Source of the DNA: Laetmonice hystrix
Taxonomy: Eukaryota
Direction of reading: 5' to 3'
Assembly: GCA_965235115.1 (NCBI GenBank)
Contig: OZ249436.1
Location: 11,162,001-11,226,000 of the forward strand
Length of the DNA stretch: 64,000 bases
Part shown: piece after piece, positions 1-64,000 of the stretch
How positions within the stretch are numbered: the first letter of the stretch is position 1
Layout of the letters: the number at the start of each line of letters is the position of its first letter
The notes under the pieces: generated by a model
The model's input: only the letters and a program-made list of their open reading frames with translations
What the model was told of the DNA's origin: nothing
The model's database searches: none
Translations under genes and position numbers: made by a program

Positions 1-146
1 ATCATTGTCAAGACTTACCACTGAAGCAATAAAATCGATGTCTTGGCTGAAACATCATGGAAACGAGTACCAATGAAGTGCCCCCGCATGTCTTATCAAA
101 GGTATTAAACCGAATAATTATGGCATATTGAACAAACAATATAGCA

Positions 147-537
147 GTGTGAATGTATGTGAATGATGACACGTGGAGGGTGGATTGAAGGGGTCGGGAC
201 GGTGTTGGCCGAGCCTGACGACATTGACGTGTTATTGACAGGTGTGTGAATGTGTGTGAATGATGACACGTGGAGGGTGGATTGAAGGGGTCGGGACGGT
301 GTTGGCCGAGCCTGACGACATTGACGTGTTATTGACAGGTGTGTGAATGTGTGTGAATGATGACACGTGGAGGGTGGATTGAAGGGGTCGGGACGGTGTT
401 GGCCGAGCCTGACGACATTGACGTGTTATTGACAGGTGTGTGAATGTGTGTGAATGATGACACGTGGAGGGTGAATTGAAGGGGTCGGGACGGTGTTGGC
501 TGAGCCTGACGACATTGACGTGTTATTGACAGGTGTG
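147..537. repeat. 97-bp tandem repeat x4 containing the ARNT splice acceptor
   Basis: ttattgacAG recurs with AG at 240, 337, 434 and 531. Confidence 0.95.
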
Positions 538-716
538 CAGATTGAACGTTCCGAGTCGGATGAGCCACACGGCAGCAGTCATTGCTGCCTGGTGGCCATC
601 GGACGACTACAGGTCACCTCAACCCCAAACTGTAGCGACCTGACGGGACCCAACACGGCAACCGAGTTCATCTCAAGGCACTCGGTTGACGGAAAGTTTA
701 CCTTCATTGATCAGAG
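533..716 (+). CDS. ARNT: ARNT exon (end of PAS-A, linker, start of PAS-B)
   Basis: ttattgacag acceptor, gtag donor; [28 protein letters not shown]...FTFIDQR. Confidence 0.93.
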
Positions 717-3700
717 GTAGGTAGTTTTTATCAGGGCTTACTTTGTAACTGTTTGTAGGCCATGATATTCAAAATGAGGCCATAGAAATTCGTTTGTCTT
801 TGATTAGTCGTTAATTGCTTACGGTAATGTTTTTGACAGAGTAACTTCAGTGTTAGGATACCAACCACAGGAAATTTTGGGAAAGTCGGCGTATGAATTT
901 TACCACCCTGAGGACCAGGCCCACATGAAAGAAAGCTTTGAACAAGGTCAGTATCCGTCCATGTAGTTGCCAGTATTCTTCCATTAGTTCGGTTAATTTT
1001 CTCCAGTATGAACTGGAGCGCTGTCGATGAAACCATGAGATTATTTGAGTAGACTGACGTAAGCCCGTTTGTCTGTGTGTCCCATGTAGTGCTGAAGCTG
1101 AAGGGTCAGGTGATGTCTACTATGTACCGATTCCGTGCCAAGAACAGGGAGTGGGTGTGGCTGCGTACGTCCAGTTTTAGCTTCCAGAACCCATACACGG
1201 ATGAGGTGGAATACATTGTCTGCACCAACTCTTCATCCAAGTAAGTTACTCCCGCCCGGTCCTACGGGTCTTTACTACCTCACGGCACAACTCGGGAACA
1301 ACACTCAACACCTACAGGTCTTTACTACCTCACGGCACAACTCGGGAACAGCACTCAACACCTACAGGTGTTTACTGCCCCACGGCACAACTCGGGAACA
1401 ACACTACACCTACAGGTCTTTACTACCTCACGGCACAACTCGGGAACAACACTAAACACCTACAGCAAAACTCTCCTAGAACGTCATTTGTAGACGTTAC
1501 AGGCACACTCCTAATTTTTTTTCATTTCCTCTTTTCGTGACTTTTTCCGTAAAGCAAGCTTTAGTCAACTGTGCATATCTTATGAACAGCTGAATCTGTT
1601 CACTCGGTAAAAGAGGTTGGAGCAGGCATCTACATCAAAGTCTTTTCTTATAGGTGGAAAAATAGGGATTTGGAATTAGGTTTCGGTGTGAAAATTTTAG
1701 AACCATTGTTCAAACCTAAAGTTGAGAATGATGGCGTTTTTCAGACGTGGAAGTAGTATCAGATATCCATCACTGTTTTCTGTTATATGGACAAATTATA
1801 AATGTATCTAAATTGCACCTTATATAAGATGTCACCTATAGCTCATACAACATGGCAATATCCTGTTACATTTTGAATAAGGAGTTGGTGATGATGTATA
1901 GAAACCAGTTTAGTAACTCCAGTTTCAACAACAGCTTGCCATTTAACTTTGCAATCGATACACTGTAAACGATAGGACTTCACTAAGCCTTGGGATGTTG
2001 AACTGAGAAACTTCTGTGAGTTCAACTTTTAATGTCTTAGTGTCCATGATCCAGGCAAAAGGGAGGTCTAGTTGGAAAGGTTAAATGCCGGAAAACAGGT
2101 GCCATTGCCATCAGTATGTAGTCTAGTAACGATGGTTGTGTTGAGGTGTGTGGTCTATACTGCAGGCAGTATGTAGTCTAGTAACGATAGTTGTGTTGAG
2201 GTGTGTGGTCTATACTGCAGGCAGTATGTAGTCTAGTAACGATGGTTGTGTGGTGTGTACTGCAGGCAGTATGTAGTCTAGTAACGATGGTTGTGTGGTG
2301 TGTACTGCAGGTTGTGTGGTGTGTACTGCAGGCAGTATGTAGTCTAGTAACGATGGTTGTGTGGTGTGTACTGCAGGTTGTGTGGTGTGTACTGCAGGCA
2401 GTATGTAGTCTAGGAACGACGGTTGTGTGGTGTGTACTGCAGGCAGTATGTAGTCTAGTAACGATGGTTGTGTGGTGTGTACTGCAGGCAGTATGTAGTC
2501 TAGTAACGATAGTTGTGTGGTGTGTACTGCAGGCAGTATGTAGTCTAGTAACGATGGTTGTGTGGTCAGGGTTTCCTGGAGATTTTCGACTTTTAGGGGG
2601 GAATGGTGCGAGTTTGGGGGGGGGGATAATAATGCAAAATATTTCCCCCTGGAAGTTTTTTGGGGGAGTAGCTGAATAATGGGGGGGTTCCCCCCCCCCC
2701 CCAAAAAAAAGGGCCTGCAGGAAAGCCTGGTTGTGTATACTGCAGGCAGTATGTAGTCTAGTAAGGATAGTTGTGTGGTGTGTACTACAGGCAGCATGTA
2801 GTCGAGTAACGTTAACGTATGTGGTGTGTACTACAGGCAGCATGTAGTCGAGTAACGTTAACGTATGTGGTGTGTACTACAGGCAGCAGAGTACGGCAGG
2901 CGGAGGGCCGACGACCGGCGACCCGGCAGCCTCCGACCAGACACCGGTCCTATCCTCCTACACCCGGCCTACTGAACCTGGTATCGGTATCCTCCAACCC
3001 AAACAGGACTACACAGACACCCGCTACTCTACCGACCTCTACCGGCCCATGATTCCCGGACAACAGATCACAGGTGACAACTTGTTTCTCTCTCTCATCA
3101 TTGTACGATCCCACAATCGATTCTTAGAGCGTTATTCTGCTGTCAGACAGTGAAAACGCCGTGAAAGAAAGGCGCTCTTATTCAGTTTCATTACAAAAAT
3201 GTACTGAAATACACACCAGCAGAACACCATGTTTAACCATGATGATATAGAGATCTTGAGATCTGGTCATTTATAGAAACACATCCAAATATATATATTT
3301 ATCTCCCTGTGGCAGGCCAGCAAGGGTTGTATAACTACCCGTCGGTGACCCCCAGTGTGAATGTGTCCATGTCGGGTATAGCCCCGTCCAGTGGTATGTC
3401 CCGGCGATCACCAACCCATTCCAGCACCTGGTCCGCCGCTTACAGACAACAGGTCAGTATCTATACATCGGTCACACACCCGTCTTACAGACAACAGGTC
3501 AGTATCCTATACATCAGTCACACACCCGTCTTACAGACAACAGGTCAGTATCCTATACATCAGTCACACACCCGTCTTACAGACAACAGGTCAGTGTCCT
3601 ATACATCAGTCACACACCCGTCTTACAGACAACAGGTCAGTATCTATACATCAGTCACACACCCGTCTTACAGACAACAGGTCAGTGTCCTATACATCAG

Positions 3701-5891
3701 TCACACACCCGTCTTACAGACAACAGGTCAGTGTCCTATACATCAGTCACACACCCGTCTTACAGACAACAGGTCAGTATCCTATACATCAGTCACACAC
3801 CCGTCTTACAGACAACAGGTCAGTATCCTATACATCAGTCACACACCCGTCTTACAGACAACAGGTCAGTATCCTATACATCAGTCACACACCCGTCTTA
3901 CAGACAACAGGTCAGTTTCCTATACATTAGCACACACCCGTCTTACAGACAACAGGTCAGTGTCCTATACATCGGTCACACACCCGTCTTACAGACAACA
4001 GGTCAGTGTCCTATACATCAGTCACACACCCGTCTTACAGACAACAGGTCAGTGTCCTATACATCAGTCACCCACCCGTCTTACAGACAACAGGTCAGTG
4101 TCCTATACATCAGTCACACACCCGTCTTACAGACAACAGGTCAGTGTCCTATACATCAGTCACACACCCGTCTTACAGACAACAGGTCAGTGTCCTATAC
4201 ATCAGTCACACACCCGTCTTACAGACAACAGGTCAGTATCCTATACATCAGTCACACACCCGTCTTACAGACAACAGGTCAGTATCCTATACATCAGTCA
4301 CACTGCCGTCTTACAGACAACAGGTCAGTATCCTATACATCAGTCACACTGCCGTCTTACAGACAACAGGTCAGTATCCTATACATCAGTCACACACCCG
4401 TCTTAGACAACAGGTCAGTATCCTATACATCAGTCACACTCCCGTCTTACAGACAACAGGTCAGTGTCCTATACATCAGTCACACACCCGTCTTACAGAC
4501 AACAGGTCAGTGTCCTATACATCAGTCACACACCCGTCTTACAGACAACAGGTCAGTGTCCTATCCATCAGTCACACACCCGTCTTACAGACAACAGGTC
4601 AGTATCCTATACATCAGTCACACACCCGTCTTACAGACAACAGGTCAGTATCCTATACATCAGTCACACACCCGTCTTACAGACAACAGGTCAGTATCCT
4701 ATACATCAGTCACACACCCGTCTTACAGACAACAGGTCAGTATCTATACATCAGTCACACACCCGTCTTAGACAACAGGTCAGTATCCTATACATCAGTC
4801 ACACACCCGTCTTACAGACAACAGGTCAGTTTCCTATACATCAGCACACACCCGTCTTACAGACAACAGGTCAGTGTCCTATACATCAGTCACACACCCG
4901 TCTTACAGACAACAGGTCAGTATCCTATACATCAGTCACACACCCGTTTTACATCCAGCACACTTTACATCCTTCAATAATAATACATGCTTATAAAACT
5001 TAAAAAAACAAATTTAATTTAATTATTATTGCTGTTTAACGTGGTGATTTTTAACCTCTGAGACCTTTCGGTTGATATTAACCAGATAATGTTAAGTTTC
5101 TATACAGGGCTTGCACCTATGCGAATTTCTATTCTGATATCAAATAGCAAGTTCATGTTTCGAGTTTGAACAAGATGTTATACAGCTCTTTTAGCAAAAA
5201 AAAAAAACATTAGAATTTCGAACTCAACATTGGTATATGATATGATTGTGAGAAGTGGGAAGTGGACTCGGATTTAACATGTATATGTTTGCAGACGGCC
5301 TCTGACTACACAGGCGCCCAGACAACCTTCAGTCAGATGAGTCCGTCTGGTTCAGGCTCTCCAGGTAGGCCATTACCATGTCATTATTATCAGCATCATT
5401 TTCTCCCTTATCAGAAGTATTTCTATTCTATGTAATCCAACATTGAGATATTGTATACGGATGTGATGCCCCGTGTTTATGACAGAAACATTGCTGACAT
5501 ACTTGGAGACATTTGTCATATTTACATGTAAACACTGTAGTGTTGTTCACAGAGTTATGTTTGTGTTTGACCAGCGGCACCCACCTACACCCAGCTAGGT
5601 ACAGGGAGCAGGGTTCCCACCACGCAGCAATCGGCCGGGACGTACAGTCAGCCAGGTACATCCTCTGTGTGGCCGCAGTGGCAGGCATCGACCGAGTCGG
5701 CCGCACAACAACAGGCTCAACAGCAACACCAACAACACACGCAGCAACAACAACAGGCACAGGTCGCACAACAGCACGCCCAGCCGGGCGCACAGGGAGG
5801 CCAGGAGTTCTCGGAAATGCTGCAGATTCTCGACAACTCGGGCGGCGAATTTTCCGATCTGTCTGGCATGTTTAATACATTCACAGAATAA
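533..5891 (+). CDS. ARNT: ARNT / HIF-1beta / tango bHLH-PAS transcription factor, 5'-partial; join(533..716,840..946,1090..1240,2883..3073,3316..3452,5295..5364,5575..5891)
   Basis: Translation gives [18 protein letters not shown]...[18 protein letters not shown] / [35 protein letters not shown] / [47 protein letters not shown] (ARNT PAS-B/PAC). The C-terminus WPQWQ...[10 protein letters not shown]...[13 protein letters not shown] resembles the ARNT transactivation tail. All introns are GT-AG, with matching phases (2,1,2,1,0,1). Exons total 1157 nt = 2 + 385 codons. Confidence 0.95.
840..946 (+). CDS. ARNT: ARNT exon (PAS-B)
   Basis: ttttgacag acceptor, gtcagt donor; [35 protein letters not shown]. 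Confidence 0.95.
1090..1240 (+). CDS. ARNT: ARNT exon (PAS-B/PAC)
   Basis: catgtag acceptor, gtaagt donor; [49 protein letters not shown]. Confidence 0.95.
1261..1466. repeat. ~50-bp tandem repeat x4
   Basis: Unit cctacaggtctttactacctcacggcacaactcgggaacaacactcaaca. Confidence 0.9.
2112..2886. repeat. ~45-bp minisatellite, MITE-interrupted, ending in an ARNT acceptor
   Basis: Unit gtgtggtgtgtactgcaggcagtatgtagtctagtaacgatggtt. Confidence 0.92.
2567..2729. mobile_element. MITE with CAGG termini (hAT-like) inserted in the minisatellite
   Basis: cagggtttcctg ... caggaaagcctg (11/12 inverted match), internal poly-G/poly-C; no clear TSD. Confidence 0.7.
2883..3073 (+). CDS. ARNT: ARNT exon (low-complexity C-terminal region)
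   Basis: actacag acceptor completes AA|G; open frame QQSTAGGG...PGQQIT; gtgac donor; phases fit both neighbours. Confidence 0.8.
3316..3452 (+). CDS. ARNT: ARNT exon (S/P-rich)
   Basis: ctgtggcag acceptor; [13 protein letters not shown]...TWSAAYRQQ; first CAG|gtcagt donor (alternative donors follow in the repeat array). Confidence 0.8.
3439..4950. repeat. 46-bp minisatellite, ~33 copies, spanning an ARNT exon/intron donor
   Basis: Unit cttacagacaacaggtcagtatcctatacatcagtcacacacccgt. Confidence 0.97.
5295..5364 (+). CDS. ARNT: ARNT small exon
   Basis: tttgcag acceptor, gtaggc donor; [23 protein letters not shown]; bridges phase 0 to phase 1. Confidence 0.8.
5575..5891 (+). CDS. ARNT: ARNT terminal coding exon (Q-rich transactivation domain)
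   Basis: tttgaccag acceptor; APTYTQLG...VWPQWQ...[29 protein letters not shown]. Confidence 0.9.
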
Positions 5892-6035
5892 GTCTACCAC
5901 TAACACGCGGCAAACAAGGGTATTGTGGGGGAGGGGGGAGAGAAACGTTATTCTAGTTTTATGTGTAGGAAGTTGTAATGGTGACATGTACGTAACTTAA
6001 TCCAAACTTCTTTTCTTCAGAGAACAAAAGGAACA

Positions 6036-6041
6036 AATAAA
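6036..6041 (+). promoter_or_regulatory. Candidate proximal polyadenylation signal of ARNT
   Basis: AATAAA ~145 nt after the stop codon; further AATAAA hexamers lie downstream, so usage is unknown. Confidence 0.3.
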
Positions 6042-9000
6042 GTTTCTTAACGTTTGAATTCCACAGTCATTTCATTCGTCACTCGTCAACAGTTGGGTTC
6101 TGTCTCCACTTAGATGATTAGATTACTATTAAAGAGAGTCCATCTTGGCAGGGATGCATCGTGGAAATTAAGAACAAATATAATGTATAAGAAATTTATA
6201 TATTGAAACAGAAGGTCAGTCATAAATGAAGGCGAGCTGAGATTTTTACGTAAGGAATTAATCCATACATCCGAGAGTAACAGGTACACATGTATTGCCC
6301 AATAAGGTTACACCAAGCGACCTGTTCGGTCAGGTTGTGTGTTTCCACATTATAATTTTTGGGACTAAGTGTGTTTGTCTCGTGTGTACGTGAATGTTTG
6401 AAGTGAACCATAGAATACGGAGAGGCCCGAGGGATATCGTTACCCTCGTCCTTTGTGTAAAATTGTGTCCAGGTGGTCATTTTAAGCATTTCTCCCCTTA
6501 TTTTCTTCACCCAAAAGGTAATAGATGTCCAATGCACTCAAATTAGCAATATTCTATATATATTGAGTATGATATATAAACAGTTAATCATATTATTATG
6601 ATATCTCGGTGGCATGTATACCGCTTACTTTAATATCCATGCTAAGTAACGTGTTGCTGATTATATGATAGCTTAAACAGAATTCTCTGGGCTTCGTGCC
6701 CCCCCCTTTTTTTATCCTACCAATGTTATTATTCTTTCCAGACTAAGAAACAAGAATTTGACAAATAGGTTCTGAAACCTTGTAGAGATCATTGTCGGCA
6801 TCGATACATGTAGTTCTAAATCTAAAGGGTTTTTTTCGCTTTGTCTAAAATCTTATTGCGGATACAGTAATAAGCTATCCAAATCCTGATTCCTGAGGGG
6901 GCGGATCGCTAGCAGTATATTTTTATAAGGAAATATGTCATTTAATGATTATTTCCACATTGCCATTTTTATCGAACAAACAAAAGATGTTTCAGTAACT
7001 CTTACGCTCTTAAATGATAAACCAGATCGTGACTGAAAAAAATTCCCAACAAATGATAGAAAATACACCGGTGCTTATGCAATGTATGGTTTGCCGTCAC
7101 TGACTGCCAAGGGTTCACCGTTTCTGGTAAATATAAATCGCCTAATAATATCAAATTGCTGCATCTGTATAGTAGCAATTTAATTTTTAAAAGTCCTATG
7201 TCATTTTGTGTACCAAGTACTTTGCATAAGAGATAGTTGTTTAAGACAGCCCTTTGATTTGAGAACAAGTGGACAGTTTTGGCTGTGTCTACTATTATGT
7301 GTACCCATTATAATGTTGTTGATCTCAGAAATGTCGCACGATGACTGAATTAACATTGTTTATTTCAAGGTTGGCGCTCGTGTCCCATTATAGCAGTTTC
7401 TTTGCTGATGCATACATATATTGGTACGTACAATGTATATGTGGAAGTGCATTATTGATTATGTCAGGTTTACCATATTGCCAACTACCATTGAGGTACG
7501 AATGAAAGGAGGAGCAGACTGTTGGTTCGAACCCAGTTTGATCTGTTTCAATCCCAAAGCTCCCCACCCCTGTCTGATTAGGTAGTAGGAAGATCACGGA
7601 AATAAAATCTTGATTAAAATGTTTGTTTCTATGGCTGAGTTCACATCTCCAGTATGGTTCCAAGCCTTCGGCTCTGATGAGATGAGACTTGAAGTAAATG
7701 AGAAATGTATCTTAGATATAGACAATAATATGGTCGAGTGCGGCCTGGTGGTTAATATCATGGATACCTCGCTAGGTGTCGCTAGGTGTCTGATTGTGGC
7801 CAGGGGTGGCGGGGTTGGAATTATCAGTGCGGAAAGATAACGAAGGAAGTTGTCAAAGACAATCAAAAATAAAGTATGTAATACTGAGAGATTGATGAGA
7901 TAAGAGGGGGTAATCACCCCCAATCTCTTGAAATGGTAAGGGTGAGGGTGAAATTTTAGGGCGAATGAATAAGTCTGCATGGACAGACAGATCCGTTGTT
8001 TAAAAAAAACGGTCAGGAAGAACCAAACGTCCAATGATAGAGGGAGTTTATCGACTGTGTAACCAAGATAACACCTATGTCACAAGTGCTTGTACTATTC
8101 GACCTATTGTTCGGGAAGTTTGCCACACAAACTCCATGTTCTCGAGACGGGGGCGGATAGGTATGTGTACGTACGAGACGTTACGTCAGGCAGCAGAGTT
8201 AAGCGTAACTTTGGAATGATAATATAGGCGATAAATTTTACTGTAGAACGTTTTCAAATTAATTACCAGTCTATACGTTGGAAGTAATTTCACCGTCAGA
8301 TATGTACCAGTGTACTATGAGAGGGTATTAAAATGTAGTATCGCTCGAGGTAAAAGCCTGCAGATAAAAAACTGATGGACAGGATTTATTATGGAGTGCT
8401 TAAAGTTTATAGATAATTTTTTAAACGGTCGTGAAAGTGCAGGATTTTACGGTTTTACATGGGCAAAGATGTGTATTGTACAAAATTATTCATGTTAGTT
8501 CATGATATGTATGGAGATCCTGTACGGATCGGGTATTTATGTACACAGCTGAAGCAGGTTGAGAACTAAATCCACGCCATATGTTATTTGTAACTGGTTC
8601 TAACATACAAACGTTTGCATCTGCATCAAACAGATTCAGCCATGTGCACAATTTTAAAGCGTCCCATTTTGACGCATACGTTCTTGTATCTATATGTATA
8701 TGTATCCATATACATAGACATATGATATCCATCCAAAATATTGTGTCTCTCAAATCCAGTGGTGATACCTTTAAAGGTATCGAATCCGTCGTTTTTGGTG
8801 TAAATCCTCTAGTTGTGGCTACTAGTCCGACTTGGTGTCAGCCTCGCTGGCCACATGAGATAGGGCTAACTGTCATAACCTGTGTCTGTACATGTAGGCT
8901 GTCAATCAAAACATGTTTAACATGCTGTGCTACGTCCATGTCACTGTATTGATGCAGCAAATAAATGTAGACGATATACAGAAGTATATCACTTGTTGGG

Positions 9001-9639
9001 TTTCGTTTTCCCCGCGACATTTTAACAATATTGTCAGTGTTTCCAATGCCCGCATATGTAGAAAGCTTTGCCTGGAGGTCTACTCGCCTTTAAACATAAC
9101 GAATCATGGGGGCCTAGGGTAAACATGCAACGGGTCACTGCCGTTTATTGGGGGGGGGGGGAGGGGGAGGGGGCGTATGTTTTTATGAATCCCACTTGAA
9201 ATTATAAACTCGTGGTGGAGTTCATTGTAATGAATACTCAAAGTCATGCAATACTTTTTTCATTCCGACCATTTAATAATGTACATAGTTACAATTCTGA
9301 ACCCAAAATATCCGGTCTGTCCATATTCAGTGTTCTAGCACAAAAGAACTTTACTCTGCGAAACGGACCAATAACAGACTGTTACGCTACTTTTTCTATA
9401 GGAATGTACATTATTTACAAACGTTATTTACAATGATAATCACAAACAAACAAAAAATGGCGGGCAACAATAATAGGCCTATTTCAATATTTTACTGACA
9501 GTGTTCTACCGACAGGACAGGTAACAAACGTCGCTGACGGTATACCACTTGACGTCATACCGTCAGAGCCACCTAGTGAGGATAGAGTTTGTGACCTGCC
9601 ATTGATGTTTGCCGAGTGCCGACTGACAAATAATGTATT

Positions 9640-9886
9640 TCAGTATTCATATGACGCGTATTGTGATTCCCAAGTCGTCCGGTAAGTTGTTTGTGTAGAA
9701 TATGAACTGCTACATGGGACAATATCACTTTGGCCCGGCACGACGCCTTGACACATTAACGGTAGGCCTACGTTGGACCGTTGGACTGATTGGTACGTTC
9801 CGCTAACAGTAGGTGGCGTCTGTGGTTGTCCTGGAGACGGTGAGGGGCTCGGGGCGGTGACACTGCTCTTTGCCGGCGAGATCCTT
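9640..9886 (-). CDS. FoxQ2: FoxQ2-like paralog 1, terminal coding exon
   Basis: ttttctttgtag acceptor, phase 2; RISPAKSSVTAPSPSP...WESQYASYEY*. Confidence 0.78.
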
Positions 9887-12670
9887 CTACAAAGAAAATG
9901 TACCGGTTCATTCGAAGCACAGTGAAGCAATACATTGATCAATAGTAGGCCCATGTTTTAAGGGGCCGTTCAAAAATTACGTAACGCTATTTTGGGCGAA
10001 ATCTGACACCCGCACCCCCGTAACGCTCTGCAATGGTACTTCAGCACTGTCCGTAACGTTTGGACATACACCCCCCCACCCGCGCGTGCCTAGGCCTAAT
10101 TGGGCTAGGGCTAACCGGGGCATGTCGATCTAATTCCATTTGTTTCATAAACCCGACATTATAAGGTATAAAATGTAAGGAGAATATGGACGGGTTATAG
10201 GCCCCTATTTACCTGGAAGCTGAGAGAACCTCGGGTCCAAACATACTGGCGATCACGTGATCTGGTGCAGTGAAGGGTGTCATCGGGACGTAACCTCGGT
10301 AACCAGCGGGTGAAGATCTTTGGCGCCCTCTATCGGCTGACGACTCAAACCGACACGAAGGGCGTGCCTCGTTCAAATAACCCTGGAGACTCTCTAGCCG
10401 CTCGTTACACTTACGGACCTGTAAAAAACGGACCGATTTTTAGAACTCTATACTGTTAATTCACGACTGATGACTCGGTAAAAAAGAAGAAAACTCACCG
10501 CTATGATAGAGAAAGGCCCAGACCTAGATCTAGCCCAGACAGTCAGGCCTATGGGGCCTAGGCCCTATTCAGTTTTCTACTGACCAAAGTCCATGTAAAC
10601 CTACATTACTTATACTGTCAAACGTTATTACTGTGTGGGAGCCTACTTTTCAGAAGTTGCCTGGTCCCTTGTGGAGTGTTAGGGCCTATATATATTCCAT
10701 TTAACCTGAAGGCCCCAACGTGAGGTGCGAGGTGCGAGGCCCGATTCTGTATTATCTATAGATTGGTACTGACCTGTCGTCGGGCCCGGCGCCGTCTGAA
10801 ATCACCCCGGGAGAAGTCGTCTACGTTGGCCGGGTGGATGGCCCAGTAGTTGCCCTTCCCGTTCTCTGACCGTCCACTCTGGATCACATTGAACGAGAAC
10901 ATTGAGAATGATGAAGAATTCCACGCGTTTGAGACAAAAGCCATATTTCTGTTTGTATTTGCGCTTTTGGGTTTAATATCTTTTAAGGAAAGTGTCTTCG
11001 GTTTCATCTTGCGGTGTGTTGTGATTGGTTGGAGGTCAGAGCACATATCTTGCGGTGTGTTGTTATTGGTTGGAGGTCAGAGCACATATCTTGCGGTGTG
11101 TTGTGATTGGTTGGAGGCACAGCTTACCTTCACGAAGCACTCATTGAGGCTGAGATTGTGACGGATTGAGTTCCTCCACGACCGGTCGTGCTGGCGGTAG
11201 TATGGGTAATTATTCGCTACCCAGGAGTAGATGTCACCCAGAACCATCCGCTTACTGCAGGTCGACTGGATGGCCAGCGAGATCAGAGCAATGTAAGAAA
11301 GGGTTGGCTTTCCGTCCTCCTGTGTGGGCAGAATATCAAAACGCGTTATGAAGAGAATAGCAATTTGACAGCACTGGTGAAAACTTGTTACGCTATACTT
11401 CTGCATGATACGTTTCAGCCATATACAAAACCGTTACCCTACTCTCACTTTGTTTGTAAATCCCTCGGTGTTGTTACATGTGCTCAGAAACGACCTAACA
11501 TCTCATTGCAATTAACATATCAACATAGCATTGTTTTCCAATGTGCCAAAGAAGAATTACTCTGGCAGGGAGAACAGTTTAGTGGCACTGTCTCGAGGTG
11601 AGACAACTACACTTATAATATATGGAAACTAGCATGGCGATACCAATGGCAATACAACAAACAATGCAAAGCTGGGTTGACACCTCCGAAAGGTGACACG
11701 AGATTTTGTGGGTTTTTTTCTCTACCATAATATGGAACAATCTAAAGCTAAAGTTTTTATGGTGACGTGCACGGACATATTTGAGACGCTCGTGGGACCA
11801 CTAAGAGACACATTTTGCTTGTAGCCTATCTTAGAGGTTTCAATTAGTACACTAAGTAGGCAATATATTCGCAACCCCATATTAATAAAATAAGACATGA
11901 ATGATTACCCATTACACCTTGAAGAAAACCACCTATTCTAAGCGTCGAATGCGCGGCTTTCGACAGCCAGAAAACAGGGCGAGATCCCGCTTGATCGGCA
12001 GCTGGCCATGATCTGCTTTGCGTTTATTTTAGAGTATATTACAGTATAGTGGTCGGACCGCCAACAGCCAGCTCCTCCTGTCTCCAGGTGGCGGTGGTAG
12101 AATTTAATTGGCGTTATCTGCCACACCGCCTCTCCAGAGATCAGGATAAGCCAGCCTGGCAAGAAGTACATCCGGCGTCCGGCCATGGAGTACATTTCTA
12201 GAGACAACTCTACACATTTATATCAGTTGTGAATAAATAATAAATGTTACCAAAAAAATACATAATAAATGCCTAAACGTCCCTCTGTTTTCTACAACTT
12301 GTCATGAGACCTATAGTTTTCCGACACGTCACTGCAATACAACCGAATTTTACCGTACCTTTTTTGTAATGACGGCAGGAATGCCATTATTGTTAACATC
12401 CTCGCCCTCCTCCTTCCTGCCTCCTTCCTCTCCTGTCTCGATATCCTCCAGGTCATCCTCTTCTCCCTCCAGGAGGTTCGGGGACTCTAGGTCCATGTCA
12501 ATGACTGGAGATCTCTTCATGTCGTCGATGAAATGTTCGACCTCCGCGAGCAGGTTTGGCAAGGAATCGTCAGCTGTCGTACCCTGGAGCAGGCCCTCCA
12601 GTTCACTGTCCTCCCTAACCTCGTACTGACCCGATGGGATCGGCTGGCCAAAACTCGCAGGAGAATGCAT
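9640..12670 (-). CDS. FoxQ2: FoxQ2-family forkhead transcription factor, intron-containing paralog, 353 aa; complement join(12359..12670,11128..11319,10774..10878,10213..10418,9640..9886)
   Basis: Forkhead domain KPTLSYIALISLAIQ...WRNSIRHNLSLNECFVK|SGRSENGKGNYWAIHPANVDDFSRGDFRRRRARRQ|VRKC has the FoxQ2-type C-terminal wing; downstream GYVPMT motif. GT-AG introns with phases 0,0,0,2; 1062 nt = 354 codons including the stop. The start ATG is inferred. Confidence 0.88.
9958..10060. mobile_element. Probable MITE fragment (single terminus) in a FoxQ2 intron
   Basis: tta-aggggccgttcaaaaattacgtaacgc resembles PIF/Harbinger-type MITE ends; no matching second end seen. Confidence 0.35.
10213..10418 (-). 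CDS. FoxQ2: FoxQ2-like paralog 1, fourth coding exon (absent from the ORF track)
   Basis: cgttttttacag acceptor, gtaaat donor; VRKCNERLESLQGYLNEARPSCRFESSADRGRQRSSPAGYRGYVPMTPFTAPDHVIASMFGPEVLSAS; links phase 0 to phase 2. Confidence 0.85.
10774..10878 (-). CDS. FoxQ2: FoxQ2-like paralog 1, forkhead C-terminal exon
   Basis: gatccag acceptor, gtcagt donor; SGRSENGKGNYWAIHPANVDDFSRGDFRRRRARRQ. Confidence 0.93.
11007..11118. repeat. ~40-bp tandem repeat x~3 in the FoxQ2 forkhead intron
   Basis: Unit atcttgcggtgtgttgtgattggttggaggtcagagcacat. Confidence 0.85.
11128..11319 (-). CDS. FoxQ2: FoxQ2-like paralog 1, forkhead N-terminal exon
   Basis: cacacag acceptor, gtaagc donor; EDGKPTLSYIALISLAIQ...SLNECFVK. 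Confidence 0.93.
12359..12670 (-). CDS. FoxQ2: FoxQ2-like paralog 1, first coding exon (acidic N-terminus)
   Basis: MHSPASFGQ...EGEEDDLEDIETGEE...VITKK, then AAG|gtacgg donor; tandem AAGCAG acceptor just upstream of the ATG. Confidence 0.75.
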
Positions 12671-12999
12671 TGTGTCTGCTTGGAGGTAAATATGAAGGGA
12701 ACAATGATAAATCATGGTGTCCAAAGCTAACTTAATGATTAAAAAAGGAGTCAAATCGTTTCACTACGTAAGAAGAATGTTACAAACTACATGTATTCAC
12801 CAAACGACTGCCAGATCGACAAGCTCGATTTTAGACCAAATTCGCCCATGGTCGTATACGGGATGTTTTGAAGATCCTCGGCTAAGTTTGTCTGGGAATA
12901 GCCTCAGATGATCTTTCGAACCGAATAACTTAACCTCGGTTTGAGCTCGGAGATCTGTACTTTATCTGTACCTGGCTTCAAACACTAACTAGAACTTAC

Positions 13000-13120
13000 C
13001 TTGTATTGTGTGATGGTATGATTCAATCTATCGGCGGAGTCGGACAAGGTACTGTGTCCAATGCGGTGACCAGGGTTGGAATGAAGCTATACCAGCAAGG
13101 ACCTCGCTTAATATAGGCCC
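13000..13120 (-). promoter_or_regulatory. Putative core promoter and non-coding first exon (~13082-13000) of FoxQ2-like paralog 1
   Basis: Minus strand: TATATTAA at ~13115, Inr-like TCATTC ~31-33 nt downstream (A at 13082), then an ATG-free 83-nt segment ending in a strong AAG|gtaagt donor at 13000. Confidence 0.55.
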
Positions 13121-14430
13121 TGTGACCGATACGATGATCTTTCCAGACATTGCGGTTTCTTCCTCTCCGACTTCACGATTACAAGGGTCATTAACGTAAA
13201 CATAATCAATCAGGAACCCTGGGGATATGCAGTTTGCTACGGCCTTTTTCTGGTGTATAAACCACATTAACGCTTGTGGTATTAACCAAGCTTGATTTTT
13301 CACACACCTACGAGAACAGAGATGCACCCCACCGGGCCGCCACGGTAACAATGCAATATACCGCTAATTGCAGTTGGGTTGATCATGGAGAACGGATTGA
13401 ACCGTGAGAGCGTTACTTTCAAGTGGCCCGCTCACCCCACCACCGGAAGTGCGGTCAATGGTCGGCTGCTCGCGGTTTATGTCGCGAGCGAGAGGCTCGT
13501 TACATATCGTGGTCTCAGTTTGATGTGGGCCGATCATGACATTCTACCTCCAAGTGGACTTGAATCCTTAGAACCAAGACAGCCTTGTATACAGAGGAGG
13601 CAATGATACACACGGCCGTCACTGAGCATTGTTTTATTGGGAGACTCTCAGTTGTATTTCCGCACAATGTGAGACCTCGTTATGATTGTTTATGTGATGT
13701 TAGTGAATCGCTTTAATCGAGACGTCGATGACCAACTTTTGATTCACACTTGATGGGCACTGGTGTCCGCTGTAGACAGAAAGATTTCTATTTGACTGAA
13801 TTCCTGCAATCGATGGCCTAGCTGTAGGATATCAAGAGAAGTTTTGCATAATGTAAACCTCAGAAAATAACAAAATCGTTTTCCTATACTCCTAGGAATA
13901 ATTGCTTTCCCTGCCATTAGATTTTTATTGTCACAAGGATTTACAATATACATGTATAATCTTCCACATAAATTTAACAATAAAAGAGTGAGAGACAGAT
14001 ATCCTTATTAACCTCTCTTTGGTGAGGAGGGAAGGGCTTTTTCCCAAGACGCCGGAATGTGTGATAGTCAAGTAAAAATGCTTTCGCAAACTAATGAGCG
14101 ACTATAAATACGCGTGAGTGGTTTCTATATCCAATTATTATCCTGTTCATGAGAAATCTCATTCAAGTCTGTGAGATAGAGGGCAAGCCTTCCTCTGCCG
14201 TTCCACTGCTGGACTTTCAAAATTACGATTAATAAACGGTGGTTATTATACGTGCAAAAAGACGAGTCAACTTTTAGCTTTATCATATAGGCCTAAATGA
14301 CCGTCGATGTTATTTGAATATGGATGTTTCCAAGCCAAACACCAAGATATTGTGTACCAATAATATTAACTTCTCTTAAAATCTAGGGTGTCATATATGT
14401 ATACAATACAAACGTTTCTCTGTCAATACT

Positions 14431-14610
14431 GGAGCGGAGGTCGGAGGGGAGGTCGGAGGGGAGGTTGGAGTGGAGGTCGGAGAGGAGGTCGGAGGGGAGG
14501 TCGGGGCGGAGGTCGGAGGGGAGGTCGGAGCGGAGGTCGGAGGGGAGGTCGGGGGAGGTCGGAGGGGAGGTCTGAGCGGAGGTCGGAGGGGAGGTCGGAG
14601 CGGAGGTCGA
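14431..14610. repeat. 12-bp G-rich tandem repeat
   Basis: (ggaggtcggagg/c)n. Confidence 0.9.
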
Positions 14611-14837
14611 CCTGGTGTTTTATGATGGCGGTCAGTGCTCCACCCCAGATCCCCATTTTCCTGCGCCCCCCCCCCCCTTCTAAAATTCGTGGTAGACTCA
14701 GTCACGCTAATTAACGACGACTGGCACTAAAAGTTTCATTCTTCTAAATTCAGACTGCGCGAATTCAAGAACACCAAAGAAAAAGAGTCCTGAATGGAGA
14801 ATGCACGAAAATTGCGCCGCGCGAAAATAACTAAAAT

Positions 14838-15438
14838 TACAGTTACCCCGGGTGCAATGGGCAGTGTTTGGAAGGAGAGAGAAGAGAGGGATATACAGTT
14901 ACCCGACGGGTGTAATGGGCAGTGTTTGGAAGGAGAGAGAAGAGATGTAAATACAGTTACCCCGGGTGTAATGGGCAGTGTTTGGAAGGAGAGAGATGAG
15001 AGGGAAATACAGTTACCCCGGGTGCAATGGGCAGTGTTTGGAAGGAGAGAGAAGAGAGGGATATACAGTTACCCAGCGGGTGTAATGGGCAGTGTTTGGA
15101 AGGAGAGAGAAGAAATGTAAATACAGTTACCCCGGGTGTAATGGGCAGTGTTTGGAAGGAGAGAGGTAAATACAGTTACCCCGGGTGTAATGGGCAGTGT
15201 GTGGAAGGAGAGAGAAGAGATGTAAATACAGTTACCCCGGGTGTAATGGGCAGTGTTTGGAAGGAGAGAGAAGAGATGTAAATACAGTTACCCCGGGTGT
15301 AATGGGCAGTGTTTGGAAGGAGAGAGGTAAATACAGTTACCCCGGGTGTAATGGGCAGTGTTTGGAAGGAGAGAGATGAGAGGGAAATACAGTTACCCCG
15401 GGTGTAATGGGCAGTGTTTGGAAGGAGAGAGAAGAGAG
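14838..15438. repeat. ~50-60-bp minisatellite, ~11 copies
   Basis: Unit tacagttaccccgggtgtaatgggcagtgtttggaaggagagagaagag... Confidence 0.92.
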
Positions 15439-16133
15439 GTGGGCAAAAGTGAAAAAGTGTAAGTAAAATACCAAAATTTATTTTAAGAATAATCTGGACC
15501 AGGGCATTTGTTCTTTTACATGATGAATTTTCTTTGATATTTTCTTCTCTACCTTCATTCCACATCATCTAGCCGTAAAAGACCTCGGCTGTGTCACAAG
15601 TCGGTCGGGCATGACATCCACCAACATCCGGTACCGATGGGTGTCACCCGCCGCTCATAGGTCAGATTCACTGATTTTAATGGCTCAAAATGACGGAATT
15701 AATGACAATATTAATGAATTTCTTGTGATTGGATTTTTGTGTCTCCTTTCGCCAGATTCCTAATCTGGCATTGGTAAGTTATTGATTGTAATTGCTAAAA
15801 GTAGAGTGTGTATTAAACTTTACCACGGCGGGTTAGAGTGTCGCAACTGTTGCTCACAAGTACTTTATGTTTAGAGCTGCTGACTTCATTTTGAAGACAT
15901 TCACCGGACAGCTTTTTATGAAATATCACGTCTATATTGTGGAATTGTATACGTATTCCCTCTAGGCGTAGGCATTAGTTTATATGATACACGTGTCTAT
16001 GTATGATCTTCAAACTATCAACCTCCCCTGCTGATAACTGGAAGCTGGTAATAATGGTCTTTCGCTATTAAAGTTTTAGTCTGAAGTCCATAGGAAGAAT
16101 TTGGTTAACGCGTCGTTCGGTGAATTTCTATAT

Positions 16134-16344
16134 AGTGCTGAACCCACCAAGGCGATTCCCCTTGCGACGCCCATGCGATTTTGACATCACCCTTTTATTT
16201 TACTGTAATTTTGAGATTAAAGGATGGAACCCATTTCCTGAAACGGAGAAGGCCAGCCAGGAAAAATCTCAGAGTGAAATTCCACCATTAAATCAAAAAT
16301 CGCATGGCCGCCGCAAGGGGAATCGCCTTGGTGGGTTCAGCACT
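16134..16344. mobile_element. MITE with ~50-bp TIRs
   Basis: agtgctgaacccaccaaggcgattccccttgcg...cgcaaggggaatcgccttggtgggttcagcact; tat on both flanks. Confidence 0.85.
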
Positions 16345-16486
16345 TATGCTTATACTTTCAAACAAGATACTACCCCCACGTTGCCTTATCTTCCAAGATT
16401 AGCTGAAATTACGGAAACTGACGGAAATGGCCGATGAATTGTTTAATGGTTTACTGTCACTTGAAATATAGTTATATTATATTGAC

Positions 16487-16546
<60 letters not shown>

Positions 16547-16557
16547 GCAGAGAGAGA
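16487..16557. repeat. (GA)n microsatellite
   Basis: Read directly from the sequence. Confidence 0.95.
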
Positions 16558-16667
16558 TTGGAATTAGGTCGCTTTACACGATAATACATGCATGTTCTCT
16601 ACGGAGGTAGGCCGTCTATACAGATGGTAAGTACAAAACATGTAGTTTGTAAGTAGTATATGAAAAT

Positions 16668-17808
16668 GCGCCATTGTGGCGGGTTGAGGAGGTGCCCTGG
16701 GCGAGGATGTTGGACCATCACGGCGCCATTGTGGCGGGTTGAGGAGGTACCCTGGGCGAGGATGTTGGACCATCACGGCGCCATTGTGGCGGGTTGAGGA
16801 GGTGCCCTGGGCGAGGATGTTGGACCATCACGGCGCCATTGTGGCGGGTTGAGGAGGTACCCTGGGCGAGGATGTTGGACCGTCACGGCGCCATTGTGGC
16901 GGGTTGAGGAGGTCCCTGGGCGAGGATGTTGGACCATCACGGCGCCATTGTGGCGGGTACCCTGGGCGAGGATGTTGGACCATCACGGCGCCATTGTGGC
17001 GGGTTGAGGAGGTACCCTGGGCGAGGATGTTGGACCATCACGGCGCCATTGTGGCGGGTTGAGGAGGTCCCTGGGCGAGGATGTTGGACCGTTACGGCGC
17101 CATTGTGGCGGGTTGAGGAGGTACCCTGGGCGAGGATGTTGGACCGTCACGGCGCCATTGTGGCGGGTTGAGGAGGTACCTGGGCGAGGATGTTGGACCA
17201 TCACGGCGCCATTGTGGCGGGTTGAGGAGGTACCCTGGGCGAGGATGTTGGACCATCACGGCGCCATTGTGGCGGGTTGAAGAGGTACCCTGGGCGAGGA
17301 TGTTGGACCATCACGGCGCCATTGTGGCGGGTTGAGGAGGTACCTGGGCGAGGATGTTGGACCATCACAGCGCCATTGTGGCGGGTTGAGGAGGTACCCT
17401 GGGCGAGGATGTTGGACCATCACGGCGCCATTGTGGCGGGTTGAGGAGGTACCCTGGGCGAGGATGTTGGACCGTCACGGCGCCATTGTGGCGGGTTGAG
17501 GAGGTACCTGGGCGAGGATGTTGGACCATCACGGCGCCATTGTAGCGGGTTGAGGAGGTACCCTGGGCGAGGATGTTGGACCATCACGGCGCCATTGTGG
17601 CGGGTTGAAGAGGTACCCTGGGCGAGGATGTTGGACCATCACGGCGCCATTGTGGCGGGTTGAGGAGGTACCTGGGCGAGGATGTTGGACCGTCACGGCG
17701 CCATTGTGGCGGGTTGAGGAGGTACCCTGGGCGAGGATGTTGGACCATCACAGCGCCATTGTGGCGGGTTGAGGAGGTAGCCTACCCTGGGCGAGGATGT
17801 TGGACCAT
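16668..17808. repeat. 55-bp GC-rich minisatellite, ~21 copies
   Basis: Unit gcgccattgtggcgggttgaggaggtaccctgggcgaggatgttggaccatcacg. Confidence 0.97.
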
Positions 17809-18053
17809 GACGTTTCAGTTGAAATCATTTCGAGCACGATACTAGTGTAATTTCACCGGACGGGTACGTTAGGTTGTGAAAATATAAAGAGAGCTGGACG
17901 ATTAGTAAATCGCATTATTTTGCTACTTTAGATTCGGGTAATCCCTACTCGTACTACATTATTGATAGTAAAGTAGATAAATAAACAATCAATAAGCTAA
18001 GGATACAAGCAGCTACAAGACAGACACGTATTTCTATCATAATATTGGCACAA

Positions 18054-18059
18054 TTTATT
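18054..18059 (-). promoter_or_regulatory. Candidate polyadenylation signal of the intronless FoxQ2
   Basis: AATAAA on the minus strand ~475 nt after the stop codon. Confidence 0.45.
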
Positions 18060-18228
18060 TTCTTACATTCTTGCCTTTTATCTTCACGGTTAGGCATTTT
18101 CTGCGAGCATGTTCTTCAAACCGCAAGCATAATTAATGCCAGTGCACGTTTATACATGAATTTATACATGCAAATACCTAAGGGGTGTTATAGCACCATA
18201 ATGTACAGTCATGTGGTTATTTTACATA

Positions 18229-18357
18229 TGAACTTCAGTCATAACTATGAAAAACACCTGTACACTATACATCCGTATACCACTGTACAGTGAAACTTCA
18301 GTCATAACTATGAATAACACCTGTACACTATACATCTGTGTATACCACTGTACAGTG
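18229..18357. repeat. ~63-bp tandem duplication in the putative FoxQ2 3' UTR
   Basis: tgaacttcagtcataactatgaa...accactgtacagtg occurs twice. Confidence 0.8.
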
Positions 18358-18533
18358 GAAATCCACTACTTCAGGATGATTCGGTTGTCGAGTGTCAATG
18401 GACCTGTGGATATACGGTGAACATCTCTACAAACAGGTCGTTTCGGTTCTCTACATTAGGTGCATATTTTACAGTGAATTCTATAATATCACAGTGTGTA
18501 GCTTGTAGATGTCAATGTTAGTGCCACTGCCGA

Positions 18534-19703
18534 CTACCAGACTTGATGGGTGGAGTATCTGCCGTAGGGCGAGTACCGTACAGAGTGATGAGGGTGGCGA
18601 TTCACGTACTGGCTGGGGTGAGGGTGTGGCATGGGGGCGGTTGAGATGGCAGACATGATGGTGACGGGCGGGTGAGAACCAACCATCCCTGGGTAGGGGG
18701 ATGTCGGGACCATCATGGCGGGGTTGTACTGGCTGGGGATGGCCTGGTGAGGTCCCTCTGAAGTCTGACTGGTTACCGTTGGTAGGGCGGAGCAATGCGG
18801 CAGTGTCCCCGGTAGCATGGGCATCGCGAGGCCGGGGGCCGGCACGGGGAGTCCTGGGGACTGCATGTACGGGAAGCTCATCGCTGCCGGGTGCATGTAC
18901 GGATGGAATGGTCCAACCGACGCGGTGGTCGTCATGGGCATGTAGCCGAAGTTACAGGGGTAGGCGAGTGCCGCGGCAGCCTGGTCGGCCGCCGCTGTGG
19001 CTCGCGCCCTCCGCCTGGCCTGCCGCCGCCTGTAGTCACCGTTAGCGAAGTCATCGACGCAGGCCGGGTGGATGGCCCAGTAGTTACCCTTACCGTTGTC
19101 CGCCCGTCCCGCCTTGATGAAGCACTCGTTGAGACTGAGGTTGTGACGAATGGAGTTTCTCCACGCTCGCTCCTCGTTGTCATAGAACGGGAAACGGTCC
19201 ATGATGTACTGGTAGATCTCCGACAACACAAGTTTCCTCTCGGTGCTGTCCAGGATGGCCATCGATATGAGCGCGATGTAAGAGTGGGACGGTTTCTCGG
19301 TCCTGCTGGAACCACTACCGGCGGCCCCGGTCGGTGTGGAGGTCCGGGGATGGTGGCCCACATCGCCCGATATCGAGGATGGTGATCCCCGACCGCTGTC
19401 GTCGCTGGATGTCGGAGATAAACTACCCGTGGCCTCCATCTTCACAACCTCGGCAGAGAACGAGGACTCGGAGGAACTGCAGTCGGCGCTGCCGGTCGAC
19501 ATGGGTGATTTCTGGGCGGGGATGACCGTCGATCCTTGCGTGGTAGACACAGACAGTTGGCCGGCCGTCTGCTGGGCCGTAGTGGTGATGATGGCCGATT
19601 CTGTACTGCTCTGGTCGGTGTTAGCCACCGACTGCCACCGATTCGGGGACGTCAGCATAGCAATGCTGAACGGATGTTCATTGAACAAGTTCGTGCGTTC
19701 CAT
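18534..19703 (-). CDS. FoxQ2: FoxQ2-family forkhead transcription factor, single coding exon, 389 aa
   Basis: Uninterrupted ORF; N-terminal EH1-like FSIAML; forkhead KPSHSYIALISMAIL...WRNSIRHNLSLNECFIKAGRADNGKGNYWAIHPACVDDFANGDYRRRQARRR; GYMPMT and C-terminal RYSPY motifs. Confidence 0.95.
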   Translation of the reverse strand: MERTNLFNEHPFSIAMLTSPNRWQSVANTDQSSTESAIITTTAQQTAGQLSVSTTQGSTVIPAQKSPMSTGSADCSSSESSFSAEVVKMEATGSLSPTSSDDSGRGSPSSISGDVGHHPRTSTPTGAAGSGSSRTEKPSHSYIALISMAILDSTERKLVLSEIYQYIMDRFPFYDNEERAWRNSIRHNLSLNECFIKAGRADNGKGNYWAIHPACVDDFANGDYRRRQARRRARATAAADQAAAALAYPCNFGYMPMTTTASVGPFHPYMHPAAMSFPYMQSPGLPVPAPGLAMPMLPGTLPHCSALPTVTSQTSEGPHQAIPSQYNPAMMVPTSPYPGMVGSHPPVTIMSAISTAPMPHPHPSQYVNRHPHHSVRYSPYGRYSTHQVW

Positions 19704-19829
19704 GATGTATAGACTAAGTCCGTAATATGTGCGAAGTCTGTGGTTTAGCTGAAGATGATCTCAACAATGCTTACAATCACTGCAGGGCAATGCAAGTGTT
19801 GATGTTTCTAGTTCCAAGGGCGAGCACGA

Positions 19830-19866
19830 TATGGTTCCACTCCAAGCACGGAACGATTCTTATAGC
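19830..19866 (-). promoter_or_regulatory. Putative TATA box and TSS of the intronless FoxQ2
   Basis: CTATAAGA on the minus strand at ~19865-19858, ~155 nt upstream of the ATG; CCAAT-type motifs at ~20068-20087. Confidence 0.5.
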
Positions 19867-22800
19867 AGAGCCGGGGCGATCAACAGGTAGTGTACCCGTG
19901 AAAAGGTGTCGCCACTCATGGCGTCCTGACACCCTAACCCCCACCCCCACCCCCATACACCACCACCACCAGCCAACCCTAACTCAGGCCGAGACAAGCG
20001 GGCACGCGGTGATCACAACTGGCGCGCTGCTCACATGTCAATCCGGTCAGCCACACACAAACCGTCAATTGGTCTAACACAACCAATGGTGGCCGCCATA
20101 CCTGGTCAGCCTTGACGTATCAGCAGACCAACCTCCCACTGGCCGAGTCGGACCTGTCGAGATGGGCCCTGGTGTTTGGACAGGAATTAGACATCTCACT
20201 GACTATGTTCCACACATATAACCAATATCTTTTTGTTTGTAGATGAGTGAAAGCATCATGTTTGGGGAGGAATTCTTCCACCGATTATGTAAGCCCGAAA
20301 ACCTTCACTACTAGTAAATAACATGCACGATCGGCCCGCGGGGATGAGGTTAATTAAATCGACTCGTCTGATACACAACGTCCGTCCCCAGAGGAAGTCA
20401 CACTTTAAGGTCTCTATATGGTTTATAATTAACACATCATAACTGTTAACAGCCTTGGGGGGAAATAGAGTGTGTGCAGACTGTTTAACTGGACCATGTA
20501 CATGACACAACTGGCGACGAACTGACGGTGAAGTACTAACTGGTTTTGACACAACTGACCAAGCCGGGGATCGAGGGGCATGGTGATCTCTCTGCAGACG
20601 GTCCGATCAGGAAATTATTAGGTGTTAATTCATGACTACATGTCAAGGTGGCTGCTTTCTAAATGGTATGGCCAATGGCATTGTCGTCTGAATCCACTAT
20701 CCTAATCGCAGTAAAATAATAATAATAATCTATAGACTTTTTAAAAAGGATTGAAATAGTAACCTCGTCCTGGTAAAGTACCTGCTTTGTTTTATCATTT
20801 CAGGATGGGTTGGCGCGACTTTCCAGCAATAATGAGACGAGGACATAGAGATCTTCGTCTGTCCTTGAGGTGCAGCCATCCAATTCAGAGTAGGTGTCAA
20901 TGGACAGCCTCTAAATTACACTTAATCTTTGAACTATGTTAACAATCTCGAAGTTCGGAACATTTTTATATTATTGTGAATAATCTGGGGAGGAAATGAA
21001 TGGTTGCAATGCACTTAATTTACGATAAGACACCACGGGTTATACTGGCCACAAACATTATACCTTTGAAATGATCACCAGAACGCATGAAGTTAAAATA
21101 TCATCATATACTTTTTTCGACCAGTTTCAACTCTTGCTCAAATTTCCAATGATTCTCATACAACAGTTTTGATTGTTTTCAATATTAGAAATGAAAGTCA
21201 CAGTATCCTGTTCCTAATGTGTGACAGGTGTGGTTCTATATGTTACGCAAAGAACGTTTTATTAATGGTATAGGCCTACATGTATATACAGTACTTTTTG
21301 TATGTATCATTCCACGTTTTACTGTTTGAGGTACCACACCTTCAAGTTATAAGATTTCACGAGACCTTCCACCAAGTTTATCTAACATGAGCAGCTTTAT
21401 CAAAGAATGCCGCCTCTGACTTTTCATGAGACATGGATGCCACAACAGACAGTTTGCTAAAACATGCAATCATGCGGTCGGGGTGTTGCATATTGTGCCC
21501 GAATGTTGGCACACTAACGTTGTCAGACCATGGAGGAAGTATAGACATTCTATTATTCCTCCAACGTCAGACTGTGTGAGGGCTTTACAACACGCCAACA
21601 ATTGGCCACTGATGATCACGCCTTTTGTCGATGACGAGCGACTCAGACAGGCGACTCGGAATAACTGGTGGCAAGTTGTCGTTCGCACTCGTGCCTCCGT
21701 AAAAACTGTAAACGGACGCTACAATAAGGCACCACCAGACATAGGCCGACCGTCCGCGTCACGCTCTCCACTTGACAGTTTGTGAAATATGAGCTGCAGA
21801 GCGGCTGATTTTATAAGTGTCTTCAAGACTTGGGAAATAATATTTGGTCATTCTAATTGCAATATCTTGGGGAAGGGGGGGGGGGCAGCTGGGAATCTGG
21901 CGGCACTATCCTTCTTTCTGGGAATTCCTCCTGTAGTCACTTCCTATAAGTTAGGTCAACATAATTGAGTCGGTACTGATAATTTACTGCCCGTTTTATA
22001 CGCGCAGACCTACTAATAGATGATTACTTCATAATAGACTCTCAAACATAGACGTGAAGGGCCCGACATATATGTCGGCAATATGGGCCTAACTAATGCC
22101 TAACCAGAAATAAAAACAAACAAGCTATTTAATCCGAATCATATATTCCCAATCCAATATGTCGAAGACCCACATTCTAACAAGATTCGGTGATCGAGTA
22201 AGTCTTCGAATGTACAACACAGTTTGTAACATTGTCGAGGTACAGCAAGAGTAAAGCCGCAGTTTGAAGAAAGGACTGGTATTTAATGTGAATAATCCAC
22301 TGCCCACCAATAAGCTAATACGCTTTACTCCGATGATCAGTTTACGTGTATTGTGCAGTTAATGGGATCAGCCTCACTTGTATATAGAGGGTGCAGTGCA
22401 AACATTGAGTATACAAAATGTAAACGTCTACATTTTATATGTTTCTATCGAGAAACGTATTGATTGCTCAAAGTATTTAAACATGAGCGCGGCAACTCCC
22501 AGCTCCACTGACGCTAATAACCATCAACTATAGTCTATGAAATCCTTAGGTTACAATACATGCCAAAACCTGTATAAGAGCCTATATGCTGAGAAGATTA
22601 TGGAATTCTCTGTTTCCGAATACTTTTTCATACTTCCAGTCTATATTTGTGTTTGACATCAAGTAACTGACCATGTGCATAGAAGAAAATATTACATGCC
22701 AAACCCCGCATAAAGAGTCACAGTAATCAGCTTTGTATAGGCAAGTTTCCAAGCAAGCACAATAGCAAGTTTTGGTAAGAAAAACGTTGATATGAAGGAG

Positions 22801-23937
22801 GTTTTCATGTCAGGGTCATTATTCAAACCACCTAACAGAACAATGCTATTTCCTCACTCGACGTCATGCATTACTTCCAACAGGTGGCAGGGTAGTCGGT
22901 AGGGGACGACACGTAGGCCTACGTGCATTTCCAGAAGACAGGATTAGATGATGAGGGACATTATAAGTGTAAGTATACTATAGTAGACCTCAGGCATCAT
23001 CTTTCCACACCTGTATATGTCAGTTAGACAAGTTATCTCCAAAGAACTTGAAATGGCATTATATAGGGTGTCTCAATAAAACGTCAATCGATATTCACTG
23101 GGATAACATGACCAAACTATAGTTCAGTTAACATTTATAACAGGTTTGGTATTGAAGTGTTGGTTTTGCGATATCAAGAAATTGCTCGGTTACGTTTATC
23201 TAGTCTTGTATCATTCAGCCCCATTGGCATGCAGTGATAAGCTGTTATATAGGCCTAGTTACAAGTGTTATTTGATCCGCTGACGAAGTCACATTATGAC
23301 ACTCCAAAAGATTTCTACTTCATTGATGAATTTTATTCAGAACGCGATAATTTACCATTTAATCAATCGATACTCTCCACATGAAAACCTCCCCTCTCAA
23401 TACCGAGCTCACAACGGCGGCGCTTATTTTCGACTGCTCCTATACTCCTGATGGCTGGCTCCTCATACACACAACACCTTGTTGAGATATAATATAAATC
23501 ATTTTATTCATTCACATTACAACACACGGTATGGTAACGGAATAGAGTGTTGAAAAACTTAATGACTAGTCAATATACATGCGCGTAACGGTCCTGAACT
23601 TCGCAGGGCATCGAAATGAATACCTTGACAACGTGCCATACATTTCAGCCCTATGCAATTAAAACGTTTCCAGGCCAGAGTTCACATAGTATTACCATTT
23701 CCAGGACGAAAAGGAAGAAACCTCTATTGGTCTGAATTGTCATATTGATTTCAGTTATTTGGTTTAGAACTCGCATATTTTTTAAACCCCTACCACAATT
23801 AGACAATTCCAATAGCAGTACAATAGACTATATATATACTCGGCCTTCGAGTTACAATTTGCTAAGGATCAATCCTGCACAAGAGACCAATTTCTGTGCC
23901 ACCCCAACGTGAGTACTAAAGCCTGGTCACACATATG

Positions 23938-25793
23938 CCTGGGGTCGGGTCAGGGTGAGGCATATTCCCGATACCACCCTGAGGTCGGGTGAGGCTGAGG
24001 CATATTCCCGATACCACCCTGGTCGGGTCGGGTGAGGGTGAGGCATATTCCCGATACCACCCTGAGGTCGGGTGAGGATGAGGCATATTCCCGATACCAC
24101 CCTGAGGTCGGGTCAGGGTGAGGCATATTCCCGATACCACCCTGAGGTCGGGTGAGGGTGAGGCATATTCCCGATACCACCCTGAGGTCGGGTCAGGGTG
24201 AGGCATATTCCCGATACCACCCTGAGGTCGGGCCAGGGTGAGGCATATTCCCGATACCACCCTGAGGTCGGGTGAGGATGAGGCATATTCCCGATACCAC
24301 CCTGAGGTCGGGTCAGGGTGAGGCATATTCCCGATACCACCCTGAGGTCGGGTGAGGGTGAGGCATATTCCCGATACCACCCTGGTCGGGTCGGGTCAGG
24401 GTGAGGCATATTCCCGATACCACCCTGAGGTCGGGTGAGGGTGAGGCATATTCCCGATACCACCCTGGTCGGGTCGGGTCAGGGTGAGGCATATTCCCGA
24501 TACCACCCTGAGGTCGGGTGAGGGTGAGGCATATTCCCGATACCACCCTGGTCCGGTCGGGTCAGGGTGAGGCATATTTCCTATACCACCCTGAGGTCGG
24601 GCCAGGGTGAGGCATATTCCCGATACCACCCTGAGGTCGGGCCAGGGTGAGGCATATTCCCGATACTACCCTGAGCTAGGGTCAGGGTGAGGCATATTTC
24701 CGATACCACCCTGAGGTCGGGCCAGGGTGAGGCATATTCCCGATACCACCCTGAGGTCGGGCCAGGGTGAGGCATATTCCCGATACCACCCTGAGGTCGG
24801 GTCAGGGTGAGGCATATTCCCGATACCACCCTGAGGTCGGGTCAGGGTGAGGCATATTCCCGATACCACCCTGAGGTCGGGTCGGGTCAGGGTGAGGCAT
24901 ATTCCCGATACCACCCTGAGGTCGGGTCAGGGTGAGGCATATTCCCGATACCACCCTGAGGTCGGGTCAGGGTGAGGCATATTCTCGATACCACCCTGAG
25001 GTCGGGTCAGGGTGAGGCATATTCCCGATACCACCCTGAGGTCGGGTGAGGGTGAGGCATATTCCCGATACCACCCTGAGGTCGGGTCGGGTCAGGGTGA
25101 GGCATATTCCCGATACCACCCTGAGGTCGGGTCAGGGTGAGGCATATTCCCGATACCACCCTGAGGTCGGGTCGGGTCAGGGTGAGGCATATTCCCGATA
25201 CCACCCTGAGGTCGGGTGAGGGTGAGGCATATTCCCGATACCACCCTGGTCGGGTCGGGTCAGGGTGAGGCATATTCCCGATACCACCCTGAGGTCGGGT
25301 GAGGGTGAGGCATATTCCCGATACCACCCTGGTCCGGTCGGGTCAGGGTGAGGCATATTTCCTATACCACCCTGAGGTCGGGCCAGGGTGAGGCATATTC
25401 CCGATACCACCCTGAGGTCGGGCCAGGGTGAGGCATATTCCCGATACTACCCTGAGCTAGGGTCAGGGTGAGGCATATTTCCGATACCACCCTGAGGTCG
25501 GGCCAGGGTGAGGCATATTCCCGATACCACCCTGAGGTCGGGCCAGGGTGAGGCATATTCCCGATACCACCCTGAGGTCGGGTCAGGGTGAGGCATATTC
25601 CCGATACCACCCTGAGGTCGGGTCAGGGTGAGGCATATTCCCGATACCACCCTGAGGTCGGGTCGGGTCAGGGTGAGGCATATTCCCGATACCACCCTGA
25701 GGTCGGGTCAGGGTGAGGCATATTCCCGATACCACCCTGAGGTCGGGTCAGGGTGAGGCATATTCCCGATACCATCCTGAGGTCGGGTCAGGG
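23938..25793. repeat. 40-bp minisatellite, ~45 copies, with a 781-bp higher-order duplication
   Basis: Unit cctgaggtcgggtcagggtgaggcatattcccgataccac; diagnostic variants recur at a 781-bp offset. Confidence 0.97.
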
Positions 25794-27294
25794 CGGAGTG
25801 TAATTTTTAATACCGCACTGATATCGCTGTCTATCAAAAGGTGGCGCTCCACGGTTTATATTGCAGTTGGTCTTTTGTCGGCGTCTTCGAGAGATGGCGC
25901 TCCATGTTAATATGGTATTTTAGACTAGTACCCAGTTCTGCTACACTTATTTAGAGACTGGTATCGCCCTATGAATGACCCTGACCTTGGCCTACCAATC
26001 ATAGACCTACCAAAAGACAGTCATATTTAAAGAGATCTTATGGGAATTTCAGAAATGTGATTCCTTGGGATGTCGCTAGGCGGCACCTTCTTATTTGCTC
26101 ACGTGCAACGTTTTGCACCTGGTTTGGCGCGCAGTTTGATTCAAGATGTAAACGCCTTTCTTTGTTTGGCCTTAGTGACATCAACAGTAATTATATAGGC
26201 CTATGGTTAGGCTTATACCTGACAGTGAAAATCTCTTTGATGGAAACACGTCAATAAATATTGATGACAATGCAGAGGATCACAAAATGGCGTAATCTCA
26301 AAGCATATAGGCTAGAAAGTAAATAGGCCTAACAATTTTGTAGCCAACTTTAAACCTCAATCACAGTTATACAAAATATAAAGATAGTTGTAAAACACTT
26401 CTACAAAAATTTCAACTCGATTTTTGTTTATGTTTAATCATTTACTTACATCACAATGGGGTACATTAGACGCATGCGCAATAGGGATTTCCAGTCAAAT
26501 CCGCAAGGCGGCAGCACCTGCACATCGGTCCTTGCTGGAGTACATTAGCACTAGCTTAGATAGGACGATGAAATGCTAAATGTACTGTAGGATGACCTAG
26601 TCTTATCATTACTAAATAATGTTAACTCGTATGGACTAAAGTGAATGAAAGAAGTCTAAAAATTGTCATACCTCTTTAGAACAAATGTCGATATGGCAAC
26701 CAGCCACAGATTAGCAGATATCAGCCTATCTAATTCTATGTTAAAATGTCCCCTTCAGAACCGCTAGCACAATGCTGCCGCCATGCGGAAAACGCGGCGA
26801 CAAGGTACCCCATTGGCAAAAACGTGAATAATTTCATGGATACGACGGTGGCGACATCATGCGGCCTTGATCTGAAACAGCCGGCCGATACCAGACCCAA
26901 TATCGGATCGGGTCGGGAGTACAGTATACCAGTCAAATGGTATTTGGTCGTTGGTCGCTGGTCGCCAACAGATGGCGCTCCGTGTTAATTATTTCACCTC
27001 GTGATTCACCCTGTCGTCAACTCGCGTTCTACAGAACTTTGTCCTCGCAGGTCAGGTCAGGGGTCACTCGAACGGAAGTAGGGGGCCTACCATTGATCAA
27101 GTACTTGATCTATGGTACCCAGCGTGTAGCAGAGATTGAATGAAGGGAACGATCTCTGTCCGGAGCGTGACACCGGAGGGCTTTAGGAGCGAAGCGGAAC
27201 CGGAAATCGAGGTGTTCGAATGTCACAGCACCTGCCGCTTTACCCCCCCCCCCCAAGGGGACTTCCAATACAGGGACTTCCGGCACAGCTCATT

Positions 27295-27683
27295 CTCTGT
27301 TTGATGTATCCACCATCATAACTAGGATAACATCTCTGTTTGATGTATCCACCATCATAACTAGGATAACATCTCTGTTTGATGTATCCACCATCATAAC
27401 TAGGATAACATCTCTGTTTGATGTATCCACCATCACAACTAGGATAACATCTCTGTTTGATGTATCCACCATCATAACTAGGATAACATCTCTGTTTGAT
27501 GTATCCACCATCATAACTAGGATAACATCTCTGTTTGATGTATCCACCATCATAACTAGGATAACATCTCTGTTTGATGTATCCACCATCATAACTAGGA
27601 TAACATGTCTGTTTGATGTATCCACCATCATAACTAGGCTAACATCTCTGTTTGATGTATCCACCATCATAACTAGGATAACA
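27295..27683. repeat. 39-bp minisatellite x10
   Basis: Unit tctgtttgatgtatccaccatcataactaggataacatc. Confidence 0.95.
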
Positions 27684-28881
27684 TTGGTGATAAACAGTAT
27701 GAATGGTGGTGGGTATTTACGAATGATCTTCGTAGCTCAATCTAGTCGTTAAAATAATCACGATTTGGTTATAGAAATGTTTAATCAAGGACAGTTTAAT
27801 ACTCGGTCTGTTTGCAACTCCTCCCCCGCCCCGGCACCGTCAGTAACAACATTGGCGAGTCGACAGCTGACTAGAGACTGGGATCAGCGATAAACGCTTT
27901 GTAAGCTGACATCAGTCAATATTATTTCTAGAATCACTCTTTCATTAAAGACTAGAGTGTATGAGTCATTACGGCACTAGCTTTCACTGCAAACTTGTTA
28001 CAACTTCAAATTTTACTAAAATCAACACTTTTATTAATTCCGAAGATGGCCCGCATTTTGCGCTACTTTTCCCAAATGAAGCTTTGCACGGTATACGAGT
28101 GAGGTTTTACTGAAATCCGAGGGAGCGCGAATAATATGTCGGGGGATTTGAGCGCCATATTGGCTCGCGATACATGACTCGATTTGGCTGTGTAGCGAGT
28201 CATTGAGTGCACCAATCGAGCCAGGAAGTAGGCCTATCAACACATAACGGGACGCAAAGTATGGAACGAGATGCCTGGCGCATGGATACGGCACGACACC
28301 GAAGGTAGAGTGCCGTATCCATGTGCCAGGAATGGAGTGCATCGAGATAGAATGCGCATATAATAAAGTGCATTATTGAAACATGCTCCTTTGGCGTCGA
28401 ATGTAAAAATTTCTGGTATAAAGGGAAACGTTTGAAGTGGACAACTCAATCACCAAATTTACCTAATTTAGCGTAATAAGGTACATGTAATTTATCAAAT
28501 TATCAAAATTGAATCTGGGAAGCAATATGGCGGCCTTCATGGGCGGCAACAACGTGACACGTGCAATTATTTATGCTACAGAATCTCTCGGTTTGACGTT
28601 CGAATTAAGACCACAACGGGTAGAGACACTGGGCTACTTGTATATCATGAACATTACTATCGCAGTAACGTGTTATTGCCCACTGGCTTTGGCAAGAGCA
28701 CTATATTTCAGTTGCCACCATGGTTGATGCAGACCAAGTGCCGCAAGCACTGCCCCGTGATGGTAGTTCCGGTTCAATGATGCAATGTACAAGATGGCGC
28801 TGAATTCCCCTGAGGTTACTTTCCAAACTCCAAAGAGAGGACTTCCGCTTCCGTTGCGTTGGTCAGCTTTAGTACTGTCAG

Positions 28882-28990
28882 GGCCCAGTTTTTCAAAAAT
28901 TCTCAACTTGAGTAAAGCTTACCTAAGTAAACTAACAGGCTTCTGATTGGCTGGCCTAAGCAGAGTATGGAATTTGTGAAAAACTGGGCC
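28882..28990. mobile_element. Small PIF/Harbinger-like MITE, CAG TSD
   Basis: cag|ggcccagtttttcaaaaattc...gaatttgtgaaaaactgggcc|cag. Confidence 0.75.
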
Positions 28991-30475
28991 CAGATCTGTT
29001 ACCAGAGTGGTTACTTTCGAGCAGAAATGACCGAGGGATTCTCGAGTGTTCTGAAGCTAGTGATGGGGCATCGGATTTAGTATCGGCCTGCAATTGTGGA
29101 GGTCGTGAAAAAGATGCCTCCAAAGCAGGCCTCTGAGACTACAGGAATAGTCCTGTAGCTAGACGAGTTACCGCATAGTGCCCGCAATTGCCTCCATGTA
29201 TGCCCGATCGAGGCACTGTACCGAAACACACCAGTCAATATGGGCCCATATTTCTGCCTATACTGTAGATAGCACCCAAATCAAGACTATTGTGATGGGT
29301 GGACCCATCCCAATATTCTTGCCCAAATGTTCAATCTGAGCGGCAGGTAAGGGGGCGGGGAGGTTTCAGTTTAAAATTATCTGTCTTTAGTTAGTCCTAC
29401 ATTACAATGCGTCATTCACGACCGAGACTCGCCCCCAACTGACATGACCAGCGGATGAGGCAATTATACGGCAAGCCCGCTCGATCTCGATCAGCACTAC
29501 AAGTCCAGAACACCCTCACTTAAGCCGAGGGAAAACAAATAATGGAAAATCTCTTAACACCTGGGCGCTGAAGCTTAAGCCTTGGCAGACAGGCTATTTT
29601 TATCAACGTTACGCACAAAATCTGTCAAGGTAAAATTTATTGACGTCCAGACATCCAATAATGAGGCGTCTTATGAAAAAGCTCGTGGTTAGGACATAAA
29701 AAGAAGAATATAAAGGGCCCAATATGTCGGTTCCCAAGGTCAATGGGATATTTTGATGCAATACAGAGAGCGTGAGTGGATATAAACTTACCAAATGTAC
29801 AATACAGGTAGGCAATCAATATTTAATCACATATTCATGGGGGGAAAAAAGCTGGTAGACTTTTCGGAGTCTATACGGGTGGGGGCAACCAACATGTCAG
29901 GGTGTAGATCACGAACACTTTAACAGAACAATATTTCATCGGCATGTAATGGATACCTAGATCCCTCGTAATAACTAGACATTTCAACAGAAAAATAATA
30001 GACACAATGTACAATGGACCGGTTATAAATAATAATATATTATAGATATAAGTTAGGTATATTGAAAGATCTATATAATGGTCAGGAAGCAAATTAATAG
30101 CTGAATGTCACGATATTTTGTGTAAAAGATTATATTTATAGACATTGAATCGAACAAATGCATTGCCCTCCAGATAAACGTGCAGTCCATGCTACCAGAC
30201 ACAGAAGAATGTAACAGGTATACCTCAGCCCATTGAGTCAATCCAATTTAATGTACATGTATATTGCATATATAAAAAAGCTCTGCCATTTGCTTTATCG
30301 CCCTCGCATTTTTTTTAGAAAGCGCACTTCCGTCACTTACTGCCACTTTTGCCTGAGCATACTGTAACTTTTAGAGGCGCCCGTGTGTGCTTATTTTATA
30401 GATATACGACATGTCTATATATTAAGCCCATGGTGCCCCTGGAATCCAGTGAAGGGTAAGCAGAGAAGTCCTCCA

Positions 30476-31272
30476 CACTGTAAAAAATTTCTTGTAATAT
30501 TTACATTAAGTTACTGGCAGCTCATTCGCCAATAACTTAATGTGAAAATTACAGTAAAAATTCTTTAAAACACCAATTACAGGAAAGCTAAATAACAGTA
30601 ATTAGTGTAAAAATATTCTTGTAAAATTTACATTAAATTACTGACAGCTCATTCGCCAATAACTTAATGTAAACATTACAGTAATAATTAATTGTACACT
30701 GCACTAATGAAATTATAATACGCGAGAAACAAACATCTGGCTTTTTTTAGTTTAGATTCGTATGGGCCTGATGATTTCAGACAGGTCCATTCGAGGAAAA
30801 TGCTCTGCAAACGAAGAGGACTCCGCATGATAATGTCGACTGCTTTTACAAAGGAGTTAATAATTATGTTCTATGGCCTCCAAAGATGGTGTTTACATGA
30901 GCAATGTCAACAAATCCCACTTAATTTAGGCCCGGGTTTGGGCCTAATTAAGTATAGCAAACGGGGTAAACGTCAAATTACTGTAAAACGTCAAATTACT
31001 CGAAATTTTCTGCATTGAAGATGCTGTATCATTTACAATTGCTCTGTTGTACAAAATGCTTATTGCAGAGTTTACACTATAAGGAACGTTAATTGCAGTA
31101 AACGTCAAACTACTGTATAATTTACAGTAAAGGTGCTGCGTTATACAGTTATCTATTTCACAGCATCCCTAATGTAAAAATTACAGTAAAAGTCTAGTAA
31201 ATGAGGTAAACGTCAAATTACTGTAAAACTTACAGTATATTTCTTTAGAAATTACAACAATTTTTTACAGTG
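30476..31272. mobile_element. Non-autonomous CACTA/EnSpm-type DNA transposon
   Basis: CACTGTAAAAAA...TTTTTTACAGTG termini, 2-bp CA duplication, reiterated subterminal ttacagta/tactgtaa motifs; second copy at ~58886-59700. Confidence 0.85.
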
Positions 31273-32001
31273 CACACAATCCGATATCATCCGTAAAAAA
31301 CTCCCTCTCCACCTCTCGAGTTATCCAGAGCTGGGCGCCCATGCTTTGATATACAATGTCTTCTCATGATATACAATGTCTTCTCATGATATACAATGCC
31401 TTCTCATGATGTGTGTTTCCAAACGATTGGCCTTTCGACACGTAATGAGACTATTTTGGGATAGATTCCTGTCTTGGTTCTCCTTGCTTTGATTGATGTC
31501 GGTCTACTTGCTGTGATGTTATAGACGGTCGAGGCTGTAGTCATCGGATATCCCAGTATCAGGTGGCATGGATGAGCTTGGTATACGTAAAGATGGAGTT
31601 AACTGAATTATCTCCGACACTGATCACTTGGCACAAGGTTCATCATTCTGCAGGGGCTATTCTCAATAGAAGGCCTATATATAGCATCAATTAATGACGC
31701 GATAATGTAATCACATCGTATGATTTACGTATACGGAATCTTAAGGCGGTCACTCCAAGCTTACCTCGACGAGAAAGCTTAAGAATGACTGTTTATCCCA
31801 TAATGATATATGATACTTTGATCAAGTATTTATCGTTGTTGATGGCCCTCTGCCTGCCGGACGACGGGACTCCACGAGGTGGGGTGGGGTGGGGCAATTG
31901 AGAGGAGCCGTACATTTGGCCGTTTTTGGTGTCATCAGGTCGTTGTACATTTCGCAGTGATGGACGTAACAGCTGGAGCATCTCAATATATATACGGACA
32001 T

Positions 32002-32397
32002 TAATATCGACCTACAGCAGCCGACCCCCCAACCATCCTTAAGTATAGTAATATCGACCTACAGCAGCCGACCCCCCAACCATCCTTAAGTAAAGTAATA
32101 TCGACCTACAGCAGCCCACCCCCCCAACCATCCTTAAGTATAGTAATATCGACCTACAGCAGCCGACCCCCCAACCATCCTTAAGTATAGTAATATCGAC
32201 CTACAGCAGCCGACCCCCCAACCATCCTTAAGTATAGTAATATCGACCTACAGCAGCCGACCCCCCAACCATCCTTAAGTATAGTAATATCGACCTACAG
32301 CAGCCCACCCCCCCAACCATCCTTAAGTATAGTAATATCGACCTACAGCAGCCGACCCCTCAACCATCCATAAGTATAGGCCTAGTAATATCGACCT
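32002..32397. repeat. 47-bp minisatellite x~8
   Basis: Unit taatatcgacctacagcagccgaccccccaaccatccttaagtatag. Confidence 0.95.
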
Positions 32398-32554
32398 CCC
32401 TAACCCAGCCACCCACCCACCCCCGAGTATAACAGTACGCACAATAGGGCATTGCCTGGTGCCTATCCATTTCACTTCCTAGCCCTGGTCGGTGTATTAC
32501 CGTCCGGAGTAGTCAGTGAATTATTTCTAAAGATCAAGACAGAAAGTCATAAAG

Positions 32555-32761
32555 ATTCAACCTATACCTAACAATCGGTTGGAATAACATACTGTATTCA
32601 ACCTATACCTAACAATCGGTTGGAATAACATACTGTATTCAACCTATACCTAACAATCGGTTGGAATAACATACTGTATTCAACCTATACCTAACAATCG
32701 GTTGGAATAACATACCGTATTCAACCTATACCTAACAATCGGTTGGAATAACATACTGTAT
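32555..32761. repeat. 41-bp minisatellite x5
   Basis: Unit attcaacctatacctaacaatcggttggaataacatactgt. Confidence 0.95.
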
Positions 32762-32790
32762 AAAGAAAGGAGATACATGGCGTTGGTGGC

Positions 32791-32990
32791 ATCTCATCCA
32801 GTCTCGTCCAAGGCCTAGCTGTGATCTCATCCAGTCTCGCCCAAGGCCTAGCTGTGATCTCATCCACTCTCGCCCAAGGCCTAGCTGTGATCTCATCCAG
32901 TCTCGTCCAAGGCCTGGCTGTGATCTCATCCAGTCTCGTCCAAGGCCTGGCTGGGATCTCATCCAGTCTCGTTCAAGGCCTAGCTGTGAT
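32791..32990. repeat. 33-bp minisatellite x6
   Basis: Unit atctcatccagtctcgtccaaggcctagctgtg. Confidence 0.95.
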
Positions 32991-33055
32991 GTTCAATTTT
33001 TTTATGGACCTTTGCAGGTCGAGTTGGTTCCGGGTCGTCAGGTCGTTCTGCTTAC

Positions 33056-33188
<133 letters not shown>

Positions 33189-35146
33189 GCCCTGATATGC
33201 GAATCGAGAGGACCTTTCTGCTGATACAGACATTATGGTACATGTAGCCCAATTAGCGAGGTGTTTAATTAAAGTTGCGCCGTTTTTAAAATAAATCAGC
33301 AACATCCAGCGCAACATCATAGGCTATGCCTACAGAATCGATTTACCTAAAATCTCCTAAATGAAAGCAAAAGAACTGCACATAACTTTTAGAATACCGA
33401 TAGCGTGAGATATAGCCGATTACTGCAAGCTTCCTGCGCTGCACGCAGCCACTGCGTGATTGACGGTTGTCAGATATGTAAATAGTGCGGAGAATCCCCG
33501 GTACTGCGCGCGCACATGTCCTTTCCACTTCCGCTAGAGGCAACAACAAGGGTGTTGTTAGTCGATTGACGCGATCCCCATTCGGAACACCGAGCCCTTT
33601 ACGATGTAGAGAGACTCGGATACCAATCGGAGGTCGCCATATTGGGTCAGATGGGGTCAGCGCACTATTGTCGTAGCGTCCCGTGTAAACAACGGCCAGT
33701 GTCTGGGCTGTGGTGCTGTCAATAGACGGCTTTCTTCGTTAATAGATGGCAAAAAACTGAAACCGAATTTGTCACGGATTGTAGCTTTTCTTGACAATGA
33801 CATTAAGCCATGAAAACGTGAACCATTCCTTATTTAGCATGTATGATCCGTGTGATAAGAGGATCGAATCAAGGTAGCCTGTCAAACCGTTACACGCCAC
33901 CGTTGAATCGTAACACCCGTTTTTCTGTGACGGTTTGAACTTTGACTTCTTTCATTTTACGCCGATTGTCACGGTTCATTTTGACGACTTGACTCTCATG
34001 TTAAGCGTTATGTTGAACACCCTTGTGTTGAATCCAGTCAAATCAAGGTAAATTAATACGGCAAATCCATACTCAAAGTGGTTCAATATTATGAGCTAGG
34101 GCGACTCGGAGCCGGCGGACCGCCGGGCCGCCCTAGCTATCCCCACCGGGAGCCACCGTGCGGCCCTGCAGAGCTGTCGCGAAGTTGCCGGGTCATTTTA
34201 TTCGATTAATCTATGTTTGGTCAAAGTTGTTAACGTAACAACAACTTTATAATGATATCTGGTCTATATGAATTTACTAACACCATTATTAGAGGCTCTA
34301 ACCACTATATATATAAGGGACTCAATTTTTGCCGGCATCTCACTACCTGTGCCAGTCTTGTGTCATTGCGCACTGGGGCGATACATGGAATCCATGTATA
34401 TCAATGCGTCGAGGGGTGTCCGAGCACAACTACAGCGAAGCGACCGGAAGTTGGGCCGAGGTTTTCCGAATGACGCGATCCCCTGGAAGTGGCAGTGATT
34501 ATGGGATAGTGCTTACGTCATCTAGAGCGCCACGTTCGGCATTTTGATTCGCTCGATTAGCATGCATTACGTGCGGGATGTAGTTTTTAACTAAAAGTAG
34601 AACATTGCCCGAAAGGGCGCAAAACCGCAGCCTTATACCCTGTAAGCTAATCTTATTAGAATGCACAGAAATTGGAAGATTTGAAGGAGTTTATATAAAA
34701 TATTCAAATTTCCATAAAGTTATTCTGGGACCATAGACAGGTTTTACTCTCAGTGCGAGGTTGATGCCTCACAGACTGTAAAAGCTACTGTGAATACCAG
34801 CTGCAAATATTCTCATCTTCTCTACACAGAATACACACACACACACCCAGCATCTCGATATCGTTGTAAAGCCGTTTCAAATGTCAAGACAGCTCATGCT
34901 ATGATTGAAACTGTCGAATCCAGAAAAACGGAACATATGGGCCACATTCTGTTCTGTTGGTATTTAAGCGGCGTTCCATGAGAGAGCATACGCGGTTACA
35001 GTAACCTAATCGTGGCTGCATTTGTTCGGTCTCCAAGAGACGTTCATCTGGACGCACAGTACTATAGATAGAGATATCATGGTTAATAGAGCACATCTGT
35101 AGATTTAAACGTTTATGATGTCTTTCCCGTCACTAGGATGGCAGGT

Positions 35147-36350
35147 TGAAAGGGATACAGTTGTTTATGGCACCTAGTGAGGACGAACTGTATTACTCGG
35201 TGAAAGGGATACAGTTGTTTATGGTACCACGTCTATGATGGTATCTAGTGAAGACCAACTGACTCATTGAAAGGGATACAGTTGTTTATGGTACCACGTC
35301 TATGATGGTATCTAGTGAGGACCAACTGACTCATTGAAAGGGATACAGTTGTTTATGGTACCACGTCTATGATGGTACCTAGTGAAGACCAACTGACTCA
35401 TTGAAAGGGATACAGTTGTTTATGGTACCACGTCTATGATGGGATATATCTAGTGAAGACCAACTGACTCATTGAAAGGGATACAGTTGTTTATGGTACC
35501 ACGTCTATGATGGGATATATCTAGTGAAGACCAACTGACTCATTGAAAGGGATACAGTTGTTTATGGTACCACGTCTATGATGGGATATATCTAGTGAAG
35601 ACCAACTGACTCATTGAAAGGGATACAGTTGTTTATGGTACCTAGTGAGGAGGAACTGTATTACTCATTGAAAGGGATACAGTTGTTTATGGTACCACGT
35701 CTATGATGGTATCTAGTGAAGACCAACTGACTCATTGAAAGGGATACAGTTGTTTATGGTACTACGTCTATGATGGTATCTAGTGAAGACCAACTGACTC
35801 ATTGAAAGGGATACAGTTGTTTATGGTACCACGTCTATGATGGTACCTAGTGAGGACCAACTGACTCATTGAAAGGGATACAGTTGTTTATGGTACCACG
35901 TCTATGATGGTATCTAGTGAGGACCAACTGACTCATTGAAAGGGATACAGTTGTTTATGGTACCACGTCTATGATGGTATCTAGTGAGGGCGAACTGACT
36001 CATTGAAAGGGATACAGTTGTTTATGGTACTACGTCTATGATGGTATCTAGTGAAGACCAACTGACTCATTGAAAGGGATACAGTTGTTTATGGTACCAC
36101 GTCTATGATGGTATCTAGTGAGGACCAACTGACTCATTGAAAGGGATACAGTTGTTTATGGTACCACGTCTATGATGGTATCTAGTGAAGACCAACTGAC
36201 TCATTGAAAGGGATACAGTTGTTTATGGTACCACGTCTATGATGGTATCTAGTGAAGACCAACTGACTCATTGAAAGGGATACAGTTGTTTATGGTACCA
36301 GTCCACGTCTATGATGGTACCTATTGAGGACGAACTGTATTACTCGTTGA
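35147..36350. repeat. ~67-bp minisatellite, ~18 copies
   Basis: Unit tgaaagggatacagttgtttatggtaccacgtctatgatggtatctagtgaagaccaactgactcat. Confidence 0.96.
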
Positions 36351-38284
36351 AACACAAAATTAGCAAGCTTCGAAGGACTATATTTCATGCGCATGCCTAT
36401 CGTCTCTTCCACGGTACGTAAGTAAGGTCTAGTCTTGGGGGAAATGGGATAACTGATTACAAGCAATCCTTGTGCTTAGTTTATTTTAGGGTTACCGAGG
36501 ACCGGAAGGAAGTTGGAGATTCTGTTTCCTGGAAAACGTAATTCGGCAAATTTTCGCGTCTGGAAATTTTATAGACGCGCAGCTTATTTCACCACAGTTC
36601 AGTTTCCTAAACGGATAAAGCTGACGTCGTTTTTCTACACATTCCAAGGGAAAGGCGAATTGGCATAACAAGGATTGCGCAAGATGAAGAGAATATAAGA
36701 ATTTAATTTTAAGTGTGGGAAGCTTTTTATCAGTTGCATGTCCAAAGGCCATTCGCCCTGCACCAATGACGAAGGGGGTCGTTTGGGGCCTATCGTGTGA
36801 GAAGAGGTTCAAGTTGAGGCCAAAGGTTGGTACTTAGATACATGTCCTTAAATCAAGGATTACTCACACGGTTTGGTGGATCTGATTAGCACATATCGTG
36901 CAGCTGCAGTAACTGTCAGAACCTCGAAACGCAAAGCCATCTCGAGTCGCTTGGTGGTCCTCAGGGGTGGCTTCCCGTTCATGTGGACACATGCGCTCAA
37001 ACTCATAATGCGACCGCTCCACTATTAGTTCTAAGACCGCCATGGCCCCGGTCCATTGGGGATCCGCCCTCGGAACCTTTTTTAAGTTGGCAGGAGTGCC
37101 GTGGGAGAACGCATACCTAGCGGAATTAAACAGATTTGTGTGTGATTTCGGAAGCCTCCAGCTGAGCCGCCAGACTGATGTTATTCCAAGATATTTCCAT
37201 CGGTACTTTGCTTATCTCATTTTACATGGCGTATCCAGAATTTTAAAATAGGGAAGTCATAGAGTTCGAACCCCGATCACGCCTGCATGCTATAACCTAT
37301 ATGGCCATCATATTTTCCGAGAGAGAGACAGAGACAGAGCGAGGGAGGGAGAGAATTCTTTCATCTGATGGTTCGAACCCGCTTTGCAGGACAAGTCATA
37401 AGGAACCCCTTACATGCATGTGTGCATGCCTTGGCAATATTTGGGACCGGATACGGGGATGTTCCCGTGGCCGATGTTCACGTCTAGGTCGAGTGTAACG
37501 TATGACTTTTCTAACATCCCAGGATGTCTGACGTGGCAGAGATCATGTCATAATGCATTGGAACTAAGCATCCGGTCGACTGCCAGCAGATGGCCAACTA
37601 CTTCGTCAATTTGTAGCCATTACCAGTCATCCGTAAGTACATACCTCACCCTCTCTATGCACCTCCACATGAGAATACATCCATTTAATCCATTATTATA
37701 TTAAAATACGTGGATAAAAACAAACTAGGTTGTACAAGCAGCCAGAGTGCCGTGCGTCAGTCAAGTGTAGACATAGTTATGTAAAACATACGAGTATGTT
37801 AAACTAAAAAAAAGAGTTTTTGCATAGAAAATTGTTTTGAGATTCGGGTTGCTGGGAATGGTTTGACATCTGACATTAGTAATTATCTGTTCCAATTTCC
37901 ATGTCTGTGTCATCCTTCTCTGTAACACTATATCGCACATTATACGTTGGGATCCAGTCATCCGTGACCGGCCGACGGAAGTCACGTCAACATCTCCGCT
38001 CTCAGAATGTTTACCTCACACGTCCCATCTCGTAAATCGTCTTGGTAACGTCACGTTCAGACAGGTTAGACCGGATTCCTAATCCGAACCATCTATTATC
38101 GCTCTGCCGTTTACACACAGCCATCCTGTCCTCGCCAAGGACTGTACATGTACAACTCACTGCCTGTTTAAAGGTCTGCCAGCACATACCTAACTCACCC
38201 GGCGCTGTAACGGGGGGTGGTACTACATCGGAACCCGGGTAAAATCAAATTTGAGGGCAAGAGCCCGGCACTTTACTTCGACCC

Positions 38285-38887
38285 GGTGTAACGTTTTGAA
38301 ATTCCCCCTCCCGAATTCCCCCCCCCCCCCCGGGAATTTGAAAACGTTTTCAAATTCCCTCCTAGGAATTTGAAATCGTTTTCAAATTCCCGGGGAGGAA
38401 TTTGAAAAACGTTTTCAGATTCATCCCCCCATTTTCAAATTCCCCCCTAGGATTCTGAAAATGTTTTCATTTTCCCCCACGAGAACGTGAAAAACGTTAA
38501 TAGGCCTACGCGTTCCCTTGGGAAAGGGTTAGGGCTAGGGTTAGGGTTTGGGTTAGGGTTAGGGTTAGGTTAGGGTGAAAATGAACGGTCAGTAAAATGA
38601 ATGGAGAGAAACAAGCTGGCAAAAGATATCTAGGCCTAGGACCTACCCCCTAGATGTGGTGAAGTAAGAAGGGCAAAAAGGATCAACATTTAAAATTAGT
38701 CATAAAATAATAAGGTAGGCCTATATTTCATTTATAAACGTAAAACGTTTTCAAGTCCCTGGGGGAGGGAAAGTTAAATCGCGGGAGGGAATTTGAAAAC
38801 GTTTTCAAGTTCCCGGGGGAGGAATTTGAAAACGTTTTCAAGTTCCCGGGGGGAACTTGAATGAGGGGGGAACTTGAAATCGTGACC
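38285..38887. mobile_element. Foldback/MITE-like element with palindromic subrepeats and an internal (TTAGGG)n tract
   Basis: GAATTTGAAAACGTTTTCAA(A/G)TTC palindromes repeated in both arms, loosely inverted ends, telomere-type tract at 38525-38576. Confidence 0.65.
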
Positions 38888-39475
38888 TGTTCTGGTTGTT
38901 CTGTTCTGCTTGAGGCCCTGAGGGTGTTCAATGGGTTATATGATACGATCTCCTGCCTTTATAAAGTCTGAACACAACATAGGATTTCTCGTCCGACAGG
39001 AGGTAAAACATTAGAATGCATGTCCTCCACCACAATCTTCATGGAGTTTACTGTTTTCATCCAAGGACTTGTAAGGCGTTCTTGCTGCCCATGACTGTGC
39101 AAAAGGTTCTAATTAAGCAGTGCTGCTTACTTTACAGTGGACACGATTCGACGGCCGTTCCGATCGCCCATCCTCATTAAGACTACACAAGCCGACCGGC
39201 CATACCTTATTTACCATTGGGTAGTGACGTACCATTGAACACTGAGCAGCACTAACCGTGCGTGCTTTGACTCTACACCATGGTCGGAGTGTGACCCGAC
39301 TTCTATTATCGCTCAACCCTAGACTATCACCTTCTCGAGCGTTCATATTATACAGCGAGTTTTTTCAAATTATCATGACAGCTAGTGCAAGAAGATATAG
39401 GCCTATGTGATTCTTCCAATGCCTGAAAGTTTGATACAGAAACCAACCAATCTTAGAGGGCGTCTAGTCTGGAGG

Positions 39476-40745
39476 GACTGAGCATGCGCCCCGGACTCGT
39501 CCCCTCACCCGTGAGGAGCGGTGGTCCTTTTTGTCCTTCCTCGTACTACCACAAAGCCCTATTTTACCTAACCTAGACGGAAACCATCGATAGTCATGGG
39601 CAATCGCTAGAAATTAAGCCTACTGACATTAGCGTGTACATCAGGGTGTGGGGCTTACACGGATTTGGGCCGCCGTGGCGTGGGTTTTGGCCGCCTGCAT
39701 TCAATTCATATCTACGCTCAGAGGGGTGATGTTGACGGAGCTCAGCCCGGCTGCCCCCCCCCCCCCCCCCACCCCACCCTCAGTACGAACGGGCCCTGAG
39801 TTCCGGGCAGTGAGCAGACCTGTTGCGTTTAGTTAGCCTTTTCAAAAAGGGTTGGGGTTAGCCCGGTTAGGGTTAGGAAATAGTGGTAGAGTTATATTAC
39901 AAAGACAGTTCTTTGACTGTTTGGGGGAATTTAGTCGACATCGATTTACCCCAATGGCGATGAGTATGAGTGGTAGGCCTACTGACAGCCGAAAGGCTGT
40001 AGTCACCCGTCAACACCCGGGACACCCAGGCCCACCCACACCATCGGCCGACCCCCTGCCTGTGTGCTAGTCTTAGGCCTACTTATCCAGCCTCTCGTGG
40101 GACTCCGCCCCCCCCTCGCCCACCCGCCCTGGCCGCCTCTATAACTCTAGCCTGTATACATAAGCCTACCGACAACCCCATCCTGGATTGTTTCAGGACA
40201 GGCACGGCGGAAGCAATTTCGGATCCCAGCATTTAATGGCGAGGGTCTAGGGGCCGCCTAGGCCCCGGAAGCCCCGGGGATAAAAGACACTAGAAGACGC
40301 ATTCTGGCTTATTTTAGGTATCAAACTCTAACTTAAAATGACCAAAAATAGATAAGGTTTTCTCATTTCCGTATTCATTTTCGACTTTTTGTTCAGAAAA
40401 TGAAATTATGGGGGGAGGGGGGCTATAGCCCCAGCCCCCCCTGCTCCGCCATGCCTGCAGCATTGGTCCCCTCGTTTGCTGGCAACAGCATGCGCATGCT
40501 CCAATAGACTGGAACTTTAATGGCACTGTGACGTCAACGGACTTCCGGACAGTACCAGAATGGCTGTGCTGCTGAAGGCAGTGTTTTTGACAGAAATGTA
40601 ATGTTTGACATATGACTTCTTGGAATGGGGGGACATTTATTTCCAACCACTACTGTGAAATGTGAGTATACATGGAGGCCTTGGGGTGGTCCAAATTTGA
40701 TTTTCGACAATCCTTTGCCTTTAATTATGATTGGTTATATATAAA
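39476..40745 (+). mobile_element. Diverged dispersed repeat, copy 1 (unclassified)
   Basis: Blocks 39581-39833 and 40609-40745 are colinear with 44368-44616 and 44777-44905. Confidence 0.6.
40199..40457. mobile_element. MITE with CAGGC termini nested in the dispersed repeat
   Basis: caggcacggcggaagc ... gctccgccatgcctg; G/C-rich subterminal tract. Confidence 0.65.
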
Positions 40746-41582
40746 TGACGGTGTCCCATGGATACCGACATTCCGCCAGTTAACACCAGCCTCGACTCCA
40801 AGAAATATCCGAGTGTAGAGTTCAATATCTATTAATTTGATCTATTAGTATCTATATATATAGGCCTGATAGTCCTGACACGTAAATAAGTGAGCGAATG
40901 TGACTATTTTACACGACAAAGTGCATGATCCGAAGGCCGTAACTTACAAGTCTGCAGGGGGTTGGTCGAAAATCATTTCCATCCTTCTAACTGTGATACG
41001 CGTTTCTTTTCTGTAAAATCATGAGATTACGTGGCAGCGTTTGTGTTTCGAACGTACACATTTCTGCCTTAAGCACTGATCCCGGGCATGTGAACAAACA
41101 TCATTTTCAATCTGTCGGATGGTGCCTCAAATGGATCCAGGCATTTGGAAATTGCTCACTGGATTATTGGTAGTTTTCTCCCTCTCCAAGGGTAATATGA
41201 GAGCTGCTATACCGTGAGGGGATAGTATTAATGTATTTATAAGTGCACCATTGTGTCACCATTAATGTAATTCAGTATTTTTGTTTTTGACAGGAAGCTA
41301 ATAGTTTTATGCCCTTACAAAAGCTTCATCGAGTTTAAGGTTCGAGAGCCATATCTCACGTATCCAAGCGCATCAGTTGTATTGTAAACATTAATGTAAT
41401 GTAAACTATAATGTAGAACCCCAGGTACAGGTATGACTGAAATAGGCCTACTGTCGACAGGGCGTAAAACCTCCAATTTACATTCCTGAAATAAGATGCT
41501 GCAGCCCGACTTATTTATAGGCCTAAGTAGGGCCTCTTGAACTATTTCGGCTTTCTTTCTTTCTCCGTCTCGCATGCATGTC

Positions 41583-41586
<4 letters not shown>

Positions 41587-41630
<44 letters not shown>

Positions 41631-41645
41631 ACACACACACACACA
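41587..41645. repeat. (CT)n(CA)n compound microsatellite
   Basis: Read directly from the sequence. Confidence 0.95.
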
Positions 41646-44236
41646 GACCACATTATTATTACATTGTATGTTGAAATGGCGATGCACCATTTTTGGTCAA
41701 TCGTACCGTAATATTTCCTTCAAGTGCCATCGATGTAGAAGCCGAGGGGGATACGATTCTATAATGACCAAGGCATCCTTGGCCAGCACGGCTTGCGGGA
41801 CATGTTCAACATTGAGCGACACCTCTGGGTGTCCCGAGTGGTGAGGAGATATCGGTCGGCAAAATGATGGATCCTCAGACAGCAGCAGGCTGGGTCTCAG
41901 CTCAGGTCGGGTCATTCAACGAAACCAACCACACACGTAACGGCCCCGCTGGGCGAAACACCCGGCCAACCGACAACCTCAGCAAACTATTTATAGCAAC
42001 CTCTCCTACTGTCTTAATACTGTCATAATCTACGTACATAATCATACTAAGATAACATCATGTACATGCACAATAGCCAATATTAATAACATAAATGGCA
42101 TTGGAGACTTTAGAATGCCCCGAGACATCATTATGTGTAGGCGTATTTCAGCTTCACAATATTGGAAATTTTACACAATGTCATGTAGAATTTTGATGGC
42201 ATCGTCATTGGGGTTGGTCAGGTGCATGTCGAGAGGACAGCTTCACGAAACCACTCGACGTAGCCATTATCTTTTTCTAGGCTCTCTCAAACTGGCTAGT
42301 CAGGTAAACGTTAAAGTTTTACACGTCCATGTCGCCCTAACCTTGCCCGTTAAGTATTCCGCCGCCGAGAGCGTCAACCTAACACTCAAGGGGATGTCCG
42401 GAATCAATACTTGAATGAGTTTCGCAGGATAACCAGTTTCTCTCCCTGCCGTGTATGTACACACAGCGTTATCATTGCACCTGCTCTCCTCCCCGGAGGT
42501 TACGGCCGTGACCCTAGAACCATTAGGACAAAGGAAAACCATTGGTCTTACAACTGACCCCGACTGCCTTAGCTTCACTCTGAAACGGTCTACCCCTCCG
42601 AAACCCCGACTCCCTTAGCTTCACTCTGAAACGGTCTACCCCTCCGAAAGCGAGGCCATCGGGTCCACAAGGACGGCCCGTCTCCAGGGCGGTGCGAAAG
42701 GCGGTTTCCTTGGCACATCAGGCGCTTATACATTAACAGCTGCTATTTTGTGGCACCCTCGAGACACACTTTCCTTCATCTGCTACACTAACATTTTTTC
42801 AAAGTACATTAGGGCCGGAATGTTACGTCCAGTTTTCTGAAAGACGTCCAGATGTTAAGTACCATTGCGAGTAGAGAAAAATGGAAACCCAAGGCCCCGA
42901 TTGCTCCCTGACTAGACCAGAGAAGGGATCATGGAGGTAGTCGGAGGGCTTTAACGGGTCTACGCTCATGAAGCTGCTCCGCGATGAGCCTGTTAGAACA
43001 AGTCCCTGGGGTGAATAGTGAAAGGGAGAGTACGTCTCTCTCTTGACCTGGTTCCTAATGGCAAAGGAATAACGTATGAGGGAGGCGATGGAGGTGAAGA
43101 AAATAATTGGAAAAGGACACCGAACCGGCTTAATGATGTTAAGTCAGAGGCATTTCTGCCGATAGCACTCAGTAGGGAGAAACATTTGGGGGGAAAAGTC
43201 ATCTTTGAGATGAAGAAGCTATATTTGTAAGAATGTGATTAACCTTCGCACAGAAAAAGGGTACAGGGATGCTCCTTTCCCAAGTCAGATCGAGGCTAAA
43301 CGACATCTCAAAATATAAGAAGTACTCATGCCCGTCCGGGGGGGGGGGGGGGGTACGGTCGCACCTCCTCCCTTATTTTTATAGAGTTTCAAATTTACCC
43401 CAATTTCTCTGTATATCACAATTAGGAGCATACGAAACACATTCACGGCCACGTTTGCACGCACACATTCCAAGTCATGCCCCCCCCCCTTTTTGAAAAG
43501 TGTCGTACGGGCCTGTTCTATATTTCCCAAAGAAAGTCACTTAAAGGTTTCACGAGTTTCAAATAATAAGTCGTGTTTTAGCAAAAATATGTCTGCATTG
43601 CGGTTCTCCGATATGCACCAAAGGTCCCTTACCTGTTTATGTAGCTTTGGCTAGTATTTTGTAAAAAAAATCGCCAATTCTTAATTCAGTCACTGAAAAT
43701 GACACACTTAGATTCGGAGACCCCGGCATTTGCAGCCGGCTGTATTTTGCACCCTTTTCACACGATCGGCGGATGGGCCATTATAGTCCCACTATCATTT
43801 TATAAATTTGTTATTTACTTATTTATTTATTTATTTGTTATTTACTTAGATGGCGGAATTACCGCACTTTGCGGACACTGCAGCTAGTTTTATTCATTTT
43901 TCCACATTAGGGAGAATTTCACAGCTGTCTACACGTAGTATGTGTTAACAGAATCAATATGAAAAACAATCAGTGTCATAAAGTACGTCAGTGGTGAGCA
44001 GGTAAGCAAAAAACTGAAGATTTCGGTCGATACCCCCGTGACCTTTAAAAGAAACGTCCACCGCCAGTGTGTACAGACCAGGCACACAGGCCGTGATATT
44101 CTAAGCAATTTAAAAAAGATTTGAACACAATTGGTGCTCAAATAGTTAAGGTATAAGCACTTTAGTGCTGGAGCCTGCTTAGAGCCCGCTCCGCTGGTGT
44201 TGGCGGCCATAGCCTCCGCTCCTTGGGCTAATCTCA

Positions 44237-44905
44237 GACTGCGCATGCTCCGACCACTGCTCTCCAGTTTGGGAGGAACGAAAAACTGACGCACCTGTTG
44301 CGTTGAGCGATTCGAAAGGTAGCGAACGTTGACAGCTTATAAGCAAAATTTGTTAGAACATCGCCGAAAACCATCGATCATAGTGATGAGGAATGGCTAG
44401 GAATTAAGCCTACCGATGTCAGGGGATATATCAGGGTGGACACGGATCTGGGCAGCCGTGGGTTTCGGCCGCCTGCATTCAATTCGCCCCGCTCGGAGGT
44501 GTGATGTTGACGGAGCTCAGGGCCACTGGGCCGGGGGCCGGGCCCTGACTCCGACCGCGGGCGGGTGCTGGCAGTGTCAGACTCCTGTGATCAGCACAGA
44601 CCTGTTGCGTTTAGTTGTGACTGTGACTGTGGGACTGACCCGCCTCGGCTGCCTTTACTTTAGTCTAGTCCAGCCTAGCCCCGGCATGCAATAGATGGGC
44701 ACAAGAACGTCACTTACTTCCGGCCAAATGGCTGCGCCGTTGAAGCTAGTGATTTTGACACGGTTATCATGTTCAACATATGACTTCTTGGAATGGGGGG
44801 ACATTTATTACCAACCACTACTCTGAAAGGTGAGTGTATATAGAGGCCTTGCAGCTGTCCAAATGTGAGTTTTGACTGGACTTCTCCTTTAAGTGATATA
44901 AATGC
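44237..44905 (+). mobile_element. Diverged dispersed repeat, copy 2 (unclassified)
   Basis: Shares ggccgcctgcattcaattc, cagacctgttgcgtttagtt and catatgacttcttggaatggggg...acatttatt with copy 1. Confidence 0.6.
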
Positions 44906-47445
44906 TGGAATATTCCCGTTGAAGCGTAACACTCTCAGAAGTTGACACCTATACGTGTACAGAAGATGTCTGTGTCTACGATACTTCAATAAGGGTTTTA
45001 CCTATTATACGCTATTGCGTATTCTCCCTTTTAACTTTCGAGAAAAATGCAAATGCTTCAGAACAACGTGTCTATAGAGAGTTGTGTGATAGGCAGTTTG
45101 ATAAGCGATGAGTGTTGTGAATATACTCAGAACATGGCCGGTCACCTTTCGCAGCCGAGGCAATATTTCAGTCCACTCCGTGGGTGTTTCCTTCAATGTG
45201 AAGTAAAGATAATTTGGACAAACATCTGCAAGGTTCCTATCGAGCACTAAGGAGCATGAGCGGACTACTACTACCTTATCTCGTCCTCAGAGATATTAGA
45301 CATCGTGAGGTCAGTAAGTCTGAATTAAGATTGGCCTATTTCATTTGGTGATGCCGATGGGCATAGAGGGGCTCCGCGTATCTTCGCGACGAAACCATTT
45401 TGTATACCATAAAATTTCTGTGGATCATTCTTAGAATATGTTCAGAATATTGGACGAGGCACACCAGAATTGCTTGCTTTTCTAAAGTTAAAAGCAGAAG
45501 ACCAGTTTGCGTGTACGCCCTCCGTCGTATCACAGGGACATGCCCGCAGTCAGAATGACCTTTCAGCTGTAGCCAGGAAAAAAACCCAACAACCAGTCGT
45601 TCATTACAAAGGAAGGAACGGGCGGCGGTTAAACTGTGTGGCAGGTCATGTTGTGTTAAAAAATGTATTACTCAGAAAGAGGTTTGAATCGATTCGAATG
45701 CCGACAGTTTGATGGAGGATGGAGCTTCAGTCGCCATGAGATTAGATTAGAATGACCAAATTAAACTTCCGACGCCGTCCATTGTGGTACCTTTCTATAG
45801 ACCTACAACGGATTCAACGTTCTATAGATTTAGCTAGCGCTGCCAATACCATATAGGCTCTTTACAGATCAGCTAATTACTACTTCAATCTGTTCAATCC
45901 TGCCAGGACGATTGGTGACAGTCTCATGATTAGTGATTAGATCTTTGCACAAGAAATACAGTGTAGATCACGCATTTGTAACGCTCAGCGGAGCCAGTAA
46001 ATGCCCATTCCTGCTACCCGCTTCCGTTTACGGTTCAGGCTTGAAGAATCGTACCCAGTAGGGGCCTACTCGATTCGGCTTGAGTCAAGATATGGCCGTG
46101 ACGTCATGACTAACCGGGCGATAATGAGGGTTAATATAACAATGCCCTCCAGAAAGAATAGAACGGACACCTTTTCTTACCTATTTGATGACGTCACAGC
46201 CATTCCCTGACTCAGTTGAACCCTCGTTTCCATCGACACCTTTTTTTTTACCTATTTGATGACGTCACAGCCATTCCCTGACTCAGTTAAACCCTCGTTT
46301 CCATGTGTGATTCCGTTTCTCCTGATTTGGCTTGATTAGGCAATTTCCCCTCAGCATGCCTTTTCGCCATATCATTCAGAGTGGGCACGTGAGAATCACA
46401 ATATACAACGGCCTATAGGCATAGATCTTCGCACCTCGCTCTCCCTGTTACGGCTTGGTAATGGATCAGGAGCAGATGGTGATTATTCACTATTATAACA
46501 TTAAACTACAAACATATTTGATTCGATACGGCTTAATGTCGTTTCCCCTATTGTTATAATGAGTACCCCTGTGACAAATGTTAATGCACTAAAATTGCTT
46601 CAATCCACGTGAAAGTACTGCAGCCTTTTATAACGAACGTTTGATCCCTGTTCTGTTGCGAACTGCCATTTTAACTAATCAAAGCCTTGGACGCTGAGGG
46701 GCCTGTCAGTCCGACATCACAGACAGAACAACTGACTGAAAGAACAATACATTGTACATATCCATGTATATATCAACGCGATTAGGGCTACAGGTGTTGT
46801 GAGCAAAAAAGGGACAATTCTTTTTGGAATATTTCATGCTTTGGGGACTTATAGGAGTCACATTATTTTATTTTTCTATGCTGCCATTAAAGGAGAATAA
46901 ACAAGATGCTTTAGCAAATAGTAGGAGAGACATTTCAGGTTGGCCTAGGACATACGTATTCTGGGCTTAGTGTAATAGTCGGGGGAGTATGCCAATAAAT
47001 TAAAGCTCCAGAAGCAAGTAGAACCTCTTCTTACAGTATTCACGAAATTGCCTTTTGTAAACATTTAAGTACAGGAGCAAAGACGTCAAGGCTTTACGTG
47101 CACAGATTGTCAGCGCAGAACACCAATGGATCGTGTGTCTACGTTTCCTATTACGTCCTGTCGCTGGTCATTTTCCTGTGAACGCATCGTGCAGATAATG
47201 ACATTTTGGTCCTCTTACCCCGGTAACACTGATACCTAAATGCAGCCTTACTGTCGGTTGCTATAACAACTTAAGATTGAAAAAACTGTTTTAGACCACC
47301 ATGTGATAATGACAGGTCTAGATCAAATTCGGAACCTCCTGACTCGTTCTAAGATGAACACAAATGCTCCTTAGTATCTCGTCCCCAGTCCACCGAACAC
47401 GGTAAAAACTCTTTACATATTTACATTTGTCAAGGTCATTAAAAA

Positions 47446-47802
47446 TTGATGATTTGAAATGGTCGTACGAAAAAGAATCATTGAATCTATTTATTAAATT
47501 TCATACTGCACAAAAGTCAAATATGTCTAGTTACTTTTGCAATAATTTTCACGTGAATGGATTCATTATTACCACCGCGAGAGCGTTTTGAAGCACCTGA
47601 ATTCAGAAAAACTAAGCTTTTCGTTCGCAAATTACGCCGGTAAATAATCTGAAATTTATAATACATGTTCCTGTGCTTCCATAGGCCCCATAGTTAACAT
47701 CGCGTCACCCTGAAACGTGTACAATCAAATCAGTCCGTATGAAACTCCCGTGCCATACGGACCACCGTATGGCACCCCCCCCCCTCTGAACGGCACTGGC
47801 AG
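47446..47802 (+). repeat. Dispersed repeat, left member of an inverted pair
   Basis: Reverse-complement match to 57819-58315. Confidence 0.8.
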
Positions 47803-48865
47803 ATGGAATGCGCATATAATAAAAGAAGTTATGGGATTTTTTTTCAATTTTATCGGCCATCTTGGATTTTTTGTAATGCCCAAGGGTGAGAGCTCCACAC
47901 CCACCAGGAAATCATTATACCCTTCCCAGTGATGAATAATCTGCAGAGAAGTCGGGCTTGGGCCAAAAATCAGGGTTCTGCTGCCGGACTAACAGATAGT
48001 GTTTTAATACTCTCCTGCCGGGTCTGTGTGGCCCGATCCTTTCGTCACGTTGTGATAGAGTAGTTTAACCTTCCGATTCTATTTTGGTGGATTGGCGTAA
48101 GGGATCTCTTTCTAACCCATTGTGTAATTTACAACAATAATTACTTTGTTGTAGTGAATTTTCTGGCGTTCCTCCGACAGCCTTTAGCACATTTGCTTAA
48201 GGAATATTTATTGTTTCAATCAAGAACATGATCCCTATAAAGATTACTGAAGTGTATATATCCTTTGATAATAATTCCTGAAACGTACGAAATGGCAGAA
48301 CAATAGTGAACTTAAGCTCAAATGGCTCAATTCAAACATAATTGAGAATGTCATGGAAGAGACTCAGAATTATTAAACAAATATGATTACATGAGGAGAA
48401 ATTGGTGAAAATGAAGTCTTTCATACAGTTTTAATTATATTATGTGAAACGCTATCATTTCGTGCCTATCAGAGTAGCTTCCCTCTTGTCTATCACCCAA
48501 ACTGTTTGTCTTTCAATCTGATATTCTATGTACACCGTACTAATCACAACCTCAAACTAGACATCATGATTGCAAGCAATACACTAATCCCATTTCCCCC
48601 GGACGTCATGAGGAAAACGCCAGGTGCCATTCGTATGCTATCAAGTAACTAAAGTGGCCCATAGCCTTACCACTCTGCCATCTTGGTTTTACTGTCAGTC
48701 CTGGAACCTTTGTCCCAAATCTCAGAAATGGTAATTGACTGAGGTCAAGTTATGGGAAAATTATCTCTGAAAACCATGTATGTCAAAATATTTCATAACT
48801 ATGATTTTGACAAGGCCTCATATCCTGCCGGGTGGTGTTTTGGTATTCAGAGTCTGAAAAATGAG

Positions 48866-48953
48866 AAAAAAAAATTCCCGTATTTGGTGGGATTCGAACC
48901 CAAGATCTCCGGCCCTTAGGTCGGGCATGCTACCAACTCAGCTATTGAGACTC
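48866..48953 (-). ncRNA. tRNA-derived Pol III-type cassette, copy 1 (not a canonical tRNA)
   Basis: A box TAGCTGAGTTGG, B box GGTTCGAATCC at tRNA-like spacing, T9 run downstream; acceptor and anticodon stems do not pair. Confidence 0.5.
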
Positions 48954-49239
48954 ACGCTTGTAGAGGTACCTAGGTCCTATTTGAAATAGGTGGATGACGT
49001 CATGACACAAAAGAGTGACGTCACAGAAAAAAGTTTGCATAAATCTAGCTCAGCATCCCATCCTCTTTAAGCCTATTAAGTTTCGTTAAGATCTGTTAAA
49101 AACTGCCAGAGATATGACCGATTTCTGGTAAACTTTATCTTTGAGAACCATGTATGTCAAAACATTTCATAACTATGACTGTGACAAGGCCTCATATCCT
49201 GCCTGGTGGTGTTTTGGTTTTCAGAGTGTGAAAAATGAG

Positions 49240-49325
49240 AAAAAAGTTTTTGTACTTGGTGGGATTCGAACCGATGATCTCCAGCCTTTAGGTCGGGCAT
49301 GCTACCCACTCAGCTATTGAGACTC
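49240..49325 (-). ncRNA. tRNA-derived Pol III-type cassette, copy 2 (not a canonical tRNA)
   Basis: A box TAGCTGAGTGGG, B box GGTTCGAATCC, T6 run downstream. Confidence 0.5.
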
Positions 49326-50567
49326 ACGGGTATAGAGGTACCTGGGTCCTATTTGAAATAGGTGGATGACTTTATGACACAAAAGAGTGACGTCACAGAA
49401 ATAAGTTTGCATAAATCTAGCTCAGCATCCCATCCTCTTTAAGCCTACCAAGTTTCATTAAGATCTGTTAATAACTGCCAGAGATATGACCGATTTCTGG
49501 TAAACTGACCAAAGAATCAAACTTTGATGTCACGTGATTCAGTGAAAAAAGGTCCGATCGCTAAACAACGGCCCCACAATTTTAAGCTATCCACTAGGAA
49601 CACCCAGAAGTGGTTTGGTCAAGATTTTCAAAAAAATGAGAGAGTAGTAAGGATTTAACCATATTGTGACCTTTGACCCGTATCTCAGAAAGGGTAATGA
49701 TCCAAGGTCAAGTTATGGAACAAGTATCTTAGAGAACCATCCACGAAGAGGATCTATAACCAATATTTCCCCAAGTAACAGTAGTTTTGTGTTGGGAGTT
49801 GATAAATTGATGCTCCATGTGACGTGTTTGAGACGTCATAAAACCAAGACATGACGTCGCATGAAGTCCTGCTTCATATGCACAGATCTTCATCCCATGA
49901 TGAACCCTCCCTGCAAGTTTCAACCTGCTATCTTAAAAAGTGACCGAGATATACACTTTGTCTTACAACAGGAATAATAATAATAATAATAATAATAATA
50001 GTGTAGACGAAACCATACAAAATCAAAATCCCATTTCCCCGTCAGGGAAATGGGATAATTATTCACATTTTTTAAATTTTACGTACGGGTTGTGTTTATT
50101 TTTCTCCACACACTTGATATTTAATTCAAGTAAAGAACGGATGTTAAAATGTTTACCGTTAAGAAAAGGGATGCGTAGTGTATAAGAACGGCATGCCATG
50201 CAAGGAAGGAGTGGTACGCCAAGGTTCCGTATCTTTGTCAGCCCTTGGTGCACCATTTGGAATCGCCTACATAATTTAGGCCTACTATTACGTTTCTATA
50301 TTTTTTGTGAAGAACTCTGCTAGTGGATTAGTCAGCACAAACCATAGTATTTAAGCCAGTATATTTGTAAATTCTCATACTCGAAACGTTGTTTCGAAAT
50401 GGGGCGGAGAGGCCTACATTGGACTCAGGAATGCAGCTGAAATATCAAGTCCCCCTCCCAAATTATAGGAATATCTTGGAAACCGGACCAGTTGTCATTT
50501 TTTCTAGCTAGGCAGAGGAGGACGGAAGGAATAAACATACTGGAGACGGATCATGTTTGGCTTAACG

Positions 50568-51016
50568 TCAAACTTCGGCTGTATCGGTCGGGTATACTTT
50601 ATACACTCAAACTTCGGCTGTATCGGTCGGGTATACTTTATACACTCAAACTTCGGCTGTATCGGTCGGGTATACTTTTCACTCAAACTTCGGCTGTATC
50701 GGTCGGGTATACTTTTCACTCAAACTTCGGCTGTATCGGTCGGGTATACTTTTCACTCAAACTTCGGCTGTATCGGTCGGGTATACTTTTCACTCAAACT
50801 TCGGCTGTATCGGTCGGGTATACTTTTCACTCAAACTTCGGCTGTATCGGTCGGGTATACTTTTCACTCAAACTTCGGCTGTATCGGTCGGGTATACTTT
50901 TCACTCAAACTTCGGCTGTATCGGTCGGGTATACTTTTCACTCAAACTTCGGCTGTATCGGTCGGGTATACTTTTCACTCAAACTTCGGCTGTATCGGTC
51001 GGGTATACTTTTCACT
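50568..51016. repeat. 37-bp minisatellite x12
   Basis: Unit ctcaaacttcggctgtatcggtcgggtatacttttca. Confidence 0.96.
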
Positions 51017-51214
51017 GAATATGTAACTTCGGAACTGTTTGGTGCATGCATCAGAGATAGAATTCAAGAGATCTACCAGTTTCTTCCCTGCTCTTTCTTT
51101 CTCCATAGTATTCTGCATGAAACATTTATTGCAGTGCAGGCAACAGTCTTAGAGAGTGAATGATGAAGAGATGACAAATCAGGAGGGAAGATTCGGTCAA
51201 AATCCGTTGTGTTA

Positions 51215-51875
51215 CAACTGTTGGGTTGAAAATATGGGTTAACATATAAAAACAGCCAAACAGCCAAATGATATAAACTATGGACGTTGGGGTGGAGTAG
51301 CTGTAGCTGTAGCTGTTATCTTAACCCATAGTTGGATTATTATTTCTTGTAACATTATTCTACAGCCAAGTGATAATTATATGAGCAAAAAAAATGAGGG
51401 ATTTTTTTTCTTTTGGTTTGAAGGCCGTTTATTCGTGCGACAGTTTCGGCAGTAGTCCGTCGGACTACTAAAACTATGAAAACTTCGTGGCACATTGGTC
51501 AGATGCATGATTCGTAATCCTAGGTTTGCAAGTTCGAAAGCAGATGGAAATTTCGTAATAGAAAATGCTAATTTAAAGGTCCAAAAGGTCAAAGGTGGAA
51601 ATAATTAGGGTTGTAAATTGAGCACCCAAAAAAAGCCTTTATATTTTGGGGGGATCTTAAACCCTACACAGGGCTATCTAAATGGCAACCCAACGCCTGA
51701 TTTTGAGCCCATAATCTGAGGTTAAAACCGTAACCCACACCCAGTTAATCCATCATATTGGGTTATATTCAACCCAAATTTGGGTTATATTTTGGGTCAA
51801 CGTTTGTATGGTGAAATATTAACACTTCACTTGGTTACGAGTTGGGTTATTTTTAACCCAGCATTTTTTAGAGTG
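51215..51875. mobile_element. Partial CACTA/EnSpm-type non-autonomous element
   Basis: Terminus aacccagcattttttagagtg (CACTCTAAAAAATGCTGGGTT on minus) with many tgggtt/aaccca subterminal motifs; left boundary uncertain. Confidence 0.55.
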
Positions 51876-54800
51876 CACAGTGATAGGGCTTACTTATTTG
51901 ATCCGACATCGACAACCACTTTGTGCAGCTTCGTACTTGCCTCTATCAATGTTAAATGAATGTCCTCTTAAATGAGCTTCGCTATGTTGCAGAAATCCGT
52001 TGAAGCGATCTATTCCTGAAATAGACCACCTATCCTTGGAACACACAGAATTTGCCCACCCTTCTAGGATAGGTCCTACATACATGTACTATCGTATACC
52101 TACGGGACCATTTGATACTCAGGGCATGTTTTTTCGCTAAGCAAACTAATGTGTTTTCTTTATTTTTCATTTCCCAAACTGAAAAAGAAATTTTTCCCTT
52201 TTGTAGATCCGAATAGATTATGTGATCAGAACAGCCCTGCACCATCTGCTGGCAAATGATTACGATAAAATTACGATGAATTTTATTTTTGTTAATAAAT
52301 AAATGTGTAGGCGTCACACAAACGAGATTAATTTGAAAATAGAAATCGGAAGAGGTCAAAGAAAATAAATATTAGCGCAAGAGTTAAGCCTCATTCAAAG
52401 ACGAGATTACGTTGCAGAACCTTCAGTTAAGCCGTGGAAGGGGCGTGGAATGGGAACAGCTGGAATCGTAATATTTTAGGATGGATGTTAACTGGTTGTG
52501 AAGATACCCTTAAGGCGGCCTTATGTCGTCCTACGATTCATTGGGATCGGTCGTAACAAAGCCAGGAGTGGGGAGAAAACATTGGCTATAGTACACTCGT
52601 ATCCTCATCGACGCAGTCGGAAGCGATGCCATTTTGTAAATCACGTGACTTCTCAATGGCTGCCCATTGGCTGCAGATGAAAATGTTCCTTGAGGATGGG
52701 CGACTGGGCTAGTCACAACCTATGCCTACATTGTGGCGAGGAGCTACGATAGGTCATGGGTATCAATCACAAATAATCATATAACAAATCCAATATGATT
52801 GGCAAAAATTAACTCGGGATATAATAAATATATAGGCATACTAATTAAAGGCTTACATAGAACAACTTGCCAGCCAAACTGGTACCGAATTATCAATCTG
52901 TCCTAAACGCTAGTAAACATGGCAGTCATGCTGTATCCCACACTGACCAGCTGCAGGGCGGTATCCAGCAAATTTGGCGCGCATCATGCCGCTCGCGCGT
53001 CTGATGGAAATTACGGCAGTCTCTTCAACTACATGTATTTCCACTTTTGACGCGAGCGTGCGCAACAAAACAAATCGTATGCTCGCGTCCGGTGGATATC
53101 GGGCAAAATATGTAAGGGGGGGGGGGGTCTGGATCTACGCACATGGGCAGACTGGAGAGACATCAACGTTCAGTTTGAAATAACATCTTAACAATTTTTT
53201 GGTGTCACTTTTTTATTCAGTATTTACCTTCGATGTTAACCAGTACATAGTTTTTATTTTTAATGATTAGATTCAACTCATTTAGTATTTTGTATAGGGT
53301 AGCCACGTGGCCGAACTATTGCGGCCACTCTTCTGTGCATTGTCTTGAGAAGACGTTCATCTTCTCTCGCTTTGGGGTTTCTTGGCCGACCACTTCTGTA
53401 AAACTATTTCTTGTCTCCAGTTTCTTGGTACCTCGCGGTAGCAGCAGTGATACCGTCTGGCAATATTTGGGATCGAAACACCTTCCTGTCTGACACTTTT
53501 GTAGGCCTATAACAAACCTCGACATCTGATATGTAATGTTAAATTGACAGGACACGGTTGAATGTGCGACTCTAGTATTACTGAGAACTTCTAAAGAGGG
53601 TATGTTACAATACCCTATTGTTGTTATTGTTATATTGCCGGGATCTCTGCATTGAAGGATGGGTGTTAATTGATGGTCAGTACATCCCGACGCTAAACCC
53701 ACGCTCTGATTACACCAAGTGCTGCCTCCCCATATTAGTTTCTTCACATTTCTTTTGCTTCATAATTAATCTCACTCAGTGCAAGCAGCAGTGGTTTTTG
53801 GAACTAATTGGGAGCTTTCAACCGTTTGTTTGCCCAATTGTGTTAATTTGTTAAGCGTAGGAGAGATGTCAGATTAGGACACATTGGACACACACGCGAA
53901 GTCGCTTCCGAAAGGGGCTCCCACATAACATCAATCACCACTGAAAGAACACCATTTTACTGAGACAAACGTGAATATTTTAGTTATGATATAAAGGCCT
54001 ACGGAAGGAATCGCATGGTCTATATTTTTCGTTTTATGTTCATTCATTCATTCACTGTTTCGTTTCTGCGGCGTGTACATGAGTAAGCAGAGAACAGTGA
54101 AGGCTGTGAGTTTGTTACGATCAGTCTGCGGCCAGAATCGACGATGCTGTGGTAGAGATCGTCGATCAATCGTGATCTTTGTCGTCGTCGACATAATAAT
54201 ATAAGTCTCTGTGATGTATCACAAAGAATCCTATAGGTCTATAATGAAACCGATGGATCGGTAATCTCTGAAGGGATCGTCCATCTTGAGTGTCGACTAA
54301 TCGTAATTAAAGGTTTCCACCTAAAATCTACAATGTTGCCTTTGACAGCTGTGCTGGTCTGAATAGCCTGAGTAGGTCTATATCGGATATATCCTAAGGG
54401 GGGGGGCTATATTTAATAGAAATAAACGGAGGACCTTTTATGATGAAATTAACGACCGCACGGCCCCAAGACTCCCCATAGATCCGCTCCCTTGATAATC
54501 CGCAAAAATCAATTTTAAATAAATTTTAAAACCAGTATTTCCCATTATTGTAGAGCAGCATAATACAGTACATGAACGTAAACCGTATATTGTTTGACTT
54601 TTACCCAAACTAAGGGTCTCCCCATTGATCCGATCATATCCAAACAAATAAACAAACAAGCATACAACCCTCCCACCCAAGCAATATACGACCTTTTCTT
54701 CTTGGATCAATCATCAAAAAGGGCATTTCTTGACATGTCTAAAGGCATCTGACTGCAATCAGCATGTCGAAGTGCTGCCGCCCCATCACTAACATTATGG

Positions 54801-55344
54801 ACGGTCTGCCTTTCACCAACATGTTTCTTCCTCGGTGGGAGGACATTCGGCAGGAACAATGATAACGGTTCTGATTAACAAGGGATGCTCGTCATGGCGT
54901 GTTTAAGTACATCAGATGGAAACGCTGCTTGGCACACAGCCTTGATGTGCTGCGTAGATAAAGCTCCTCATCAAGTTATGTCCCTACATAAACTTTGATG
55001 GCTTTCCAGAAAAGCTGAGCACAAGACTTGGTCGATTGGTACGTGAAGATTCGTCCCATGTTCAGAGTTTTCAATAAAAGATTGGTCGAGACACCGTATC
55101 AAGAGGTCAGTATTTATTTTTGGGTATCATTTCACGATATTCATATTTCATACTGGGAACAATAAAAATAGTAGATCCAGTAACATTTGAATTTTTAATA
55201 AGGCTAATACCTCAAACGGAATACTGATCGCTCCCCCATTGATGTGGAGATAAGAATGACCAGTGTGGTGGGGGGTTATGCACGGTTTTACGGCGACCCC
55301 TTCCCTGAGCTGAAAAGTTCGGGGCTATGCCTCCCTCCCCACGT

Positions 55345-55570
55345 TAAAGGCCTCGACACACATGGGCGTCAAGCGGCAAGCGTCGAGCGTCAAGCGTCAT
55401 TTTGAAAACGACGCTCTGAATGCTCAGTATGGAAGCGTTGTTTTTTGACGCGCCGCCCATATGTGAACAGTGTAATAGAAAACCATAGTGAGCATTCAGA
55501 CCGTCATTTTCCAAATGACGCTTGACTCTCGACGCTTGCCGCTTGACACCCATGTGTGTCTAGGGCTTTA
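55345..55570. mobile_element. Palindromic MITE (PIF/Harbinger-like)
   Basis: ~85-bp imperfect TIRs aaggcctcgacacacatgggcgtcaagcggcaagcgtcga.../...tcgacgcttgccgcttgacacccatgtgtgtctagggct; TTA/TAA context. Confidence 0.85.
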
Positions 55571-57356
55571 GCCACCCATGTTATGTCACGATAGCGCGCG
55601 ACACGACAGGATGGCCGAGATTTGTTTATTCCGGTTGAACAAGAATTTGTCTGAAGACATCCAGACTAACTTTGGCTTGTGACCATCATAAACACGCTGT
55701 CTAAATGAACCATATATAAAACCAATATGACGTTGATGGGCGAACTCTACCCGACAGCCAGAGGATATACTGGGAGCTGATTGAGGGACATCACTATCAC
55801 ATCGCCCTCTCAACACATATTCCTGATAGGAAGTCCACAATATCATCATATAAAGGCAAAGCGACGGCATGCAACAACATTCTACAAATGTACTGCAGCA
55901 GATAATAGGATAGAAAAGTTTTACGCCAGTAACAAAAAAGTTTTTCCTCCTTTTCGTTTTAACCAAATGAGCTAGGTCACATGTGGTGGTGTTTCCCGAA
56001 AATTGTTAAGGTGGGCTAGGATTTTATAAGCTAATTAACTATGAAGGGAAACAGGGAAGCATGAGGCGGGGGGGGGATGACTCCTTTAAATAAATGTGAC
56101 ATCATCCTGGCTCCTTTTAATATGGTCTCTTACAAAAAGGTCAAGACTAAGAGCGTGATGTCTCTTCGTGAATGTCTCCATAGACGAGTTAGGGCGACAC
56201 TAATTTTTTTCTAAGGGAGCAAACAGTTGTCTTCATCTGTGATTCATCCGTTCACAGAACCCCTGTTTTCTGGCAAATACAAGTCGCAGTCATAGTCAAT
56301 CAAGCGACAGAATGATTTTAGTGACATTCACTGAGCTGGTGATAAGCAGACTATGTGAGATGCGACTTTGTGCATATCTGTATTGGCCCAGGCAGTCAAT
56401 TTCCTACCATACAATCGGGTACTTTTATCTTTTAGACCTGCTACAGCTTGCTAAGGTCGATCTCGGCTCGCATGGCTTTTCGACATATTTTGTACGACTT
56501 CTGTGTCGGCGTCGATCTAATTACACCGCTGACGGTTATAACGGTATTGTGCGTGAGATGTTCAATGTAAAACGCTGCCCAGGAAAGAACACGTAATATC
56601 AGAAGCAGTTACTGTAACTGTAACTATAACTTTCACTGCAGATGTAACTTTCTTCCATTGATAATATCCTGTAGTGATCAGAATGTTTTTCAAAGGAGTC
56701 TCTCAAGCTTAATCAGTAACGAGGTAATAGTGAATAGGTTATCCCCATTCTCCTGATTGGTTGACTTAACCAATAATTGGTAGATTCAACCAACTAACAA
56801 CGAAAATTAATTGATACATCTGGGTCAGCAGTTTCTGTCACATCCACGTGGAGGTCCTTTACCAACTAGAATACCGTGTTACGGATCCAGTTCTGGTTGA
56901 ACGGGTACGCTAGGTTATAGTAGAATGCGAGATTCTTGATTGAGGTATCCACCATTCTCTTGAAATGAATCTGAGTGTAGGGATTACTACAATATTAGAT
57001 GCTTGACTGGATCCCAATGAGACTCGGGCTAAAGATGCCCACTTGCCACCCAAGCCACGCCCACACCCACTGCTGGCATGGTAAAGGTTACAAGCATGGT
57101 TTACATCGTGACAAGAAGCCAAGGGGCGGGCCGGTTGCAGGGTCACACCAAACACCTGCATGCAGGTCTCTGCTTAACCTTCCGCCGCCATTTTTTCAGT
57201 GTTCTTTTCCCGGTTCAGCTGTTTCAATGTGACGCCAAAGAACTGCAATCACCGTGTCCAAAATTCCGTTGTTGATTGAGGTTAAGCCCATAGAGGCAGC
57301 TGGTTTGAGGCAAGCGGCTTGGCTGTCCAGTATTGTTTACACCGACTTCAATCCAG

Positions 57357-57590
57357 GGCCCGGTTTCTTTGTTTACTTTTCCACCGTGAGCAAGGGTGAG
57401 CTGAGCTGAGCAAGGGTGAGCATGAGCTCATGCTCACCGTTTTTGTGTTTTTTTCCCCGCGAGGCATGGTCATGGTGAGCAAGCTCATGGGAAAAAAACG
57501 GTGAGCAAAACGGTGAGCATGAGCTAATGCTCACCCTTGCTCAGCTTAGCTCACCCTTGCTCATGGTGGAAAAGTAAAAAAAAACGGGCC
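57357..57590. mobile_element. Palindromic MITE (PIF/Harbinger-like), CAG TSD
   Basis: cag|ggcccgg...tttacttttccacc...gagcaagggtgagc / gctcacccttgctc...ggtggaaaagtaaa...cgggcc|cag. Confidence 0.85.
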
Positions 57591-57818
57591 CAGTTGTAGG
57601 TACACATAGTGAATACGTTGTCGTCTACTCCTTGTCGGCACCAAGGCCTATAGATCTATAAGACATCTTTAGTGAAAGAACTTAATCTCTTATCTTTATC
57701 GCGAACTGTTGACACCTATTATATAATTTTGCTTTCGCTCTGGCCCCTCCAGAGATTCCCAATGTTCCAGCCTGTGAGTCGTACAAACACTGAAATAATT
57801 TTTATATTATTTGCGCAT

Positions 57819-58315
57819 GCCATCTGCCAGTGCTGTTCAGGGTGGTGCCATATGGTGGTCCGTATGGCACGGGAGTTCCAGTTCCATACGGACTGATTTG
57901 ATTGTACACGTTTCAGGGTGACGCGACGTTAACTATGGGACCCTATGGAAGCACAGGAACATGTATTATAATTTACAGATGTGACCCGTTCAGGGGTGTA
58001 GGCAGAACTGAGATGGGGGAGGGGTTCCCAACCATAATATTAGTTCTTCATTTATTCAGTTATTTCAGTCTATTAATTTTGGGTTGGGGGGGGGGGGTTC
58101 CGGGCAACCCGACCCCCCCCCCGGCTACACCCTTGCCGTTACAGACGTAATTAGCGGACTATAAAAGCTTAGTTTTTCTGTACTCAGGTGCTTCAAAATG
58201 CGCTCGCGGTGGTAAGAATGAATCAATTCATATGGAAATTATTGCAAAAGAACTAGACATAAATATATAAATAGATTTAATCATTCTTTTCCGTACGACC
58301 ATTTAAAATCATCAA
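57819..58315 (-). repeat. Dispersed repeat, right member of the inverted pair, MITE-interrupted
   Basis: Reverse-complement match to 47446-47802. Confidence 0.8.
57991..58135. mobile_element. MITE nested in the dispersed repeat
   Basis: caggggtgtag ... ctacacccttg termini; ccgtt on both flanks; absent from the 47.6-kb copy. Confidence 0.7.
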
Positions 58316-58694
58316 CAAAGTATTATAATGCTATAATATCCTGAGAATATCTACTGACCTTTGTAGTAACTGCCTCTGTAGTATTTTAATGGATCGTTCG
58401 ATAAAACGAGAACTAGACAGCAAAATAATGGGACCCTGACCAAAAAACAGCAACTTAGGCCTATAATACGTGAGCATATTAGCCCGGTAAATGTGCCGGA
58501 TCTCCTCTATATAGGCCTAGTGACCTCACATTTGGAACAATTATTGTGGAGCTATTTTACACAGAAATAATTTGACCTTAGTCGGCATTTTTAGGTCCGT
58601 TTTTGCCCGTTTGCCGACTATAATCAGTCCATAGTGTAATGCGGGTTTAAGCGTTGTCTTCGTCAATTTTCTTCCGATGTCCAGGCGATTTTTG

Positions 58695-58810
58695 ATCCTG
58701 TTTCCGGAAATGGCTTCCTTCCTTTCAATCTCAAAATCATTTTAGAATAAAAGGGTGATGTCAAAGTCGCAGGGACATGGAAAGGACAACCACCTTGGTG
58801 GATTCACAGT
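58695..58810 (-). mobile_element. Diverged half copy of the 16134-16344 MITE family
   Basis: aataaaagggtgatgtcaaa...ccttggtgg matches the reverse complement of ~16140-16250. Confidence 0.6.
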
Positions 58811-58885
58811 GTACCATGTCATAATGTTTTAATAATTAGATTTAGACAATTCAGAGTCGAGAATCTAATAATTACGGGCTTGGTC

Positions 58886-59700
58886 AATAACTTAATGTAA
58901 ACATTACAGTAACAATTAATTGTACACTGCACTAATGAAATTATAATACGCGAGAAACAAACATCTGGCTTTTTTTAGTTTAGATTCGTATGGGCCTGAT
59001 GATTTCAGACAGGTCCATTCGAGGAAAATGCACACGTCTGCAACCTAAGAGGACTCCGCATGATAATGTCGACTGCTTTTACAAAGGAGTTAATAATTAT
59101 GTTCTATGGCGTCCAAAGATGGTGTTTACATGAGCAATGTCAACAAATCCCACATAATTAGGCCTGGGTTTGACATAACACTCTACTCACTATCACAAAG
59201 ACTGTACTTCATATTATTGTTCATTTATGCCCACAGTTTCATTAGCCGACTCTCACAGGTATATGACACTTCGGGGCATAAACAAAGAAAGGGACAGGTG
59301 AGCGTCATCACGTGACCACTGTGCTGGTTATCCAGTAACCATCTGTTTTTAGGGTGGAATGTAAAAATTACAGTAACAGTATAGCAAACGGGGTAAACGT
59401 CAAATTACTGTAAAACGTCAAATTACCTTGAAATTTTCTGCATTGAAGATGCTGTATCATTTACAATTGCTCTGTTGTACAAAATGCTTATTGCAGAATT
59501 TACACTATAAGGAACGGTAATTGCAGTAAACGTCAAACTACTGTATAATTTACAGTAAAGGTGCTGCGTTATACAGTTATCTATTTCACAGCATCCCTAA
59601 TGTAAAAATTACAGTAAAAGTCTAGTAAACGAGGTAAACGTCAAATTACTGTAAAATTTACAGTATATTTCTTTAGAAAGTACAACCACTTTTTACAGTG
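58886..59700 (+). mobile_element. Second, 5'-truncated copy of the CACTG element with extra internal sequence
   Basis: Near-identical to 30657-31272; ends ttttacagtg. Confidence 0.88.
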
Positions 59701-60127
59701 CAGTTCTCTTATTGTGTAGACATCAAATTACAAGTCACATGCATTGTCCTGTTATTTTACGCGTGATGCATCGTGACAGGAAGTTTAGTGCCACCGGACA
59801 TGCCTTTGTCCCTAGGGACAGCACAGTTAACGGGTATATTCCTCACCTGTACCTTCTCACTCAAGTAAACAGGTAAACAAGATGAAATGAAAGATGTGCA
59901 GTATTACATTCTGCCAGCATCCATTTCATTCACTTCAAGTTGTGATGGTGACGAATATCCGGAGACACCAGCACGACGGCAGAACGCCCTACTGTTTTCG
60001 TTAAGGGGCAAGGGGGGGGGGTAATGCAATCTCACAGAAAATATTCTCTAAAATGTCGGTGCGCGGCACCTATTTGTATGCCTAGTTACTGATCGCATCC
60101 TCTGCATTATTTTGATTATAAATCCTC

Positions 60128-60391
60128 TGGCTTCAGTATCTCCACGAACGTACCATAGGTGGCTTCAGTATCTCCACGAACGTACCATAGGTGGCTTCAG
60201 TATCTTCACAAACGTACCATAGGTGGCTTCAGTATCTCCACGAACGTACCATAGGTGGCTTCAGTATCTTCACAAACGTACCATAGGTGGCTTCAGTATC
60301 TTCACGAACGTAGGTGGCTTCAGTATCTCCACGAACGTACCATAGGTGGCTTCAGTATATCCACAAATGTATCATAGGTGGCTTCAGTATC
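60128..60391. repeat. 32-bp minisatellite x~8
   Basis: Unit ggcttcagtatctccacgaacgtaccataggt. Confidence 0.95.
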
Positions 60392-61114
60392 GTCTCGAAC
60401 ATCAGGGCACGAAATTTAAATATATAACTATAACATGCAGTCATAACACCGAAAAACTCTTAAATTTAATAAACACGTTAAAAATGTTATTAGATCAACA
60501 GATTCCAAATCCTAGAACGAATTTTGGATTATGATTCGTAAACATTCAATTCGATTAGCTTTATGTCATGACTGCTTACGTTGAGGTTTCTTTGTCTGAA
60601 TATAATATTTCATGTAAACGACGTCATTACTGTTTATGCCGGCAAACAATTTTCGTATAGGCCTACATGTACTACTTAATCTTTGATATCGCAAAGACGG
60701 CATCCATAATCCTGAATTACATTGCATGCCACCATCACATATCAATAAGAAAATATCCAACAAACAGGCCATTGCGATATTAACCTGGCAGGAACCTATA
60801 GTACACTCTACTTCAGGAGCCACCCTGTCTATACCGAATAGTCCATGATGTACATAAGCTGAATAGGTGGAAGAGACTTTATAGTAACGGCCCTTTAAGA
60901 CACGTCCACGTATCTAACAGCCCGGGAAGGATTCAATGGCGGGCCGGCAACACACAAAACCAAGCAGCAGAAAATGGTTGTTACATCTGGCTGAGTTCGT
61001 TAAAAGAATTATGACTATGTTCAACTAATTAAGACTAGCGTCCTATTCCTACTGCTATTGTCCTCGAGTCCTACATACTGACACACTCTTATTTACATTG
61101 ATTGTATAGTTTCT

Positions 61115-61175
61115 CTCATACCCCGAAAGGGGTTTGTTATCGGAAATAAACCAAACTTCAAACTTCAAACTTCAA
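61115..61175 (+). mobile_element. Possible 3' tail of an L2/CR1-group LINE or related SINE
   Basis: Stem-loop acccc-gaaa-ggggt, then AATAAA, then (AAACTTC)3. Confidence 0.4.
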
Positions 61176-61349
61176 GCACCCTATTACATTAGGTGAATAT
61201 ATAGACTTACTAGTTTGGATCTATATCGAGATGACGAGAGTGGCCGTGGAGTTTCTTAGACCTGCGCCACATAACGTTAAATATCTCGAGTGTATCCATG
61301 TGTTTACTACATGTACTTGCTTTACTATTTCTTTTTACATCCATGGCAC

Positions 61350-62296
61350 CAGCAATCCGTCCGAGTCGAGCAAACCGTCCGAGTCGAGCAAACCTGACCC
61401 TGCAGCAATCCGTCCGAGTCGAGCAAACCCGACTCTGCAGCAATCCGTCCGAGTCGAGCAAACCCGACTCTGCAGCAATCCGTCCGAGTCGAGCAAACCC
61501 GACTCTGCAGCAATCCGTCCGAGTCGAGCAAACCCGACTCTGCAGCAATCCGTCCGAGTCGAGCAAACCCGACTCTGCAGCAAACCGTCCGAGTCGAGCA
61601 AACCCGACTCTGCAGCAATCCGTCCGAGTCGAGCAAACCCGACTCTGCAGCATTTCGTCCGAGTCGAGCAAACCCGACTCTGCAGCAAACCGTCCGAGTC
61701 GAGCAAACCCGACTCTGCAGCAATCCGTCCGAGTCTAGCAAACCCGACTCTGCAGCAAACCGTCCGAGTCGAGCAAACCAGACTCTGCAGCAATCCGTCC
61801 GAGTCGGGCAATCCGTCCGAGTCGAGCAAACCCGACTCTGCAGCAATCCGTCCGAGTCGAGCAAACCCGACTCTGCAGCAATCCGTCCGAGTCGAGCAAA
61901 CCCGACTCTGCAGCAATCCGTCCGAGTCGAGCAAACCCGACTCTGCAGCAATCCGTCCGAGTCGAGCAAACCAGACTCTGCAGCAATCCGTCCGAGTCGG
62001 GCAAACCTGACTCTGCAGCAATCCGTCCGAGTCGAGCAAACCAGACTCTGCAGCAATCCGTCCGAGTCGGGCAATCCGTCCGAGTCAAGCAAACCCGACC
62101 CTGCAGCAATCCGTCCGAGTCGAGCAAACCGTCCGAGTCGAGCAAACCCGACTCTGCAGCAATCCGTCCGAGTCGAGCAAACCCGACTCTGCAGCAAACC
62201 GTCCGAGTCGAGCAAACCCGACTCTGCAGCAAACCGTCCGAGTCGAGCAAACCTGATTCTGCAGCAATCCGTCCGAGTCGAGCAAACCCGACTCTG
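61350..62296. repeat. 35-bp minisatellite, ~27 copies, with an internal inverted repeat
   Basis: Unit cagcaatccgtccgagtcgagcaaacccgactctg (gagtcg/cgactc). Confidence 0.96.
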
Positions 62297-63104
62297 GAGT
62301 CGAGCAGAGTTGTAGCCATACCGACGACTCTGCCTCTTTCCAGCTCATTCAGTTTTACACTCGGTTAATCTCTGGCACACAAACTAAAACCTACGAACAT
62401 GAATCTACGTACCGTCTAAAGACTGAGCAGGATTTCTCGCCAACATACGAAACCTTTGGTTCCTGAAGTGGGCATTATGAGACGTGTCGTCATCTACACG
62501 AGAGCCATATGTAGATTTAGTTTATATTGAAGGGAGGTAATTAAAGAGTACATGCAACGAAGAACTCCATAGTACACATTTAATATGTTAATACTATCGT
62601 TTTCTCTTGGGAGTCTCATCACTTTCTCTGATTGCTTTATAAACCTCCCTTTATGCTTCGCAGGCATATTCAGTCGTATAGATGGGAACACTATTGCTTA
62701 TAAGGTCGAAGTGGGCCGCCAAACAAAAATACCGCACAGCGGGAACTGACTTGAGTGGTGCAAAACACGTATACCGGGCGCGGCTACACCCGCTTAGAAA
62801 CAGCTACAACACTCGCTCAACATGCGCAACGATGATGCGCACAAACAAATGGCGCGATTGTCTTTAAAGGAAAATCTATTCTGTGACTTGATGGTTACGA
62901 ACAACCCGGCTCAAGTTAGCCTGGTCCCCTGTGCCTACCATACGCATCCGCTATGTTAGGCCAGGTGCTGGCTAACAGAAAGCTGCGAAACGGAAGTGAT
63001 CCCCCACGGTCGTATCACTCCCATGCACACCCTAACGTTACGAAAACGGAAGTCCTTCCACCGGACTATTCGGCAGCCTACTGACTTGTGCCAACAACCC
63101 CGAC

Positions 63105-63325
63105 GGGGTCCGGCTAAACACCGAAATCAACCGACCAAAACCGAACGAAACCGACCGTGGCATACCAAAAACGTTTCCAGATGGCAATGAAATCCAGCTC
63201 AAACTGTCCATAATACTGAAAAGCACGTTTCGGTTACGGTTAGGGTTAGTTTATATGGTCAGTTTCGGTATATGCCAAGGTCGGGTTCGGTCAATTCGCT
63301 TGGTTTCAGTGTTTAGTCGCACCCC
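63105..63325. mobile_element. MITE with imperfect TIRs and a short internal ggttagggttag
   Basis: ggggtccggctaaacaccgaaatcaa ... ttggtttcagtgtttagtcgcacccc. Confidence 0.65.
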
Positions 63326-64000
63326 TCTAGACGCATCTATTGTCTACCGATGATAGCAACAGACCCTCTTATAATTCCCTTGACGTCTGACCTTCCGCGA
63401 GAGAAACTACACGGGGTGATCGCAAGATTTGATTCTCGAATCGAAAATCTCGTATGTCCCTCTGTCATTACTGTATGCTCTCTTGCTACACAGGTAAAAA
63501 TTCAATTATAGACCTAACTCTAATTTTCAGTTGATTAAAACCAGGAATCACATTATGAATTAGGAAGACCAGTTTCCATGGCAACCTGTGTGACGAGCAT
63601 AGCTCCTTTATTATATCCGTTTAAGTGGACCAGAAGCATCTCTTTATAATGGGAAAGATGGCATATGTTTACCACCTTTGCCCTATAACGCTCACGCTAC
63701 GAACAACATCAAGGGACGAAGCCTTTAAGCTACGCCCGGTGATAGATGGCATCTTTCAAGACCTCAGACATCGCGCCCTACGCTCCTTCCACGCTCGTCG
63801 CGTCGATGGGCCACGTCGGTACAGACCTTGCTCACTGTCTTTGATAACCGGCGGGAATCTCGAGCTCTTTGATTGTAATAGCAGACGACTTTTGGTACAC
63901 CGATATACGGATACATTTCTAGCGAGGGTAAACGTGAAGTAGAAAATGTACATTGAAACATTGGGCGTATGTATAATATCCAATAAAAAGGCGAGGAACT

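Follow-up and report, generated by a model that had tools for sequence, protein, structure and literature searches.

The window analysed here is a 64-kb stretch of animal DNA in which minisatellites are abundant. It contains a single-exon forkhead open reading frame (ORF) on the minus strand (18534-19703) and a non-autonomous Helentron-type element (HINE), also on the minus strand, that extends from 48555 to 50058 with TT at both ends. Judging from its named relatives, the forkhead ORF is probably FoxQ2 and the host probably a marine invertebrate; the exact forkhead protein was absent from the protein collection searched. These relatives are chiefly proteins of molluscs, annelids and nemerteans, and they include the FoxQ2-like protein of Saccoglossus and FoxQ2a of Branchiostoma. 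The HINE lies upstream of this gene, with 28,852 bp between its near end and the forkhead start codon. Read on the minus strand, the HINE consists of TT, a subterminal inverted repeat (subTIR), a loop and the inverted partner of the subTIR, (TTA)9, internal modules, two central units, a 3' subTIR, a palindrome and CTAG-TT. It has no ORF of at least 120 amino acids.

The ends of the element, all given here for the minus strand, have a characteristic anatomy. The 5' subTIR is 12 bp long and is located directly behind the TT (50045..50056). Its partner, a 5' internal inverted repeat (50028..50039), pairs with it in a predicted hairpin (50028-50056) of 12 bp with a 5-nt loop and -12.8 kcal/mol (z -5.4), a stability equalled by none of 200 shuffles. 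A tandem-repeat search found a (TTA)n microsatellite of 9.3 units, or (AAT)9.3 on the plus strand, at 49973..50000. The 3' subTIR (48587..48598) starts 42 bp from the 3' end, and both 12-bp repeats, which came from a repeat search, are perfect. A short palindrome with 5-bp arms and a 2-nt loop, read from the sequence, is at 48569..48580, followed by CTAG (48560-48557) and then TT. The 12-mer ATCCCATTTCCC occurs four times in the window, compared to 0.41 expected, and three of the occurrences are inside the element. A second 3' end with the same subTIR is found at 36437-36482, and there is no matching 5' end for it anywhere in the 64-kb window. When a metagenome was scanned for the 5' hairpin, two loci were recovered, both on GC-rich contigs with stacked palindromes; their likeness to the element is confined to the hairpin, and we dismissed them as chance matches.

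In the relevant passages of the defining paper, HINE/DINE-1 elements have subTIRs of 11-15 bp, the 5' one near the end and the 3' one ~38-60 bp inside (PMC4067079). The criteria further include a 5' internal inverted repeat at a distance of 1-22 bp from the 5' subTIR (the DINE-1 / Cg_HINE type) and a short palindrome 8-35 bp from the 3' end. The element has the subTIRs, the 5' internal repeat (5 nt away) and TT in a T-rich target with an empty site. It also has central tandem repeats and, following the 5' module, the microsatellite, is non-coding, and belongs to an interspersed family with common termini. As far as the relevant passages describe them, its ends agree with PMC4067079, with the oyster Cg_HINE (PMC7492417) and with the TT preference of HLE2 (PMC11417382). 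The initial annotation had described a HINE/DINE-1-type element. All the end features that it listed are present, and the termini are proven by an empty allele. Of the two end structures in that description, the 5' hairpin stands; the 3' stem-loop is present and located as expected for a HINE, but it is weak (195 of 200 shuffles are at least as stable).

The empty allele came from public contigs of four of the six listed runs (X1, X2, X5 and X6) aligned to 48000-50520 at an 80% likeness threshold. X1 and X2 are from the same organism as the window and are recorded as one sample, yet their flank variants differ. One contig in each (both of the two same-organism runs aligned) joins 48554 to 50057, skipping 1502 nt with a 2-nt ambiguity. 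The element thus inserted at a TT site and is polymorphic, in keeping with the mobility first proposed for it. The inserted length is 1,502 bp, and relative to the empty allele there is one extra TT: the empty allele carries a single AA, the filled allele of the window has AA at both ends, and the target on the element strand is TTT. At a single site, an extra TT and a 2-bp duplication are indistinguishable. One AA in the empty allele versus two in the filled one could therefore also mean that the element is not of the rolling-circle kind but a cut-and-paste MITE that duplicates 2 bp (AA/TT) of its target, and Pearl and DTC84 were originally interpreted in this way in the part of PMC3879986 that describes them. 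We consider such a MITE highly improbable. The inverted repeats are asymmetric and subterminal and are accompanied by the 5' internal repeat, the microsatellite and the 3' palindrome, and, in the relevant passages of PMC4067079 and PMC7492417, structures of this kind have since been reassigned to Helentrons with variable terminal Ts instead of a duplication.

The termini recur as a family, as had been predicted. Contig depth rises from 46.5 and 30.9 in the flanks to thousands, with the rise in the bins that contain the element termini, and the second 3' end in the window carries the same subTIR. One 170-nt contig inside the element has a depth of 9,275, ~200 times that of the flank, and other positions are at 160-400 times. 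Because summed contig depth is not copy number, we put the number of copies only at the order of hundreds. Contigs at least 95% alike to the element make up 319 of the 527 aligned in X1 and 407 of the 604 aligned in X2. Joints such as 48619 to 50035 and 48598 to 49557 reveal internally deleted family members, and deletion joints in contigs also reveal members without the tRNA-like cassette described below. The element is a multi-copy, non-coding and recently inserted copy of a young HINE family. Pieces that are 97-99% identical to it also occur, at depths of 2-6 and without flanks, in a marine metagenome (X5) and in organism B (X6). Horizontal transfer was considered for these pieces and rejected; we read them as trace DNA from a high-copy repeat.

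The central part of the element is a tandem pair, confirming the initial report of a unit present twice. Repeat searches placed unit 1 (374 bp) at 48761..49134 and unit 2 (372 bp) at 49135..49506, both on the minus strand, and an alignment of the two shows 91.7% identity (29 substitutions in 372 nt, or 7.8%, and one 2-nt indel). An older copy of the module that opens each unit, free of the cassette and with GACGTC motifs at matching places, is located at 49814..49952 on the minus strand. Aligned to 49487-49347, it is identical in 89 of 145 columns and scores 48, against a maximum of 40 in 500 shuffles. This alignment spans both CRE-like motifs and ends at an AT-rich box. The sequence past the T-run of the unit is collinear with 49648-49610 at a chance-level score (24 versus a shuffled mean of 23), and the edge of the T-run against the older module counts by collinear position only. 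The tRNA-like core and a 24-nt spacer occupy the place of ~165 nt of unrelated sequence in the older monomer. We infer that the unit is probably a chimera, with an insert between pre-existing modules, rather than a whole-gene capture, and that the CRE sites, and probably the T-run, derive from the element's own older modules. An earlier idea was that a complete gene had been captured in one piece. Since the older module of the element has counterparts of the CRE sites and probably of the T-run, the cassette does not appear to have been captured as one complete gene.

Each unit contains a layout of the kind that RNA polymerase III (Pol III) uses, and the A and B boxes, upstream AT-rich box and T-run initially annotated are present in both. 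On the minus strand, both cassettes have a palindromic AT-rich box at -39/-25 (48976..48990 for cassette 1 and 49348..49362 for cassette 2), a consensus-matching A box, GGTTCGAATCC, and a first T-run 15-16 nt past the B box. In unit 1 there is AT-rich sequence at -31/-24, which reads TTCAAATA given a start at -3, and a CRE-type TGACGTCA at -51/-44 (48995..49002, minus strand). A second CRE-type motif is at -72/-65 in both units. The proximal CRE of unit 2 (49367-49374) is two changes away from TGACGTCA, and hence broken, and in the contigs the family-majority letter at 49373 returns it towards TGACGTCA. The predicted Pol III terminators, both on the minus strand, are a T9 run for cassette 1 (48866..48874) and a T6 run, with A5 before it, for cassette 2 (49240..49245). 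The T-run is at position 78-79, 5-6 nt beyond position 73; for 24% of all element positions there is a run of at least four Ts within 20 nt downstream. This is the arrangement of a type 2 Pol III gene, with a predicted RNA of ~80-90 nt. We think that the cassette is probably Pol III-competent, and transcription could be possible wherever the element inserts.

The cassettes themselves are at 48879..48951 (cassette 1; A box 48944-48933, B box 48900-48890) and 49251..49323 (cassette 2; A box 49316-49305, B box 49272-49262), both on the minus strand. With tRNA numbering started at 48951 and 49323, each has 22 of 23 invariant or semi-invariant tRNA positions without a gap, and both miss just U33. 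The 23 positions are those that we take to be invariant or semi-invariant, in a list drawn up once the sequence had been viewed. The next best score in this register is 18 in the window, and the maximum is 20 in 3,000 dinucleotide shuffles of the element. All 16 box positions are intact, and six of the seven invariants outside the boxes are satisfied (chance P=0.023). By this register, the cassette is tRNA-derived.

The tRNA structure has been lost, and the initial conclusion that the cassette is not a tRNA and that its stems are broken holds. Only 11 of 21 stem pairs can form in cassette 1 and 10 of 21 in cassette 2, and neither folds better than its shuffles (z 0.52 and 0.39). ARAGORN finds no tRNA genes at the default and 90% thresholds. 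At lowered thresholds its output is uninformative (cassette 1 is one of three hits at 80%, and both cassettes are within seven hits at 70%). Searches of Rfam with the element and with each cassette gave sub-threshold matches alone and listed no tRNA match at E<=10, including RF00005, and no vault, 7SL or 4.5S-type RNA family at that cutoff; the best relevant sub-threshold match is of a T-arm fragment to tmRNA (7 bits). A blastn search of phages with the cassette gave weak tRNA matches only, of mixed isotypes, with tRNA-Leu having the best coverage (E=5), and the cassette motifs had no matches in viral and prokaryotic contigs.

Intact boxes in a broken cloverleaf are not what neutral decay usually produces. 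We simulated neutral decay, starting from a perfect cloverleaf. Whatever the rate used, at least 22 invariants together with at most 11 pairs were reached in no more than 44 of 20,000 runs, and all 16 box positions together with at most 13 pairs, a limit that permits a shifted D stem, in at most 58 of 10,000. The model presumes a standard short-arm parent tRNA and no indels. Because neutral decay rarely yields kept boxes and lost stems, we conclude that the promoter was preserved at some stage after the loss of structure; the simulations carry no timing. These numbers count against one possible history, in which a whole host tRNA gene, including its 5' flank and terminator, was captured as DNA and then decayed neutrally. 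Capture at the DNA level is established for Helitrons, and the exact tRNA spacing, the six of seven non-box invariants and the position of the T-run just beyond position 73 would all be expected from such a capture. Nonetheless, the decay results, and flanks that align with the element's own module, lead us to regard this history as unlikely.

SINE heads usually keep the A and B boxes while losing the cloverleaf, and so the conservation pattern of the cassette is SINE-like. The short A5 behind the head in unit 2 is also as in a SINE. These features could indicate an abundant SINE family, independent of the element, to which the cassette belongs as its head and one copy of which happens to sit in the element. 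The contigs point elsewhere. In X1, cassette positions (depths 7,844, 7,461 and 7,511) do not exceed other parts of the element in depth (9,761 at 49681), only 1% of aligned contig sequence continues into unlike sequence, and no loose end is at the cassette 5' end among the loose ends listed (n=15). A large free SINE family for the cassette was thus not seen in the same-organism contigs at 80% identity or more, the range in which relatives are visible and which older, more diverged families would escape. By eye, we saw no target-site duplication around the cassette. It has no SINE body or LINE-related tail; T6-T9 comes immediately after the head, where it would end a SINE transcript, and is followed by an element module. 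A free SINE family therefore seems to us a poor explanation, and the initial annotation was right that there is no SINE body; its proposal that the element is dispersing a tRNA-derived A/B-box cassette is supported, with no abundant free SINE seen at that identity. Because no parent SINE family was seen, a SINE origin of the cassette is something that we infer.

Between the two units, the cassette diverges at the background rate, and nothing in this copy points to present selection. The cassette has six changes in 72 nt, with 5.6 expected, and none of 15 predicted consensus pairs shows a compensatory change. There is one change in the 12 nt of the A box and none in the 11 nt of the B box. The identical B boxes had been offered as an argument for conservation, which is without weight since identity is expected by chance (P=0.41 at 7.8% divergence). 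Pooling the three boxes gives one change in 38 nt versus 3.0 expected (P=0.19), and the claim that boxes are more conserved than their neighbours between units is therefore unsupported, in a comparison that rests on two units and has low power.

Could the Pol III unit nevertheless be maintained because it helps the element, such that intact boxes give a copy an advantage in spreading? Through TFIIIC/TFIIIB binding or short transcription, donor copies might stay open or be shielded from silencing, or single-stranded DNA might be exposed to RepHel. The unit would then be, by analogy, a rolling-circle counterpart of the 5S promoter in Cassandra and Ajax. Several observations are consistent with this proposal. 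All 16 box positions are intact and the stems are lost, and the CRE at -51/-44, the AT-rich box near -30 and the T-run at 78-79 form the layout of a non-tRNA type 2 gene. The family-majority letter at 49373 moves the broken motif back towards TGACGTCA. In addition, one X2 contig of depth 547, from a diverged subfamily, has other letters in place of those at 49330-49349 between box and cassette (9 of 20 identical by hand count) and keeps the spacer length; at 20% divergence, at least 11 mismatches in 20 have P=0.0006, uncorrected. Four other X2 contigs diverge past the B box into a different 3' flank, yet retain an A-run and then a T-run. The CRE spacing, the spacer length and the A-run/T-run are each single, post hoc observations.

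Other observations argue against a helpful unit. The boxes show no excess conservation between units, the CRE-like motifs are older than the cassette, the proximal CRE of unit 2 is broken in this copy, the spacer evidence is one contig and partly explicable by compensating indels, and cassette-free family members exist. We hold a helpful unit, by any of these routes, to be a minority possibility, perhaps one chance among several. The same tentative standing applies to its broadest form, in which an active rolling-circle family may have assembled a full Pol III gene (CRE, TATA-like box, A box, B box and terminator) out of its own modules and a tRNA-derived core. This gene may be kept by selection because bound TFIIIC or short transcripts protect or prime donor copies, and polymorphic TFIIIC sites in their hundreds, together with a gene for an 80-90-nt RNA, would then be spreading across an animal genome.

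A further possibility is that the cassette serves the host, either as a gene for a small RNA or as a TFIIIC barrier with an influence on how the FoxQ2-like gene is expressed. The consensus boxes, and the position of the element upstream of a forkhead gene with FoxQ2-named relatives, fit such a use. However, the insertion is 28.9 kb from the gene, it is missing from both haplotypes seen in X1 and X2, and the cassette is without conserved RNA structure and without an Rfam family. Given an insertion that is both polymorphic and far away, the element is unlikely to regulate FoxQ2, and we would be surprised to find host use of either kind.

Our preferred reading, to which we give a probability of roughly 60%, is that the element is a young HINE, mobilised in trans by RepHel, that contains a duplicated relic resembling a SINE head, probably Pol III-competent but a neutral passenger. 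By what is understood of Helentrons, a RepHel protein encoded elsewhere would nick at the 5' TT/subTIR hairpin, one strand would be displaced up to the 3' subTIR/palindrome, and the copy would be inserted between two T residues. We postulate that a tRNA-like piece of ~100 nt once took the place of some of an internal module, where it came to lie between upstream CRE motifs and a downstream T-rich motif already in the element, and that the new monomer was then duplicated to give the two central units. The piece likely goes back to an earlier SINE head or a similar Pol III gene. A neutral passenger is favoured by the change in the cassette at the expected rate, with no compensatory pairs (0 of 15) and no fold above shuffles, and by the alignment of the flanking motifs with the cassette-free module. 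That no parent SINE family was seen in the contigs, and that the cassette has no SINE body and no target-site duplication around it, counts against this reading. So does the placement of the CRE at exactly -51/-44 and of the AT-rich box near -30, a 7SL/4.5SH spacing that is needless for a passenger, and so do the spacer length and A-run/T-run kept in X2.

If the unit is transcribed or bound, then Pol III genes and TFIIIC sites could be spread by a DNA transposon, a route that needs no reverse transcription. If the promoter has been selected in the family, then a host promoter would be serving a rolling-circle element that moves without RNA. Because alleles with and without the element segregate, what a newly gained TFIIIC site does to the chromatin around it is open to a direct test.

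In most respects the element resembles known non-autonomous Helentrons of the HINE/DINE-1 type, as they appear in the relevant parts of the reports (PMC4067079; Cg_HINE, PMC7492417; Pearl/DTC84, PMC3879986; HLE2, PMC11417382). Like them, it has 12-bp subTIRs, a 5' internal inverted repeat with a microsatellite behind it, a short central tandem array, a 3' palindrome (weak here), a TT target, no coding capacity and deletion derivatives. Central repeats in the oyster Cg_HINE most often number 2-3, according to the section that describes them (PMC7492417). The element differs from these HINEs in its central monomer, which is 372-374 bp long here versus 140-180 bp there and in which the A and B boxes are complete and in tRNA register. 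According to PMC3879986, Pearl and DTC84, which are bivalve elements, yielded no complete boxes, and tRNA is not mentioned in the relevant passages of PMC4067079 and PMC11417382. A full-text literature search, largely of papers outside subscription journals, found no description of a Helentron or HINE with complete tRNA-type A/B boxes.

The cassette has counterparts in other systems. It is similar to tRNA-derived SINE heads in that the A and B boxes are retained, the cloverleaf is lost and, in one unit, a short A-run comes after the head. Unlike SINEs, it has no body or LINE-like tail and no target-site duplication was seen, a T-run is behind the head, and it spreads as DNA within an element. 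Cassandra of plants and Ajax of ribbon worms are TRIMs with 5S promoters, as presented in the relevant passages of PMC10946416. They and the element described here are non-autonomous and have a host-derived internal Pol III promoter, whereas Cassandra and Ajax are LTR retroelements that need RNA to move and have a type 1 (5S) promoter, and here the promoter is of type 2, in a DNA element with no known need for RNA.

The upstream arrangement resembles that of 7SL, 4.5SH, 4.5SI and EBER. In the relevant passages of PMC7279448, 7SL and 4.5SH have a CRE at -51/-44 and a TATA-like box at -31/-24, and SINE copies are without the CRE. The units share with these genes the AT-rich box near -31/-24, the A and B boxes and the T-run, and unit 1 only shares the CRE at -51/-44; if the start is at -3, TTCAAATA is one letter off the mouse 4.5SH box given there (PMC7279448). 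The 7SL, 4.5SH, 4.5SI and EBER genes are mammalian or viral and have proven transcripts, whereas the units have no sequence homology to them or Rfam match. Lastly, a tRNA-Cys cluster of Arabidopsis that overlaps annotated Helitrons (PMC10701932) likewise has tRNA in tandem units of ~0.4 kb tied to a rolling-circle element. In that cluster the tRNAs are intact, there is one locus, and the Helitron is unconfirmed by three Helitron finders, whereas an empty allele confirms the element described here, and its tRNA is degenerate. Among these systems, the class of the element, a HINE, is ordinary, and its cargo with complete tRNA-type boxes is unusual.

Two short derivatives of the HINE, joined at 48619->50035 and 48598->49557, have kept both ends of the element and are without the cassette, and these cassette-less deletion derivatives are found at single-copy depth. 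The flank variants on the empty haplotypes at 48554/50057 differ between the two runs that show the empty allele (X1 and X2), though one sample is on record for both. No contig running from flank to element at 48554/50057 was found in either run among the matches displayed.

Near-identical pieces of the element occur in a marine metagenome (X5, matching 49002-49256) and in the run of a second organism (X6, matching 48832-49092), with a depth of 2-4 across the two. These pieces are probably trace DNA; horizontal transfer is a less likely source.

The window holds a second 3' end of the element's subTIR family, a solitary one on the plus strand (36437-36482) whose stem-loop differs from that of the element. 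It lies 100 bp behind a minisatellite array of a 67-bp repeat (35201-36337), and no matching 5' end was found within the 64-kb window. TCTG-type microsatellites are typical of DINE-1-like elements. A perfect (TCTG)33 run (33056-33188) lies beside three minisatellite arrays (32002-32990), and no subTIR of the element's family was found near it. Two further dispersed repeat pairs are present, 30657-31274/58885-59702 (96-97% identity) and 47446-47832/57795-58315 (78-87%). The FoxQ2-like forkhead ORF (18534-19703, minus strand) is a single exon of 389 aa, and its nearest database protein, at 60% identity, is unnamed.

Two metagenome contigs that match the 5' hairpin pattern, L001 (599-750) and L002 (502-615), were rejected as relatives of the element, the match being due to chance. 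Both are GC-rich, and each has three stacked palindromes after a stop codon that look like bacterial intergenic repeats.
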